Part shown: piece by piece, positions 1 through 64,000 of the stretch
Layout of the letters: every line of letters begins with the position of its first letter
Position numbering within the stretch: position 1 is the first letter of the stretch
Origin: Salinivirgaceae bacterium
GTDB taxonomy: Bacteria > Bacteroidota > Bacteroidia > Bacteroidales > SZUA-534
Length of the DNA: 64,000 bases
Direction: 5' to 3'
Assembly (NCBI GenBank): GCA_050179685.1
Contig: JBFXEW010000005.1
Coordinates: 13,911-77,910 of the forward strand
The notes under the pieces: model-generated
Told to the model about the DNA's origin: nothing
Seen by the model: only the letters and a program-made list of their open reading frames with translations
Database searches by the model: none
Made by a program: the position numbers and the translations under genes

Positions 1-699
1 ATAAAATCGACGTTTGCCAATCTCGAAAAATCATCGTCGAATCTCGATTCCATTGTTTCCGATGGTAAAACCCGAATCGATAATATATTAATATATACCG
101 AATCTATTACAAAAAATCTGGAAGCTCACAATCAGGATTTGGCAAATGCCATGCACAACATTTCAAACATAAGCGATTCGTTGGCACAGGCAAACCTGAA
201 ACAAACTTTATTGGCAACCCATAGTGTAATAAACCAATTGGACGAAATTACCCGAAAAATAAACGGCCGCGAAGGTACCCTGGGCTTATTATTGAACAAC
301 GACACCCTGTACCAGAACCTTGAAGATGTGTCGTACAATTTGAATCGCCTGGTTGAAGATTTGCGCTTGAACCCCAAACGCTACGTGCAATTTTCGGCCT
401 TTAACCTGGGAAAAACCGTTTATGTTGATCAAGACCAAAGCGATACCCGCGGTAAAAAAGAAAAAATTGTATACAAAATTCAGATTCACGCTTCGAACGA
501 ACCCATTGCATTAAAACCTGAAAATTTTAAAGGATACAAAAATGTAGATGAAGTTTTAGTCGATGGCGTTTATATTTACTTATTAGGAAATAAAAAGAAT
601 CTGGAAAGTGCCCGGCATTTTTTAAAAGAGGTAAATCAAGATTATCCTGAAGCATTTATTGTTGAAATTAAAGAACGAAGCTATACTCCGGTTAATTAA
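1..699 (+). CDS. MlaD/Mce-family protein, C-terminal portion (5' end outside window)
   Basis: Frame 1 is open from base 1 into the 139..699 ORF. The EGTLGLLLNNDTLYQNLEDV...LNPKRYVQFS block is typical of Bacteroidota MlaD-family proteins. Confidence 0.6.
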   Translation: MKSTFANLEKSSSNLDSIVSDGKTRIDNILIYTESITKNLEAHNQDLANAMHNISNISDSLAQANLKQTLLATHSVINQLDEITRKINGREGTLGLLLNNDTLYQNLEDVSYNLNRLVEDLRLNPKRYVQFSAFNLGKTVYVDQDQSDTRGKKEKIVYKIQIHASNEPIALKPENFKGYKNVDEVLVDGVYIYLLGNKKNLESARHFLKEVNQDYPEAFIVEIKERSYTPVN

Positions 700-961
700 C
701 TTTTTTATTAACAATAAAACCTATAAGTTTTGTGAGCTCATAGTTTGTTAACATTCAGGCGCTTGAAATCACATATAATTTAACTACCTGATTACCTGTA
801 GTTTAAAAATATTAAAAATATTTTTTTTCTTAAGAAATTGAAAAAGAAACCCATATAAAACTTTTTAAAAAGTCAATAGCAAAATGATTTTTTTTTTACT
901 TTTTTTTTCACAAAATTGCTTTCCGATTTAGGGGAATCACAAAAAAAATAACATTTAACCA

Positions 962-2389
962 ATGAATAAAGATTACCACCAGGTTTGGAGCAATTGTTTA
1001 CGCGTAATTAAAGACAATGTTCCAGCTATAAGTTTTCGAACATGGTTTGAGCCCATTGTTCCTATTCGTGTCGATAAAAATGTACTAACCATTCAGGTAC
1101 CAAGTCCGTTCTTTTACGAATACCTTGAAGAACAATACATTGACATTTTAAGACGTACCTTGCGTAACGAACTGGGTGAGAATGCCAAATTGGAGTACAG
1201 TGTTATTATGGAAAACAATGTGTACTCAAACAATACCCCTTATACCGTTAAATTACCAACAAACGATCGTCGGGAATTAAGCAACAAACCCCTATCCTTG
1301 CCTCTTGACGAACAAAAAACAATAAAAAATCCGTTTATTATTCCGGGGATTCAAAAGTTACATATCGATCCCCAATTAAATCCATCGAACAACTTTAATA
1401 ATTTTGTTGAAGGAGAATGCAACCGTCTTGCACGTTCTGCTGGTTATGCCGTAGCAAACAATCCGGGTAAAACAGCTTTTAATCCATTGTTTCTGTATGG
1501 TTCATCGGGATTGGGAAAGTCGCATCTGGCCCAAGCCATTGGAATTGAAGTAAAAGAAAAATATCCGGAAAAAGTTGTGCTCTATGTAAATGGAAATAAA
1601 TTCCACACCCAATTTGTAGAGGCAATACTTAACAATAATAGAAACGATTTTGTGCACTTCTATCAGATGATTGATGTGTTAATTATTGATGATGTGCATG
1701 AGTTTGCCGGAAAAGAGAAAACCCAGGATATTTTCTTCCATATTTTTAACCACCTGCATCAGAACAGCAAACAGTTGATTCTTACATCCGATAAATCGCC
1801 TGTCGATTTGCAGGGAATGGAACAACGCTTGCTTTCGCGCTTTAAATGGGGGCTTTCGGCCGATTTGCAGGTACCCGATTATGAAACCCGGATTGCTATT
1901 TTAAAACAAAAAGTTTACAACGACGGCATAGAACTCACCGACGAAGTTGTGGAATATATATCGTCGCAAATTACTACAAACATTCGTGAGCTTGAAGGAG
2001 CGCTGATTTCGTTACTGGCTCAGAGTACCCTGAATAAAAAAGAAATTACCATCGATTTAGCCCGAAAGATGATTGATCGCCTGGTAAAAAATACCAAACG
2101 CGAAATCTCTATCGATTATATTCAAAAAGTAGTTTGCGATTATTTTAATATGCCGCCTGAGGTTATTAACTCAAAAACCCGCAAACGCGAAATTGTTCAG
2201 GCCCGGCAAATCGCCATGTTTTTTGCCAAAAGTCTTACCAAGTCTTCGTTGGCAACCATTGGCAGCCAGATTGGCGGAAAAGATCACGCTACCGTACTTC
2301 ATGCCTGTAAAACGGTTAATAACCTGATAGATACCGACAAGCGTTTTCGAGGGTTTATTGATGAAATAGAAAAGAAATTAAAAATATAA
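962..2389 (+). CDS. dnaA: chromosomal replication initiator protein DnaA
   Basis: 475 aa with Walker A GSSGLGKSHL, box IIDDVHEF and the C-terminal DNA-binding region ...IGGKDHATVLHACKTV... Confidence 0.97.
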   Translation: MNKDYHQVWSNCLRVIKDNVPAISFRTWFEPIVPIRVDKNVLTIQVPSPFFYEYLEEQYIDILRRTLRNELGENAKLEYSVIMENNVYSNNTPYTVKLPTNDRRELSNKPLSLPLDEQKTIKNPFIIPGIQKLHIDPQLNPSNNFNNFVEGECNRLARSAGYAVANNPGKTAFNPLFLYGSSGLGKSHLAQAIGIEVKEKYPEKVVLYVNGNKFHTQFVEAILNNNRNDFVHFYQMIDVLIIDDVHEFAGKEKTQDIFFHIFNHLHQNSKQLILTSDKSPVDLQGMEQRLLSRFKWGLSADLQVPDYETRIAILKQKVYNDGIELTDEVVEYISSQITTNIRELEGALISLLAQSTLNKKEITIDLARKMIDRLVKNTKREISIDYIQKVVCDYFNMPPEVINSKTRKREIVQARQIAMFFAKSLTKSSLATIGSQIGGKDHATVLHACKTVNNLIDTDKRFRGFIDEIEKKLKI

Positions 2390-2401
2390 ATTGCATTTGA
2401 C

Positions 2402-2436
2402 AAAAAAGCTGCCTTTTTAAAAAGCAGCTTTTTTTG
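2402..2436 (+). terminator. rho-independent terminator after dnaA
   Basis: AAAAAGCTGC (2403-2412) pairs with GCAGCTTTTT (2424-2433), followed by a T-run, 13 nt after the dnaA stop. Confidence 0.6.
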
Positions 2437-2620
2437 ATTTTGTTTTCCCCCTTTTTTCTGAGCGTTGAATTTACTACTTTTGCTTCCTGTATTTAGCTTT
2501 TGGCTCATAAACCAAAACTTTTATCCTTTTTTGATTATTTTAACAGCCATATACGTTTGTACTAACTGCATAAATAAATCGTTATTGTTTAGTAGAAATT
2601 AATTGTAGAAAAACAGATAC

Positions 2621-4768
2621 ATGAAAGCATTACTGGCCTTATTGATATTCCTATTTAGTTTTGGAGCGCTTCAGCAAACTTTTTCTCAGGATGTTCAGGT
2701 TAATCGCTCAAACAATAAAGTAAGTCTCGGCGGAAAGCCCTATTATATTCACATTGTGCGCAAAGGTGAAACCTTGTTTGCCATAAGTCAGGCCTACCAG
2801 GTTCCGATTGATACTTTAAAAAAGGACAACTTGCATCTTACCACCGATATTAAAGTAAACCAATACATTAAAATAAGGATCCAGGAAGTAAAACAAGCAG
2901 CGGAACAAACTTTTAACTATCACAAAGTAGTAAAAGGTGATACGCCTTTTAATATAAGCAGAAAGTACCAACTATCCATCGATGAACTCTACCGGCACAA
3001 TCCGGATGCAAAACTCGGAATTCGAATCGGTGAATTGCTTAAAATACCTGCAAATCAGCCGGTAACTACTGTAAACGATACCGTGGATAATGAGCTTACT
3101 GCAAATACTCAAGCCACTTCAAGCGATACTTCGTTTATAACCCATGTGGTGAAACGAAAACAAACCAAATTTGGCATATCAGCCAGTTATAAAATTAGCA
3201 TTGAAGAACTTGAAGCAGCAAACCCGGGTTTAAAAGACCGGATGATTCAGCCCGGAGAACTGTTAAAGATTCCTCAAACTAAAAGTGATTTGCTTGAAAA
3301 TGAAGATTATGTTTATCACAAAGTTGCAAAACAGGAAACGCTGTTTGGACTGGCTAAAAAGTACGAGCTAAAAGAACGACATTTAATAAAAGCAAATCCT
3401 TTTCTTAAAGAGCGTGGCTTGCAGGAAGGCGATTTGCTTAAAATTGAACGTAATCCGATGACCGATTCCTTAAGCTTGGCCTCATTTACACCAGATACTG
3501 TAGTTCAGGAAAAAACACCAAAACCACAAGAACCAGTTATTCAAAAAGATAGTCTTATCCGACAAATTTGCCCGGTTCCGGAGCCCGATACGGTGACTAG
3601 CTATAAAGTAGCCTTGTTTTTACCACTTTACCTGAATATAAACGATACACTTGGAAAATTTGTCGATATTATTACAAAAGATGTCGATGGAAATGAAATA
3701 CTTGAGTCGGTTTTACGAAACGGAAAAATTGAAGATAAAATCTATCCCCGCTCAAAAATATTTTTGGAATTTTATCAGGGTGCTTTGTTGGCTTTAAAAG
3801 ACCTTAAAGAACTTGGCATTTCGCTCGAGGTACATGTTATCGATACCCGGAATGATAGTCTTTATATGGCCGAATTGCTTAAAACACGCGATTTTAGCGA
3901 CTTTAATCTGTTTATTGGGCCCGTATTTGGTGAATTATTAAGTCTGGTAGGCGATTATGCCTGGGAGCATCAGATAAATATTGTTTCTCCGCTTTCCATA
4001 AAAAGTGGCTTTATCGATCACAACCCATACGCATTCCAGGTTTCCCCCCCATTTAACGTGCAAATGCAACATGCATCAGAGTTTTTAAATAATTTTGATG
4101 TTAAGAACTATATTGTAATACACGATGGAAATAACCTGGATCAGGAGTATATTTCCTATTTCAAAGAACAGTTATTTTCACAAATGAACGAATCAAATTT
4201 CGATCAGATTAAGTACAATGAGGTTTTTTATTACGATGCTCAGGATAGTGTGCTTAAATCGGTATTTACTCCCGGAATGGAAAATATTGTAATTGTACCT
4301 TCGAGCAGTCAGGCTTTTGTAACCGATGTGATGGGAAAACTGAATGGCTACTCTTACGAATTTAATATTACCACCTTTGGACAACCGCGATGGGTCAGGT
4401 TTGAGAATATTGAACTCGATAACTTTCATAATACCCACACCCACATCTTTTCCAATTCGTACATCGATTATGGAACCAAAAATGTAATAGATTTTGTAAC
4501 GGAATACCGGAATCAATATAGCGCCGAACCCGATAAATATGCTTTTCAGGGTTATGATATTACCAAATATTTTTGTCAGGCTTTAAACCTTTACGGACAC
4601 GATTTCAGAAAATGCATTCACCAATACCGGCCTGAGCTTTTACAGACCCGTTTGTATTTTGTACCCTATTCTGAACAAGGTGGGTATCAAAACACGGCCA
4701 TTTACATCTTAGCATACACAAAAGATTACCGATTGATAAAGGCAGCATCCTATCCATCAGGCTTTTAG
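2621..4768 (+). CDS. secreted LysM-repeat protein with C-terminal periplasmic-binding-protein-like domain
   Basis: 715 aa with a signal peptide and four LysM-like repeats (GETLFAISQAYQV, GDTPFNISRKYQL, KQTKFGISASYKI, QETLFGLAKKYEL), followed by ~400 aa resembling a type-1 substrate-binding fold. Confidence 0.75.
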   Translation: MKALLALLIFLFSFGALQQTFSQDVQVNRSNNKVSLGGKPYYIHIVRKGETLFAISQAYQVPIDTLKKDNLHLTTDIKVNQYIKIRIQEVKQAAEQTFNYHKVVKGDTPFNISRKYQLSIDELYRHNPDAKLGIRIGELLKIPANQPVTTVNDTVDNELTANTQATSSDTSFITHVVKRKQTKFGISASYKISIEELEAANPGLKDRMIQPGELLKIPQTKSDLLENEDYVYHKVAKQETLFGLAKKYELKERHLIKANPFLKERGLQEGDLLKIERNPMTDSLSLASFTPDTVVQEKTPKPQEPVIQKDSLIRQICPVPEPDTVTSYKVALFLPLYLNINDTLGKFVDIITKDVDGNEILESVLRNGKIEDKIYPRSKIFLEFYQGALLALKDLKELGISLEVHVIDTRNDSLYMAELLKTRDFSDFNLFIGPVFGELLSLVGDYAWEHQINIVSPLSIKSGFIDHNPYAFQVSPPFNVQMQHASEFLNNFDVKNYIVIHDGNNLDQEYISYFKEQLFSQMNESNFDQIKYNEVFYYDAQDSVLKSVFTPGMENIVIVPSSSQAFVTDVMGKLNGYSYEFNITTFGQPRWVRFENIELDNFHNTHTHIFSNSYIDYGTKNVIDFVTEYRNQYSAEPDKYAFQGYDITKYFCQALNLYGHDFRKCIHQYRPELLQTRLYFVPYSEQGGYQNTAIYILAYTKDYRLIKAASYPSGF

Positions 4769-5095
4769 CAGAAAATAAACTCCGTTTAAGTGATTCTCTT
4801 TGTTGAATGTCAGTATCACGCTGATTCAATAATTCTGTAGTTTGAAGTATTCTCTACATTAAAATTCCATTCAAAATAGCTAATATATAAGTATTTAGTC
4901 CAATATTACAGCTGGGAGAAGCGGCTAATTGTAAAAAGATGGGCTCCGGCCTGCAATTATTGCAGTAAAATTAGTTTTTACAAAGTAAATTTCTAAATAA
5001 GGTACAAGGCTAATAATTGTATATAGAAAAAGGATAAAATAGGATAGGATTGAACAAAAAAGCCATAATTACACATGTAAACACATTGGATTTTG

Positions 5096-5112
5096 ACAAA
5101 TGTCACATTTGT
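5096..5112. promoter_or_regulatory. perfect palindrome ACAAATGT-C-ACATTTGT between convergent genes
   Basis: Read directly from the sequence. The same 8-mer recurs upstream of the HTH gene at 6712-6799. Confidence 0.25.
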
Positions 5113-5126
5113 AACGATAAATTCAG

Positions 5127-6164
5127 TTACTTTTGTAACGCATTTAAAAGTTTCTTATTAATCCTTTTGGCTATACCGGGCCCTTCGTAAATAAAGCCTG
5201 TATAAACCTGTACCAGACTGGCGCCTGCTTTTAATTTATCAAGCGCATCTTCAGGAGTAAAAACACCTCCTACACCAATAATGGGAAGTTTACCCTGGGT
5301 TTTATCGTTTATATATGCTATAAGCTCGGTAGAGCGCTCAGTAAGAGGCTTACCGCTGAGTCCACCATTGGCAATCCGAATAATATCTTCTTCCGGAGTA
5401 GTTAAACCTTGTCGCGTTACGCTTGTATTGCTTACCACAACACCATCAACACCAAGTCGTTCAACAACATCCAGGGTTTCATCCAACTGATGCGGGTTTA
5501 AATCGGGTGATATTTTTAAAAACACCGGTTTTTTTACCGACTGATTAGTCCGCCAATGCATTAATTCGTTTAATAATAACTCCAATTCTTCCTGATCCTG
5601 TAATTTATGCAAATCGCTAATATTGGGACAGCTTACATTAACCACAAGATAATCGACATAGGGATAAAGACCTGTAAAACAAGCCCTGTAGTCGTTTATA
5701 GCATCCTGATTTGGTGTCAGGGTATTTTTTCCGATGTTACCTCCAATTATCAGGCTGCTATTCCGCTTTTTAAGTCGTTCAATAGCGCTTTCCAAGCCAT
5801 TATTATTAAATCCCATCCGGTTTATTAAAGCATTGTCGGCAGGCAGACGGAACAATCGTGGTTTTGGATTTCCCTTTTGCGCAAGCGGGGTAACCGTACC
5901 TATTTCGACATGACCAAAACCAAAGCTTTCCAAAACATCATATACTTCGGCATTTTTATCGAAACCAGCTGCAACCCCTATTTTATTTGGAAATTTTATT
6001 CCGCACACCTCAGTTTCCATTTGTAAACATTCGCGATTGTATATTTTTGAAACCAACTTTTTAAAATAAAAAAAGCGAATAATCCGAAAGAAAAAGAAAA
6101 CAATGGCATGGGCTGTTTCAGGATTACATCTGAAAAATAAAGGGCGAATAAGGCGTTTATACAT
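5127..6164 (-). CDS. pyrD: dihydroorotate dehydrogenase (quinone), class 2
   Basis: 345 aa with an N-terminal membrane-association extension plus a TIM-barrel DHODH pattern (GFDKNAEV, NRMGFNN, GGVFTPEDA). Confidence 0.9.
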   Translation of the reverse strand: MYKRLIRPLFFRCNPETAHAIVFFFFRIIRFFYFKKLVSKIYNRECLQMETEVCGIKFPNKIGVAAGFDKNAEVYDVLESFGFGHVEIGTVTPLAQKGNPKPRLFRLPADNALINRMGFNNNGLESAIERLKKRNSSLIIGGNIGKNTLTPNQDAINDYRACFTGLYPYVDYLVVNVSCPNISDLHKLQDQEELELLLNELMHWRTNQSVKKPVFLKISPDLNPHQLDETLDVVERLGVDGVVVSNTSVTRQGLTTPEEDIIRIANGGLSGKPLTERSTELIAYINDKTQGKLPIIGVGGVFTPEDALDKLKAGASLVQVYTGFIYEGPGIAKRINKKLLNALQK

Positions 6165-6243
6165 GATTTATGTTGTTATTTTGCTGCAAATATAGCACAT
6201 TTAGCTATAATCCATAGAACAATTCCTGGACATATCACCAGTG

Positions 6244-6708
6244 TTATTTATTCGGCTGGTAAGCGCTAAAAGTCCCGTCGGTATAGAAAATAAGTACCTT
6301 CTCAATCGTCTTATCCGGTGTTTTATTCTCACTTTGTATTCCATAAGTACCTGGAGTTTCATCACTTGAAATATTGCCTTCCAAAGTATCACTTTTTTCT
6401 TCCGGAAGTTGCACCAGCGGTTCCGTCTTCTCCCTGTTTGCAATTTCTTGTGTTAAAGGCACCTGATCGTCAAATAACGAAGATTGTTTAGGCGCTTTAT
6501 AGACCTGACCTGTTCCCATGACCAACCATTCGGCATTGTATTTAGGATAGGTCCCCAATATCTTCTCCAGAAAGTCTAAACTGGGCTTATTCCGGCCCGA
6601 AAGTATATGCGATATACTTGAGCGTTGCACGCCTATTCTATCGGCAAATAATGATGCATTCAAACCCTCTGAAGTCATAATACGTACCAAACGTTCTTTT
6701 ATACTCAT
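6244..6708 (-). CDS. XRE/CI-like helix-turn-helix transcriptional regulator
   Basis: The N-terminal segment LNASLFADRIGVQRSSISHILSGRNKPSLDFLEKIL is a classic HTH_XRE segment. The C-terminal half is low-complexity. Confidence 0.75.
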   Translation of the reverse strand: MSIKERLVRIMTSEGLNASLFADRIGVQRSSISHILSGRNKPSLDFLEKILGTYPKYNAEWLVMGTGQVYKAPKQSSLFDDQVPLTQEIANREKTEPLVQLPEEKSDTLEGNISSDETPGTYGIQSENKTPDKTIEKVLIFYTDGTFSAYQPNK

Positions 6709-6710
6709 AT

Positions 6711-6799
6711 TACATTTGTTTACAAATACATTGTTACAAATGTAGGCATTTGTTTCAAATATAATTTCACAATTGGAAACCTATTTTTGTTACATTTGT
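6711..6799. promoter_or_regulatory. cluster of ACATTTGT/ACAAATGT motifs immediately upstream of the HTH gene (candidate operator)
   Basis: ACATTTGT at 6712-6719, ACAAATGT at 6736-6743 and ACATTTGT at 6792-6799, starting 4 nt upstream of the start codon at 6708. Confidence 0.3.
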
Positions 6800-7402
6800 C
6801 ATCAATGTATCAATCATCCCACCTTATATACTTCAATTGTGAATTAAAGTAACTGTTTTAATACGCTGAATTTTAGACATATATTAATTATAAATAGATT
6901 ATTTTCTACACGAAATCAAATTTCATCAAAATTTAATTAATTTATTGATATCAATAAACTTTGTATATTGTTGATAATACGACCAATACACTTATAATAT
7001 TTGAGTGTTTAATAATGTGAAACTGGATATATTTAAAGACTAGTAAGACCTTTTTTTTGTTCCGGAAAGAATATTTTTAGAAATTAAACTTTATAGCGGC
7101 ATTCGAATAATATCATTCATTTTGAAGAGCTCTCCTACTTTTGAGATTTTATATAATTTTTTTGCGGTTTCCCTTCGGAGCATCGCCTATTTACCATAGC
7201 TGGTAAGGAAAACAATAAAATATTCAAATCTCAGCGGGTTAAGATGCTGAAAAATCAAGCATAAATAGCTGGATATTAATGCAAAAACTTTGTATTATGA
7301 ATGAATGATTTTTAAGGGAACTATAGAAAACTTATAAAAAAGCAGTAAAAAGGAAGGGTTTAAGCCTGTTTTTATGCGGAATTTATTGACGGGAACGAAA
7401 AA

Positions 7403-8554
7403 TTACAAGTTAGCTATTGTGCTCCGAATAATTTCTGCCAACATTCGTGCTGCATCTTCCAACCAAAGAGGAGCTTTTAGCAAAGCCTCGTTTTCACTAA
7501 CAGGTCGTTTGCAAATGGGAATATATGCCGTAAAAAGTGCTCGTTGCGCTTCTGAAATTTTATCGGGAAAATTACCAGCCATTAAAAACACCTGCTTTTT
7601 ATTTTTCAATGCCAATGCCGCAACTCCCACCGGAGTTTTTCCATAAGCCGATTGGGAATCGAACGATCCTTCTGCAGTAATTACTATATCATGTTCAATG
7701 ATGTGTTGTTCCAAATCGACCCATTTTGAAATTACATCAAATCCTGATTTAATTGTTGCTCCCAAAAAACAAACCAAACCTGCTCCTAGTCCTCCGGCAG
7801 CGCCACCTCCCACCACGTTTGCCGCATCTATGTTCAAATCCTTTTTAATTTGCATCGATAGAATTTCCAGCTGCTTATCCAATTTTTCAATCATAGACCC
7901 ATCAGCTCCTTTTTGACGCGCGTAAACAAACGAAGCTCCTTGCGGACCAATCAGGGTATTCGTCACATCAGAGGCAACCGTAATTTTAGTAGTGGCAATG
8001 CGTTTATCAAGAGTCGATGTATCAATCCGATGCAACTTATCAAAAACTCCGGGACCGTCGCCAATATCTTTTCCCTGATTGTCTAAAAACCTTACCCCAA
8101 GAGCTTTAGCCATTCCTACACCTCCATCGTTGGTTGCACTTCCGCCAATTCCAATAATCAGCTCGCTGCAACCCAAATCAAGGGCTTTTTTAATTAACAG
8201 TCCGGTTCCGTAAGTTGAAGCAATCCAGGGATTCAATTCTTCGGGTTGATGAATTTCCAAACCATTGGCAGCAGCCATTTCAATAATTGCCGTGGTTTTA
8301 TCGGGCAAAATCCCCAGAAAAGCTTTATGCGGACGTAAAAATGAATCTAATACTTCTACAGCAACACGCTCACCTCCCTGAGCTGATAATATAGCTTCTT
8401 CGGTTCCTTCGCCTCCATCGGCCATGGGGATTACAGTTACCACAGCATCGGGAAAAACCTTTACGATACCTTGTTGAATAGCTGTTGCGGCTTGTTTAGC
8501 CGTAAGACAGTTTTTAAAAGAATCGGGAGCTATTAAAAAACGTGGGGTTTTCAT
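7403..8554 (-). CDS. glycerate kinase
   Basis: 383 aa. The N-terminus FLIAPDSFKNCLTAKQAA...IPMADGGEGT and the internal GIGGSATNDGGVGM are glycerate kinase family hallmarks. Confidence 0.9.
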   Translation of the reverse strand: MKTPRFLIAPDSFKNCLTAKQAATAIQQGIVKVFPDAVVTVIPMADGGEGTEEAILSAQGGERVAVEVLDSFLRPHKAFLGILPDKTTAIIEMAAANGLEIHQPEELNPWIASTYGTGLLIKKALDLGCSELIIGIGGSATNDGGVGMAKALGVRFLDNQGKDIGDGPGVFDKLHRIDTSTLDKRIATTKITVASDVTNTLIGPQGASFVYARQKGADGSMIEKLDKQLEILSMQIKKDLNIDAANVVGGGAAGGLGAGLVCFLGATIKSGFDVISKWVDLEQHIIEHDIVITAEGSFDSQSAYGKTPVGVAALALKNKKQVFLMAGNFPDKISEAQRALFTAYIPICKRPVSENEALLKAPLWLEDAARMLAEIIRSTIANL

Positions 8555-8661
8555 GAAAGCTTTGTATGCAATAGTTTATAGGCAAAGTTATATGCACTTG
8601 AATCGTTACATGGTTTGGGATTGCGATTCAAAGCAAATTTTACAAATCTGGTTTAACAAGC

Positions 8662-9876
8662 TTACTTTTCGTTTTCTTTTTTAACCAGCGAAACAAACTC
8701 CTCACCAATATCGGGAAGGGTGCTAAAAACCCGTTTCCAACTGGGAAGTCCCGGTACCATGTTTGGATTACTCAAAAAATTGACTCCCGCCTGATAAACA
8801 TTTCGCGACAACAAATCAACCAGGCGTTCTTCTTTAAACCTATCGAAAGCATACCCGTTCATTACGGCATCGTTATGGTACTGGTCCAGAATTTCAAAAG
8901 CAATGGATTGATAAGTAGCCTTTATGCTGCGAAAAAGCCCTTCGTTAAAAACACATCCTTCCGAAGCCAGTTTCGAAAATATAATCCGGGCAATATCGAT
9001 ACTCATTTTTGACAAACCTTTTTCAGGATTATCAAACGATTCGGTATGGTGCTTGTGATCGTAACGATCGGCAATTTCAACCTGGCAAATCCGATTTAAA
9101 GTATAATTTTTATAAACTTCGGCCAACATGCCCAGTTCAAGCCCCCAATCGTTTGGAATACGTATGGAATTCAATACATCGGCTTGCATAGCACACTCGC
9201 CTGAAAGCGCATAACGAAAACCATCGAGGTATTCGAGATACTCCAAGGGTCCTAAAAGTTTTTTTAAGGCCCGAAGCAGCGGCGTTACCAGCAACCTAAC
9301 CATGCGTCCGTTGATTTTTGTATCATCGGCTCTGAAATAATATCCCTTACAAAAGCGATAATTAAAACCCGAAGCAGCAACCGGATAAACTAAACGAGCC
9401 AAAAATTCCCTGTTGTAAGTAAGAATATCGGCACCATGCATGGCTACAACATCAGCTTTTTGTGAAGCCAGCGCATATCCAAAACAAAACCATAGGTTTT
9501 TGCCCAAATTAGAGTTGCCCAACTGAATATTGGCTTCGTTTATCCTGAACTGAAGGTTTTTCATTCCGGGTCCCTCATTCCAGATTATTTGATGGTGTTG
9601 CGGAAGTGCTGAAAAAATTTCACGGGCCTGATTAAAATCAGCAGCATTGGCTGCCTCAAGTCCAATCACTACCTGATTCAAATAAGGAATATCCTTAATT
9701 ACCTGTACCATATTTTTTAATGCCGGACGACTAAGATCGCTACCAGGCATGGGTATAATTAAACTTATTGGATGCAAATTTTTACACTGCACCAGCTCTT
9801 GCTCCATATCGGCTATTGGCCGATGCTTAAAATTATGAAAAGTCGTAACACAGGAATTCTGATAAAAATCGCCCAT
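8662..9876 (-). CDS. GT-A glycosyltransferase resembling mannosyl-/glucosyl-glycerate (or -3-phosphoglycerate) synthases
   Basis: 404 aa. The layout HGADIL...YFRADDTKINGRMVRLLV...LSGECAM...NDWGLELGML parallels the GT78/GT81-type glycosylglycerate synthase architecture as I remember it. It lies next to glycerate kinase. Confidence 0.45.
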   Translation of the reverse strand: MGDFYQNSCVTTFHNFKHRPIADMEQELVQCKNLHPISLIIPMPGSDLSRPALKNMVQVIKDIPYLNQVVIGLEAANAADFNQAREIFSALPQHHQIIWNEGPGMKNLQFRINEANIQLGNSNLGKNLWFCFGYALASQKADVVAMHGADILTYNREFLARLVYPVAASGFNYRFCKGYYFRADDTKINGRMVRLLVTPLLRALKKLLGPLEYLEYLDGFRYALSGECAMQADVLNSIRIPNDWGLELGMLAEVYKNYTLNRICQVEIADRYDHKHHTESFDNPEKGLSKMSIDIARIIFSKLASEGCVFNEGLFRSIKATYQSIAFEILDQYHNDAVMNGYAFDRFKEERLVDLLSRNVYQAGVNFLSNPNMVPGLPSWKRVFSTLPDIGEEFVSLVKKENEK

Positions 9877-10008
9877 AATACAAAATATTTAAGTTTCACT
9901 TAAAATATATGCCTAAAGTTAAGTAAATTCATCTGAATTTTAATCGCATTATAGGTGTGGTTTTTTTCAATTACGAAAAACATTTGTTCATATATAAAAA
10001 ACAGAACC

Positions 10009-10773
10009 ATGAATAAAATTTTGATATTGCTAATTGTAGGAAGTTTAATGTGTTCATTTATAAGCTGTTCAAATTCAAAGAAAACAAAAATTGAGCATCA
10101 AAAAACTGAAAATACTTACCTGGCTTTTAAAGCTCAAACTCCTCCTGAAATCGATGGTTTATTAAATGACGACTGCTGGAAATCAGCTATATGGGATACA
10201 CTCGATCAAGTCTGGTTGGGAGCAGCTTTTAGTCCCGACGATTTTCAAGGGCGTTACTGCATAGCCTGGGACGATAGTTTGTTGTATCTTTTTTTAGAAA
10301 TAATTGACGACTCACTGACTAATTTTTACAGCAATCCTTTAGTTCAGTATTGGGACGATGATTGTGTCGAAGTATTTATTGATGAAGACCATTCCGGAGG
10401 CAATCACCAATTCAATCATCAGGCTTTTGCTTACCATATAAGTTCCACAATGGACGCTATCGACATTGGGCCTGATAAACAAGCCCATTATTACAATCAC
10501 CATATTAAAGGAGCCATCAATCAAAATAAAACAAAATATTCATGGGAACTGGCCATCCGGATTTTTGGGAAAGCATATTCCGATTCTACAGACGATAATC
10601 GGCCTTTAACCTTAACAAACAATAAAACCATGGGATTCAGTCTGGCCTACTGCGATAACGACAGCTCGGAATTTCGTGAAAATTTTATTGGTTCAGTGAA
10701 TAGCCCGGGGCATTTTAATAACGATGGCTGGATAGATGCCAGTTGCTTTGGCAAATTAATTTTGGTGGAATAG
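10009..10773 (+). CDS. lipoprotein with CBM9-like carbohydrate-binding domain
   Basis: The ATG at 10009 gives MNKILILLIVGSLMCSFISCS (lipobox). The PPEIDGLLNDDCWKSA...DDDCVEVFIDEDHSGG pattern is typical of family-9-like binding modules. The upstream GTG at 9955 is less likely. Confidence 0.55.
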   Translation: MNKILILLIVGSLMCSFISCSNSKKTKIEHQKTENTYLAFKAQTPPEIDGLLNDDCWKSAIWDTLDQVWLGAAFSPDDFQGRYCIAWDDSLLYLFLEIIDDSLTNFYSNPLVQYWDDDCVEVFIDEDHSGGNHQFNHQAFAYHISSTMDAIDIGPDKQAHYYNHHIKGAINQNKTKYSWELAIRIFGKAYSDSTDDNRPLTLTNNKTMGFSLAYCDNDSSEFRENFIGSVNSPGHFNNDGWIDASCFGKLILVE

Positions 10774-10779
10774 CTTTAT

Positions 10780-11214
10780 TTATCCAACCAACGACAAAGT
10801 AAAGTAAGCCCAAACGGCATAACGAGCGGCCTTTCCTATCAACATTCCGATGCCTACCCGCAATGGCGATACGTGCAATAAGCCCAGTGCAACCGCAATT
10901 ACGTCGCCTACCAAAGGCAACCAGCAAAAAAATGCAATCCAGGCTTCTTTACCCGCAATAAAAGTTTTAAAACGCTCAAGTTTTGTATTATCAATTCTCA
11001 GGTATTTTTCAATCCATACTTCCTTACCCAAATATCCAAGATAAAAAGAAGTTAGTCCTCCCAACCAATTTCCTAAAGTAGCAAGAATAAGACTTGGAAT
11101 GGCGGCATATCCCGCAGCCAACATTCCCGACAAAATTACTTCAGAACTAAATGGCACTACCGTTGCTGCCAAAAAACTGGCTAAAAAAAGTCCCCAATAT
11201 CCTAACTCAAACAT
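10780..11214 (-). CDS. YqaA/DedA-family membrane protein
   Basis: 144 aa with 4 predicted TM segments. The N-terminus GYWGLFLASFLAATVVPFSSEV is characteristic of the family. Confidence 0.7.
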   Translation of the reverse strand: MFELGYWGLFLASFLAATVVPFSSEVILSGMLAAGYAAIPSLILATLGNWLGGLTSFYLGYLGKEVWIEKYLRIDNTKLERFKTFIAGKEAWIAFFCWLPLVGDVIAVALGLLHVSPLRVGIGMLIGKAARYAVWAYFTLSLVG

Positions 11215-11475
11215 CTTTTATAGTTATCTGTGGCATTTAATCTGAAAAATATACTGTAGCAATTTATTTTGTTGAATGCGGGCTCAAAAATAAGAAAAGA
11301 AAGCAAAGTACAGTAACAATAAGCAAATTGCTACAACACTTCGCATTGATGGCTTTGCTTTAACTTTTAAAACGCAAGCAATACGAATTAAATCATAGGC
11401 AAACATGTTTTCAAGCGCTTGCAGTTTTCTTTTATAAAACCTCAATTTTCGTTTCATTTGTGAAAAAATTTGAAT

Positions 11476-12039
11476 ATGGCTTTTCTTACCCTGCTCTTAA
11501 TTGCAGTTGGACTGGCAATGGATAGTGTTACGGTTTCCATTTCGTGTGGATTGATTCTATATAAATTCAATTTCCGAAACAGCCTTCGCATTGCCCTGTT
11601 TATGGGTTTTTTTCAAGGTTTGATGCCTGTACTTGGTTGGATGCTAGGAAGTACTTTTAACGAATATGTACTATCGGTAGATCACTGGATTGCTTTTGCT
11701 ATTCTTCTGTTCCTGGGATTACGCATGATTTATGAGCATTTTACTACCCGCGACGATTTTAAATGCTTCGATCCTACCAGCTATAAAGTATTAACCGGCT
11801 TGGCTCTTGCTACCAGCATTGATGCTTTAGCCGTTGGAATTACATTCAGTTTAATCGAGATTTCAATCCTTTATTCAGGGCTCCTGATTGGTTTTACATC
11901 ATTCGTACTTTCTTTTTTCGCAGTTTATCTGGGGAGTAAATTCAAGCAAAAAATGAAAATCCCCTTTGAACTAATCGGAGGTTTAATTTTAATATTAATT
12001 GGTATAAAAATTCTGATTGAACATTTATCGACTCATTAA
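11476..12039 (+). CDS. mntP: manganese efflux pump MntP
   Basis: AFLTLLLIAVGLAMDSVTVSIS... and the second half-repeat TSIDALAVGITFS match the MntP duplicated-domain pattern. The ORF track starts at TTG 11470; ATG 11476 is preferred. Confidence 0.85.
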   Translation: MAFLTLLLIAVGLAMDSVTVSISCGLILYKFNFRNSLRIALFMGFFQGLMPVLGWMLGSTFNEYVLSVDHWIAFAILLFLGLRMIYEHFTTRDDFKCFDPTSYKVLTGLALATSIDALAVGITFSLIEISILYSGLLIGFTSFVLSFFAVYLGSKFKQKMKIPFELIGGLILILIGIKILIEHLSTH

Positions 12040-12098
12040 AATTATACATTTACACCCAAACTTTAAACGAAAACTTTTGTTTAACTAAACTTTATTCA

Positions 12099-14141
12099 AT
12101 GAAAAAACTATTGGTTATGATAACATTTGCAGGAATGCTGGCAACAGCTTGTCAGAATACTTCGAAGGAACCTGATAACGAAAACAGTTTCAGCTATTTG
12201 GTGGAACAGTTTGCTGATTTAAAAATAATGCGCTATCAGGTGCCCGGATTTGATTCCCTTACACTAAAACAAAAAGAATTGGTTTACTACCTGAGTCAGG
12301 CTGCTTTGTGCGGACGTGATATACTGTATGATCAGTTTTATGAGCACAACCTGACGGTGCGAAAAACCAACGAAGCTATTATTGAAAGCTTTACAGGCAA
12401 CAGAGAAACGGAGGAGTTTATTAATTTTACCACTTATGTTAAACGGGTTTGGTTCAGTAATGGTATTCACCATCATTACAGTACCGATAAGTTTTTCCCG
12501 GAAATTGAACCCTCTTATTTTGCTGAATTGATTAAGCAGAGCAATCAGGAATTGTTTCCCTTAAAAAACGGGGAATCGATGGATGAATTCATACAACGTA
12601 TTACTCCGATTATTTTTGATAAAGAATTGGATGCCAAACGAATTGTTCTCGACAGTTCAAAAGACATTGTTAAGGCATCGGCATCAAATTTTTATAAAAA
12701 CGTATCGCAGGTCGAAGTAGAAACTTTCAACGCATCGTTTATACAACCTAATCCTGATAAACCACTTTCAGTTGGGCTAAACAGTCAATTGGTAAAAGAA
12801 AACGGCGTGGTTAACGAACGGGTTTACAAAGCCGATGGATTGTATGGAGCTGCCATAAAGCAAATCATATTTTGGCTCGAAAAAGCCAAATCGGTTGCAG
12901 AAAATCACATACAGGAAAAAACACTGGAACTGCTTATATCTTATTATCAAACCGGCGATTTAAAAACCTGGGACGATTTGAATGTGGTTTGGGTCGAAGA
13001 TTCTTTATCGAGCATCGATTTTGTTAATGGATTTATCGAAAACTATGGCGATCCGATGGGAATGAAAGCTACCTGGGAAAGTGTAGTGAATTTTAAAGAT
13101 AAGGAAGCTACCAAACGTACCGAAATTATAAGTTCAAATGCCCAGTGGTTCGAAGACAATGCGCCTATCGATCCCCGCTTTAAAAAGCCTGAAGTAAAAG
13201 GCGTTTCGGCTAAAGTAATAACCGTAGCTCAATTGGGCGGCGACTGTTATCCTTCAACACCCATTGGCATTAACCTGCCCAATGCCGACTGGATTCGTCG
13301 CGATCACGGTTCCAAATCGGTAACCATGGAAAATATAACTTATGCCTACGACAAAGCTGCCGAAGGAAACGGTTTTCTGGAAGAATTTGCCGCATCGGCC
13401 GAAGAAATTTCGCTGGCAAAAACTTTTGGCCCAAAAGCCGGAAACCTGCATACCGATTTGCATGAATGCCTGGGGCATGGTTCAGGTCAATTGTTACCCG
13501 GAACCAGTTCCGAAGCATTAAAAAACTACAGCTCAGCACTGGAAGAATCTCGTGCCGATTTATTTGCACTGTATTACCTGGGCGATGAAAAAATGATTGA
13601 ACTGGGGTTAATTGAATCGTTTAATGTGGCTAAAGCAGAATACAACAGTTATTTACGAAACGGAATAATGACTCAGCTTACCCGTATTCAACCCGGAAAA
13701 AACATTGAACAGGCACACATGCGCAACCGCCAGCTTATTTCCAGATGGTGTCTCGAAAAAGGAGCCGACGAAAAAGTGGTTGAACTAATAAAGAAAGAAG
13801 GAAAAAGCTATGTGGTAATTAACGACTACCATAAACTTCGTAGTTTATTTGGAGAATTGCTTGCCGAAATGCAGCGCATCAAATCAGAAGGCGATTACGA
13901 AGCCGGTAAACATTTGGTTGAAACGTATGGAGTACAAGTCGATCCTGAACTTCATGCCGAAGTATTGGAACGTTATAAAAAACTAAACATTGCTCCCTAC
14001 GGAGGTTTTGTGAATCCGGTTTTTACTCCGGTTTACGATAACAATCAATTGGTTGATATAAAGGTTGATTACAGCGAAGGATATACCGAACAAATGCTTC
14101 GTTACAGTAAAGATTTTTCGTTTTTACCTGCTGAAAATTAA
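12099..14141 (+). CDS. dipeptidyl-peptidase III family (M49) metallopeptidase, lipoprotein
   Basis: 680 aa with a lipoprotein signal (LATAC), zinc motif HECLGH and second motif EESRADL, diagnostic for M49. Confidence 0.8.
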   Translation: MKKLLVMITFAGMLATACQNTSKEPDNENSFSYLVEQFADLKIMRYQVPGFDSLTLKQKELVYYLSQAALCGRDILYDQFYEHNLTVRKTNEAIIESFTGNRETEEFINFTTYVKRVWFSNGIHHHYSTDKFFPEIEPSYFAELIKQSNQELFPLKNGESMDEFIQRITPIIFDKELDAKRIVLDSSKDIVKASASNFYKNVSQVEVETFNASFIQPNPDKPLSVGLNSQLVKENGVVNERVYKADGLYGAAIKQIIFWLEKAKSVAENHIQEKTLELLISYYQTGDLKTWDDLNVVWVEDSLSSIDFVNGFIENYGDPMGMKATWESVVNFKDKEATKRTEIISSNAQWFEDNAPIDPRFKKPEVKGVSAKVITVAQLGGDCYPSTPIGINLPNADWIRRDHGSKSVTMENITYAYDKAAEGNGFLEEFAASAEEISLAKTFGPKAGNLHTDLHECLGHGSGQLLPGTSSEALKNYSSALEESRADLFALYYLGDEKMIELGLIESFNVAKAEYNSYLRNGIMTQLTRIQPGKNIEQAHMRNRQLISRWCLEKGADEKVVELIKKEGKSYVVINDYHKLRSLFGELLAEMQRIKSEGDYEAGKHLVETYGVQVDPELHAEVLERYKKLNIAPYGGFVNPVFTPVYDNNQLVDIKVDYSEGYTEQMLRYSKDFSFLPAEN

Positions 14142-14166
14142 GCTGAGTAAAATAAATTTGTCAGAG

Positions 14167-14238
14167 AACGGTAAAATGCTGTTAAACAAAAGGAGTTAAC
14201 TTTTTTTGGGGAACAAAGCATTTTACCGTTGTTTTTTT
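14167..14238 (+). terminator. long-stem terminator-like hairpin after the M49 peptidase gene
   Basis: AACGGTAAAATGCT (14167-14180) pairs with AGCATTTTACCGTT (14217-14230), followed by GTTTTTTT. Confidence 0.5.
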
Positions 14239-14286
14239 AAAAAAAATAGTTTCTTTTGAGTTTTTAAACCCACAAAATTAAAAACA

Positions 14287-15630
14287 ATGATTGCGATTGG
14301 AATTATTCTGGCATTTATCGGACTGGTAATGCTATTATTGCGTCCGCACCTGTCGGAACAAAACGTTTTTGAAGGAGATAAAAAAGTACGTTCAAAAGCT
14401 CCTTCCTATTTGTTAATGTTTACTAAAAGTTCTTCATTAACGCTATTGTTATCCGGACTTTTTGTTGCACTTATTCCTTATCTTTTTTTCTTTGCCGAGC
14501 GAGGCTATACCTATCTTTTGGTTTATCCGTCGGGAAAGCTAAATGCTGTAATGGAACAAGGAATTAAATGGCGCGGTTTAGCAAAGATTGACGAATGGCA
14601 AAAGTATATCGACGTAAAAGTGGTTGGTGAAGATATTGAATCAGATCGCCGAGAACTTGAAGGAGTAATGAAACCTGTTCCCATTCGTTTTATCGATCAG
14701 GTTACAGCTAATGGATACGTTAGCCTTCGTTTTGAATTACCTCACGATAAGGAGTCGTTTATCCATCTGGCCATAAAATTCAGGACCATGAGCAATCTGG
14801 TAAATAATACCATTATACCTACCGTTCGCGAACAATTAATCAACACCGGCTATATGTTTGCTGCCCAAAACTATATTTCGGGCGAAGCCCAGAGTTTCAG
14901 ACAAACATTCGAGGAACAATTAAAAACCGGAACTTATGCCGTTAAAAAAATTGAGCATAAAGACACCATTTATACTGAAATACAAGACGAAAGACAGCGT
15001 CGCATCAAGGAAATTCAAACCCGGTACGAAGTAATTAAAATTACAGAAAATGGTGTTCCCAAACGCTTGCCGCATGAGCTTTCAGAAAACAATGTTTTGG
15101 TATCACAAGTTATAATTGACAAAATTGATTTAGAACCCACTTTTAAGCAACGACTCGAAGCTCAACGTGACGAATCGGCTAAACGACAATTGGAGCAACA
15201 AAAAATTGAAACGGCCAAAGCCGCCCAACAACGTATTGTTGCCGAAGGAGAACGCGACAAAGCTGCCGAGCGTGTTGCTCAGGAAAAAGAACAGGTAAAA
15301 CAATTAATTGCCATTGAAACCAAACTAAAACAAGAGCGCACCAACAAAGAACTGGCCGCCATAGCTCTTGAGACTGAAAGACTAAATGCACAAAAAAAGA
15401 AAGTTGCAGCCGATGCCCAGTTTTATGAAAATGCCAAACTGGTTCAGGCTGGTTTAACTCCCCAGGAACGCGCCGAATGGGATTATAAAACATCAGTAGG
15501 CGTTGCAGCGGAGTTGTCAAAATTAAAATTCCCCGAAACAATGATTACAGCATCTGAAAAAGGTGGAACACCGCTTGAATCGCTGATTGGAGCCGCTATG
15601 GCTAAACAACTGACTGGAACTAAAAAGTAA
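14287..15630 (+). CDS. SPFH/band-7-like membrane protein with long C-terminal coiled coil
   Basis: 447 aa with two N-terminal TM helices, a central SPFH-like region, then an E/K/Q/A-rich heptad-like stretch (RLEAQRDESAKRQLEQQKIETAKAAQQRIVAEGERDKAAER...). Confidence 0.55.
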   Translation: MIAIGIILAFIGLVMLLLRPHLSEQNVFEGDKKVRSKAPSYLLMFTKSSSLTLLLSGLFVALIPYLFFFAERGYTYLLVYPSGKLNAVMEQGIKWRGLAKIDEWQKYIDVKVVGEDIESDRRELEGVMKPVPIRFIDQVTANGYVSLRFELPHDKESFIHLAIKFRTMSNLVNNTIIPTVREQLINTGYMFAAQNYISGEAQSFRQTFEEQLKTGTYAVKKIEHKDTIYTEIQDERQRRIKEIQTRYEVIKITENGVPKRLPHELSENNVLVSQVIIDKIDLEPTFKQRLEAQRDESAKRQLEQQKIETAKAAQQRIVAEGERDKAAERVAQEKEQVKQLIAIETKLKQERTNKELAAIALETERLNAQKKKVAADAQFYENAKLVQAGLTPQERAEWDYKTSVGVAAELSKLKFPETMITASEKGGTPLESLIGAAMAKQLTGTKK

Positions 15631-15651
15631 AATTTTAAACAAATACCCATA

Positions 15652-15680
15652 AAAAAGTCCGGATTATCCCGGACTTTTTT
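15652..15680 (+). terminator. rho-independent terminator
   Basis: AAAAAGTCCGG-ATTATC-CCGGACTTTTT perfect hairpin plus T-run, 22 nt after the stop at 15630. Confidence 0.75.
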
Positions 15681-15815
15681 GTTTCGTCCCATTTTTGTAA
15701 TCCCATTTTTACACCATCTCATCTGCAAACAAAAGCACTCAATTTACCAATAAGACCTTTTTATCTTATTTTAATTCAAAAGAATTGCTAATTTTGCGCC
15801 AAATTTTAGCAAGCA

Positions 15816-16478
15816 ATGAGCGAAACATATTATCACAACATGCACAAAGTGTTGCAGGTTCAACATTTAACCGAACACACTTTTGTGGTACAGTTCGAAC
15901 GTAAAGAAATGCCGTTTATACCCGGACAACATTTGGTTGTAGGCAAAAAAGGCGACAAAGAATTCAGGCAATACTCTATTTACAGCGGATTAAACGATCC
16001 TTACCTGGAAATTTTGGTACGCGAAGTAGAAACCGGCTTGGTTACGCCAAAGTTAAAAAAACTAAAACCTGGCGATGAGTTGGAAATTAATGGGCCCATG
16101 GGTTATTTTACGGTAAGTGAACAACGCCGGCTTACTCATCCGATTGTAATGATAGCCACCGGTACCGGAATTGCTCCTTTTAACAGCTGGGTAAAATCGT
16201 ATCCCGACATGAACTATAAAATGATTCATGGTGTACGCAAAACCGACGAAGCTTATGGAAATGAAATTTATAAGAAAGATCGCTTTGTACTTTGTACTTC
16301 GCAGGAAAAATCGGGAAATTTTAACGGAAGGGTAACCGATTATCTCCAAAAAGCTTATTTTCCGACCGATACTTTATTTTATCTTTGCGGAAACAGCGAA
16401 ATGATTTTTGATGCCATGGAATTGCTTAAAGATAAAGGCATGAACACCAATCAGATGTTTGCCGAAGTTTATTTTTAA
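15816..16478 (+). CDS. compact ferredoxin/flavodoxin-NAD(P)+ reductase-like FAD oxidoreductase (paralog 1)
   Basis: 220 aa with FAD motif RQYSIYS and NAD(P) motif ATGTGIAPF, ending FAEVYF. It aligns end to end with 31782..32429. Confidence 0.7.
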   Translation: MSETYYHNMHKVLQVQHLTEHTFVVQFERKEMPFIPGQHLVVGKKGDKEFRQYSIYSGLNDPYLEILVREVETGLVTPKLKKLKPGDELEINGPMGYFTVSEQRRLTHPIVMIATGTGIAPFNSWVKSYPDMNYKMIHGVRKTDEAYGNEIYKKDRFVLCTSQEKSGNFNGRVTDYLQKAYFPTDTLFYLCGNSEMIFDAMELLKDKGMNTNQMFAEVYF

Positions 16479-16593
16479 TACAAGTAAATAGCATTTAATC
16501 AAAAAAAGACGAATAAAGAGTTCTAAAAATCTAATTTTGTGCGTAAGGAATGGTAGATTTTTCCGTTCTAAACGATTGAAATAGTTACTAATT

Positions 16594-18057
16594 ATGAAAT
16601 ATCACCTGGTAGTTTTGGGCTGTCAAATGAATATCTCTGACAGCGAACGGGTTAAAGCAGTTATTGAATCGATGGGATTTACCCATACCGATAATGAAGA
16701 TGAAGCCACCTTGTTGGGTGTTTTGTCGTGTTCAGTGCGGCAAAAACCTATCGATAAGGTTTACAACAGGATTCATGTGTGGAACAGGCAAAAAAACAAG
16801 CGAAATATCATAACCTTTGTTTCAGGATGCGTGCTGCCCGACGACAGGGAAAAATTCATGAAACTTTTCGATTTTGTATTTCCCATGAGCGAATTGGGCG
16901 ATTTTCCGCAAATGCTTCGTGAATACGGGGTTGCTTCTCCCCTTTCGTTAAGTCAGGATAAAGAAAGTACCCTTAATGTTGAAGAAGCATTAAGTACAGT
17001 TGGCACCAAAAGTGAAAACCAAAACCTACTGAATCCTTTAACAAAATATTCGGCTTCAAAACCTGTTTTACCAAATAATAAAGATATTTTCCAGCTTTGG
17101 AACGTTAAACCACAATATCAATCGGAGTTTGAAGCCTATGTTCCGATTCAAAACGGATGCGATAAGTTTTGTTCCTACTGCGCGGTTCCCTTTACCCGGG
17201 GACGTGAAGTTTCACGCCCATCGGCTGAAATAATTGATGAAGTAACGCAACTAATGAAAAATGGCTACAAATCAATCACACTTTTGGGACAAAATGTAAA
17301 TTCCTATGGCTTGGATCGAGAAGAAGAAATATCGTTTGCCGAATTGCTGACTGAGATTGGAAAAGTTGGTGAATCGCTGCAGAATCCGGCCTGGATATAT
17401 TTTACTTCGCCCCATCCGCGCGATATGAGCCGCGATGTAATTGAAGCCATAGCCAAGTATCCGGTGCTGGCCAAACAAATTCACCTGCCCTTGCAAAGTG
17501 GCGACGATAAAGTGCTTGTTAAAATGAATCGCAAGCACAATTTGGATCGCTACCGCGAAAGTGTTGCCGATATTCGTGAATTAATTCCTCAGGCCACCTT
17601 ATTTACTGACATCATTGTTGGTTTTACCGGTGAAACCGAAGAACAATTCATGAACACCATGCATAGTTTCGATGAATTCCAATACAATATGGCCTACATT
17701 GCTATGTATTCGCCCCGTCCCGGTGCCCAAAGTTACCGCTGGGAAGATGATATTCCCCAGGAAACAAAAAAAGATCGTTTAAAACGCCTGAGCGAAAAAC
17801 TGGAAGAAATTTCAGGTGCTTACAATCAACAATTACTTGGAAAAGAAGTGCAGGTATTGGTTCGTTCAACCGAACGTAAAACCGGTTTCCTTTCGGGACA
17901 TACTGAAGGAAAGCTGGTTACCCGGATAAAAAGTAAGGACCAATCACTAATCGGTAAGTTTGTAAAAGTCCGGATTACTGAAAGCGCCGATTTATCGATT
18001 GCCGGTGAATTGGTTACTGTTTTAGAAGACAAAATTATTCCTGTTTCAATAAGTTAA
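16594..18057 (+). CDS. miaB: MiaB-family radical SAM tRNA methylthiotransferase
   Basis: 487 aa with N-terminal GCQMN, radical SAM CDKFCSYCAVP and a C-terminal TRAM-like domain. Confidence 0.75.
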   Translation: MKYHLVVLGCQMNISDSERVKAVIESMGFTHTDNEDEATLLGVLSCSVRQKPIDKVYNRIHVWNRQKNKRNIITFVSGCVLPDDREKFMKLFDFVFPMSELGDFPQMLREYGVASPLSLSQDKESTLNVEEALSTVGTKSENQNLLNPLTKYSASKPVLPNNKDIFQLWNVKPQYQSEFEAYVPIQNGCDKFCSYCAVPFTRGREVSRPSAEIIDEVTQLMKNGYKSITLLGQNVNSYGLDREEEISFAELLTEIGKVGESLQNPAWIYFTSPHPRDMSRDVIEAIAKYPVLAKQIHLPLQSGDDKVLVKMNRKHNLDRYRESVADIRELIPQATLFTDIIVGFTGETEEQFMNTMHSFDEFQYNMAYIAMYSPRPGAQSYRWEDDIPQETKKDRLKRLSEKLEEISGAYNQQLLGKEVQVLVRSTERKTGFLSGHTEGKLVTRIKSKDQSLIGKFVKVRITESADLSIAGELVTVLEDKIIPVSIS

Positions 18058-18175
18058 GTAAGCTTTATAGTTTTTTAGCTCGCTTTTATAGTTTATATTA
18101 AGATATTCGCATCTTATATAATTTAATATATACAGGAACGGAAGTATAATACACCATTGCAAAAGAAAGAATAAA

Positions 18176-19519
18176 ATGAATGTATCGTTTAAAACCCTGG
18201 GTTGCCGCTTAAATCAGCACGAAACCGATGCTTTGGTTTCGGCTTTCGATCGTGCCGGTTATCAAATAGTCGACTTTAAAGAGCAAGCCGATATCACAAT
18301 TATAAACACCTGTACGGTTACCAGCCAAAGTGACCATAAATCGCGAAACATCATTCAGCAGGCTATACAAACCAATCCCAAAGGCAAAGTTATTGTTACC
18401 GGATGTATGGCTGAGCAATATAAAACCGATTTGGAGCAAATACCAGGTGTGGCTATGGTAATTAATAATAAAGACAAAAGTGGAATACTTAATCTGGTAC
18501 AACAAAAAATTGGTGTCGCTGCTTCAGAACAAACGCATACTGGCGTATTTAATTACGAACCGGTACAAAAAAGCCTGCATACCCGTGCCGCTATAAAAAT
18601 TCAGGATGGATGCGACAATTATTGCACTTTTTGTATCATTCCCCAGGTACGTGGGCGAGCTATCAGTCGTCCGGTTAACGAAGTAATTCAGGCTGTTAAA
18701 GATACGGTTGCCAATGGTTTTAAAGAAATTGTGCTTACCGGAGTAAATATTGGTCGTTATTATCATGAGGGAACCCGCTTTACCGGATTGCTGAAACAAA
18801 TACTGGAAATTCCCGGCGATTTTCGTATCCGTATTTCATCGCTCGAACCCGATGGTTTTGGTACCGATTTTATTGAATTGTTCCGGCATCCCAAACTAAT
18901 GCCGCATTTGCATCTTTGCCTGCAATCGGGATCCGACCAAATTCTCTTGAAAATGAGGCGAATGTATACCATAAGCAATTACATGGACTTGATAAATAAA
19001 ATAAAAGCAAGCTACACCCATTTTAATCTTACTACCGACATAATTGTGGGTTTCCCTGGTGAAACCGATAAACAGTTTAAAGAAACATTAAATATTGTTA
19101 AACAAATCGGCTTTAGTCATGTTCATACCTTTAAATATTCGGTACGCCAGGGAACTTATGCCGAACGGATGCCAAATCATGTGGATGAAAAAATAAAAAA
19201 TAAACGAAGCGAAATGCTCCGAATGCTATCAGATAAAAATAAAAGAAGTTATTATCAGCAGTTTATTGGTAAAACAGAACGTGTGTTGGTAGAAAAAGAT
19301 TTAGGCAATAATTGGTATTTGGGATATGGCGAACATTATATTCCGGTTATGTTTCAACATCCGCAGTATTTAAAGAACCAATGGATGGATGTAAAAATAA
19401 CACAACTCACTGGTGGTGAACGCTTGATGGTTCAGGGCAATGCCATTACTAACCGGATAGTAGCAACTAATAAACAAAAGAAAGCTTATGAGCTCCCAAG
19501 CTATCAAATCGCAGATTGA
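18176..19519 (+). CDS. mtaB: MtaB-type tRNA (t6A37) methylthiotransferase
   Basis: 447 aa with FKTLGCRLNQHETDAL and radical SAM CDNYCTFCIIP. It belongs to the same superfamily as the upstream gene but has the MtaB-type N-terminus. Confidence 0.8.
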   Translation: MNVSFKTLGCRLNQHETDALVSAFDRAGYQIVDFKEQADITIINTCTVTSQSDHKSRNIIQQAIQTNPKGKVIVTGCMAEQYKTDLEQIPGVAMVINNKDKSGILNLVQQKIGVAASEQTHTGVFNYEPVQKSLHTRAAIKIQDGCDNYCTFCIIPQVRGRAISRPVNEVIQAVKDTVANGFKEIVLTGVNIGRYYHEGTRFTGLLKQILEIPGDFRIRISSLEPDGFGTDFIELFRHPKLMPHLHLCLQSGSDQILLKMRRMYTISNYMDLINKIKASYTHFNLTTDIIVGFPGETDKQFKETLNIVKQIGFSHVHTFKYSVRQGTYAERMPNHVDEKIKNKRSEMLRMLSDKNKRSYYQQFIGKTERVLVEKDLGNNWYLGYGEHYIPVMFQHPQYLKNQWMDVKITQLTGGERLMVQGNAITNRIVATNKQKKAYELPSYQIAD

Positions 19520-21056
19520 TATCGATTCAGCGGTGTTTAAAGAAAACTTTGAACACAACCTAAAACTGGCCAACGAGCTAAAAGAAAAGCTGTTAAATGT
19601 AATCGATCACGCCAACAAACAAGCCATCGAAAAGCATAAAGAGCGGGGCAAGTTACTGGCACGGCAACGCATAGACATACTCATTGACGAAGGTACCCCA
19701 TTTCTGGAACTATCGGCTTTAGCTGCCTGCAATCAATGGGAAGACCAATTTCCTTCTGCCGGAGTTGTTGCAGGAATTGGTTTGGTTGAAGGGGTGCAAT
19801 GCATGATAGTAGCCAACGATGCCACGGTTAAAGGAGGAACTTATATAAAGGAAACCATAAAAAAACACGTACGCGCCCAGGAAATTGCGTTACAAAATAA
19901 TTTACCCTGTATTTATCTGGTCGATTCGGGTGGCGTTTTTCTGCCCGAGCAGGCTAATGTTTTTCCCGATCGGTTCGATTTTGGGAGGGTTTTTTACAAC
20001 CAATCCAAATTATCGGCAAAGGGAATTCCGCAGATTTCGGTAGTAATGGGTTCTTGCACAGCCGGCGGAGCTTATGTTCCGGCTATGAGCGATCAAACCA
20101 TTATTGTGAAAAACCAGGGAACTATTTTTATTGGTGGACCACCATTGGTTAAAGCAGCAACGGGCGAAGAAGTTACAGCCGAGGAACTTGGCGGAGCTTA
20201 TGTTCACACCGCCATATCGGGGGTTGCCGATTATCTTGCCGAGGACGATTTAGATGCCTTGAGAATCTGTCGAAACCTGATTCAGCAAGCCAATCAGAAA
20301 AAAGCACCTGAAATTCATGAAGCTGAAGAACCCATTTATCCTGCATCGGAATTGTATGGATTGATTCCGGCTGCCAACAAAAAAACGGTTCATCCCTACG
20401 AAATAATTGCTCGCCTTACCGATGGCAGTTTATTTCATGAATTCAAACAAAACTACGCGGGTAATCTGATTACCGGATTTGCATCCATTGGAGGATTTCA
20501 AACCGGAATTATTGCCAACAATGGTTTTTTAAATGCCGAAGCAGCACGCAAAGGCGCCCATTTTATTGAATTGTGCGATCAAAGAGGGATTCCTTTGTTG
20601 TTTTTACAGAATATTACCGGTTTTATTGTTGGAAAAACCCATGAACATCAAGGTATTGCGCGCGATGGAGCAAAAATGATACACGCCGTAGCCAATGCCG
20701 GAGTTCCTAAAATTACCCTGGTAATTGGTGGTTCGTACGGTGCTGGAAATTATGCAATGGCTGGTCGCGCTTACGATCCTGAATTTTTGTTTTTATGGCC
20801 AAATGCAAAAACAGCGGTAATGGGTGGCGAGCAGGCAGCATCGGTTCTGCAAACTATTAAAAACGATACCAATCAAAAGGAGCATCCTTTGATTCAGCAG
20901 TTTTTTAATGAGAGTTCGGCTTATTTTTCAACTTCGCGACTATGGGACGATGGTATTATTGATCCGCTTGATACCCGGCAAATATTGGCTTTAGCGCTTT
21001 CGGTAGTTACAAACAAAAAAATTAAAAAAGGAACCTACGGAGTTTATCGTATGTAA
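19488..21056 (+). CDS. acyl-CoA carboxylase carboxyltransferase (beta) subunit, methylcrotonyl-CoA carboxylase-like
   Basis: 522 aa with the two-domain carboxyltransferase pattern (VANDATVKGGT..., MGSCTAGGAYVPAMSD, GGSYGAGNYAM). It overlaps the mtaB 3' end by 32 nt. Confidence 0.8.
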   Translation: MSSQAIKSQIDIDSAVFKENFEHNLKLANELKEKLLNVIDHANKQAIEKHKERGKLLARQRIDILIDEGTPFLELSALAACNQWEDQFPSAGVVAGIGLVEGVQCMIVANDATVKGGTYIKETIKKHVRAQEIALQNNLPCIYLVDSGGVFLPEQANVFPDRFDFGRVFYNQSKLSAKGIPQISVVMGSCTAGGAYVPAMSDQTIIVKNQGTIFIGGPPLVKAATGEEVTAEELGGAYVHTAISGVADYLAEDDLDALRICRNLIQQANQKKAPEIHEAEEPIYPASELYGLIPAANKKTVHPYEIIARLTDGSLFHEFKQNYAGNLITGFASIGGFQTGIIANNGFLNAEAARKGAHFIELCDQRGIPLLFLQNITGFIVGKTHEHQGIARDGAKMIHAVANAGVPKITLVIGGSYGAGNYAMAGRAYDPEFLFLWPNAKTAVMGGEQAASVLQTIKNDTNQKEHPLIQQFFNESSAYFSTSRLWDDGIIDPLDTRQILALALSVVTNKKIKKGTYGVYRM

Positions 21057-21169
21057 TAGAAACTATGACAAAAACCGGCTTTCATAGAAAATTAATGAGC
21101 AACTTTTTAACTGAATTAACTGTTAAATGGATAACTTAGCTACATAATTACTATCAAAATATTACCATT

Positions 21170-21955
21170 ATGACAGATTTGATTCAAATTGAAAAAAATA
21201 ATAATGTGATGACGGTGCGGCTTAACCGACCTGAAAAACGCAATGCTTTGAATGCAAAAATGATTGGCGATTTGATGAAGCTGACTCAGGAATTGCAGCA
21301 CGACACCAGCATCGACATTGTTGTACTAAAAGGGAAAGGCGATAATTTTTGTGCCGGAGCCGATTTGTGCTGGTTCAAAAAAGCAATGGAAATGCCTGAA
21401 GAAGAACGAATTACTACATTAAAAGCTTTACCCGTTTTTCTGCGTACCTGGAATCGCCTGCCACAAACCACCATTACAGTAGGTCATGGTTTTTTGTACG
21501 GTGGAGCTTTGGGATTGCTGGCTGTAAGCGATTTCGTAATTCTTGAACAAAACAGTCACTTACGCCTGAGCGAAGTGTTACTGGGAGTTATTCCGGCTTC
21601 CATTGCACCCTATTTAATTCGCCGCATGGGATTTAAGCGCAGCAAAGCGCTGATGCTTTCGGCTGAAGCTATTAACGCCCAACTGGCTCTGGCCTATGGT
21701 TTAGCCGATAAAATTGGCCCCTTCGAAAAATTGCTTGAAATTGAACAACGACTGATTGAAAACATACAACGTTCGGCTCCTGAAACGCGCCGAATGCTTA
21801 AAAAATACCTGTTTGATATTGTAAACAGAGAAATTAACGAAGAGATGTCGGACATTGCAGCCCGAGGTCTTTCCGATGCTTTAAACACGGAGATTGCTAA
21901 GGAGTTTATTCAGTCTTTTTCCGATCAAAACGGAGAAAGCTCATGTAATGACTAA
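21170..21955 (+). CDS. enoyl-CoA hydratase/isomerase family (methylglutaconyl-CoA hydratase by context)
   Basis: 261 aa with crotonase-fold motifs RPEKRNALN, FCAGADL and GGALGL. It lies between the two carboxylase subunits. Confidence 0.7.
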   Translation: MTDLIQIEKNNNVMTVRLNRPEKRNALNAKMIGDLMKLTQELQHDTSIDIVVLKGKGDNFCAGADLCWFKKAMEMPEEERITTLKALPVFLRTWNRLPQTTITVGHGFLYGGALGLLAVSDFVILEQNSHLRLSEVLLGVIPASIAPYLIRRMGFKRSKALMLSAEAINAQLALAYGLADKIGPFEKLLEIEQRLIENIQRSAPETRRMLKKYLFDIVNREINEEMSDIAARGLSDALNTEIAKEFIQSFSDQNGESSCND

Positions 21956-21976
21956 TTAAAAAGAATTAAACAATTA

Positions 21977-23938
21977 ATGATAACAAAAATACTAATTGCA
22001 AACCGGGGCGAAATAGCCCGCCGAATAATTAAAACAGCCAAAAAACTAGGCATTTTAACGGTGGGTATTTACACCAACGACGAGCCCAATAATGCCTGGG
22101 CCAGCGAAGCGGACGAAAAAGTCTTCCTTCCGGGGAACGCTTTATCTGAAACCTGGCTGAATATGGATGAAATTATTGATTTGGCGCTTGAAACCTCATG
22201 CAATGCCATTCATCCCGGATACGGTTTTCTCTCTGAAAATGCAGCATTTGCCCGTAAGTGCAGCGAAAAGCAATTGGTATTTATTGGCCCATCAGCCGAA
22301 GCCATGGAATTGATGAGCGATAAAATTGTTTCCCGAAGCTTCGCTAAAAAAGCCGGTGTGCCGATTGCTTTTGCTTTGGAAGGAAATCAGGAAGCAATTC
22401 TAAACCAAGCCCATACTTTGCCTTACCCGGTAATCATTAAAGCCAGTGCGGGTGGTGGCGGTAAAGGTATGCACATTGTGTATAACACAGCTGAATTGGA
22501 AAAAAAGCTCGAAAAAGCCCAACGCGAAGCAAACAATTGGTTTGGCAACGGAACCGTTTATGTAGAACAATATTTTGAAGAAGCCCGCCATATCGAAGTT
22601 CAAATAATGGGCGACAGTCATGGGAATGTGATTCACCTTTATGAACGGGAATGCACCCTGCAACGGAACTACCAAAAAATAATTGAGGAAGCACCCTCTC
22701 CCACACTAAATAACCAACAACGTGAAGCTATTTGTGCTTCGGCTGTAACGCTGGCTAAAGCAGCAAAATACAACAACGCTGGAACCATCGAGTTTTTATG
22801 GGCCAACAATGAATTTTACTTTCTTGAAATGAATACCCGAATCCAGGTGGAACACCCGGTAACTGAAATGATTACCGGACTTGACCTGGTAGAGTTGCAA
22901 TTATCCGTCAGCAATAATTTACCCCTGCAATTCGGACAAAAAGATGTTAAAATTAACGGAGTAGCTGTTGAAGCGCGTATTTATGCCGAAAAACCCGAAG
23001 AAAACTTTAAGCCAACAGCAGGTATGCTGCATCATATAAAAACGGTAAAACATCCCCAATTGCGATTCGATAATACCTACGAATCGGGAAATGAAGTGGT
23101 AACCACTTACGATGGAATGATTGGAAAACTTATTGTTCACCAAAACCAGCGTAACCAAGCTTTGCAATGGCTGGCACAATGCATTTCTGAAACTCAAATA
23201 CATGGAGTTGAAACCAACTTATCGTTTTTATACCGTTTACTTACCCACCAAAAGGTAATTAGCAACAATATATATACCCGGTTTATAAACAATGAATTGG
23301 AAGGTATAAACCAGATTGAAAAGCCTGTTAATTTTGATGAAATTATTCTTGCTGCTTATGCTGCTGCTTTGGTAGAAAAGAAAACAGTGCAAAAAAACGC
23401 ATGGTCGCAACACACCAGCATTTTAGCCACTGCAAAACAAACGGTTTTAATTAATGGAAACCCGGGCAATTTTAAGCTAATTACACAGCCAACGGGCTTT
23501 CAATTAGTATTAAACGAAAAAATGTTTAATGTTTTTTATCATTCTTTAAACAACAATACAATAAATCTTGTTATAGACGGAGTTAAACATAAAGTAATTG
23601 TGACGAAGGGAAGGGATGCGTTCTGGGTTCAATACAGGAACCTGCTTTCGCTTGTGCGAAGCCAGCATTTATTGAGTCAGGCAAGTTTGCCAAAAAAAGC
23701 AGGATTCAATGGAACTGTGGGTGATTTTGAAATCAAATCGCCACTACATGGTAAAATTGCCTCGATAATGGTGAAACAGGGACAAACAGTTGAACAAGGG
23801 ACTAATATCCTTACCATAGAATCGATGAAAACAGAAAATCATATAGCATCGCCAGCAAGTGGTGTTGTTGATCTGATTTTGATTGAGAAAGATGCATTGG
23901 TTAAAGAAGATCAACTATTAATAACGTTTAAAAATTAA
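21977..23938 (+). CDS. biotin carboxylase + biotin carrier (alpha) subunit of acyl-CoA carboxylase, methylcrotonyl-CoA carboxylase-like
   Basis: 653 aa with N-terminus ILIANRGEIARRII, an ATP-grasp domain and the C-terminal biotinylation motif ESMKTE. Confidence 0.85.
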   Translation: MITKILIANRGEIARRIIKTAKKLGILTVGIYTNDEPNNAWASEADEKVFLPGNALSETWLNMDEIIDLALETSCNAIHPGYGFLSENAAFARKCSEKQLVFIGPSAEAMELMSDKIVSRSFAKKAGVPIAFALEGNQEAILNQAHTLPYPVIIKASAGGGGKGMHIVYNTAELEKKLEKAQREANNWFGNGTVYVEQYFEEARHIEVQIMGDSHGNVIHLYERECTLQRNYQKIIEEAPSPTLNNQQREAICASAVTLAKAAKYNNAGTIEFLWANNEFYFLEMNTRIQVEHPVTEMITGLDLVELQLSVSNNLPLQFGQKDVKINGVAVEARIYAEKPEENFKPTAGMLHHIKTVKHPQLRFDNTYESGNEVVTTYDGMIGKLIVHQNQRNQALQWLAQCISETQIHGVETNLSFLYRLLTHQKVISNNIYTRFINNELEGINQIEKPVNFDEIILAAYAAALVEKKTVQKNAWSQHTSILATAKQTVLINGNPGNFKLITQPTGFQLVLNEKMFNVFYHSLNNNTINLVIDGVKHKVIVTKGRDAFWVQYRNLLSLVRSQHLLSQASLPKKAGFNGTVGDFEIKSPLHGKIASIMVKQGQTVEQGTNILTIESMKTENHIASPASGVVDLILIEKDALVKEDQLLITFKN

Positions 23939-23988
23939 CAAAATATTTGTTTTACTTATAACACAAAACTCTAACATAATTTTAAAAG

Positions 23989-25146
23989 ATGAACGCATTA
24001 CTCAAAGATCATCATAATCACTGGAGGCAGAAAATCAGAAAGTTTGCCGAAGAAAAAGTTAAACCGGTTATCGGAGCCTACGATCGCAAAGCACTTTTTC
24101 CCCATGAACTTATTGAAACCCTGGGCAAAGAAACCGGTGTTTTTGGTATGTATATTCCCGAGCAATATGGTGGCAAGGGAACCGACACCTTGTCGTATAT
24201 TATTGCTGTTGAAGAATTGGCCCGAATCGACAGTTCAGTAGCTGCTACCGTGGCTGCACACAATAGCCTCGGTATTGGTCCCATTTTAAATTTTGGAACC
24301 GAAGAGCAAAAAATGCAATGGCTACCCCAACTATGCACCGGAAAAGCCTTATGGGCTATGGGACTTACCGAAATAAACGCAGGCAGCGATGCAAAAGCAG
24401 TAGAAACAACTGCCGATTTTAAAGACGGTAAATGGATTATTAATGGAACTAAACTTTATATCACCAATGCCGCTTCCGTATTGTCAAAAGGTATCACCGT
24501 GGCTGCAAGAACCGGTGAAAACAATGGCAAAGCAGAATTCTCAGCCATTCTCCTTCCCTATCCAACACCCGGATTTGAACGCAAACTGATGGAGGATAAA
24601 CTGGTTTGGCGTGCCGCTGACAACGGAGAATTGTTCTTCAATAATTGTGAGGTTCCTGAGAATTACCTGTTAGGAAAACGCGGCGATGGATTAAAGATTA
24701 TTCTGAAAACCATCGATGCCGGACGACTTTCCATTGCAGCCATGGGCGTTGGATTAGCGCAAGGTGCGTTTGAAATGGCGCGTGAGTACGCCATGACTCG
24801 TTTTCAATTTGGTAAACCCATCGCACACCTGCAATCCATCGCGTTTAAACTGGCCGATATGGCCGTGAAAATTGAAAACGCACGCAATACCCTGTATAAT
24901 GCCTGTTGGATGAAAGATCAGGGCTTGCCTTTTGGTACGCAATCGGCCATGGCAAAATTATACGCCAGCGAAATTGCCCGCGAAGTAGCCGACGAAGCCG
25001 TTCAGATTTTTGGTGGTGCAGGCTTATTGGAATCGAACCCCATTGCCCGTTTTTACCGCGACCAGCGCTTATTGCAAATTGGTGAGGGAACATCTGAGAT
25101 TCTGCGCCTGGTAATATCGCGCCATGTACTCGACGAAAATAAATAA
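23989..25146 (+). CDS. acyl-CoA dehydrogenase (isovaleryl-CoA dehydrogenase-like by context)
   Basis: 385 aa of the ACAD family (GLTEINAGSDA, ...QIFGGAGL..., YRDQRLLQIGEGTSEI). Confidence 0.85.
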   Translation: MNALLKDHHNHWRQKIRKFAEEKVKPVIGAYDRKALFPHELIETLGKETGVFGMYIPEQYGGKGTDTLSYIIAVEELARIDSSVAATVAAHNSLGIGPILNFGTEEQKMQWLPQLCTGKALWAMGLTEINAGSDAKAVETTADFKDGKWIINGTKLYITNAASVLSKGITVAARTGENNGKAEFSAILLPYPTPGFERKLMEDKLVWRAADNGELFFNNCEVPENYLLGKRGDGLKIILKTIDAGRLSIAAMGVGLAQGAFEMAREYAMTRFQFGKPIAHLQSIAFKLADMAVKIENARNTLYNACWMKDQGLPFGTQSAMAKLYASEIAREVADEAVQIFGGAGLLESNPIARFYRDQRLLQIGEGTSEILRLVISRHVLDENK

Positions 25147-25154
25147 GTCACTGA

Positions 25155-26456
25155 ATGGACAAAAAAGAAACTATTGAGGGATTTTACAAGCTCAGCCGGA
25201 CTGAAAAAATTGCTTTGCTTAAACTGAGCATCGAATCGAAAGAGCTTTTAAATCGTGCACTAATTAGTGATCCCGAGATAGCCGGCATTATTGATGAACT
25301 GAGTGAAAATACCATTTCACATTATCCATTCCCCTTGGGAGTAGCTCCCAACGTATGGATAAATAACAAAGTTTATACACTTCCTCTGGTTACCGAAGAA
25401 AGTTCAGTAGTGGCAGCCATTGCTAAAGCAGCTAAGTTCTGGTCGCAATACGGCGGATTTCAGTCCACGGTATCCGGAACCGAAAAGAAAGGCCAGGTTC
25501 ACTTTTTCTGGAAAGGTGATAAAAAACTGCTTTCCGATAAATTTGATGCACTAAAAGACTTTATTCTTTTCCGCATCAGGCCTTATACCCGACGCATGCA
25601 AAAACGTGGCGGAGGCATTTCGAATATTGTCTTAGCCGATAAAACCACCTTGCTCGATAATTATTTCCAGCTCGATGTTTCGTTCGAAACCCTCGATGCC
25701 ATGGGAGCAAATTTCATAAATTCCTGTTTGGAAGACATGGCCAAATCGCTCCGACAATTTGTAAGCTGTGATTTGGAGATGGACGAAAACCTGCTCGAAA
25801 TTAACATGGCCATTCTTTCGAACTACACACCCAATTGCCGGGTTAAAGCTTCTGCATCTATTCCGGTTGCAGATTTAAACCACTATGGTGAACAGCTTAA
25901 CGTCAGTAATCTGGCAAAAAAGCTGGAACAAGCCCTTGCCATCGCGTCGGTCGATGTTAACAGGGCGGTAACGCACAACAAAGGAATTTTTAATGGAATT
26001 GATGCGATAGCTTTAGCCACTGGTAACGACTGGCGTGCTTTAGAAGCAGGCGCTCATGCCTATGCTTCGCATAAAGGCACGTATGCTTCTTTATCGAAAG
26101 CTACAATTAGTGAAGATATTTTCACAATGGAACTTGAAATTCCATTAGCTGTAGGTACAGTTGGAGGAATTACCAATTTACATCCCCTGGCTAGAATCGC
26201 TATGGAAATACTTGGGAAACCCAATGCCGAAGAGTTGATGCAAATAATGGCGGTAAGCGGACTGGCTGCCAACTTTTCAGCCCTTTTAGCCTTGACTACT
26301 TCGGGAATTCAAAAAGGTCACATGAGTATGCACCTGACAAACATCTTGCGACAATTAGAAGCAACAGAATCGCAAAAAGAAGCTGCCAAAGTGTTTTTTA
26401 AAGACAAAACCATCAGCTACACTGAAGTGGCCGATTACCTGAATACAAACCTGTAA
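25155..26456 (+). CDS. mvaA: class II hydroxymethylglutaryl-CoA reductase
   Basis: 433 aa with motifs EESSVVAA, DAMGANF, NKGIFNGIDA and TVGG, typical of bacterial class II HMGR. Confidence 0.85.
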   Translation: MDKKETIEGFYKLSRTEKIALLKLSIESKELLNRALISDPEIAGIIDELSENTISHYPFPLGVAPNVWINNKVYTLPLVTEESSVVAAIAKAAKFWSQYGGFQSTVSGTEKKGQVHFFWKGDKKLLSDKFDALKDFILFRIRPYTRRMQKRGGGISNIVLADKTTLLDNYFQLDVSFETLDAMGANFINSCLEDMAKSLRQFVSCDLEMDENLLEINMAILSNYTPNCRVKASASIPVADLNHYGEQLNVSNLAKKLEQALAIASVDVNRAVTHNKGIFNGIDAIALATGNDWRALEAGAHAYASHKGTYASLSKATISEDIFTMELEIPLAVGTVGGITNLHPLARIAMEILGKPNAEELMQIMAVSGLAANFSALLALTTSGIQKGHMSMHLTNILRQLEATESQKEAAKVFFKDKTISYTEVADYLNTNL

Positions 26457-26467
26457 ATCGCTAAGCA

Positions 26468-27388
26468 TTGCAAATTCAAGAGTTCAGAAGTAACGGAAAA
26501 CTCTTACTCACCGGTGAATACCTGGTTCTAAAAGGTGCCAAAGCTTTGGCTCTGCCACTAAAGCCAGGCCAAACTTTACAGGTTGAACCCAATAAAACGG
26601 ATAAACTGAATTGGATAAGCACCGAAAAAGGAACACCATTTTTTTCGGCTAGCTACCGTACCAATAATCTTGAAATAATTGAAAGCAGCGATGAAATCCG
26701 TGGAGCTTACATCCAACAGCTGCTCAGGGAAGCAAAACTATTAAATCCCAACTTTTTAAATGCTGGGCAGGCCTATAAAATAAAAGCCAATATTGAATTC
26801 AATAAGTTGTGGGGCCTGGGCTCAAGCAGTACGCTCATTAACAACCTGGCGCAATGGGCCGGAGTTGATGCTTTTACGCTAAACCAGCAAATTTCGAAGG
26901 GCTCGGGTTACGATATTGCCTGTGCGCAACAAGCAAAACCTTTGGTTTATCAATTACAAAATAATAAACCTCATATTGAAACAGTGCATTTTAATCCTCC
27001 CTTTTTAAAGCAGCTTAACCTGGTTTACCTAAACCAAAAAATGCCCACCGAAACCAACATTGGTCGCTTTCTAAAAAACAATACGGTGCCGGAATCGCTA
27101 ATAAAAAGCATCAACTTACTAACTGAAGCAGTTCTGGTTTGTACTGAAATGAGTAAATTTCAGCGCTTAATGCAGGAACACGAAGATATTTTAGCAAACC
27201 TGTTGCAGGTACCCACAGTAAAAGAACAACATTTCAGCGATTTTAAAGGTACACTTAAATCACTTGGGGCCTGGGGTGGCGATTTTATTCTAAGCATCTC
27301 CGATGAATCCTTTGAAGAACAACAAAACTATTTTAGCCGTCGCGGATTCAAAACAATTTTGCCCCTTGCGCCGTTATTATGCGTATAA
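26468..27388 (+). CDS. GYDIA-family GHMP kinase (candidate phosphomevalonate kinase)
   Basis: 306 aa with TTG start. It contains the eponymous GSGYDIA motif and the GHMP loop GLGSSST. It sits between HMGR and the decarboxylase. Confidence 0.7.
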   Translation: MQIQEFRSNGKLLLTGEYLVLKGAKALALPLKPGQTLQVEPNKTDKLNWISTEKGTPFFSASYRTNNLEIIESSDEIRGAYIQQLLREAKLLNPNFLNAGQAYKIKANIEFNKLWGLGSSSTLINNLAQWAGVDAFTLNQQISKGSGYDIACAQQAKPLVYQLQNNKPHIETVHFNPPFLKQLNLVYLNQKMPTETNIGRFLKNNTVPESLIKSINLLTEAVLVCTEMSKFQRLMQEHEDILANLLQVPTVKEQHFSDFKGTLKSLGAWGGDFILSISDESFEEQQNYFSRRGFKTILPLAPLLCV

Positions 27389-27430
27389 ACCTTTCCAACC
27401 TAAACATATTTTGCACTTAAATGGCTAAAC

Positions 27431-28471
27431 ATGAAAAAAATAAGCTGGCAAAGTCCGTCGAATATAGCATTGATAAAATATTGGGGTAAAACCGGCGACC
27501 AAATGCCGACCAATCCTTCCATTAGTTTTACCCTTGAAAAATCGTATACCGAAACATCGCTTGGTTACAAAAAGGACGAATCAATTAATGGTATTAAAGT
27601 AGATTTTTTGTTCGAAGGTAAAGCCAATCCCGAGTTTGAGAAACGATTGCTTAAGTACCTGAATCGAATTTCGGAATACATTCCGGTTATGCAGCAACTG
27701 CACCTCAGCATCGAAAGCAAAAACAGTTTTCCACATTCGTCAGGAATTGCCAGTTCGGCCAGCAGTTATAGTGCTTTAGCCTTGTGTCTGGTAAGTATGG
27801 AGGAAGAACTTACGGGTGTTCCCTTTACCCGCGATGCTTTTTATCAGAAAGCCTCGCTTTTGGCCCGACTGGGTTCCGGAAGTGCTGCCCGCAGTGTATA
27901 CGGAGGCTGTAATTTATGGGGCAAAACCCCGGGTATTACCGAATCGAGCAATTTGTATTCGGTACCTTTAAACCACCAGGTGCATCCCGATTTTTTAAAC
28001 TATAAAGATGCCATATTGTTGGTCTCAAAAAGCACAAAAAAAGTTTCCAGTTCGGTGGGACATCAGCTGATGAACAAGCACCCTTTTGCGGAGGCTAAGT
28101 TTAAAGAATCGTACAAAAACACCGAAAAAATGTTAGGCATTCTGAAAACCGGCGATGCCATGGAGTTTGCCAATCTGGTAGAAGCTGAAGCGCTTTCGTT
28201 GCATGCCATGATGATGACCAGTAATCCGGCTTACCTGCTTATGGAACCGCATACCCTGGCCATTATCCGGAAAATTGGCGCATTCCGTCACGAAACAGGC
28301 ATTCCTGCCTGCTTTACTTTAGATGCCGGAGCCAATGTCCACATGCTTTATCCTTCGAATGCCACAGAACAAATACAATCGTTCATAAAAAAAACACTGA
28401 TGCCCTATTGCTTCAACTATCAGTGGATTGACGATACCCTTGGAGCCGGTCCGCTTCAGCTTAATACTTAA
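27431..28471 (+). CDS. mvaD: diphosphomevalonate decarboxylase
   Basis: 346 aa with SNIALIKYWGK, GIASSASS and LDAGANV. Confidence 0.85.
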   Translation: MKKISWQSPSNIALIKYWGKTGDQMPTNPSISFTLEKSYTETSLGYKKDESINGIKVDFLFEGKANPEFEKRLLKYLNRISEYIPVMQQLHLSIESKNSFPHSSGIASSASSYSALALCLVSMEEELTGVPFTRDAFYQKASLLARLGSGSAARSVYGGCNLWGKTPGITESSNLYSVPLNHQVHPDFLNYKDAILLVSKSTKKVSSSVGHQLMNKHPFAEAKFKESYKNTEKMLGILKTGDAMEFANLVEAEALSLHAMMMTSNPAYLLMEPHTLAIIRKIGAFRHETGIPACFTLDAGANVHMLYPSNATEQIQSFIKKTLMPYCFNYQWIDDTLGAGPLQLNT

Positions 28472-28491
28472 TAGAAATCCTGATCAAGCAG

Positions 28492-29373
28492 ATGAAAGCA
28501 TTTTCAGCTAAGATTATTTTATTTGGCGAATACAGCATACTCAGTGGCTCCAAAGCTTTGGCTATTCCCTTTCCTGCATTTTCCGGCAAGCTGCAGGCGC
28601 AGCATGCACTTTGCGATAATTCCCTGGCATCGGCACAAATTATCAAAGAACTTTTTGAATACCTGAAGAATCAACACTTTGAAGCCAATCCCAATTTTGA
28701 AAAACTACAGCATCAAATAGCACAGGGATTGTATTTTGAAAGCACCATACCGAATGGTTATGGCCTGGGAAGTTCGGGAGCCCTGGTGGCTGCAGTTTAT
28801 CATCATTTTTTCAAGGGACTTGAAGATCTATCCATTTATCAACATAAAGCCGATTTAGCAAAATTAGAATCCTATTTTCATGGAACCAGTTCCGGCATCG
28901 ACCCGCTGGTATCTTTTCTGAATGCTCCTGTATTGGTTCAGGAAACTACGGTAGAGACACTTCAACTTAAAACAAGCTCTACCTACCAGCTTATATTAAT
29001 TGATACCGGACAAAAAGCAACTACGCAAGGCCTGGTCCAATATTATAAAGATTTATTAAGCTCTGCAAAACAAAAGGAAGCTGCAATGCAACTCAATGAA
29101 AGCACCAACCGCTGTATAGCTGGTTTTTTGCAAAACAAGCTGCAATTTGACGATTTAAAAACACTTTCCGAGCTTCAACAGCACTTGCTAAAACCCATGT
29201 TTGTTTTAAACAAAGTCCTGCTCGAAGCTGTGAATCGTTTTAAGGATGATGCATCATTAAAACTTTGCGGTTCAGGAGGTGGCGGTTTTGTTTCAGCCTG
29301 GGTGCGTAAAAGCAAAAGCCCGGAATTCATCGATTATCTTGACCATCATAAGCTTACTTACCATCGGGTATAA
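28492..29373 (+). CDS. mvk: mevalonate kinase (GHMP family)
   Basis: 293 aa with KIILFGEYSIL, the GHMP loop PNGYGLGSSGALVAA and C-terminal GSGGGGF. Confidence 0.7.
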   Translation: MKAFSAKIILFGEYSILSGSKALAIPFPAFSGKLQAQHALCDNSLASAQIIKELFEYLKNQHFEANPNFEKLQHQIAQGLYFESTIPNGYGLGSSGALVAAVYHHFFKGLEDLSIYQHKADLAKLESYFHGTSSGIDPLVSFLNAPVLVQETTVETLQLKTSSTYQLILIDTGQKATTQGLVQYYKDLLSSAKQKEAAMQLNESTNRCIAGFLQNKLQFDDLKTLSELQQHLLKPMFVLNKVLLEAVNRFKDDASLKLCGSGGGGFVSAWVRKSKSPEFIDYLDHHKLTYHRV

Positions 29374-29381
29374 AACCGGCT

Positions 29382-30653
29382 CTATTCCTGCTTTCGAAAA
29401 GGTTTTATCATTACCCGCAACGATTGATCGCGCAGTAGATAGCTTTGTGCCCAGTTGATAAAAATGAATACCCGGTTTTTCACCCCAACAATCGACATCA
29501 GGTGTACAAACAACCAAAGCAACCAGGCTACAAATCCCGATAAACGCACTGCGGGCAAATCGGCAACGGCCATATTCCTCCCTATTGTAGCCAAACTTCC
29601 TTTATCGCGGTAGCTAAAAGCTTTCCATTTTCCTGTTTTTAAGTTTTTAGCCAGGTTCTTTGCCTGCTGAATAGCAACCTGAGCCACCTGCGGATGACCG
29701 TCAGTATAGTTTTGCTCTGTTTGAAAAGCCATATCGCCAATGGCAAAAACCCGCGGTGCGTCTTCAACCTGATTAAAAGCATCAACCTTTATTCGGTTGC
29801 CACGGGCGTAAATACTTTCGGGTAAGCCCGGTAGTGTGAATCCCCTGACTCCGGCAGTCCACAATAAATTTCGGCAGCTTACCACAGTTCCGGAACCCAG
29901 ACTTACCGTTTCGCCATCGAAGTTTTCAATCTTTTCATTAAGGAACACTTGTACACCCAGGCGATGAAGGTATTTTAAAGCATCCGCTCCGGCCTTTTCA
30001 CTCATTCCATTAAGCAAGCGGGGCCCGGCTTCATAAAGCTGAATCTGCATCAACGAAAAGTCCAGTTCGGGATAGTCTTTAAATAGTACATTGTTCTTCA
30101 TCTCGGCTATGGCTCCCGACAGTTCAACTCCCGTGGGCCCTCCTCCTACAATTACAACCGACATCAGACTTGCCTGTTCGGCATTATCCTGTGTAAGAAT
30201 TGCCTTTTCAAAACTTTCCAAGATTCGGTTTCTTACATAAATTGCTTCTGCGGTCGACTTCATGGGTAAGCCATGTTTTTCGAGCGATGCCGAACCAAAG
30301 TAATTATTTCCTACCCCGGTTGCCAGCACCAGGTAGTCGTAAGGCAACGGTCCATCTGTAGTATCAATTTGTTTTGTTGATACATTTATCTGCTTTAACG
30401 CGGTATTGCGAAAATGCAGGTTGGCATGCTTCTGAAATATTTTACGCACGGGAAACGAAATGGAAGCGGGCTCAATACCCGAAGTGGCTACCTGATAAAA
30501 TAGCGGCTGAAACTGATGAAAATTGTTTTTATCGATAAGAACCACCTGATATTTCGAGCCAGCCAGACTGCGGGCCAGTTTCAGTCCGGCAAAGCCTGCG
30601 CCGACAATTACTATACGTTCTTTTCCATTTTCTGGAAGGTTAAATACTTGCAT
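29382..30653 (-). CDS. ndh: type II NADH:quinone oxidoreductase (NDH-2)
   Basis: 423 aa with two Rossmann motifs (VIVGAGFAGL, VIVGGGPTGVE) and a C-terminal amphipathic/membrane segment. Confidence 0.85.
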   Translation of the reverse strand: MQVFNLPENGKERIVIVGAGFAGLKLARSLAGSKYQVVLIDKNNFHQFQPLFYQVATSGIEPASISFPVRKIFQKHANLHFRNTALKQINVSTKQIDTTDGPLPYDYLVLATGVGNNYFGSASLEKHGLPMKSTAEAIYVRNRILESFEKAILTQDNAEQASLMSVVIVGGGPTGVELSGAIAEMKNNVLFKDYPELDFSLMQIQLYEAGPRLLNGMSEKAGADALKYLHRLGVQVFLNEKIENFDGETVSLGSGTVVSCRNLLWTAGVRGFTLPGLPESIYARGNRIKVDAFNQVEDAPRVFAIGDMAFQTEQNYTDGHPQVAQVAIQQAKNLAKNLKTGKWKAFSYRDKGSLATIGRNMAVADLPAVRLSGFVAWLLWLFVHLMSIVGVKNRVFIFINWAQSYLLRDQSLRVMIKPFRKQE

Positions 30654-30789
30654 AAAGAACTTTTTAAAGGTGAATTTGAGCTATTAATTAAAGCTTACCC
30701 TAATTAAGACTCACGAATCTTTTAATCTTAAAACAATTTGCCAACAAGGTTGTTTTTCCGCTGTAAGCATCTTTTTAGTATTAAAAAAC

Positions 30790-31698
30790 ATGGAATTTCA
30801 ACTCGATAAAACACAACTTAAGGATACTCCCAATTTCCCGCAAAAGGCAAAAGGCCGGCTTCCCCACTGGATGAAAGCGCAAATGCCCAAGGGAAAAACA
30901 TACAGTCAGGTGTACAACCTGATTAACGAGCACAAGCTGCACACCATTTGTACCAGTGGAAATTGTCCGAATAAAGGCGAATGCTGGAATGCCGGAACCG
31001 CCAGCTTTATGATACTGGGCGAGAAATGCACACGAAACTGTCGTTTCTGTTCGGTTATTAACCAGATTCCCGATCCGGTCGACTGGCACGAAGCTGAACG
31101 GCTGGCGCGTACCATTCAGACATTGAAATTAAAGCATGCGGTAATTACCTCGGTTACCCGTGACGATTTGGACGATGGCGGCGCAAAATTCTGGGCTTAT
31201 ACCATCTCAAAAGTTAAGGAAATAAATCCGGGCATTACCCAGGAAGCTTTGATCCCCGATTTTAACGGCAACACTTCACTGGTTCAACTGGTGATTGATG
31301 CCGCACCTGAAGTTATTTCGCACAACCTGGAGACCGTAAAGCGCCTCACCTCGAAAGTACGCAGTACCGCCCGCTATTCACGCAGCTTAGAGGTGCTCAG
31401 ATACATTGCCGACTCTGGAATAACTGCTAAATCGGGTATAATGGTTGGCCTGGGTGAAAAACCCGACGAAGTGCTGCAAACCCTCGATGACCTTCGCACA
31501 GCTGGGGTTAAAGTGGTTACCATTGGGCAGTACCTGCAGCCCAATTCGCACCTTTTACCTGTAGAAGAATACATAACCCCGGAACAATTTAAGTTTTATG
31601 AAAGCGAAGGACTGAAACGGGGTTTTGCCTTTGTGGAAAGCAGTCCGATGGTTCGTTCGAGCTATCACGCCGAGCGACATGCCAGAATCGCCAAATAA
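30790..31698 (+). CDS. lipA: lipoyl synthase
   Basis: 302 aa with the auxiliary cluster CPNKGEC and radical SAM CTRNCRFC. Confidence 0.95.
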   Translation: MEFQLDKTQLKDTPNFPQKAKGRLPHWMKAQMPKGKTYSQVYNLINEHKLHTICTSGNCPNKGECWNAGTASFMILGEKCTRNCRFCSVINQIPDPVDWHEAERLARTIQTLKLKHAVITSVTRDDLDDGGAKFWAYTISKVKEINPGITQEALIPDFNGNTSLVQLVIDAAPEVISHNLETVKRLTSKVRSTARYSRSLEVLRYIADSGITAKSGIMVGLGEKPDEVLQTLDDLRTAGVKVVTIGQYLQPNSHLLPVEEYITPEQFKFYESEGLKRGFAFVESSPMVRSSYHAERHARIAK

Positions 31699-31781
31699 GG
31701 ACATTATATTATTACTCTTATCAGTTAACCTTTTTATTTTGAATTTGTTAATTATTCAAATCAACTTGTCATTTATACCTA

Positions 31782-32429
31782 ATGAAATACCGATCAAAAG
31801 TACTATCAAAACGCATCATCAATAAAGACACGCTGGTGTTGGAGCTCGAAAAAGGCGACATCCGCTTTAAAGCCGGACAATACCTGGTGGTATCGTTTCC
31901 AAACGAAAAAGAAGCCCGCGAATATTCCGTATACAATGGCGAAAACGCTTCCACCATCGAAATACTGTTAAAAACCTTACCCGAAGGCAGCTTCTCGATG
32001 CGTCTGGGTGATTTAAACGTGGGCGATCCCCTGCTGATTGACGGACCCTTTGGTTTTTTTGTGATGAAAGAGCATGAAGTGGAAAGTAAACCCCATTTTT
32101 TTATTGCATCAGGAACAGGTATTTCGCCTTTTCGAAGTTACATTCAAACCTATCCCGGTTTGAATTATAAGCTACTGCATGGTATCCGTAAACTCGACGA
32201 CCGTATTGAGCAGGAAAACTATCCCGATGATAAGCTTACTTATTGCATTAGCCGCGAGGCATCGTCGTATTTTAACGGACGGGTTACCGACTATCTAAAA
32301 ATAGAGCCCATCGACAAGCAGGCCATTTATCACCTGTGTGGCAATTCAGCCATGATTAACGATGTAAGCGATTTGCTCGAAGCCAACGGCATTTTACCTG
32401 AAAACATTCGCACCGAAGTGTTTTTTTAG
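31782..32429 (+). CDS. compact ferredoxin/flavodoxin-NAD(P)+ reductase-like FAD oxidoreductase (paralog 2)
   Basis: 215 aa with REYSVYN, ASGTGISPF, FNGRVTDYL, LCGNSAMI, ending TEVFF. It is colinear with 15816..16478. Confidence 0.7.
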   Translation: MKYRSKVLSKRIINKDTLVLELEKGDIRFKAGQYLVVSFPNEKEAREYSVYNGENASTIEILLKTLPEGSFSMRLGDLNVGDPLLIDGPFGFFVMKEHEVESKPHFFIASGTGISPFRSYIQTYPGLNYKLLHGIRKLDDRIEQENYPDDKLTYCISREASSYFNGRVTDYLKIEPIDKQAIYHLCGNSAMINDVSDLLEANGILPENIRTEVFF

Positions 32430-32481
32430 AAAGAGTCTTTCAAAAAGTCATCGGGAAGTATACTTATACAATGTTAGCATT

Positions 32482-33417
32482 TTACCTTGGCCCCATAAAC
32501 CTATCTCCGTTAAAATGAATCATGTGTTCAGGAAACTCCATTATCCAAACTTCGGTATCCCATGCAATCTCAGTAGTATGCTTTTTAAATTCTGAAAAAT
32601 TGGGAAATGCAGAAACATAAATCTTTCCTGCTATACAATCTTTTAGAAATTCTTCCAATTCAATAATTCTTTTCGGAGTCATTGGGCCATGTGAAGTTAC
32701 AGCCTCAATTAGATATAGCCAGTTCTTTGATTCGTCATAAATTACAATGTCTGGCAATTTGCTATGTTCTGTAATCGGAATTCCAATCCTTTCAAGAGTT
32801 TCTTTGTCTAAGTGTAAATCCTTTTTCTCTGTGTCTCCTACATAAAGCAAAGTAGAACCTTGTGCAAATCGTGAAGCAAACTCTTCCACAACCGCAGCCT
32901 GAACCTCATTGTGCTTTCCTGGTGATAGCATTAAAACGCTACCATCTGTAAGTTTTAAAGGAACTCTGGACATCTTACGGTCTTTACTGTACTTCTCCTT
33001 CAATCCTCCAATTTTAGAAGCAAAATTTTCTGATGCTTTTTTCCAATTTCTAGTTCTGTAAGTTTTTATCGTCTCAAGTGCTATCTCAGAAATTGCATAA
33101 TGTGCACGTGGACTATTTACCGGTAAATCAGGAATATCAGGATTATAATCAGCTATACCCGCTTGTACAAATTGGTGCAGAACTTGTCTCCTAAAGGTTT
33201 CTCTGGTATTTGGAGCATATTCTTTTTGATAGTTCTCAGAAATAAAATTCATTATTCCTTTGGAAACACCGTGACTTTGCCTGAAAGCTTTCGACCACTT
33301 ATCATTTTCTTTGATGTTACATAAAGCAAGTAAAGTATAACCAGAAATTTCATTTTGTTGAGCATCAGGCAACCCCAACTCTCGCAAAATCACCTGTGCT
33401 TCTTGAATTTTTGACAT
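32482..33417 (-). CDS. type II restriction endonuclease, BsuBI/PstI family
   Basis: 311 aa. The N-terminus AQVILRELGLPDAQQNEISGYTLLAL and YAPNTRETFRRQVLHQFVQAG match my memory of the BsuBI/PstI REase family. It is adjacent to an N6-A methyltransferase. Confidence 0.7.
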   Translation of the reverse strand: MSKIQEAQVILRELGLPDAQQNEISGYTLLALCNIKENDKWSKAFRQSHGVSKGIMNFISENYQKEYAPNTRETFRRQVLHQFVQAGIADYNPDIPDLPVNSPRAHYAISEIALETIKTYRTRNWKKASENFASKIGGLKEKYSKDRKMSRVPLKLTDGSVLMLSPGKHNEVQAAVVEEFASRFAQGSTLLYVGDTEKKDLHLDKETLERIGIPITEHSKLPDIVIYDESKNWLYLIEAVTSHGPMTPKRIIELEEFLKDCIAGKIYVSAFPNFSEFKKHTTEIAWDTEVWIMEFPEHMIHFNGDRFMGPR

Positions 33418-35032
33418 AAGATTTTTCTAAAAGGACTTCATTAACAATTGTATCAATAAGTTGCTTATCGGGATTTTTATGTTCTTTGATTTTATTTCCA
33501 ATTAAAACTATATCATCTAACTGCGGTATTTTAATTTGTTTTAATTCAGTTGCACCAACTTGTGTATTGCCATTAAATGTTCTGAAATAATTATCAAACA
33601 AATTGCTGCTATAAAGTGCAGAAATTCCCCAGATTTCATTTTCCGTTAAATCTCCGTTTGGACGATGTATATAATTTAAATGATTTTCAAAACCAACCAT
33701 TTCAATATCAAAATTTGATGAGAAAAATGGACAACAAACCAATCTGCTTTTATCATCTTTTGAACTAAATCGGCGAAGTAAAACATAGTTTTTATTCTTA
33801 AGCAGGACTTTTCTTGATTCTAATGAATTAACTATAAAACCTGGCTTATTACCTTTTTGTAGTGGATAAATAAATTCCATTTCTTTAATGTTATGCAACC
33901 AGATTAATGGAGATAGTGAGCCATTTATAGTGCCTTCTGTTTTTAGAAATTCAGTACACCGAAACGCAACAACTGGGCCTGTTGATATTTGAATATTGAA
34001 ATCATTCAGCGTGTTGTGCCAATTCTTGAAAATTTCAATTGTGCTAGCCTCCTTATCATTTGAAGGAATAAACAAAATCTTATCTTTTGATTTTAAATCT
34101 ATTAACGAATTGGTCTTAAAAACTTTTTCGGTTAAATTACTCAGGCCATTATTGCTTTCAGAAACTGTAATTTTTATTTCCGAATTTACCTTTTTTGTTG
34201 CACGAAGAATAATGTTTTCTTGAAGAACATTATCATTCTTGAACATTTTATTTCGGGATTCAAAGATGTGTATGTTTGAGATACTTACATCGTTGAAGAA
34301 AGATTGTCTAAAAGCTTTGAAATAATTTCCTGCCGCAAAACTTCTAGGTGTTATAAAAATTAATTCTCCGTCTTGTTTCAATAATTTCGCTGCCACGCCC
34401 ATAAACAAAGAATAGATATTAGGTTGCCCATATACTAAATCTTTTGCTGCAATTGCTCGTTTGTCGTTTTTAGAGATTTTAAAATATGGGGGATTAGAAA
34501 TTATATAATCGTACTGGTTTACTTTTTCAAATCCAAATAACGTTGACACATTGAATGCATTTGAGTTTTCAAGGACAAAATCAGTTCGATTGATTTGGTA
34601 TTTTAAATCGATATTTTTCTCTGCTAGCCAGGAAGCTAAAAAATCAATTACTTTTTGAGTAAGCGTTAAAACATTTTCATCTGTCTCAAATAGCGATAAT
34701 TCTATTTCCGTTATGTTTGATTTTTGTATCAGCTTTTCGATTAAAGAACATGTTAAAATTCCAGTGCCACAACCGGGGTCAAGAACTGAAATCTTACCTG
34801 ATTTTGGATCTGCTAAATTCCCCATAAAATCAGCTATCTGTTTTGGAGTAAAGAATTGTCCGTTATCTTTTTTATGTTTGTCAGATGTAGAGCATGCGTA
34901 TTCAAGTCCGATAAACTCAGCAAATTCAGAAGGTGTTTTATATTTTTCTTTTAACTCTATCATTATACAAAAGTAATCAATCTTAGGTGCGTTGGCAAAA
35001 ATTGCATTTTTTCTTTCAATTTTCATTTGCAC
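33365..35032 (-). CDS. N6-adenine DNA methyltransferase (Eco57I/PstI-methylase-like)
   Basis: 555 aa with GQFFTP, the SAM site VLDPGCGTGIL and catalytic NPPY (IISNPPYFK). It overlaps the REase start by 53 nt. The true start may be an internal Met. Confidence 0.8.
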   Translation of the reverse strand: MQMKIERKNAIFANAPKIDYFCIMIELKEKYKTPSEFAEFIGLEYACSTSDKHKKDNGQFFTPKQIADFMGNLADPKSGKISVLDPGCGTGILTCSLIEKLIQKSNITEIELSLFETDENVLTLTQKVIDFLASWLAEKNIDLKYQINRTDFVLENSNAFNVSTLFGFEKVNQYDYIISNPPYFKISKNDKRAIAAKDLVYGQPNIYSLFMGVAAKLLKQDGELIFITPRSFAAGNYFKAFRQSFFNDVSISNIHIFESRNKMFKNDNVLQENIILRATKKVNSEIKITVSESNNGLSNLTEKVFKTNSLIDLKSKDKILFIPSNDKEASTIEIFKNWHNTLNDFNIQISTGPVVAFRCTEFLKTEGTINGSLSPLIWLHNIKEMEFIYPLQKGNKPGFIVNSLESRKVLLKNKNYVLLRRFSSKDDKSRLVCCPFFSSNFDIEMVGFENHLNYIHRPNGDLTENEIWGISALYSSNLFDNYFRTFNGNTQVGATELKQIKIPQLDDIVLIGNKIKEHKNPDKQLIDTIVNEVLLEKSYVKNSRSTGDFARVGVA

Positions 35033-35187
35033 CTTAAAACAATCAAATCTTTAGTTCTTATCTTACAATAATTCCCTTTCACCCCCGTTATATTGCTGAC
35101 AAATCCCTTAATTTTTTAGCGCATGAAGCAATAATATACCTAAGATTATAACCTAACACAGAGTATTAACAACAAATTGTATGGTGT

Positions 35188-36702
35188 ATGAAAAAAAATG
35201 TTGCGCTGCTTCTTATCCTGATCCATTCGGTAGCTTTTGTATGGCTTTTTCACAAGCAAGAGCCGGGACTCAATCTATTTATCTTTGAGCTTTTAAGCTT
35301 AGCTTCTTTGTGGTTTATCCTCAAAGAGCGACCACAATCCACTGCATCGAAAATTGTGCTGGCCGGAACTTTGATTTCGGGACTGGCTATGGTGATTTAC
35401 TTTTCTGATATCGCCCTTTTTATCAATATTTGTGCTTTTTATCTGTATTCCGGCACGCTGGTTTTTCCCCAATCACGTTCATTGCTGAGCTCCGCCTTGT
35501 TTGCTGTAAGCAATACCTTTCGTGCACCGGGACGCTTTTTTGCGCTCCTGTTTAGCTTTAAAGGCAGTAACCAATCCGTAACAAAAACCTTTAGGGGACT
35601 GAAAATTGCGCTGCTTCCGCTGGTGGTTATTGCTATTTTTATTGCGCTGTACAAGGCTTCGAATCCTTTGTTTGATAAAGGGGTAACAGAATTAACCGCT
35701 TTTATCGACCGGTATTGGGATGCCCTAATGCATGACATTGATTTGGCCTGGTTGTTTACCTTTTTATTGGGCTTGTTTTTCAGTTTATTGCTCTTTATTC
35801 ATGTGCAACACAAACGGGTGCTGGCTTACGAAAGCGGTCAGGATGATGTTTTGAAACGCATCCGTAAGAAACACCTATTCGGTTATAAGCTTACGGCACT
35901 CAACGACGAGCTTAAATCGGCACTTTTTCTGTTGATTTCGTTAAACCTGCTATTGCTGACCATCAACAGCATCGATATTTACTGGGTTTGGTTTAATTTT
36001 GAGTGGGAAGGCGAATACCTGAAACAGTTTGTGCACGAAGGGACTTACCTGCTGATTATTTCCATTCTGATTTCGATAGCGCTGGTGCTTTTCTTTTTCC
36101 GGCGAAACCTGAACTTTTATGCCCGCAACAAAACACTTAAATTGCTCTCCTATGCCTGGCTGGCGCAGAATGCTGTGTTGGCCCTTTCGGTAGCCATGCG
36201 GAATTTCTGGTACATCAAGTACTTTGCCCTGGCCTACAAGCGCATTGGCGTATTGGTTTTTCTGGTATTAACGCTTTACGGCATTTATACGGTGTACCAA
36301 AAAGTCAGGCATCAAAAATCGGCATATTACCTGTGGCGCACTAACAGTCTGGCCACTTTCGTGATGCTTGTTTTGCTAACCATGGTTAATTGGGATGCAG
36401 TAATAGCGCGTTACAATTTTTCGCATTACCGAACGGCTTTTGTCCACCTCAATTTTCTGTCGAATCTTTCAGATAAGACCTTGCCGCTGCTCGACAAGTC
36501 GCTTGAAGAGCTCAAAGCCATGGAGGCTGTGCAAAAGGAACTTTTTCCTTTCGAAGAACAGTATATGGATGCTGAGGCCTATCATAAAAAAATACAACTA
36601 CGAAAGGAATATTTCATGAGCCATTGGAACGAAAAAAACTTACGATCGTGGAACTTTGCCGAAGCACGGGCGTACAAAGCATTGAGTGTTGTTAATAAGT
36701 AG
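35188..36702 (+). CDS. polytopic membrane protein of unknown function (DUF4153/DUF4173-like)
   Basis: 504 aa with ~10 hydrophobic segments and no catalytic motif recognised. Confidence 0.5.
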   Translation: MKKNVALLLILIHSVAFVWLFHKQEPGLNLFIFELLSLASLWFILKERPQSTASKIVLAGTLISGLAMVIYFSDIALFINICAFYLYSGTLVFPQSRSLLSSALFAVSNTFRAPGRFFALLFSFKGSNQSVTKTFRGLKIALLPLVVIAIFIALYKASNPLFDKGVTELTAFIDRYWDALMHDIDLAWLFTFLLGLFFSLLLFIHVQHKRVLAYESGQDDVLKRIRKKHLFGYKLTALNDELKSALFLLISLNLLLLTINSIDIYWVWFNFEWEGEYLKQFVHEGTYLLIISILISIALVLFFFRRNLNFYARNKTLKLLSYAWLAQNAVLALSVAMRNFWYIKYFALAYKRIGVLVFLVLTLYGIYTVYQKVRHQKSAYYLWRTNSLATFVMLVLLTMVNWDAVIARYNFSHYRTAFVHLNFLSNLSDKTLPLLDKSLEELKAMEAVQKELFPFEEQYMDAEAYHKKIQLRKEYFMSHWNEKNLRSWNFAEARAYKALSVVNK

Positions 36703-36733
36703 TTTTTTTCATAAGAATTAGGTTAGTAAGTTT

Positions 36734-36769
36734 AAAGCCTCCGGGATACGAGCCCCCGGGGGCTTTTTT
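36734..36769. terminator. hairpin terminator between convergent genes
   Basis: AAAGCCTCCGGG (36734-36745) pairs with CCCGGGGGCTTT (36755-36766) with one G-U pair, followed by a T-run. It overlaps the stop of the minus-strand methyltransferase gene. Confidence 0.6.
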
Positions 36770-37502
36770 ACGTATTAGCCCGCTCCGCTTCCAGCACCAA
36801 TGGTTGTGTGTCTTCGCTCCACTCCTGCTGCTTAAACCCGCCGTAAGCTTTTAGCTTTACAAAACCTGCTGCTGAAATTTGCGTCATCAATTCATCCTTT
36901 TTTAATGGCAACAATAGCTGACTGTTTTCAATAACCCGTCCGCTGGCTTTTAGGGTAAGGCGGGTACGGAAATCGATACGATGTTGCTCCTTTAGGTATT
37001 CGTACCCGCGCACAAATTCAATGTCGGCATTATCAATAGTGGGCAAACCGTTTATCTGCCGGTTTAAAATACGGTCGTAATTAATTAGTTGAAGGAGTAG
37101 TCGCCCTCCCGGTTTCAAAACCTGAAAAGCCTGACGGGCAAACACGCCTACGGCATCCTCATCGGGCAAATGCACCAGGGTATTGCCAAAGCACAGCACC
37201 GCATCGAAGCTTTGTGATTGAAAACGGGCGTCGAGCTCCAGCATGTTTTGCACGTAGTAGTTTACCGAGTCAGAGGTATTTCCGGCTACCGCACGGGCTA
37301 CCATCTCCGGGTTTAAATCGATGCCTGTAACCCGATGCCCCTGCTGAGCCAATGCCTGGGCCAACTGTCCCGTTCCACAGCCCACATCGAGCACATCAAG
37401 GTTCCCCGATGCCTGCGTAGCTGTTGCTATAAAATTCACCTGCTCCCGATTAAGCGGAAATATGGCCTCGTAAGCCTCGGCAATGGAAGTATAAAAGTTC
37501 AT
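36768..37502 (-). CDS. class I SAM-dependent methyltransferase
   Basis: 244 aa with motif I VLDVGCGTGQLAQALAQQGHRVTGIDL. Visibly GC-richer than its neighbours. Confidence 0.8.
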   Translation of the reverse strand: MNFYTSIAEAYEAIFPLNREQVNFIATATQASGNLDVLDVGCGTGQLAQALAQQGHRVTGIDLNPEMVARAVAGNTSDSVNYYVQNMLELDARFQSQSFDAVLCFGNTLVHLPDEDAVGVFARQAFQVLKPGGRLLLQLINYDRILNRQINGLPTIDNADIEFVRGYEYLKEQHRIDFRTRLTLKASGRVIENSQLLLPLKKDELMTQISAAGFVKLKAYGGFKQQEWSEDTQPLVLEAERANT

Positions 37503-37660
37503 GTTTGTTTAGAGTTTAGATGTTAGAGATTAGATATTTGACTTGAGACTTAAGACTAGAGACTAGAAACCAGAAACCTGTCTCTGCTTACTCACTATTC
37601 ACTGTTCACTATTCACTATTCACTATTAACTATTCACTATTCATTGTTAATTGTTAATTC
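37503..37660 (-). repeat. heptad-array block (modules A-B-C read on the minus strand) abutting the methyltransferase start codon
   Basis: On the + strand: TAGAGAC/TAAGACT-type 7-mers (~37509-37578), TATTCAC-type 7-mers (~37591-37645) and TGTTAAT 7-mers (~37644-37660). Confidence 0.85.
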
Positions 37661-37800
37661 AATGTCGTTTAGTTAAGCAGACTTCACCCTCCGCCCTTCG
37701 GGCACCTCTCCGCCGCGGCGGAAGGACTAGCTCTGTTCCATCGTTGCAGGTATCCCCTTGAGGGGATTATAGGGGTGAATTTCTTTAACTAAACGACATT
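37661..37800. mobile_element. 140-bp element bounded by perfect 16-bp inverted repeats, nested inside a TGTTAAT array (MITE-like or long-stem RNA)
   Basis: AATGTCGTTTAGTTAA (37661-37676) is the inverted repeat of TTAACTAAACGACATT (37785-37800). The interior has GCCC-TTCG-GGC (37693-37703), the 14-bp palindrome TCCGCCGCGGCGGA (37709-37722) and ATCCCCT-TGA-GGGGAT. Confidence 0.4.
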
Positions 37801-37856
37801 AATTGTTAATTGTTAATTGCTAATTGTTCATTGTTAATTGCTAATTGTTAATTGTT
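37801..37856 (-). repeat. TGTTAAT/TGCTAAT heptad array (module A) containing the symporter stop codon
   Basis: Eight consecutive 7-mers. The symporter stop TAA is the complement of 37848-37850. Confidence 0.85.
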
Positions 37857-39305
37857 CCTGGCCGGCTTTATCAGCAAGGTACTAATCACGGCAGCTGCCA
37901 AAGCTACAAAAAAGGTAAGCAAACGCGAGGTAATTTCTTTATCCATACCACTGCTTATCCAGATAATGGTAAAAGCCAGTCCGCTGATTATGGTGATAAT
38001 AACGGCAATGCCATGGTAACGCTTCCAGAACAGGGTTAACAAAATAACCACCGAAAAGGTGCCCCCGATACCTGCCCATACATAACTCACCAACGAATAT
38101 ATCAGGGTGGTTTTTCCGAAATAGGCTATGCTTAAGGCGATGATAGCAATTAACCCGGTAATGAGGCGCGAAAACAGCAGCGCCCGCTTTTGAAAAAAGG
38201 CCTTCCCGAAAAGGGGTTGCAGCAGGTTATCGGTCAGCTCGGTGGCTGAAAGAATTAGCAGGGAATCGGCTGTCGATATCATGGCAGCAATGGCTCCGGT
38301 AATCAGAATAGCTGCTATGACCGGAGGAAAAATGGTTAACAGCACCGAAGGCATCACCAGTTCACGATCGGTCAATCCCTCCGGACCGAACAGGGCCAGC
38401 CCTATCCATCCAATACTTAGTGCACCCAGGTAAGCCACCAGTGTCCAGACAATGCCTACATTTCGTGCCTTTTTGGCTTGCCGGGCATCCTTAATGGCCA
38501 TAAAACGCATGCTTAGCTGAGGTTGACCACCCAGGTAACCAAAAAACCAGGAGAATCCGCCCACCAGGGCAACACCTGCGGTAAAGCCCTGCAATCCGCC
38601 GCTTAAGGAGGTGTATTCGCTTCCGGCCTGATGCAAGGCCTGCGAAATATTTGTAGCATACAGGTCGGGATGATTGGCCAGGTAAATAAAGCCAACAATG
38701 GGACCGGCTACCAGGGTAATAATCATCATCAGGGCTTGAATCACATCGGTATAAACCACACTCATAAAGCCCCCATAAATGGTGTAAGGCACAATAATGG
38801 CAGCGGTAATCAGCATGCCCGTTTTGGCATCGATGGCAAACATGGTGTTCAGGGTTTTTCCCCCTCCTAAAAACTGGGCACCCACATAAAAGAAAAAGAA
38901 AAACACAATGGTTGCGCTGCCTATCATACGGATGTATTGCTCCACCTCGCCATGTTTGCGGGCAATAAAAGCGGTAAAGGTGCTTACCTGGTATTTTTCG
39001 GCTGCATCGCGCAAGCGCCAGGCAATAAGCGCCCAGGCCGTAATAATACCTGTCACACAGCCCAGGGCCGTCCATATTTCGAGCAGTCCGGTGGCATAAG
39101 CTGCTCCGGGCAGTCCCAGCAAGGCCCACGACGATTCGCCCGTGGCACGCTCCGATAAGGCTGCCACCCAGCCGGGCAGTTGACGGCCTGCAATGGCGTA
39201 ATCGGCACTGTTTTTAACTTTTCGTCCCTGGTAAATGCCCCAGGCTATAAGCAGCGAGAGGTAGGTAACCATTACCAGCAGCAGTTGGGTGTTTTGTAGT
39301 TCCAT
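37848..39305 (-). CDS. sodium:solute symporter family transporter (PutP-like)
   Basis: The start at Met-18 of the ORF (39305) gives MELQNTQLLLV... The ...DYAIAGRQLPGWVAALSERATGESSWALLGLPGAAY pattern parallels PutP/SSF N-termini. About 13 TM segments. Confidence 0.85.
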   Translation of the reverse strand: MELQNTQLLLVMVTYLSLLIAWGIYQGRKVKNSADYAIAGRQLPGWVAALSERATGESSWALLGLPGAAYATGLLEIWTALGCVTGIITAWALIAWRLRDAAEKYQVSTFTAFIARKHGEVEQYIRMIGSATIVFFFFFYVGAQFLGGGKTLNTMFAIDAKTGMLITAAIIVPYTIYGGFMSVVYTDVIQALMMIITLVAGPIVGFIYLANHPDLYATNISQALHQAGSEYTSLSGGLQGFTAGVALVGGFSWFFGYLGGQPQLSMRFMAIKDARQAKKARNVGIVWTLVAYLGALSIGWIGLALFGPEGLTDRELVMPSVLLTIFPPVIAAILITGAIAAMISTADSLLILSATELTDNLLQPLFGKAFFQKRALLFSRLITGLIAIIALSIAYFGKTTLIYSLVSYVWAGIGGTFSVVILLTLFWKRYHGIAVIITIISGLAFTIIWISSGMDKEITSRLLTFFVALAAAVISTLLIKPARNN

Positions 39306-39596
39306 ACGTTGCTTTGTTTTAGGCAAACTAAGATAAGAAATTTCTGTTTGGTACAAAAAGACTTGCTGGTTGTTGGTTTTTAGAGATTAGACTTTAGACA
39401 TTAGACTAAAGACTTAAGACCAGAGACTTGAGATTAGAGATTAGAGACTAGAGACTAGAGACCAGAGACTAGAGACTAGAAACCAGAATCTTGTTAACTG
39501 CTTACTCACTTTTCACTTTTCATTATTCACTTTTCACTTTTCACTATTCACTATTCACTTTTCACTATTCACTTTTCACTGTTAATTGTTCATTGC

Positions 39597-39979
39597 TTTT
39601 AGGCTGAGGATTTCGAACTGCTGCCTGTGGACTGTGGACATGAAAGACCAACCCTCCGGGTTGAACAATAATAGCCGTAGGTAAAACCTACGGATTGATA
39701 ACCCACCAAGCCCGAACCCTGCAAGGGTTCAATAAATGCAAGATGTTTTGGAATCTTCGTAGCGTTTTCTGTGGACTGCCGACTATTGGCTACCGGCTGC
39801 TGGCGGTGCATGACAGACAGGTATTCCATGGCAAATTATTGCTTGCACCGCTTTTTGATTTGCATTCGCTAATTCTACCGACCTTCAACCCCTCCGGGGT
39901 TTTTGTATGTCTTACTACCTATTAATAATTATTAATTAGTTTTGCCGAATACTACCAACCAGGAACTGCTTGAAATCAG
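39597..39979. ncRNA. repeat core copy 1, candidate structured RNA (strand unresolved)
   Basis: Perfect hairpins at 39650-39662, 39675-39693, 39714-39730, 39803-39851 and 39887-39901 (+TTTT). No credible CDS. Confidence 0.3.
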
Positions 39980-40095
39980 TATATAGACATTAGACTAGAG
40001 ACTTGAGACTAGAGACTAGAAATCAGAATCTTGTTAACTGCTCACTCACTTTTCACTTTTCATTATTCACTATTCACTGTTAATTGTTCATTGCT

Positions 40096-40480
40096 ATTTG
40101 GCTGAGGACTTTGAACTATTGCCTTTGGGCTGTGGACATGAAAGACAAACCCGGAGGGTTGAACAATAATAGCCGTAGGTAAAACCTACGGATTGATAAC
40201 CCACCAAGCCCGAACCCTGCAAGGGTTCAATAAATGCAAGGTGTTTTGGAATCTTCGTAGTGTTTTCTGTGGACTGCCGACTATTGGCTACCGGCTGCTG
40301 GCGGTGCATGACAGACAGGTATTCCATGGCAAATTATTGCTTGCACCGCTTTTTGATTTGCATTCGCTAATTCTACCGACCTTCAACCCCTCCGGGGTTT
40401 TTGTATGTCTTACTACCTATTAATAATTATTAATTAGTTTTGCCGAATACTACCAACCAGGAACTGCTTGAAATTAGTAT
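40096..40480. ncRNA. repeat core copy 2, candidate structured RNA (strand unresolved)
   Basis: Same hairpin set as copy 1. Substitutions cluster in the first ~60 nt. Confidence 0.3.
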
Positions 40481-40596
40481 ATAGACATTAGACTAAAGAC
40501 TAGAGACTAGAGACTAGAAACCAGAAACCAACTGCGTACTCATTATTCACTTTTCACTATTCACTATTCACTATTCACTGTTAATTGTTCATTGCT

Positions 40597-40854
40597 TTTA
40601 GGCTGAGGATTTCGAACTGCTGCCTGTGGACTGTGGACATGAAATACAAACCCGGAGGGTTGAACAATAATAGCCGTAGGTAAAACCTACGGATTGATAA
40701 CCCACCAAGCCCGAACCCTGCAAGGGTTCAATAAATGCAAGATGTTTTGGAATCTTCGTAGCATTTTCTGTGGACTGCCGACTATTGGCTACCGGCTGCT
40801 GGCGGTGCATGACAGACAGGTATTCCATGGCAAATTATTGCTTGCACCGCTTTT
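40597..40854. ncRNA. repeat core copy 3 (truncated/diverged after 40854)
   Basis: Matches copies 1 and 2 up to CTTGCACCGCTTTT, then is replaced by other hairpins (CCCCGGG-TTCACA-CCCGGGG 40873-40892; AAACCC..GGGTTT 40904-40920). Confidence 0.3.
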
Positions 40855-40993
40855 AACCGGATAAAATACATTCCCCGGGTTCACACCCGGGGCTATTATA
40901 ATGAAACCCCTTCAGGGTTTTCGCCTTATTGTCGTAAGATGATTTGATTGAAGATTAATGATTTTCAATTATAATCCGTGAGAACTTCGTCGT

Positions 40994-41048
40994 TTTTGAT
41001 ATTCGATATTTGGTATTTGATTTTTGTTCATTGATAATTGCTAATTGC
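40994..41048 (-). repeat. heptad arrays (modules A and D read on the minus strand) just downstream of the OmpA-operon terminator
   Basis: + strand GATATTC GATATTT GGTATTT GATTTTT, then GTTCATT GATAATT GCTAATT. This is the reverse complement of the A-D arrangement at 63631-63715. Confidence 0.8.
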
Positions 41049-41078
41049 CTGATGCTGGCAGAAGACTCGAATCCTTAC

Positions 41079-41107
41079 AAAAAAAGGGAGCACCTTGCGG
41101 CGCTCCC
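41079..41107 (-). terminator. rho-independent terminator of the 41902->41134 operon
   Basis: On the minus strand GGGAGCGCC-GCAA-GGTGCTCCC is followed by TTTTTTT, 27 nt after the stop at 41134. Confidence 0.75.
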
Positions 41108-41133
41108 CCAAAATGGAATTCCCTACTGCTTTG

Positions 41134-41376
41134 TCATTCCAATTTTTCCTTCAATTCTTTTTCCAGTTTATTAACTTGTTGCTGCAACGAACTAAGCTGG
41201 TTTTTCAGTTTATCGTTTTCGTCCTGAATTTCGTTTAACTTTTGAGTGTAGATGGCCTTGTAATAAAAATAAGCAGTCAGGTAACCAATAAGTGCAGCTA
41301 CCAACAGTAGTATCACCATCTCGATAATAGACCCGGTGCGGGTTTGTGCCAAAATTATAGTCAATGTATTCATCAT
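41134..41376 (-). CDS. small single-pass membrane protein with C-terminal coiled coil
   Basis: 80 aa with TM segment IIEMVILLLVAALIGYLTAYFYY, then the heptad-like NEIQDENDKLKNQLSSLQQQVNKLEKELKEKLE. It starts 5 nt after the OmpA-like gene ends. Confidence 0.5.
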   Translation of the reverse strand: MMNTLTIILAQTRTGSIIEMVILLLVAALIGYLTAYFYYKAIYTQKLNEIQDENDKLKNQLSSLQQQVNKLEKELKEKLE

Positions 41377-41380
41377 GTCT

Positions 41381-41902
41381 TTATTTTAAGGTTATTTCTG
41401 CTCTTCTATTGTCAGCCCGCCCTTTTTGGGTGGCATTATCAGCTATGGGTTCAGTCTCTCCTTTCGACGAAATCTTGATACGTTCGGGAGCCAGTCCCTG
41501 GCCTTCGAACCAGTCTTGTACCGCCTGTGCCCTTTCCAGTCCCAGCTTTTGATTGTAAGCCTGGGTTCCAACGGCATCGGTGTGACCTACAATATCGAGG
41601 TAGCGTGTCGCTTCCTCATCCAGGTAGGGCTTTACTTTGTTCAGGTAAAGTTCCAACGCTGCTTTCGATTTGAGTACCGCTTTATCAAAATCGAAATGTG
41701 TTAGCTCTGTCCGGGTAATCTCATCGGTTAATGGTAGCTTTTCAGGTACTTGTACCACCAGGGTGTCTTTTACAAGCGGTTCGGCTTGAATGGCAGTGGC
41801 TTCAGGAATATCAATTCCTGTCTTTATTTTATTTACATACCACCAGGTGGCCAGCCATGCCCAAAGACAAAACACCAGAAATCCGGTAATTAAAATTCTC
41901 AT
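41381..41902 (-). CDS. OmpA/MotB-family peptidoglycan-binding protein with N-terminal TM anchor
   Basis: 173 aa. The segment VGHTDAVGTQAYNQKLGLERAQAV...NRRAEITLK is the OmpA_C-like signature. Confidence 0.8.
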   Translation of the reverse strand: MRILITGFLVFCLWAWLATWWYVNKIKTGIDIPEATAIQAEPLVKDTLVVQVPEKLPLTDEITRTELTHFDFDKAVLKSKAALELYLNKVKPYLDEEATRYLDIVGHTDAVGTQAYNQKLGLERAQAVQDWFEGQGLAPERIKISSKGETEPIADNATQKGRADNRRAEITLK

Positions 41903-42116
41903 AAGGCAGATAAATTAAATGAATAGTAAAAATCGCCCTAGCAATTTAACAAATTATTGGCAGAATACCAGCTAAATTTTTAATTTTTAATGCCTTGCCA
42001 AAGCAAAATCATTACTATTACCGACTGGCAAGTAATAAGTATGGGCCCGGGAATGAACAAGCAAGGCAGAAAATTGTACCTTTAGCACAGCATACCACAA
42101 ATAAAAATAGTTACTT

Positions 42117-42698
42117 ATGGAACCAACAAAACGCTGTGCCTGGGCCGAAAAACAGCTGGATGCCTACAAAGTTTATCACGATACCGAATGGGGCGTACCG
42201 GTGTACGACGATAAAAAACTTTTCGAATTCCTGATTCTGGAAGGTGCACAGGCTGGCTTATCCTGGCTTACCATCTTAAAACGGCGCGATGGCTACCGCA
42301 AGGCCTTTGCCGGTTTCGATGTGGAAAAGGTAGCCCGTTTCGATGCCAAGAAAGTGGAAGAGCTGATGCTGGATGCAGGCATCATACGCAATCGCCTGAA
42401 GATTGAGGCCGCTATATCGAATGCCAAAATCTTTTTAGCCATTCAAAAAGAATTCGGATCCTTTAGTAAGTACATGTGGAACTTTGTAAATGGCAAGCCC
42501 ATTCAAAATAAGTTCCAACACATTAGTGAATTACCGGCCACCACCCCGCTGTCGGATGCCATTTCGAAGGATTTAAAAAAGCGGGGTATGAAATTCGTGG
42601 GCTCCACCATAATTTACGCTCACATGCAGGCCACAGGCATGGTAAACGATCACACCACCGATTGCTTCAGGCACAAACAATTGGCAATTAACAATTAA
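42117..42698 (+). CDS. tag: DNA-3-methyladenine glycosylase I
   Basis: 193 aa with YHDTEWGVPVYDDKKLFEFLILEGAQAGLSW and C-terminal zinc-ligand residues (H..DC). Confidence 0.9.
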   Translation: MEPTKRCAWAEKQLDAYKVYHDTEWGVPVYDDKKLFEFLILEGAQAGLSWLTILKRRDGYRKAFAGFDVEKVARFDAKKVEELMLDAGIIRNRLKIEAAISNAKIFLAIQKEFGSFSKYMWNFVNGKPIQNKFQHISELPATTPLSDAISKDLKKRGMKFVGSTIIYAHMQATGMVNDHTTDCFRHKQLAINN

Positions 42699-43292
42699 CA
42701 ATGAGCAATGAGCAATGAGCAATTAACAATAAACAATGAGGTACCAGGTGACAGTCTTCAGCTTGCAGTTTACAGCCAAGGAACAATTAATAATGAGCAA
42801 TGGGCAATTAGCAATAGAACACTGAATAGTGAATAGTGAATAGTGAATAGTGAATAATGAATAAAAAAACAATGGATTAGTCGGCAGACTTCAGTTCGCA
42901 ACCTCAGATTAGCAGTAAACCCCGGAGGGGTCAGAGGTCGGTAGAATAATAGCTTTCTTCGATAATAGCGGTGCAAGCAGAAAGATTGCCATTCAAATCA
43001 AAAATACCATGCACCGCAACCAGTAAACAGCAAACAGTGGCCGTTTACAGCCAAAGAACAATTATCAATTAACAATTAACAATTATCAATTAACAATAAA
43101 CAATGAGGTACCAGGCGACAGTCTTCAGTTTGCAGTTTACAGCCAAGGAACAATTAATAATGAGCAATGGGCAATTAGCAATAGAACACTGAATAGTGAA
43201 TAGTGAAAAATAAGTAATAAATTAAGTCATGTGTCTTAAGTCTTGTGTCTTAAGTCTTAAGTCTAATGTCTAAAATCTAGCATCTAGAATCC
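42678..43292 (+). repeat. composite repeat region: heptad modules A, B, C, a 121-bp direct duplication (period 367) and a partial repeat core
   Basis: 42720-42840 matches 43087-43207 with 2 mismatches. The core fragment ~42867-43020 shares AACCCCGGAGGGGT, GGTCGGTAGAAT and the GCGGTGCA...TGCACCGC stem with the reverse complement of the 39.6-40.9 kb cores. The C-module TAAGTCT array ends 24 nt before blc. Confidence 0.9.
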
Positions 43293-43316
43293 AACAACAA
43301 TAAAACAACAGCAACT

Positions 43317-43841
43317 ATGCAACGTACATACCTAATTATCCCTCTATTCCTACTAACATTATTCAGTTGTAAAACCAATAGTCCGATGATAAATAATCAA
43401 ACCATTAAAGAACTTGATGTGGAACGGTACATGGGTACCTGGTACGAGCTGGCACGCTTTAATCACCGCTTCGAAAAAGGCCTTGTAGGTGTAACCGCAA
43501 CCTATTCGCTGCGCGATAACGGAAAAATTAACGTGGTGAATGCCGGTTATAAAAACATCCTTAACGGTAAATACAGTAAAGCCAAAGCAAAAGCCAGGAT
43601 TCCCAATCCAGCTGAACCGGGAAAACTGAAAGTCTATTTTGTTCCTTTCTTTGGAGCCGATTATTACATACTCGACATCGACCCCGATTACCAATGGGTA
43701 TTGGTGGGCAGCTCGTCGCCCAACTACCTGTGGATAATGAGCCGAACCCCAAAGCTACCCGACGAAACCCTTCAAATGATAGTCAAAAGGGCTAAAGCAA
43801 GGGGTTACGATACCGATGCCCTAATTTGGGTAACCCATTAA
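43317..43841 (+). CDS. blc: bacterial lipocalin (Blc-like outer-membrane lipoprotein)
   Basis: 174 aa with lipobox LTLFSC and the lipocalin signature YMGTWYELARF. Confidence 0.85.
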   Translation: MQRTYLIIPLFLLTLFSCKTNSPMINNQTIKELDVERYMGTWYELARFNHRFEKGLVGVTATYSLRDNGKINVVNAGYKNILNGKYSKAKAKARIPNPAEPGKLKVYFVPFFGADYYILDIDPDYQWVLVGSSSPNYLWIMSRTPKLPDETLQMIVKRAKARGYDTDALIWVTH

Positions 43842-43983
43842 AATACTTATCGGAATTTACCAGCGTTTACCGGCAAATTGTAAGGGTTTACCTATTTTTT
43901 ATGGTAAAGTTGTAAGGATAAAGCAACTTTTGTAGCAGAAACTCGTCTTTCTGCTGTTGTTAATCCTTAAAACCCTTTTTACC

Positions 43984-45147
43984 ATGTTTGACAGCCCTTA
44001 TAACCTGGAAACAAAAACCGGAAATCCGGTTCAGTTTTACGACGACCTGAGTTCCTTTACCGATTTGGTGCTACAAAAAGGCAGGCAGCCCATGCAAAAC
44101 TTTCTGAACGACTTTTCATTGTTCACAAAAGAGAGAAAGCTACGTAGCTACCAGCCCGAGGAACATCTGATGGAAATACTGATGAGCGGCATCTTTTGGA
44201 AGAACTATCAAAGTTTCCTGTCAATCGACGCCTTGTTTTACGAACCCCTGTTCAATCGCTTGTATCATTGGCGCAAGAAATATCCCCGGTTCAAAGTCCG
44301 TATCGATAGTTTTCGTGGTAAACTGGCTTATCGTTACCTGAGTCAGAAGCGCAACAGCCAAATTCCGCTTTACCGGCGCTTTGAATACCTGAACAGTTGG
44401 TTAAACTGCTCCAAAGAGTTTATTCAGGAAACCGAGAGGCTCAATCAGTGGGAACGCTTTCTTGAAGCACAACCTTTAAGTTATCAAAAGGACTTTTGGC
44501 AGACAACTGAAGCATTTGCCGACTGGTTTATCCTGCAGGCTGCCATTCACCTGTCGGAATACACCAAAGGCTGGGACGATTTTATGATGGACCATTACGC
44601 TGAATACCAAAAACGCGAGGATTTTATTTTCTGTACGCGCAAGCCCTCGGAATATCACCTGAATATGGTGGCAGCCGAAGTAATGAACCGTGCTTTACGA
44701 AAAGGTTTTGAAAACTCATCCGACAAAATACTCTTGCTGCCTACCTGCATGGCCAAGTCAAACAACTGCAAAGCCAAAATGGAAGAGGGCAATCTGGTTT
44801 GTCAACAGTGTATGGCTGAATGTACTGTAGCAAAACTAAGCCACGAAATGAACAAACAAGGGGTTCGTACTGTTCTTATACCGCATTCAACAGGTTTCTC
44901 AAAATACTTAAAACCCTGGGAGAATTCGAGCAACACGGGACTGATTGGTGTGGCTTGTGTTTTGAATCTGCTAACAGGAGGTTATGAGATGCAAAAATTG
45001 AATATTCCCTCACAATGTGTATTTTTGGACTCGTGTGGATGCAAAAAACACTGGTTAAGCGGCCAACCAACCCGGCTTAACCTCCAACAATTAAATAAGA
45101 TAATTATACATGAAGAATCAAAACAACCAGTTAATAGCACTTGTTGA
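43984..45147 (+). CDS. Cys-rich protein with C-terminal DUF116-like domain, function unknown
   Basis: ATG at 43984. The C-terminal ~150 aa (LLLPTCMAKSNNC...CQQCMAEC...LIGVACVLNL...LDSCGC) resembles DUF116 as I remember it. The N-terminal ~230 aa is unrecognised. Confidence 0.45.
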   Translation: MFDSPYNLETKTGNPVQFYDDLSSFTDLVLQKGRQPMQNFLNDFSLFTKERKLRSYQPEEHLMEILMSGIFWKNYQSFLSIDALFYEPLFNRLYHWRKKYPRFKVRIDSFRGKLAYRYLSQKRNSQIPLYRRFEYLNSWLNCSKEFIQETERLNQWERFLEAQPLSYQKDFWQTTEAFADWFILQAAIHLSEYTKGWDDFMMDHYAEYQKREDFIFCTRKPSEYHLNMVAAEVMNRALRKGFENSSDKILLLPTCMAKSNNCKAKMEEGNLVCQQCMAECTVAKLSHEMNKQGVRTVLIPHSTGFSKYLKPWENSSNTGLIGVACVLNLLTGGYEMQKLNIPSQCVFLDSCGCKKHWLSGQPTRLNLQQLNKIIIHEESKQPVNSTC

Positions 45148-45637
45148 TGCAGACGATAAAGTAATTGGGTACGACGAAAAAATGAAAGTGCACGAAGAAG
45201 GAACCCTTCATCGTGCATTTTCTGTTTTTGTTTTCAATAAAAAAGGGGAATTGCTGCTACAACAACGGGCACACGAAAAATACCACTCGCCGGGACTCTG
45301 GACCAACACCTGTTGCAGCCATTTGCTGCCCGACATGAGCATGGAAGAATGCGTACACGACCGTTTGCAATTCGAAATGGGTTTCGATTGCCCGGTGAAT
45401 TTCCGTTTTTCGTTTACCTATCACATTCCCTTCGACAATGGTTTAATTGAACACGAAACCGATCATGTGTACTTTGCCACCTGGGAAGGTCAACCCCGGG
45501 TAAATCCCGATGAAGTTGCCGGCCACAAATGGATTTCGATTCCGCAACTTAAAAGCGATATGGCAGCGCATCCCGAAAACTATACTTACTGGTTTAAGTA
45601 CATCATGAAACACCATGAAAAGGAGCTTTTTTCTTAG
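45110..45637 (+). CDS. idi: isopentenyl-diphosphate delta-isomerase, type 1 (Nudix)
   Basis: 175 aa with HRAFSVFVFN...LLLQQRA..K..SPGLWTNTCCSH and ...EHE... catalytic blocks. Confidence 0.85.
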   Translation: MKNQNNQLIALVDADDKVIGYDEKMKVHEEGTLHRAFSVFVFNKKGELLLQQRAHEKYHSPGLWTNTCCSHLLPDMSMEECVHDRLQFEMGFDCPVNFRFSFTYHIPFDNGLIEHETDHVYFATWEGQPRVNPDEVAGHKWISIPQLKSDMAAHPENYTYWFKYIMKHHEKELFS

Positions 45638-45767
45638 TTGTGTTAATAAACATGAGCCTTTCAAAAACGTTCCTTAAAGCGAATCGTTAATTTTCAGCAG
45701 GCAATAATTGTCGATATTGTCCCAAAATTGGTTCAATTTCGTTTAATTTGCACCAAAATTCATAAAA

Positions 45768-46187
45768 GTGGATAAAGCAGTACTATTACAAAATATAAAC
45801 AATCATGTGAAAAACACCATGATTGATTTTCTGGGTATTGAATTTACCGATGCCGGCGACGATTTTTTGGTTGCCACCATGCCCATTGCACAACATACCT
45901 ACAATCCGGCCCGCATATTACACGGTGGCGCATTGATGGCCCTGGCCGAAACGGTAGGCAGTGCCCTTTCGTACCTGCATATCGATCGCGATTTGCAGGA
46001 TGTACGCGGACTCGAGATAAACGGGAATCATGTTAAGAGTGCATCCGAAGGTAAAGCCGTAGCCTGCGCAAAACTTATTCACAAAGGACGCAATACCCAT
46101 GTGAGTGAAATAAAAATATCAGATCAGGAGGGCAAACTGCTTAACATTAGCCGTATGACCAACATGATAGTAACAAAAAACGCATAA
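45768..46187 (+). CDS. hotdog-fold (PaaI-type) thioesterase, 1,4-dihydroxy-2-naphthoyl-CoA hydrolase by context
   Basis: 139 aa with LHGGALMALAETVGS. First gene of the men cluster. Confidence 0.65.
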   Translation: MDKAVLLQNINNHVKNTMIDFLGIEFTDAGDDFLVATMPIAQHTYNPARILHGGALMALAETVGSALSYLHIDRDLQDVRGLEINGNHVKSASEGKAVACAKLIHKGRNTHVSEIKISDQEGKLLNISRMTNMIVTKNA

Positions 46188-46193
46188 ACAGGC

Positions 46194-47285
46194 ATGGGTG
46201 AGATTTTTGATCAGGTAAAAAAAGCGCTGGAATACGGAATTCCCTTTGCCGTATGGGTAAAACCCGGTGAGCAAAAGGTAAACCATCTGTTTTGTCGCCC
46301 CGATGCGGTGATTAAAACCTATACCTTAAGTCAGCTCGATAAACATAAGGGTTTTGTGTTCGCCCCTTTCCAGGTTTGCAAGCACCTGCCCATTTATATT
46401 TTACCTTTCGATGCACAAATCGGTATGGCCGATTTTAAAGGAAGCAAACCCCGTAAACGTTTTGATGCCCCCGGCGATACCGAAACTTTTGTAGTTGAAA
46501 AATCACGAAAAGAACACATCCGGCAGGTTGAAGTTTTTTTAAAAACTTTTAAAGAAACCGGCATGCAAAAAGCCGTGTTGTCGCGAAATAAATGGTTGCC
46601 TGATTATTCTATTGAGCACCTTCCTGAATTGTATAGCGAATTACACCAGAACTATCCGAATGCTTTTGTGTATCAGATTTACCTGCCCCAGGTGGGTTAT
46701 TGGATTGGTGCTACCCCCGAATTACTCTTTTCGACACAAAATGGAAGTGCCACTACCGTTTCTCTGGCCGGAACCCAGCCTTTAAGAAATACGAATGAAG
46801 TTGTCTGGGATCAAAAAGAAGCCCGGGAACAGGAACTGGTAACCGAGCATATTCGTAGCGTATTAAGTTCGTTCCAGATAAACGATTTTAGCGAACAGGG
46901 ACCCGAAACCGCTGTAGCCGGTAACATGGTCCATCTGAAAACTGTACTTGAATTCAGTAAAGAAAATATTAAAAACCGTATCGGAACATTTATCGAAAAA
47001 TTACATCCAACACCGGCTGTTTGCGGACTCCCGGTGAAAGAATCGATGGAATTGATTCTGGAAACCGAAGGTTACGACCGCGAATACTATACCGGGTTTC
47101 TGGGTCCCTTCGACCCCACCCAAACCATCGATTTGTTTGTGAACCTAAGATGCCTGCAAGCATTCGACAATGGAGTGGTTTTGTATGCAGGGGGCGGCAT
47201 TACTCCCGAATCGGATCCGGAAAAAGAATGGGAAGAAACCCGTATCAAAATACAAACCTTAGAACGCATATTGGAAAAAATATAA
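46194..47285 (+). CDS. menF: isochorismate synthase
   Basis: 363 aa with chorismate-binding blocks LHPTPAVCGLP, EYYTGFLGP and AGGGITPESDPEKEWEET. Confidence 0.8.
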   Translation: MGEIFDQVKKALEYGIPFAVWVKPGEQKVNHLFCRPDAVIKTYTLSQLDKHKGFVFAPFQVCKHLPIYILPFDAQIGMADFKGSKPRKRFDAPGDTETFVVEKSRKEHIRQVEVFLKTFKETGMQKAVLSRNKWLPDYSIEHLPELYSELHQNYPNAFVYQIYLPQVGYWIGATPELLFSTQNGSATTVSLAGTQPLRNTNEVVWDQKEAREQELVTEHIRSVLSSFQINDFSEQGPETAVAGNMVHLKTVLEFSKENIKNRIGTFIEKLHPTPAVCGLPVKESMELILETEGYDREYYTGFLGPFDPTQTIDLFVNLRCLQAFDNGVVLYAGGGITPESDPEKEWEETRIKIQTLERILEKI

Positions 47286-47287
47286 GC

Positions 47288-48970
47288 ATGCAATATACGG
47301 GCAGCAATAAACCCATAGTTAAGCTTTTGTTGGAGCAGTGTTTTATTCATGGAATAAAGCATGTGGTAATTGCTCCCGGTTCGCGCAATGCCCCTTTAAT
47401 TATTTCATTTGCCAATCATCGCGGATTTACGTGTTATTCCATCCCCGACGAACGCAGCGCCGGCTTTTATGCCATGGGAATGGCACGCCAGCTAAATGAG
47501 CCGGTGGCCGTGGTCTGTACTTCGGGAACAGCGGTTTTAAATCTGGCTCCGGCCTTAACCGAAGCGTATTATCAGGAAATTCCCGTAATTGCAATAACAG
47601 CCGATCGTCCGCCCGAATGGATTGATCAGGAAGATGGCCAAACCATCCGCCAGGAATTTATCTTTCAGAATCACATTCGCTCTTCCGTTTCCCTGCCATC
47701 GGGACTTCAGGATTGTGATATCATGAATGCCCGGGCCATGCTCGACCAGGCTTTACTAAAAGCGCACGGACATCCTAAAGGTCCTGTTCATATCAACGTA
47801 CCTTTTCACGAACCACTCTACGATACGCAAACACTGCCTTTCGATGTTCAGTTGGGAGTTTTTGAGCCGCAAATAAAATCGAATTATGCAGAAGTTAAAA
47901 ACGAAGTACTGCACCAAGTAAGTTTATTCCAAAAAATACTGATAATAATTGGGGTTAAGCTTCCTAATCAGGAGATGGAGCAACTACTGAACCAACTGGC
48001 CGACGATAATAATTTTGTTGTGCTCGCTCCTGCTTCGGCCAACATACGGGGAACAAACATACTAAATCAAGCCGAGGCCCTGGCTTTATCGTTGAACTCA
48101 GAACAGAATCTGAATTTTAAACCCGATGTACTTATCAGTTTTGGAGGGCCTGTTGTGTCGAAAGCCGCCAAACAATGGCTGCGCAGCGTAAAACCTTTTA
48201 TTCATTTCGATGTCGATGAAAATCCAGAGCAGGTAAATACCTACGAAAGTTTAAGTCTTAAAATTACCGAAAATCCCATACAGGTATTGCGCGATTTATT
48301 GGCAACACCGGCAAAAAATGAAGATTACCAGCAGCTTTGGCAAGAGCTAAACCATAAAGTTATTGACAAACAAACAGAATTCAATACTACTTGTCCCTGG
48401 AGCGATTATTCTATTTACCAAACATTTTTTGATTGGCTAACATTTCCTGTCGATTTGCATCTGGCCAACAGTACTCCGGTGCGCTACGCCGAATTGTTTG
48501 ACAAACACCCCATGATAAACTATTTCGGAAATCGTGGTACCAGTGGCATTGACGGGTCGACCAGCACCGCAGCCGGAGCAGCACTGGCATCGGGCAAAAC
48601 TACCTGGTTACTTACCGGCGATATTGCCTTTGTGTACGACAGCAATGCCTTTTGGAACCGTCACCTGCCCAACAACTTAAAAGTAATTGTAATTAATAAT
48701 CAGGGAGGAAATATTTTCCGCTTAATACCGGGGCCTGATAGTACAGAACAATTGGAATCATTTTTTGAAACCCGCCAAACCACCCAAATTGAAAAGCTTT
48801 GTCAGGCTTTTCAGGTGAACTACCTTTCGGCAAACAACAACGATGAATTAATTCAAGGGCTTGAGCAGCTTAAAAACAACACGGCATGTACCGTGCTCGA
48901 AGTTTTTACCGATGCAGCTACAAGTGCTGAGCAATTCAGAAAGTTGTATCGGGCTTACCGAAATTTATAA
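47288..48970 (+). CDS. menD: 2-succinyl-5-enolpyruvyl-6-hydroxy-3-cyclohexene-1-carboxylate synthase
   Basis: ATG at 47288 (Met-90 of the ORF-track entry) gives ...GIKHVVIAPGSRNAPL..., with TPP-binding GTSGIDGSTSTA...GDIAF...NNQGGNIF. Confidence 0.9.
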   Translation: MQYTGSNKPIVKLLLEQCFIHGIKHVVIAPGSRNAPLIISFANHRGFTCYSIPDERSAGFYAMGMARQLNEPVAVVCTSGTAVLNLAPALTEAYYQEIPVIAITADRPPEWIDQEDGQTIRQEFIFQNHIRSSVSLPSGLQDCDIMNARAMLDQALLKAHGHPKGPVHINVPFHEPLYDTQTLPFDVQLGVFEPQIKSNYAEVKNEVLHQVSLFQKILIIIGVKLPNQEMEQLLNQLADDNNFVVLAPASANIRGTNILNQAEALALSLNSEQNLNFKPDVLISFGGPVVSKAAKQWLRSVKPFIHFDVDENPEQVNTYESLSLKITENPIQVLRDLLATPAKNEDYQQLWQELNHKVIDKQTEFNTTCPWSDYSIYQTFFDWLTFPVDLHLANSTPVRYAELFDKHPMINYFGNRGTSGIDGSTSTAAGAALASGKTTWLLTGDIAFVYDSNAFWNRHLPNNLKVIVINNQGGNIFRLIPGPDSTEQLESFFETRQTTQIEKLCQAFQVNYLSANNNDELIQGLEQLKNNTACTVLEVFTDAATSAEQFRKLYRAYRNL

Positions 48971-49127
48971 CCCGCCCAAAGCAAAGCCCGTCAAGGTAAT
49001 TTATATTTAATGCTTTTGCTCTTATTAATGAACAAAGTACAATTTTGCCGGTTTTAGAGGCAAAAATGAATGGATTGTTTATTTTTACGCCGCAATATAA
49101 ATTATTAAAGAATAAAAAACTCAAGAT

Positions 49128-49946
49128 ATGAAACGCGAATGGACCAGCATAAAGCAATACGAAGATATTAAATTTGAATATTTTGAAGGCATCGCCAAAA
49201 TTACCATAAACCGGCCTGAAGTTCGGAATGCATTCCGTCCGGAAACAACCAAGGAGTTAAGCGATGCGTTTTTAATTTGTCGCGAAGATTCCAATATTGG
49301 TGTAGTTGTTCTTACCGGTGAAGGCGACAAAGCTTTTTGCAGTGGCGGCGACCAGCGCGTAAAAGGACGTGCAGGATACGTGGGTAAAGACGGCGTTCCC
49401 CGCTTAAACATTCTCGATGTTCAAAAACAAATTCGCTCCCTGCCAAAACCAGTGGTTGCTATGGTAAATGGCTATGCCATTGGCGGAGGTCATGTGTTGC
49501 ACGTTATGTGCGATATTTCCATTGCATCTGAGAATGCCATATTCGGACAAACCGGTCCCAGGGTGGGCAGTTTCGACGGAGGTTTTGGTTCGTCGTATTT
49601 AGCCCGTATAGTTGGCCAGAAAAAAGCCCGCGAAATTTGGTTCCTTTGTCGCCAGTATTCTGCTGCCGAAGCTTTGGATATGGGATTGGTAAATAAAGTG
49701 GTTCCATTGGAAAAGCTCGAAGACGAAGTGGTTGAATGGTGCCAAACCATGCTACAACACTCACCCATAGCTTTACGGATGATTAAAGCCGGCTTAAATG
49801 CCGAACTGGACGGACAAGCCGGAATTCAGGAATTATCGGGCAATGCAACCATGTTGTATTACTATACCGACGAAGCCCAGGAAGGAAAACAAGCTTTTCT
49901 GGAAAAGCGCAAACCCGATTTCAGCAAATACACCCGTTTGCCTTAA
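49128..49946 (+). CDS. menB: 1,4-dihydroxy-2-naphthoyl-CoA synthase
   Basis: 272 aa. [21 protein letters not shown] and [15 protein letters not shown] are highly characteristic. Confidence 0.95.
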
Positions 49947-50044
49947 GAAAAAAGTTTAATGAATTCCCGGTATAGAAATAAAACCGCGAAATAATATTGA
50001 ACACTTTCTGTATCATTTAAAAAAGCTTTGCACCTAATTATATA

Positions 50045-50953
50045 ATGAATAAAACAAAACTTAAAGCATGGATTCATGCCGCCCGTCTGAGAACACTTCC
50101 GCTTTCGGTTGCTGGAATCATCATGGGAAGTTCCATTGCCCTGGCAGAACAGCAGTTTAACGGAACGGTGTTTACCTTGGCTATGCTTACCACGCTTTTA
50201 CTTCAGATTTTATCGAATTTAGCTAACGATTACGGCGACTACACCCATGGCACCGACAATGCAAACCGGGTTGGTCCCCAACGGGCTGTACAAAGCGGAG
50301 TTATTAAACCCCGTGAAATGAAAGTTGCTGTGATTCTTGTTAGCTTATTAACATTGCTGACCGGAACACTTTTAATTGGTGTTGCTTTTAATGAGATGCT
50401 CAGCCTAAGGTTTTTTGTATTTCTTATTCTGGGCGTGGCTTCCATTGCGGCTGCCATAAAATACACCGTAGGTAAAAAGAATTTTGGTTACCTCGGTTTT
50501 GGCGATCTGATGGTATTTATCTTTTTTGGACTAGTTTCTGTACTGGGCTCCTATTTTTTACACACGTTAACTTTTAATGTTTGGGTTTTGTTGCCTGCCA
50601 CTACCATTGGTCTGCTAAGCTCCGGCGTGCTGAACATCAACAATATGCGCGATATAGATAACGATCGCCATTTCAATAAAAAAACAATTCCTGTTAGGTT
50701 AGGATCTGAAAAAAGCAAAATCTATCATTTGGTTTTATTATTTATAAGTGCGCTGTTAATCGAAGTTTTTTTACTTTTCCGGGGAAACAGTCTTGCAGCC
50801 CTCGCTTCAATGGTGCCCTTTGTACTTTTGTTTTTACACGGATTAGCCGTAGCCCGAAACAAAGAACCCCGTTTACTCGATCCCGAATTAAAGAAACTCT
50901 CGCTAAGCACTTTGTTTTTGGCCCTTTGGTGCGGAATCTTCTTAACTTTATAA
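50045..50953 (+). CDS. menA: 1,4-dihydroxy-2-naphthoate polyprenyltransferase
   Basis: 302 aa with a UbiA fold, NDYGDYTHGTD and NNMRDIDND aspartate-rich motifs, and ~8 TM segments. Confidence 0.9.
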   Translation: MNKTKLKAWIHAARLRTLPLSVAGIIMGSSIALAEQQFNGTVFTLAMLTTLLLQILSNLANDYGDYTHGTDNANRVGPQRAVQSGVIKPREMKVAVILVSLLTLLTGTLLIGVAFNEMLSLRFFVFLILGVASIAAAIKYTVGKKNFGYLGFGDLMVFIFFGLVSVLGSYFLHTLTFNVWVLLPATTIGLLSSGVLNINNMRDIDNDRHFNKKTIPVRLGSEKSKIYHLVLLFISALLIEVFLLFRGNSLAALASMVPFVLLFLHGLAVARNKEPRLLDPELKKLSLSTLFLALWCGIFLTL

Positions 50954-50954
50954 G

Positions 50955-53126
50955 ATGCTAAAAGCCAGCATACATCCCTATACTTTCGTATTTAATTTTC
51001 CGGGAGGAACATCAAGGGGTGTGCTGACAGAAAAACCTTCGTGGTTTATAAAACTATGGAACGATACTGAGCCGGAAGTTTATGGTTTAGGCGAAGTGTC
51101 AATAATTCCAGACTTATCGCCTGAGAATCCTTTGGCATTGGCAAAAAAACTTGATGAAGTTGCCTTGCAGCCTGAAATTTATATTCAGAAACATAACTTA
51201 TTAGAAGGATTTCCGGCGCTGCGCTTTGGTTTGGAAACTGCCTGGCTCGATTTACAAAACGGAGGCAATAGAATTCTTTTCCCATCAGATTTTACCCTTG
51301 GAAAACAGGGCATCCGGATAAACGGACTGATTTGGATGGCCGACAAAACACAGATGATGCAACGCATTCAGGAAAAGATGGAACAAGGTTTTACCTGCAT
51401 CAAAATAAAAGTGGGCGCTATTGAATTTAAGCAGGAACTGGAATTACTAAAGTTTATTCGTCAACAATTTGATGCACGCTCACTCGAAATTCGGGTTGAT
51501 GCCAACGGCGCTTTTACTCCTGAAAACGCTATGGATAAGCTGGAACAACTTTCAAAATTTCAATTGCATTCCATCGAACAACCCATAAAACAAGGCCAAT
51601 GGGAAAACATGCATCGGCTCTGTCGGAATTCTCCCATCCCCATTGCTTTGGATGAAGAATTAATTGGTATTGAAGACAAACAACAACGCATTCATTTATT
51701 GGAAAGCATCTTGCCCCAATACATTATCTTAAAACCCTCGTTAATTGGCGGACTTTACGATGCAAAAGAATGGAGCCAATTGGCTAAAGAAAGAAATATT
51801 GCCTGGTGGCTTACTTCGGCATTGGAAGGAAACATTGGACTCAACGCTTTGGCTCAATGGACATTTATTAACGGCTCAGCTATGCCTCAAGGCCTGGGAA
51901 CCGGACAGGTTTATGCAAACAACATAAACGCACCCCTTGAAATACAAGGCGAAAGATTGTGGTACAATCCTGAAAAAAGCTGGCAGAATTTTGAAACCTT
52001 TATAGAAAATTCTAATACGGAACCCAAAGATTCGCTCCCTGCCTGGAAACAAGCAATAAATTGGAGACAACAAAAAATTACGCTCAATTATCAAAACTAT
52101 TTGCTCCATCAAACCGATTGGCAAAAAGTAAAAAACAGCAATCCGAGCGCATGGTGGCAACGCATTGTTGAGTTTTTAGAAAACTGGGCCGATGATTCTC
52201 CAACATTAAAAATCAAAACCTCCGGTTCTACCGGCAAACCAAAAACCATTGACGTTAAAAAAGCGCACCTATGGGTGTCGGCAAAAAAAACCTGTGAGTT
52301 TTTCAAATTGCATGCTAACTCAACAGGGCTTTTATGTCTTTCGGCCGATTATATTGCCGGACAAATGATGCTGGTACGCGCCCTTTTTTCGGGAATGAAC
52401 CTGCTTTGTTTGGAGCCCGCAGGAAATCCGGTTAAAAACCTGGAAACAACCATTGATTTTTGTGCCATGGTACCTCTGCAAGTAAAGCAAAGTCTTGAAA
52501 CCCCGGAAAAATTCAAACTAATAAAACAACTTATTATTGGCGGTGGCCCGGTAAATTCGTTATTAGTTAACCAATTAAAAACATTTCCTGTTAAGGTTTT
52601 CGAGACCTTTGGTATGACAGAAACTTTGTCGCACATTGCCTTAAGGCAGGTTACTCCGCCTACTGAAAAAGCCTTTACATGTCTTTCGGGTATTAGGTTA
52701 TCTGTTTCTGAAAAAAATTGCCTGCAAGTTTCTTATCCTGAAATGGAAATCAACACCATGGAAACCAACGATGTAGTAGAAATTCATTCTGAGAATTCCT
52801 TTACCTGGCTGGGTCGACTCGATTTTGTCATCAATTCGGGAGGGATAAAAATCCATCCAGAAAGTGTCGAAAAATTACTGGAATCCATAGTGCATCATCC
52901 CTTTTGCATCGTTGGCAAACCCGATGAAAAACTAGGTGAAAAAACCGTATTGGTAATAGAAAGTGAGAGATTTGACACCGCTAACTTAATGAAGCAAATG
53001 AAACAAATGCTTCCATTGTACCAATGTCCAAAAGAAATATTTTTTATTGCAAGTTTTCCAAGAAGCGAATCGGGAAAAATTAAACGGGCAGCGTTAAAAA
53101 GCTTACTTAAACAAATTTGTCAATAA
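50955..53126 (+). CDS. menC-menE: fused o-succinylbenzoate synthase (N-terminal ~340 aa) / o-succinylbenzoate-CoA ligase (C-terminal ~360 aa)
   Basis: Single uninterrupted 723-aa ORF. The N-terminal half has enolase-superfamily motifs (KIKVG, IRVDANGAF, IEQP, LDEEL). The C-terminal half has the AMP-binding motif TSGSTGKPK and ETFGMTET. Confidence 0.75.
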   Translation: MLKASIHPYTFVFNFPGGTSRGVLTEKPSWFIKLWNDTEPEVYGLGEVSIIPDLSPENPLALAKKLDEVALQPEIYIQKHNLLEGFPALRFGLETAWLDLQNGGNRILFPSDFTLGKQGIRINGLIWMADKTQMMQRIQEKMEQGFTCIKIKVGAIEFKQELELLKFIRQQFDARSLEIRVDANGAFTPENAMDKLEQLSKFQLHSIEQPIKQGQWENMHRLCRNSPIPIALDEELIGIEDKQQRIHLLESILPQYIILKPSLIGGLYDAKEWSQLAKERNIAWWLTSALEGNIGLNALAQWTFINGSAMPQGLGTGQVYANNINAPLEIQGERLWYNPEKSWQNFETFIENSNTEPKDSLPAWKQAINWRQQKITLNYQNYLLHQTDWQKVKNSNPSAWWQRIVEFLENWADDSPTLKIKTSGSTGKPKTIDVKKAHLWVSAKKTCEFFKLHANSTGLLCLSADYIAGQMMLVRALFSGMNLLCLEPAGNPVKNLETTIDFCAMVPLQVKQSLETPEKFKLIKQLIIGGGPVNSLLVNQLKTFPVKVFETFGMTETLSHIALRQVTPPTEKAFTCLSGIRLSVSEKNCLQVSYPEMEINTMETNDVVEIHSENSFTWLGRLDFVINSGGIKIHPESVEKLLESIVHHPFCIVGKPDEKLGEKTVLVIESERFDTANLMKQMKQMLPLYQCPKEIFFIASFPRSESGKIKRAALKSLLKQICQ

Positions 53127-53188
53127 ACTGCATTCGGCACAATAAACTTGCGTTTTTCCTTTTACCTTTGTCCCCAATTTAAAAAAGC

Positions 53189-54130
53189 ATGAGCATAAAA
53201 AAAACACCCAAACGCCGAATTAAAAAATCGGAACGACCTCCCTTGGTTTTTAAGGTTATTGAACCGGTACTTTTAATGGATTTTCTGCTGCAAAACCTTC
53301 CCGGCAAAAATCGGAACAATATCAAAACCCTGCTAAACGACGGACAAATATTTGTAAACAGCATCCGCGTATCAGTTTACAATCACCCGCTTGCAGCCGG
53401 ACAAACCGTTGAAATGCGCTGGCAAAAGAAAACTCAGACTTCAGGTTTTCAGGGGATTAGAATTATTCACGAAGACAAGCATCTGATAGTTATTGAAAAA
53501 GATGCCGGAGTACTATCCATTGCCACCGACACAAAAAAACAGGCCACGGCCTACAACATGCTCAGCGATTACGTGAAAAAGCAAGGCGGTAACAATAAGA
53601 TTTTTGTCGTTCACCGCCTCGACCGCGATACTTCGGGAATTATGATGTACGCCCGTTCGCAAAAAATGCAGGAAGAACTGCAACGCAACTGGCATCGCGT
53701 GGTTTTGGAACGAACTTATCTGGCGGTTGTTTCCGGGATTCCGGAAAAACCCGAAGGCACCATAAGCTCGTACCTGAAAGAAAACAAAGCCCTGATAATG
53801 TATTCAACCCAGAATGCCGCCGACGGACATTTGGCCATTACCCATTACAAAACGTTAAAGCACAGTCAGTTTTATTCCTTATTAAAAGTTAATCCGGAAA
53901 CCGGACGAAAAAACCAGATTCGCGTACATTGCACCGACATGGGACATCCCATTGTGGGTGATAAAAAATATGGCTCAAAAGCAAATCCCATCAATAGACT
54001 GGGATTGCACGCCTGGGTTTTATCATTTATTCATCCGGTAAGCAAAGAACACCTGCGTTTTGAAAGTCTGGTTCCCAACAAGTTCAGTAAGTTGTTTCCC
54101 GAAAAAGAAAAGTCAGAGACAAAGAAATAA
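53189..54130 (+). CDS. RluA-family pseudouridine synthase with S4-like N-terminal domain
   Basis: 313 aa with catalytic HRLDRDTSG and KNQIRVH. Confidence 0.85.
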   Translation: MSIKKTPKRRIKKSERPPLVFKVIEPVLLMDFLLQNLPGKNRNNIKTLLNDGQIFVNSIRVSVYNHPLAAGQTVEMRWQKKTQTSGFQGIRIIHEDKHLIVIEKDAGVLSIATDTKKQATAYNMLSDYVKKQGGNNKIFVVHRLDRDTSGIMMYARSQKMQEELQRNWHRVVLERTYLAVVSGIPEKPEGTISSYLKENKALIMYSTQNAADGHLAITHYKTLKHSQFYSLLKVNPETGRKNQIRVHCTDMGHPIVGDKKYGSKANPINRLGLHAWVLSFIHPVSKEHLRFESLVPNKFSKLFPEKEKSETKK

Positions 54131-54265
54131 GCCGGAAGCACAGAAATCAGTTTCCTTTTGAAGATTAAATTTATCTTCGAGGCTAATCTTCAAAATGTAA
54201 AAATACGAACGCAAGGTTTCAATTCGAAATTAAAACTGCTATATTCGGGCGTTAAATTGAATTCT

Positions 54266-55477
54266 ATGAAGAAACCGGCGCTCTATTGGCAAATTTTAAT
54301 TGCATTTATTCTCGCTATTTTTTTTGGTTTGCTTTTTAAAAACGCTGTTCCCTATGTGGAATGGATGGGTACCATTTTTATAAAAGCACTAAAGATGATA
54401 ATCATTCCCCTGATACTTAGCTCAATCATCTCGGGAATAACACAGATTGGTGATGCCAAAAACTTAGGACGGCTGGGTTTAAAAACCATGGCTTATTACC
54501 TTACCACCAGTATTTTCGCCCTTTTAACCGGATTAATCTTGGTTAACCTTTTCAAACCTGGCGTGGGTGCCGATTTGGGACTTCAAAAAACTGTTGATGA
54601 AGTGGCTTTGGCTCAACAATCGTTCGGAAGCACCTTAATGAATATAATTCCTGAAAATATTATTGAAGCCATGGTGCAGAACCAAATGCTTTCCATCATA
54701 TTTTTTGCCCTCCTCTTTGGATTCTTTATTACGCGTACTTCGGAAAAAACCAACACCATACTTTCTGACTTTTTCAGTGCCTTTTTCGAAGTAATGATGA
54801 AAATAACCATGTTTATCATTCAGTTTACTCCCCTGGGAATTTTTGGAATTGTTGCCAAAGTAGTTGCTGAACAAGACAACCTGCTGGAATTGTTTTCGAC
54901 CATGGGACAATACATGTTGGTAGTTATTTTAGCTTTGGCTGTACACTCCATGATAATTTTGCCCTTACTTATTAAACTAATCGGGAAATCGAATCCCTGG
55001 CTGCATTTTAAGGCTATGCGCGAAGCTTTAATTACGGCATTCTCCACTTCCTCGTCGAGTGCCACCCTTCCTTTAACCCTCGATGCCGTAGAAAACCGTA
55101 GCGGTGTTTCCAATAAAGTGACCAGTTTTACTCTTCCGCTGGGTGCAACCATTAATATGGATGGAACGGCACTTTATGAATTGGTTGCAGCAATCTTTAT
55201 AGCTCAGGCCTATGGTATTGAACTTTCCCTGGGTCAGCAAATAATTGTAGTATTAACCGGCTTACTGGCTTCAATTGGTGCTGCCGGAATTCCCATGGCC
55301 GGTCTGGTTATGATTTCGGTTGTATTAACCGCAGTTGGATTGCCATTGGAAGGAATCGGATTGATTCTTTCAGTCGACCGGATTCTGGATATGTTCCGAA
55401 CCACAGTTAACGTTTGGAGCGATAGTTGTGGAGCTGTAATTATTGCAAAATCTGAAGGCGAAACCTTAACTATTTAA
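54266..55477 (+). CDS. dicarboxylate/amino acid:cation symporter (DAACS family)
   Basis: ATG at 54266 gives MKKPALYWQILIAF... Family blocks TSSSSATLP, INMDGTALYE and DRILDMFRT. Confidence 0.85.
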   Translation: MKKPALYWQILIAFILAIFFGLLFKNAVPYVEWMGTIFIKALKMIIIPLILSSIISGITQIGDAKNLGRLGLKTMAYYLTTSIFALLTGLILVNLFKPGVGADLGLQKTVDEVALAQQSFGSTLMNIIPENIIEAMVQNQMLSIIFFALLFGFFITRTSEKTNTILSDFFSAFFEVMMKITMFIIQFTPLGIFGIVAKVVAEQDNLLELFSTMGQYMLVVILALAVHSMIILPLLIKLIGKSNPWLHFKAMREALITAFSTSSSSATLPLTLDAVENRSGVSNKVTSFTLPLGATINMDGTALYELVAAIFIAQAYGIELSLGQQIIVVLTGLLASIGAAGIPMAGLVMISVVLTAVGLPLEGIGLILSVDRILDMFRTTVNVWSDSCGAVIIAKSEGETLTI

Positions 55478-55971
55478 GCTAATCCGGCTTATTTTTACTT
55501 TTCGGCTAATTCCCTTCTGTTAGTGTCCAGAGTGGCATTTTGTTATTTGTTCAGGCAAAATAGATGTTTTATAATAGCCTCCATTTTTGAATAAATATAC
55601 ATGCAAAACAACATCAGTCATTCCATTGTATGATATTTGTCATGTTTTTGATGTCAAATATTAAATTTGCGCTGTATTTTGCTTTCTGTTTTTTGAACAA
55701 CCATTTTCTTTACTGTTCAATATAATCCATATTTCTATCTATAAATCTATTTATCAGTGGATTATTTAACTTGCATAATTGTAAGCAATTTAGGTATTGC
55801 AAAAGCCTATCTTTTTAACCATATTTAAATTTGAATGAATATCGTATTGGTTGTGTGAGGGTTAATTTTAATGGCAAAAATACAACTTTTATGCCCCAAT
55901 ACTGTTGACAGGATAAACCTGTATGAGTGCTTTTAAATTATAACGAAAACTACAGTAAAATAAAGAGTTTT

Positions 55972-56736
55972 ATGGATACACTAAAATTGACCTTCGAAGA
56001 AAATATTGCGCTAATAAGCTTCTCTCGGCCTCAGGCGCTAAATGCATTAAATTCGCAGGTTTTTACTGAATTAAACAAAGTGCTCGATGAGCTGGAATCG
56101 AACAAACAGTTGCGGGCAATAATACTTACCGGCGAAGGGAAAGCCTTTGTTGCCGGAGCCGACATTGCCGAAATGAAAGATAAAACACCTGGCGAGGCTC
56201 GTATTTTTTCGCAAATTGGGCACGATACGTTTAACCGGATTGAAAACTTCAGCGTTCCGGTTATAGCAGCTGTTAACGGATTTGCCTTAGGTGGCGGGTT
56301 GGAGCTGGCCATGGCCTGCGATTTTATTATTGCATCTGATAAGGCAAAATTCAGCGCTCCCGAAGTTAATCTGGGATTAATCCCCGGATTTAATGGAACC
56401 CAGCGCCTTCCTCGTGCCGTTGGTATTGGCTTTGCCCGATACATGCTTTATACAGCTCAAATGATTGAAGCCACTGAAGCCTTGCAACGAAACCTGGTAC
56501 AACTAATAACTACCCCCGAAGAATTATTAAACAAAACCCTGGAAGTAGCCACCACCATTGCCAGCAAAGGCCCACATGCCATTGAATCGGCAAAAAGAAC
56601 TGTAAATTACGGTCAGTTTAATGGATACAAAGAAGGAAGCCATTATGAGATGAGGGCTTTTTCTGAAAATTTTAACGAACAGGGAAAAGAAGGCATGAGT
56701 GCTTTCCTTGAAAAAAGAAAACCAAACTGGGACTAA
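55972..56736 (+). CDS. enoyl-CoA hydratase (crotonase)
   Basis: ATG at 55972 with RPQALNALN, FVAGADI and GFALGGGLELAMACD. Confidence 0.8.
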   Translation: MDTLKLTFEENIALISFSRPQALNALNSQVFTELNKVLDELESNKQLRAIILTGEGKAFVAGADIAEMKDKTPGEARIFSQIGHDTFNRIENFSVPVIAAVNGFALGGGLELAMACDFIIASDKAKFSAPEVNLGLIPGFNGTQRLPRAVGIGFARYMLYTAQMIEATEALQRNLVQLITTPEELLNKTLEVATTIASKGPHAIESAKRTVNYGQFNGYKEGSHYEMRAFSENFNEQGKEGMSAFLEKRKPNWD

Positions 56737-56758
56737 ACCAAATAAAGCTAAAACAATT

Positions 56759-58087
56759 ATGACAAACCTTGACAAAATTCAGCATGTAGCAGTATTGGGA
56801 GCTGCCGGAAAAATGGGCAGTGGTATTTTGTACCTAAACACCCTTTATCTGTCGCAATTGGCACTGAAACCTGAAAATTGCAACCGAACCTTTACCATTC
56901 ATGCTATCGACCAATCGCATGAGCGCTTGCAGGCTTTAATGCTTTATATAAAAGGCCTGCTGCAAAAATGGGCCGAAAAAAATATTGTTGCCCTGCGTGC
57001 TATGTTTGCTGAACGAAACGATTTAATTGAAAACAGTGAAATAATACAGGCCTACATTGACACCGCTCTTGCACTGATTGTGCCTTCAACCCGTCTGGAA
57101 TCAGCCTACGATGCCACACTGATTTTTGAAGCAGTTATTGAAAACGTTGAAGTTAAAACCGAACTTTTCAGTAAAATTAAGGCAAACAATCCGCTAAATC
57201 CCTGGTTTTTAACCAACACCAGTTCTATTCCTATCGACGAATTAAACACTAAAGCCAAGCTCGATGGCAATATCATTGGTTGCCATTTTTATAATCCTCC
57301 GGCAGTGCAAAAACTCATCGAAGTTATTGAACTAAATGACGGAAATAAACAATTGTCGGAATATGTATATCAGTTTGGTAAAGAATTGGGCAAGGTAATG
57401 GTACCCGCCAACGACATTGCCGGTTTTATCGGGAATGGTTTCTTTATGCGCGATTTGCTTTTCGGTATCGAAAAACTTAAGCAGTTCAAGGGCAAGTTTA
57501 GTTTTTCCGAATCGGTTCTGTTGGTCGATACCCTGACCCGCGATTTCATGCTTCGGCCCATGGGTATTTTCCAGTTAATGGATTATGTGGGAATCGATGT
57601 GTGTTCCTTTATATTAAAGGTAATGAACAATTATTTGTCGGAAAACCTGCATAGCGAACTTTTGATTAGCTTAATGGAGAAGCATGTAATGGGAGGCCAA
57701 AATGCCGATGGCTCGCAAAAGCCGGGCTTTTTTACTTATCAAAGAGGACGCATTGAAACGGTTTATAATTTCGATAAATCGATGTATGAACCGGTTGAAG
57801 AATTATTACCCAAAGTGCAGGATTTCCTGGGTGAATTGCCCGAAAACCAATCGTGGAGAAGTATTTCGCGCAGTAAAGACAAAGCCGAAGTGCTTTCTGC
57901 TTTCTTCAGCAAAATGGCTCAATGTAAATCAACCGGATGCCAACTGGGCATGGAATACATGCAACAAATGAAACGAATTGGCAAAAACCTGGTTGCACAA
58001 GGGGTAACCAATTCCGACGAACATGTAAATACCGTAATGATTACCGGATTTCATCATTTATACGGACCCATTAATGAATATTGCTAA
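56759..58087 (+). CDS. 3-hydroxyacyl-CoA dehydrogenase family protein (long form)
   Basis: ATG at 56759 with Rossmann VAVLGAAGKMGSGI and the NTSSIPI and HFYNPP blocks. At ~443 aa it is longer than classical Hbd. Confidence 0.7.
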   Translation: MTNLDKIQHVAVLGAAGKMGSGILYLNTLYLSQLALKPENCNRTFTIHAIDQSHERLQALMLYIKGLLQKWAEKNIVALRAMFAERNDLIENSEIIQAYIDTALALIVPSTRLESAYDATLIFEAVIENVEVKTELFSKIKANNPLNPWFLTNTSSIPIDELNTKAKLDGNIIGCHFYNPPAVQKLIEVIELNDGNKQLSEYVYQFGKELGKVMVPANDIAGFIGNGFFMRDLLFGIEKLKQFKGKFSFSESVLLVDTLTRDFMLRPMGIFQLMDYVGIDVCSFILKVMNNYLSENLHSELLISLMEKHVMGGQNADGSQKPGFFTYQRGRIETVYNFDKSMYEPVEELLPKVQDFLGELPENQSWRSISRSKDKAEVLSAFFSKMAQCKSTGCQLGMEYMQQMKRIGKNLVAQGVTNSDEHVNTVMITGFHHLYGPINEYC

Positions 58088-58098
58088 AACGAATAACT

Positions 58099-59334
58099 AT
58101 GAATAAAAAAGTATATATGGTAGCCGGATACAACACCGTTTCAATGGGAACCGGCCGCAGTGAATTCAATCCAAAAAAAGCCCGTCCGGGATTGGAACAT
58201 TACATTCAGGAAGCTGGTAAAGCCACCCTGAAGATGATTGGCGGAGCCAAAAATGTTGACGAAAGTGTTATCGGCAACTTTATGGCCGCCCGTTTCAACA
58301 ATCAGGGACATTTGGCTGCCATGATTCCTTCCATCGATTCCGGATTGCAATACAAACCCTCCATTCGGGTCGAAGGAGCCTGCGCTTCAGGCGGATTGGC
58401 GCTAATTTCAGGTATCAAATCGGTCCTGGCCGGAACCGCTGATGTGGTTTTAGCCGTAGGCGTTGAAGTACAAAATACAGTAAAAGCCATGTACGGTGCC
58501 GATCATCTGGCTTTAGCCGGATGGCAACAGAACCGTAAAAAAGGACACGCTTATTTCTTTCCCGGAGAATTTAGTGACCGCGCAAAAGCCTATTATCAAA
58601 AATATGGCGAAGAATACACCCGCAAAGGATTGGCTACCTGGTACAAAAATGCCATCGAAAATGCCCGCCTCTGTCCTACAGCTCAGGAATTTGAAAACAA
58701 AAACACTGATTTATTATCCACCGGAATGACCAAACCTAATGGCAGCATGTTTGTCGATTCACTAAATGTTTTCGACTGTTCCAAGGTTTCTGATGGTGCT
58801 TCGGCTATTGCCATAGTTTCTGAAGAAGGACTAAAACGCATTGGCATCAAAAAGAACGAAGCTATTGAAGTAGTTGGTTTTGGTCAGGTGGAAGAAAATC
58901 TGTTGGAAGATCCTATCAGTCAAACCGAATTGACCACTACCAAAGTAGCTGTTGAAAAAGCACTGAACATGGCCGGAATCTCCCGCGACAAACTGGCTAC
59001 CGTTGAAACCCACGATTGTTTTACCATTGCTGGAATTCTTGCCACCGAAGCTCTTGGATTTGCCAAACCGGGTAAAGGTGCAGCTTTTGTTGCCGAGGGA
59101 AACACCGCACGTTCCGGAGCCATCCCCTTTAATACCACCGGCGGACTCATTGGCTGGGGTCACCCCACCGGAGCTACCGGCGTGCATCAGGCGGTAACCT
59201 TATGGGAACAATTGACCGGAAAAGCAGGAATGGCACAAATTGACATTCCCAAAGAAAAACCTTATGGCTTATCGGTTAATATGGGTGGAAACGACAAAAC
59301 TTTAGTAGCTGTTGTTTACAAAAAAGCGGAATAA
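58099..59334 (+). CDS. thiolase-superfamily protein (SCP-x/nonspecific 3-ketoacyl-CoA thiolase-like)
   Basis: ATG at 58099 with active-site Cys context VEGACASGG and C-terminal HDCF...GGLIGWGHPTGATG. Confidence 0.7.
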   Translation: MNKKVYMVAGYNTVSMGTGRSEFNPKKARPGLEHYIQEAGKATLKMIGGAKNVDESVIGNFMAARFNNQGHLAAMIPSIDSGLQYKPSIRVEGACASGGLALISGIKSVLAGTADVVLAVGVEVQNTVKAMYGADHLALAGWQQNRKKGHAYFFPGEFSDRAKAYYQKYGEEYTRKGLATWYKNAIENARLCPTAQEFENKNTDLLSTGMTKPNGSMFVDSLNVFDCSKVSDGASAIAIVSEEGLKRIGIKKNEAIEVVGFGQVEENLLEDPISQTELTTTKVAVEKALNMAGISRDKLATVETHDCFTIAGILATEALGFAKPGKGAAFVAEGNTARSGAIPFNTTGGLIGWGHPTGATGVHQAVTLWEQLTGKAGMAQIDIPKEKPYGLSVNMGGNDKTLVAVVYKKAE

Positions 59335-59405
59335 ACCTATAAGCAAAAATTGAAAACTAAACCAATTGAATATTTTAACTACCAATTAACTAAATACTAA
59401 ACCAC

Positions 59406-60554
59406 ATGAACTTTGATTTTACCGAAGAACAACAAATGATTCGCCAGGCTGCCCGCGATTACGCCCAGCGCGAACTTATAAAAGATGTTATTGAACGTGA
59501 CGAAAAAGCCATCTTTCCGACCGAACACATTAAAAACCTGTCTGAATTGGGTTTTATGGGTATGCTGGTCGATCCGAAATACGATGGAGGTGGCATGGAC
59601 ACCGTATCGTATGTTCTAGCCATGGAAGAAATTTCAAAAATTGATTCAGCAGTTGGGGTAATCATTTCCGTAAACAATTCTTTGGTATGTTACGGTATTG
59701 AAAAATATGGAACCGAAGAACAAAAAGAAAAATGGTTGAAACCATTGGCACGGGGCGAAAAAATTGGAGCTTTCCTGCTTTCGGAACCCGGAGCCGGTAG
59801 CGATGCCACTTCGCAAAAAACCACGGCTATTGATATGGGCGACCATTACCTGGTGAATGGAGTAAAGAACTGGATAACCAGTGGTAATTCTGCTTCTACT
59901 TATATTGTAATTGCACAAACCGATAAAGAAAAAGGCCATAAAGGAATAAACGCTCTATTGGTTGATAAAAACAGTCCCGGAATTTCTGTCGGAGTACACG
60001 AAAACAAAATGGGCATGCGCAGCAGCGACACCCATTCGGTTCAGTTTACCGATGTAAAAGTTCCCAAAGAAAATCGTTTGGGTGAAGATGGTTTCGGGTT
60101 TAAGTTTGCCATGAAAACCCTTGAAGGCGGTCGTATTGGCATTGCATCACAAGCCTTGGGAATTGCCTCGGGCGCTTACGAACTGGCCGTAAAATACGCC
60201 AAAGAACGCAAAGCGTTTGGAACAGAAATTATTAACCATCAGGCCATTGCTTTTAAATTAGCCGATATGGCTACTGAAATTGAAGCTGCGCGTTTTCTCT
60301 GTTTAAAAGCTGCCTGGCTGAAAGATCAGGGCTTACCCTATGGAAATGCCAGTGCTATGGCCAAACTGTATGCTGCCGAAACTGCCATGAAAGTTACCAC
60401 CGAAGCAGTACAAATTCATGGAGGCTACGGCTATGTAAAGGAATATCATGTGGAACGCATGATGCGCGATGCCAAGCTTACCCAGATTTATGAAGGCACT
60501 TCCGAAATTCAAAAAATAGTAATTTCAAGAGCAATTGCCACCGATAGTTTGTAA
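59406..60554 (+). CDS. short/medium-chain acyl-CoA dehydrogenase (butyryl-CoA dehydrogenase-like)
   Basis: 382 aa with [18 protein letters not shown] and catalytic YEGTSEI. Confidence 0.9.
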
Positions 60555-60580
60555 TTCTTTTTTTAATAAATTCTATTAAC

Positions 60581-61330
60581 ATGAAAATATTAGTTTGTAT
60601 AAGTAATGTTCCCGATACAACCACTAAAGTAAAATTTATCGATAACCAAACCCGCTTCGACAGCTCCGGAGTACAATGGATTATTAATCCCTGGGATGAA
60701 CTGGCACTTACCCGGGCCGTTGATTTAAAGGAAGATGGCTCGAACCCGGTGAATGAAGTGGTAGTACTCAGTGTGGGCTTGGCCGATACCGAACCCACCT
60801 TGCGAAAGTGCTTGGCAATAGGCGCCGACAAGGCTATTCGCATCGATACAGAACCCAAAGATGCCTTTTTTGTATCGCAACAAATTGCTGCTTATGTAAA
60901 AGCCAATGCTTTTGATTTTGTGGTATTCGGAATTGAATCGGGCGATTATAATGGGTCTTCGGTGGGTGCTATGGTAGCCGAATGGCTCGATGTTCCATCG
61001 GTTTCTTCCGTTTCGGGCATACGCTTCGACGGTTCCCAGGCTCTGATTGAACGCGACACCCCAACAGGAAAAGAACAAATTGAAGTCAGCGAAACAGCCG
61101 TACTTATTGTGCAGAAAGGTTTTGCCAAAGAACCCAAAATACCCAACATGCGAGGTATTATGATGGCCCGCCAAAAACCACTGGAACTTTTTCCAGCTGT
61201 TGAAGCAGAGGCCCTTACCAACTTTGTGGGTTTTGAACTTCCTCAGGCAAAAGCCAAAGTAAAAATGGTTGACGCCGATAATATGGCCGAACTGGTAAAA
61301 CTTCTGAGTACCGAAGCCAAAGTATTGTAA
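60581..61330 (+). CDS. etfB: electron transfer flavoprotein beta subunit
   Basis: 249 aa with MKILVCISNVPDTTTKVKF and the overall EtfB pattern. Confidence 0.9.
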   Translation: MKILVCISNVPDTTTKVKFIDNQTRFDSSGVQWIINPWDELALTRAVDLKEDGSNPVNEVVVLSVGLADTEPTLRKCLAIGADKAIRIDTEPKDAFFVSQQIAAYVKANAFDFVVFGIESGDYNGSSVGAMVAEWLDVPSVSSVSGIRFDGSQALIERDTPTGKEQIEVSETAVLIVQKGFAKEPKIPNMRGIMMARQKPLELFPAVEAEALTNFVGFELPQAKAKVKMVDADNMAELVKLLSTEAKVL

Positions 61331-61359
61331 TTTAATTAGTAAACAAAAAAACAGCGAAC

Positions 61360-62331
61360 ATGTCAGTATTGGTATATATCGAGAATTTTAACGGTAAAAT
61401 AAAGAAACAAAGCTTTGAACTGGCTTCGTATGCCGGTAAAGTAGCCGCAGGTATGGGCACCTTTCCGCTTGCTTTGGTTACAGGTAAAATTGACGAAAGT
61501 GAAATTCAAAAACTGGGAACCTACGGAATTAAAAAAACACTAAAAGTTGAAAACGACGCCTTTTCAAGTCAAAACGATAAGCTTATTGCTCAATTGATTA
61601 AGCAGGTGGCAGAAAAAGAACAGGCCGAACTGCTGCTTTTTTCCGACAATGCCACAGGAAAAGCGCTGGCTCCCCGTTTATCGGTAAAGCTTAAAGCCGG
61701 TCTGGTTTCTGGAGTTGTTGCCGAACCCATCAGCACCAGTCCCTTTGTAATTGCCAAGCGGGTGTTTTCAGGCAAAGCAAGTGCAAAGGTTCAAATAAAC
61801 TCATCGGTTAAAATAGTAACACTGGCCGTAAACGCTTTTGGTTTGCATGAGCAGGCAGTCTCCAACGAGATTGCTACAATTGAACCTGAGTTTGACCTGA
61901 GCGATGCATCGATAAAAATAGTTGATAAAAAAGAGAAGCGTGAAGGCATCTCCTTGTTTGATGCTGACATTGTTGTAAGTGGCGGTCGCGGAATGAAGGG
62001 TGCCGAAAACTGGAAACCCCTCGAGGAACTGGCCAGCGCGTTGGGAGCTGCTACGGCTTGCAGTCGGCCGGTGAGTGACGACGGCTGGCGCAGTCATGAG
62101 GAGCACGTAGGGCAAACCGGAAAAGTTATCGCTCCAAATCTTTATTTAGCGGTAGGAATTTCAGGAGCTACCCAGCATGTGGCCGGAATAAACCGCTCAA
62201 AGTGCATTGTGGCCATTAACAACGATTCCGATGCCCCCATTTTTGAAGTAGCCGATTACGGTGTTTTGGGCGATGCCATGCAGGTACTGCCCAAACTTAC
62301 CGAAGCGGTTAAAGCATTTAAAGGCGAATAA
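61360..62331 (+). CDS. etfA: electron transfer flavoprotein alpha subunit
   Basis: 323 aa with the FAD-binding C-terminal block VSGGRG...VGQTGK.V.P.LY.A.GISGA.QH..G. Confidence 0.9.
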
Positions 62332-62345
62332 CAAACCCTATACTT

Positions 62346-63632
62346 ATGATAAAACAAGTATTGTTTATCGTTCTGTTGTCGGTTACCTTAGTGGTTTTTG
62401 CCTTTACGGTAAACCGGCTTTGGAAGCTATTCCGGCTGACAAAAAAAACCCCTCCGATAAAAGACTGGGGCAAACGGTTTAACCTGACGCTGGCTGTTGC
62501 CTTTGGGCAAAGCAAAATTCTTCGCAAACCACTGATTGGCTTCCTCCACGCGCTGGTATTCTGGGGCTTTCTGGTTATCACGGTGGGCAGTATCGAAATG
62601 GTTATCGATGGTGTCTTTGGTCTGGAACGAGCCTTTGCCGGCAGTGGCTGGTTTTATAAGGTAATTACCGCTTCGGGCGATGTGTTTGCCTACATCATCG
62701 CCTTAGGAATCATTGCTTTTCTGGTTCGCAGGCAGTTTATGCAGATAAAACGCTTCAGCGGCATTGAACTGAAACCCAAGAATAAGCGCGATGCGAACCT
62801 GGCGCTGGCTATGATTCTCTTTCTGATGATTTCACTTATCGGAATTAATCTGGCTTACCTGAATCAAAAGCCTGAACCGGTGCTGGGTCTTTATCCGATT
62901 TCCGGTTTATTGGCCAACTATTGGCAAATAAATCTGACCCAGGCTCATGTAGTTTTTGAAGTAAGCTGGTGGAGTCACATTCTGTTGATATTTATTTTTG
63001 CGAACTACCTGCCCTACTCCAAGCACTTCCATGTGTTTATGTCGATTCCCAATGTCTTTTTCAGTAATCTGGAACCCCTGGGAAAACTTCCTAACATGGA
63101 AGCTGTAACCAAAGAAGTTCAGTTGATGCTGGGCGGCAATGCGTTTCAGGATACCGGCGACCAGGCTCCTGCCCGCTTTGGGGTAAAGGATGTGGAAGAT
63201 GTGAGTTGGAAAAATTATATGGATGCCTTAACCTGCACCCAGTGCGGACGTTGTACCGAGGTTTGTCCGGCCAACCTGACCGGCAAAAAGCTATCGCCGC
63301 GAAAAATATTTGTGGATCTGCGGAACCGGATGAACGAGAAAGGCCTGCAACTAATTAAGAACCCGGAATACACCGACCAGAAAGCACTGGTCAGCGACGA
63401 ATACATCAGCTACGAAGAGCTTTGGGCCTGTACCACCTGCAATGCCTGTGCCCAGGAATGTCCCCTGAATATCAGTCATCCGAACCTGATAATGGATATG
63501 CGGCGGTACCTGGTAATGGAAGAAGGACGCGCTCCGTCGGGTATTAATGCCATGTTTGCCAATATCGAAAACAACGGTGCTCCCTGGCAATTCTCACCCG
63601 AAGACCGTCTGGAATGGACGAAGGGGGATTGA
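62346..63632 (+). CDS. membrane-anchored 2x[4Fe-4S] ferredoxin-domain oxidoreductase subunit (HdrD/GlpC-like; candidate ETF:menaquinone oxidoreductase part 1)
   Basis: 428 aa with ~5 N-terminal TM helices, then CTQCGRCTEVCP and CTTCNACAQECP. It directly follows etfBA. Confidence 0.7.
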   Translation: MIKQVLFIVLLSVTLVVFAFTVNRLWKLFRLTKKTPPIKDWGKRFNLTLAVAFGQSKILRKPLIGFLHALVFWGFLVITVGSIEMVIDGVFGLERAFAGSGWFYKVITASGDVFAYIIALGIIAFLVRRQFMQIKRFSGIELKPKNKRDANLALAMILFLMISLIGINLAYLNQKPEPVLGLYPISGLLANYWQINLTQAHVVFEVSWWSHILLIFIFANYLPYSKHFHVFMSIPNVFFSNLEPLGKLPNMEAVTKEVQLMLGGNAFQDTGDQAPARFGVKDVEDVSWKNYMDALTCTQCGRCTEVCPANLTGKKLSPRKIFVDLRNRMNEKGLQLIKNPEYTDQKALVSDEYISYEELWACTTCNACAQECPLNISHPNLIMDMRRYLVMEEGRAPSGINAMFANIENNGAPWQFSPEDRLEWTKGD

Positions 63633-63804
63633 CAATGAGCAATTAACAATGAGCAATTAACAATGAATAATTATCAATGAACAATTATCAAATACCAAAA
63701 AATCAAATATCAAAAATTCTCAAGTATTAAGTCTAGAATCTAATTTCTAAAGTCTAAATTCTAGTTTCTAGAAGTCTAGCAACCAGAGACAAGAGACCAG
63801 AAAC
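63630..63804 (+). repeat. heptad arrays (modules A-D-C) filling the gap between the two Fe-S oxidoreductase genes
   Basis: CAATGAG/CAATTAA 7-mers start at the TGA stop (63630), followed by CAAATAC/CAAATAT-type, TAAGTCT/AAAGTCT/AGTTTCT-type and CAGAGAC AAGAGAC CAGAAAC. The ATG lies 42 nt later. Confidence 0.85.
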
Positions 63805-63846
63805 TTAAACAATACAGTACTAAAAGAATAACCTACTAATACAACT

Positions 63847-64000
63847 ATGAATCAAATACACGTACCGGTAATGGCCGAGCTGGCCGCAGCAGGAAAAAGC
63901 CCCGATATTCTTTACTGGGTGGGCTGTGCCGGCGCCTTCGACGAGCGTTATAAAAAAGTTTCGCGCTCGTTTGCCAAGCTGCTAAACCATGCAGGGGTTA
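63847..64000 (+). CDS. (Fe-S)-binding CCG-domain protein, N-terminal part (3' end outside window)
   Basis: MNQIHVPVMAEL...ILYWVGCAGAFDERYKK is the cysteine-rich CCG-domain start typical of HdrD/GlpC-like partners. The frame is open to the window end. Confidence 0.65.
   Translation, partial: MNQIHVPVMAELAAAGKSPDILYWVGCAGAFDERYKKVSRSFAKLLNHAGV

Follow-up and report, generated by a model that had tools for sequence, protein, structure and literature searches.

The tag-blc gap of a Salinivirgaceae bacterium as a probable locus of a mosaic intergenic repeat family

The gap between the genes tag (PF03352) and blc (PF08212) in an uncultured Salinivirgaceae bacterium (Bacteroidota) raises the question of whether its long, internally duplicated DNA is an RNA element, a mobile element or a repeat of another kind. 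The gap lies at 42678-43292 of a stretch of 64,000 nucleotides, which is called the window below. In the first-pass annotation, it was read as a 121-bp duplication flanking a rearranged and inverted fragment of the tandem-repeat core found at 39.6-40.9 kb, such as a modular RNA or a decaying mobile element would leave. The features of the gap are given as follows.

42676-42739, plus strand: CAAT-type heptamer array (AACAATT/AGCAATG...), TRF period 7, 8.9 copies
42720-42840, plus strand: direct repeat copy 1, 121 nt, with 2 mismatches to 43087-43207
42740-42781, plus strand: CAG-type heptamer module, copy 1 (GGTACCAGGTGACAGTCTTCAGCTTGCAGTTTACAGCCAAGG), terminating in the junction motif GTTTACAGCCAAGGAACAATTA, which starts at 42768
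42823-42863, plus strand: TGAATAG heptamer array, 5.9 copies (TRF)
42878-42916, plus strand: 5' part of the short core, still 7-periodic (TAGTCGG CAGACTT CAGTTCG CAACCTC AGATTAG CAGT)
42917-42931, plus strand: small GC hairpin AAACCCCGGAGGGGT, with a CCCC/GGGG stem and a GGA loop
42936-42967, plus strand: GGTCGGTAGAAT box and A-rich linker
42968-43017, plus strand: stem-loop with an 8-bp stem (GCGGTGCA/TGCACCGC) and a 34-nt loop, included in a 17-copy alignment
43018-43051, plus strand: CAG-type heptamers 3' of the stem-loop (AACCAGT AAACAGC AAACAGT...), running into the second junction motif at 43043
43087-43207, plus strand: direct repeat copy 2, extended to 43052-43222 as CAAT array, CAG module copy 2 (43107-43148), CAAT heptamers and TGAATAG array
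43222-43291, plus strand: GTCTTAA/GTCTAAA/TCTAGAA heptamer arrays, with a CAA-rich leader (43291-43316) between them and the blc ATG at 43317

The duplication was confirmed by direct comparison. The two 121-nt copies, at an offset of 367, differed at just two positions (42749 T / 43116 C and 42762 C / 43129 T), and when array-length noise was allowed, the repeat spanned about 42685-42855 and 43052-43222 (~170 nt) with 90% identity. The 121-nt repeat was itself 7-periodic without a break, with a lag-7 identity of 0.62 versus 0.24 at other lags (0.62-0.71 versus 0.24 in the heptamer-array test). The CAAT array overlapped the 3' end of tag, beginning within the final ~7 codons and including the TAA stop codon (42696-42698). 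The motif GTTTACAGCCAA[AG]GAACAATTA, which had been said to recur three times, did so at 42768, 43043 and 43135. Period-7 arrays of 3-11 copies were detected by TRF in only 4 spacers of the window, and all of them were intergenic.

The motifs named for the core were likewise all located in the gap, once each: TAGTCGGCAG at 42878, AACCCCGGAGGGGT at 42918, GGTCGGTAGAAT at 42936, GCGGTGCA at 42968 and TGCACCGC at 43010. All five occurred reverse-complemented in the tandem units at 39.6-40.9 kb, with AACCCCGGAGGGGT and GGTCGGTAGAAT present in just 2 of the 3 units. The annotation had itself allowed that such sharing might come from chance matches of short words; this was not the case, because a colinear minus-strand alignment (135 nt, 67%, E 5e-13) joined 42917-43050 to both 39902-39769 and 40400-40267. 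The homology between the gap core and the tandem cores, in opposite genomic orientation, thus stands, and the "rearranged" part of the claim does not. The ~150-nt central part described as absent was indeed missing, the spacing from TAGTCGGCAG to CAGTTCG being 4 nt in the gap versus about 155 nt in the tandem units. In the gap, the CAG-heptamer end of one unit runs directly into the beginning of the following one; the arrays found at this junction in the tandem copies are missing. Its modules (hairpin, GGTCGGTAGAAT box, 8-bp stem-loop and CAG-type heptamers) identify the supposed fragment as a short unit of the standard kind, and what looked like a rearrangement is a difference in unit phase. 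The stem-loop had been described as conserved in its stem and free in its loop; the loop (34 nt here, 33 nt in the tandem units) was identical at 19 of 34 positions (56%) with AAGCA, TTGCCAT and CATG blocks kept, so that only the first half of that description holds.

The other repeat-bearing sites of the window were the following.

37661-37800, no strand assigned: separate 140-bp GC-rich element with perfect 16-bp terminal inverted repeats (AATGTCGTTTAGTTAA / TTAACTAAACGACATT), sitting in a CAATTAA array
39548-40854, minus strand: long unit of 498 bp in 2.6 tandem copies (TRF period 498, 94%)
40873-40919, plus strand, opposite to the local genes: Acido-Lenti-1-like double hairpin (33.6 bits, E 7e-5)
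63628-63780, plus strand: fourth repeat-bearing spacer, with heptamer arrays only (CAAT-type and then TCTAG-type, in the same order as elsewhere), followed by an ATG at 63847

The 498-bp unit contained the small hairpin, the GGTCGGTAGAAT box and the stem-loop, together with a ~155-nt insert with three further hairpins and with heptamer arrays. The whole window gave no Rfam match at the gathering threshold and held no tRNA or tmRNA gene. At E<=1, the only Rfam matches in 37.3-43.5 kb were a chance sroB and the Acido-Lenti-1 match at 40873-40919, which lay under the gathering score of 37; Acido-Lenti-1 gave no match within 42678-43292.

The age of these features was estimated from relatives with conserved synteny. 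In L025 (tag 94.8% identical at the nucleotide level), the flanks of the gap were identical at 111 of 111 and 149 of 154 positions, with just ~185 bp of heptamers between them, and in L007 and L010 (Tag 91% identical in amino acids), the gap held ~184 and 153 bp of heptamers, respectively. The 121-nt duplication and the CAG module were absent from the gap of these three relatives, and the core was found in none of them nor in L011 (74% amino acid identity), in which the gap measured 106 bp and had no heptamers. Two other spacers followed suit (1777 vs 272 vs 181 bp, and 345 vs 86 bp), so that all three shared spacers differed among the window, L025, L007 and L010; the long unit was present in 1 copy in L025 vs 2.6 in the window. 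Although the relatives are short-read assemblies, in which tandem copies may collapse, the absence of the unique core is not explicable in this way. Because relatives with the same flanking genes hold only short arrays in the gap, this comparison marks three features of the gap as recent gains: the core, the CAG module and the duplication (121 nt, or in fact ~170 nt).

Copies of the modules were also compared with five contigs (loci L002-L006) of another Salinivirgaceae genome, the MAG JBFWMB01. The window and these contigs together gave 16 stem-loop copies and 2 inverted variants, and over the six loci of the two genomes, the modules were recombined in many orders. All 16 stem-loop copies pointed the same way relative to the arrays, the inverted variants being confined to the MAG and to another module. 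The gap core was colinear with L002 176-349 (175 nt, 72%, E 1e-18), so that the short arrangement recurs in a second genome and the long and short versions proposed earlier both exist. A relative of the CAG module was present at L002 ~920-960. By eye, the 5' part of the core resembled ..CCTCAGATTAGCA.. of the ~270-nt "M11" module of the MAG (L005 ~830-880, and L004), and the small hairpin occurred in the MAG as the variants GCCCC-AGC-GGGGT/C and GCCCT-CGC-GGGGC, with decayed forms in L005. In the long form of the MAG, an Acido-Lenti-1-like double hairpin sat within the linker 3' of the GGTCGGTAGAAT box. Homologs of the 140-bp element were found in L004, in opposite orientation relative to the arrays, and in L011. 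No stem-loop copy was found in viral contigs, and a scan of JGI metagenomes with an anchor pattern leaving the stem free gave 12 matches, all of them chance matches without the stem.

An alignment of the stem-loop copies, suggested earlier as a check for compensatory changes, gave a mixed outcome. The 8-bp stem was almost invariant in 17 copies: 5 of 8 pairs were invariant, and one compensatory UA-to-GC event was accompanied by one G·U pair and by two breaks (G·A and U·C). In the three-hairpin block, double changes were seen in 3 of 25 pairs, with few independent copies. Across the two species, the hairpin stems were far better conserved than the intervening linkers and the loops were variable, which suggests that the palindromes themselves are maintained. 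Wobble pairs fell mainly on the gene-sense strand (about 6 G·U vs 1 A·C, in copies that are non-independent). The fold z-score was about -2.1 on both strands for the gap core and about -0.9 for the long core; by the folding model, neither strand stands out and no structure is indicated apart from local palindromes. With one compensatory event in 17 copies, equal z-scores on both strands and an orthologous locus without conservation, the proposal of a modular RNA gained no clear support. Stems kept more than linkers and a weak wobble bias are consistent with an RNA role that the repeat may have.

With regard to transcription, all 4 repeat-bearing spacers of the window were co-oriented with their flanking genes, and the order of units from stop codon to start codon was CAATTAA-type, xxxxCAG-type, TGAATAG and GTCTTAA/TCTAGAA. 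In the MAG, 4 of 5 loci were co-oriented with at least one neighbouring gene, and the copy in L003 was antisense to both neighbours. The co-orientation with local genes noted earlier therefore holds throughout the window and is not absolute. No terminator was found between tag and blc, and the Bacteroidetes -7 motif TAnnTTTG was found on the sense strand in none of the 4 spacers. A sigma-70 promoter/terminator scan gave terminator-like hairpins on both strands and did not distinguish the strands.

On balance, the tag-blc gap is probably one locus of a lineage-specific, BIME/STRR-like mosaic family of intergenic repeats in the Salinivirgaceae, which would grow by slippage and by unequal or ectopic recombination. 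The family has parts of two kinds, namely tandem 7-nt arrays with a consensus drifting along the spacer and short GC-rich palindromic modules (the CCCC/GGGG hairpin with the GGTCGGTAGAAT box, the GCGGTGCA...TGCACCGC stem-loop, the three-hairpin block and the Acido-Lenti-1-type double hairpin). The arrays would be lengthened and shortened by replication slippage, and hairpin-bearing units would pass between spacers by ectopic recombination or gene conversion with the arrays as homology, which would account for the constant orientation of the stem-loop relative to the arrays. Unequal crossing-over between the CAAT arrays flanking the core could have produced the 1.5-copy tandem repeat of a 367-bp unit (array block and short core) in the gap, and the same process the 2.6-copy, 498-bp repeat upstream of the SSF gene. 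The repeat DNA would be mostly selfish or neutral. Where it is co-transcribed, as may be the case at tag-blc, the hairpins would probably act as REP/BIME-like local elements of RNA stability or insulation, dispensable at tag-blc, and REP-like effects on the transcript may occur. Turnover at the DNA level was visible as broken stems, decayed L005 hairpins and a flip of the small-hairpin loop (TCC/GGA) between tandem copies. Against this reading stand the better conservation of the stems, the few compensatory changes, the sense-strand wobble bias and the biased orientation relative to genes; nor was a recombination intermediate or donor copy seen, the analysis having covered 64 kb of this genome. 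The earlier suggestion of a decaying mobile element comes close to this reading, the core and the duplication being absent in three relatives and some stems and hairpins being broken or decayed.

Other explanations were weighed against the same data. It is rather unlikely that the transcripts of tag-blc and its neighbours use the arrays and hairpins as functional cis-acting RNA elements. A single-strand RNA-binding protein such as S1 or Csp would then bind the A-rich unstructured arrays, the GC hairpins would set mRNA 3' ends or stability or uncouple the two cistrons, and the duplication would tune expression. The co-orientation in 4 of 4 spacers speaks for this reading: the window starts at dnaA, and because the co-orientation persists across gene-direction flips within 1.5 kb, orientation tracks transcription and not replication. 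So do the fixed order of array types, the better conservation of stems and the sense-strand G·U bias, as well as the (CAATTAA)n arrays in 40 viral contigs, which in 18 cases end no more than 40 nt before the start of an ORF on the same strand, versus 8 cases for the other direction; S1, Csp or CsrA binding has been proposed for analogous heptamer arrays (MacGregor 2015, PMC4679880). Against it, tag-blc expression cannot depend on the core and the duplication, given that three close relatives have neither in this gap; a copy in the MAG runs antisense to its two neighbours, and the fold z-scores of the two strands are equal. In addition, the repeats of the SSF spacer (1.7 kb) lie between a strong terminator (41109-41084) and a conserved sequence immediately upstream of the SSF start codon, and if the latter is a promoter, as it appears to be, they would be outside the mature mRNAs. 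A broader form is decidedly unlikely, namely that the arrays (CAATTAA-, TGAATAG- and GTCTTAA-type) would be a sequence-specific RNA-level "grammar" of Shine-Dalgarno-poor Bacteroidota and their phages, with ordered platforms for S1 or another ssRNA-binding protein setting downstream translation and GC hairpins, including Acido-Lenti-1, as selected punctuation on the sense RNA; on this view, regulation at tag-blc would have changed recently through the duplication, which would not be junk. It is also unlikely that the GC-rich units behave as REPIN- or MITE-like transposable elements of the non-autonomous kind, whose hairpins a transposase encoded elsewhere would recognise and for which the arrays would serve as preferred targets. 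Presence/absence polymorphism with conserved flanks and multi-copy dispersal in two genomes would fit, as would the nearby 140-bp element, which occurs in both orientations relative to arrays and also in an array-free genome, and RAYT transposases are known to act on REP hairpins (PMC3116915). The sole terminal inverted pair of the gap core, however, is weak (12 nt, 83%; 42909-42920 / 43043-43054), there is no short target-site duplication, the core borders relative to L025 are imprecise and lie inside arrays, and the stem-loop has a single orientation to the arrays in 16 of 16 copies. Among about 48 window ORFs, Pfam gave no transposase, RAYT or integrase, which weighs little, as such a gene could be elsewhere in the genome.

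Two further readings were given little credence. It is very unlikely that the units are small-RNA genes in their own right, each read antisense to the genes on either side, in the orientation of Rfam Acido-Lenti-1, and with its own promoter and hairpin-plus-U terminator. The Acido-Lenti-1 matches do lie on the strand opposite to arrays and genes and exceed the Rfam threshold in the MAG; on the antisense strand, AACCCCTCCGGGGTT is followed by TTTTGTATG, and TGCACCGC by TTTTT, and a TAnnTTTG motif (TAGTTTTG) precedes each tandem unit (39937 and 40435, plus strand). Yet the gap copy lacks Acido-Lenti-1 and matches the antisense-strand promoter motif only once, inside the loop, the wobble bias points to the other strand and the relatives have no such units. 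The TTTG box is also 35 nt upstream of TAnnTTTG, a longer spacing than would be expected of Bacteroidetes promoters. That the duplication is a metagenome-assembly artefact, or that the 76-77-aa ORFs are real genes, is most improbable, although the window is a MAG contig and ATG-started ORFs of this size occur in 3 of 3 tandem units. The repeat copies are distinct at 2 positions and in array length, and an independent short-read Logan contig (L001, 1.8 kb) is identical to 40901-42748 and ends within the repeat, inside two modules. The ORFs were rejected as genes: they had no Pfam family and one homolog (the L025 ortholog) among 5.8 billion proteins, and the homologous MAG units had no covering ORF of at least 70 aa.

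The preferred reading, a mosaic repeat family, has several consequences. By analogy with the REP/BIME elements of enterobacteria and with the heptamer arrays and small-repeat mosaics of cyanobacteria, the family is of an ordinary bacterial kind, and the searches of Rfam and the literature turned up no account of this one. Its repeats break short-read assemblies (as at the end of L001), yield spurious 76-aa ORFs and, when near-identical relatives are compared, swell spacers of about 150 bp to 0.6-1.8 kb. At least in this lineage, the Rfam Acido-Lenti-1 matches are one module of a dispersed repeat, which bears on the interpretation of this orphan motif elsewhere; one such case lies beside protease genes of Tannerella (bioRxiv 10.64898/2026.02.09.704811). 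An action of the arrays on RNA, if there is one, would have a bearing on Shine-Dalgarno-free translation initiation.

Among known systems, REP elements serve in mRNA stabilisation, and the family shares with REP, BIME and REPIN sequences short extragenic imperfect palindromes in multiple copies, mosaic or tandem clusters between co-directional genes and variation among close relatives. REP sequences number hundreds per genome; here, 16 stem-loop copies were counted in the 64 kb of the window and five loci of one MAG. Palindromes of the REP type (20-60 nt, extragenic) are represented between tag and blc by the hairpin at 42917-42931 and the stem-loop at 42968-43017, and clustering of the BIME type by the shared modules in differing orders in the window and L002-L006. 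In contrast to the REP/BIME elements of Proteobacteria (PMC3116915), the palindromes here are located inside long heptanucleotide arrays, in another phylum and with other sequences; no RAYT accompanies them among the window ORFs, and the gap has a single stem-loop in place of the inverted doublet of a REPIN. Of the features of a MITE, empty sites in related genomes were found (L025, L007 and L010); the gap core lacks terminal inverted repeats, unlike the element at 37661-37800 with its perfect 16-bp ones, and is flanked by ~170-nt array blocks and not by a target-site duplication. In Porphyromonas gingivalis, a MITE carrying a minisatellite has been described (PMC4596501); it is likewise a Bacteroidota intergenic element combining a mobile scaffold with tandem repeats, whereas its terminal inverted repeats enclose the minisatellite and the gap core has neither inverted ends nor a target-site duplication. 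Acido-Lenti-1 (RF01687; Weinberg 2010, PMC2864571) is matched by the double hairpin that the long unit has in between its GGTCGGTAGAAT box and its stem-loop; in the MAG, this hairpin scores 40.7-43.5 bits, above the gathering score, and it is here a module of a repeat mosaic and not a free-standing gene; the gap has no copy, and the only copy of the window is sub-threshold.

For the arrays, TAACTGA and other heptamer repeats are known from Beggiatoaceae, cyanobacteria and some Bacteroidetes (MacGregor 2015, PMC4679880), and those of other Bacteroidetes are variable among close relatives and "forward" to the downstream ORF (PMC4679880); the LSSRs of Mrazek 2007 are taken here as cited in the same paper. 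The family resembles LSSR/STRR arrays in its intergenic 7-nt tandems, with several types per spacer, mostly "forward", shorter or absent in the syntenic spacers of relatives and prone to contig breaks, and differs in its units (CAATTAA, TGAATAG, GTCTTAA and xxxxCAG), in their fixed stop-to-start order and in the interleaved GC-rich hairpins. The STRR of cyanobacteria are heptanucleotide tandem arrays, and in Nostoc punctiforme, small dispersed repeats and MITE-like elements are reportedly (Elhai et al. in 2008) nested in heptamer arrays in mosaic combinations. Although phylum and sequences are different, tiny palindromic modules within or flanked by heptameric tandems are common to both, and the comparison with Nostoc punctiforme serves as a lead only.

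The whole gap between tag and blc is a 1.5-copy tandem repeat, with a unit of 367 bp that consists of an array block and a short core. The 121-nt direct repeats described in the first-pass annotation (42720-42840 and 43087-43207, offset 367) were recovered with two mismatches (42749 T/C and 42762 C/T), and, with array-length noise allowed for, the repeat extends to ~42685-42855 versus 43052-43222 at 90% identity. The 121-nt repeat is heptameric in a single continuous register, with an identity of 0.62 at lag 7 versus 0.24 at other lags. The heptamer array (42676-42698) supplies the end of the tag reading frame (~7 codons and the TAA stop), and its units with TAA, TGA or TAG give a stop in every frame within 21 nt. 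The sequence GTTTACAGCCAA[AG]GAACAATTA occurs three times, as had been noticed, at positions 42768, 43043 and 43135. The short core between the two 121-nt copies is composed of the following modules.

Modules of the short core in the tag-blc gap
42878-42916: CAG-type heptamers, 5' part
42917-42931: CCCC/GGGG hairpin
Between hairpin and stem-loop: GGTCGGTAGAAT box, then an A-rich linker
42968-43017: 8-bp stem with a 34-nt loop
After the stem-loop: second run of CAG-type heptamers

TAGTCGGCAG, AACCCCGGAGGGGT, GGTCGGTAGAAT, GCGGTGCA and TGCACCGC were each found once in the gap, and their reverse complements were found, as claimed, in the tandem units of the SSF spacer (39.6-40.9 kb). The sharing of these motifs is not due to chance, because the minus strand of 39902-39769 and of 40400-40267 is colinear with gap 42917-43050 (135 nt, 67%, E 5e-13). 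The tandem units (period 498, 2.6 copies, 94-97% identical) carry the module series of the short core on the minus strand, add a ~155-nt block of three hairpins within CAG heptamers, and are separated by long arrays. Since the gap copy has the same module series minus this block and the inter-unit arrays, it is, contrary to what had been proposed, not rearranged but represents the end of one unit joined to the start of the next. One hairpin loop is flipped between the tandem copies, being CCC-TCC-GGG in unit 1 (39648-39664) and CCC-GGA-GGG in units 2 and 3 (40148-40160 and 40649-40661, respectively) and in the relative L025; this TCC/GGA flip is a typical signature of template switching at the DNA level within palindromes.

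Period-7 tandem arrays are confined to four spacers of the window (GC 40.8%), at 37503-37847, 39357-41133, 42676-43316 and 63628-63780, and are flanked by the genes for a methyltransferase (MT), an SSF symporter, an 80-aa ORF, OmpA, Tag and the lipocalin Blc. The order of units in gene sense is common to all four: stop codon, CAATTAA/CAATGAG-type, (xxxxCAG-type), TGAATAG, GTCTTAA/TCTAGAA, CAA-rich leader and ATG. Because the repeats flip along with their genes within 1.5 kb, in a window beginning at dnaA, their orientation tracks transcription and not replication. The dnaA gene lies at 962-2389 (+), so that the replication origin is probably close by, with the majority of genes on the presumed leading strand. 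The claimed co-orientation with local genes applies to the four window spacers but not to locus L003 of the Salinivirgaceae MAG JBFWMB01, where the repeat runs antisense to the genes on either side (DUF6048 and a BNR protein).

Neither a terminator nor a TAnnTTTG motif was found on the sense strand of the tag-blc spacer, which is therefore probably co-transcribed. At the SSF spacer, a strong intrinsic terminator was located 3' of the 80-aa gene (41084-41109, minus strand), and the stretch immediately 5' of the SSF ATG (~39357-39415) is conserved in the relatives L007, L010 and L025, from which we infer a putative promoter. The 1.7 kb of repeats bracketed by the two appear to lie between transcription units, and a role inside mature mRNA is thus disfavoured there. 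The only other assembly of the exact sequence (40901-42748) is a Logan short-read contig (L001, SRR27751817). One of its ends falls within the Acido-Lenti-1-like module and the other within copy 1 of the 121-nt repeat, which is what the presence of several copies of each in that sample would produce.

The scan of genome contigs for the stem-loop yielded a single genome, the MAG 'Salinivirgaceae bacterium CA_2019_NHSR_8' (JBFWMB01, five contigs), with 12 nhmmer copies as compared with 4 in the window. Its loci have zero nucleotide similarity to the window outside the repeats, and it is therefore a different species. The stem-loop was not found in viral contigs, and nothing real was matched in JGI metagenomes by the anchor pattern with the stem left free. 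The modules of JBFWMB01 are combined in many different orders. The short version recurs there, the gap arrangement being that of L002 176-349 (72% over 175 nt, E 1e-18). In the long form of the MAG, the box and the stem-loop are separated by an additional double hairpin, which scores above the Rfam threshold for Acido-Lenti-1 (RF01687; 40.7-43.5 bits versus 37).

Acido-Lenti-1 matches above the Rfam threshold in JBFWMB01 loci, each antisense to the arrays
L005: 82-128
L005: 473-519
L002: 707-753
L006: 6927-6973

The sole Acido-Lenti-1-like copy in the window (40873-40919) scored 33.6 bits (threshold 37), and in both genomes the matches run antisense to the arrays without exception. For at least these 'Acido-Lenti-1 RNAs', the pattern points to modules of a dispersed repeat, not single-copy small-RNA genes. 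Small-RNA genes on the antisense strand are the less likely reading. Two inverted variants of the stem-loop (GCGGGGCA...TGCCCCGC) were also detected by nhmmer within another module of JBFWMB01, which is GC-rich with many hairpins, ~270 nt long (L005 ~690-960, L004 ~3150-3420 and L006 ~5100-5290), absent from the window and matched by no Rfam family; this inverted variant bears the only compensatory change seen.

The gene order MT-SSF-79aa-OmpA / tag-blc is kept in relatives, and the spacers differ as follows.

Spacers in the window and in relatives with tag-blc synteny
tag-blc gap, window: 618 bp
tag-blc gap, L025 (tag 94.8% nt): ~185 bp, heptamers only; flanks identical at 111/111 and 149/154
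tag-blc gap, L007 (Tag 91% aa): ~184 bp, heptamers
tag-blc gap, L010 (Tag 91% aa): 153 bp, heptamers
tag-blc gap, L011 (Tag 74% aa): 106 bp, without heptamers
SSF spacer, window: 1777 bp
SSF spacer, L010: 272 bp, short array, same flanks
SSF spacer, L007: 181 bp, without array
MT-SSF spacer: 345 bp in the window versus 86 bp in L007

The CAG module, the core and the duplication are all missing from the L025 tag-blc gap, and the L025 SSF spacer has one 498-bp unit (97.6% identical to window unit 2). From this comparison, the arrays were already present in the ancestor of the close clade, and the hairpin cores and duplications are recent, lineage-variable gains. A BsuBI/PstI-type restriction endonuclease and Eco57I/N6 methylase pair (32482-35032, minus strand) lies between FAD-binding and DUF4153 genes that adjoin each other in L007, and is thus a lineage-specific insertion.

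As for structure, a conserved stem with a free loop had been claimed. The stem is indeed 98.5% paired in 17 aligned copies, but the loop is not free, since AAGCA, TTGCCATGRAAT and CATG are conserved; the loops of the gap and the tandem units share 19/34 positions. Five of the 8 stem pairs are invariant, one shows G·U in one instance, one is disrupted in two (G·A and U·C), and one is changed from UA to GC only in the two inverted variants, which amounts to one event. In the three-hairpin block (8 copies), the stems are mostly invariant and the loops and linkers variable, with double changes in 3/25 pairs. Wobbles fall mainly on the gene-sense strand (~6 G·U versus 1 A·C), in copies that are few and related. 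The gap core gave fold z-scores of -2.15 on one strand and -2.13 on the other, and the long core gave about -0.9. This shows that the palindromes are maintained, and falls short of the conserved fold implied by a 'modular RNA'; a dedicated RNA function is less likely.

No transposase or RAYT gene is encoded within the 64-kb window. A 140-bp GC-rich element (37661-37800) with perfect 16-bp terminal inverted repeats (AATGTCGTTTAGTTAA), matched by no Rfam family, lies inside a CAATTAA array, and its homologs occur in the MAG (L004 ~2850-2950, inverted with respect to the arrays) and in the array-free L011 (9983-10096, 10537-10562 and 10687-10718). On account of its terminal repeats, its occurrence in either orientation and its presence in L011, this element, unlike the hairpin modules, looks like an independent true MITE.

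(CAATTAA)n arrays were also found in 40 IMG/VR contigs (L026-L065, GC 21 to 67%). Two of these (L030 and L052) are true phages, with a major head protein, an endolysin and a tape measure protein. They carry 1.1-1.6 kb of heptamer arrays, which occupy almost all of their spacers, and share the unit types CAATTAA, CAATGAx and CAGTGAr with the window. At 18/40 loci the viral array is followed within 40 nt by the start of an ORF on the same strand, versus 8/40 in the other direction, a bias that keeps alive the idea of arrays as leaders in Shine-Dalgarno-poor systems. Such arrays upstream of ORFs resemble the omega leader of TMV and leaders that depend on S1.

The evidence best supports an intergenic mosaic repeat specific to this lineage, in which heptanucleotide arrays are punctuated by REP-like palindromic modules; the first-pass observation stands, and its interpretation is supported in part only. 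The stem-loop keeps a constant orientation relative to the arrays (16/16 copies). Array length would change via slippage, the hairpin units may have spread by recombination using array homology, and the 367-bp and 498-bp tandem repeats could have arisen by unequal crossing-over between arrays. The tag-blc transcript may plausibly be subject to a REP-like effect. The Salinivirgaceae repeat constitutes a new family within a known class of elements. Similar heptamer arrays have been reported from other Bacteroidetes, from cyanobacteria and from Beggiatoaceae, in which arrays likewise differ among close relatives and are oriented towards the downstream ORF (PMC4679880), and the Salinivirgaceae modules combine in a BIME-like manner (definitions in PMC3116915).
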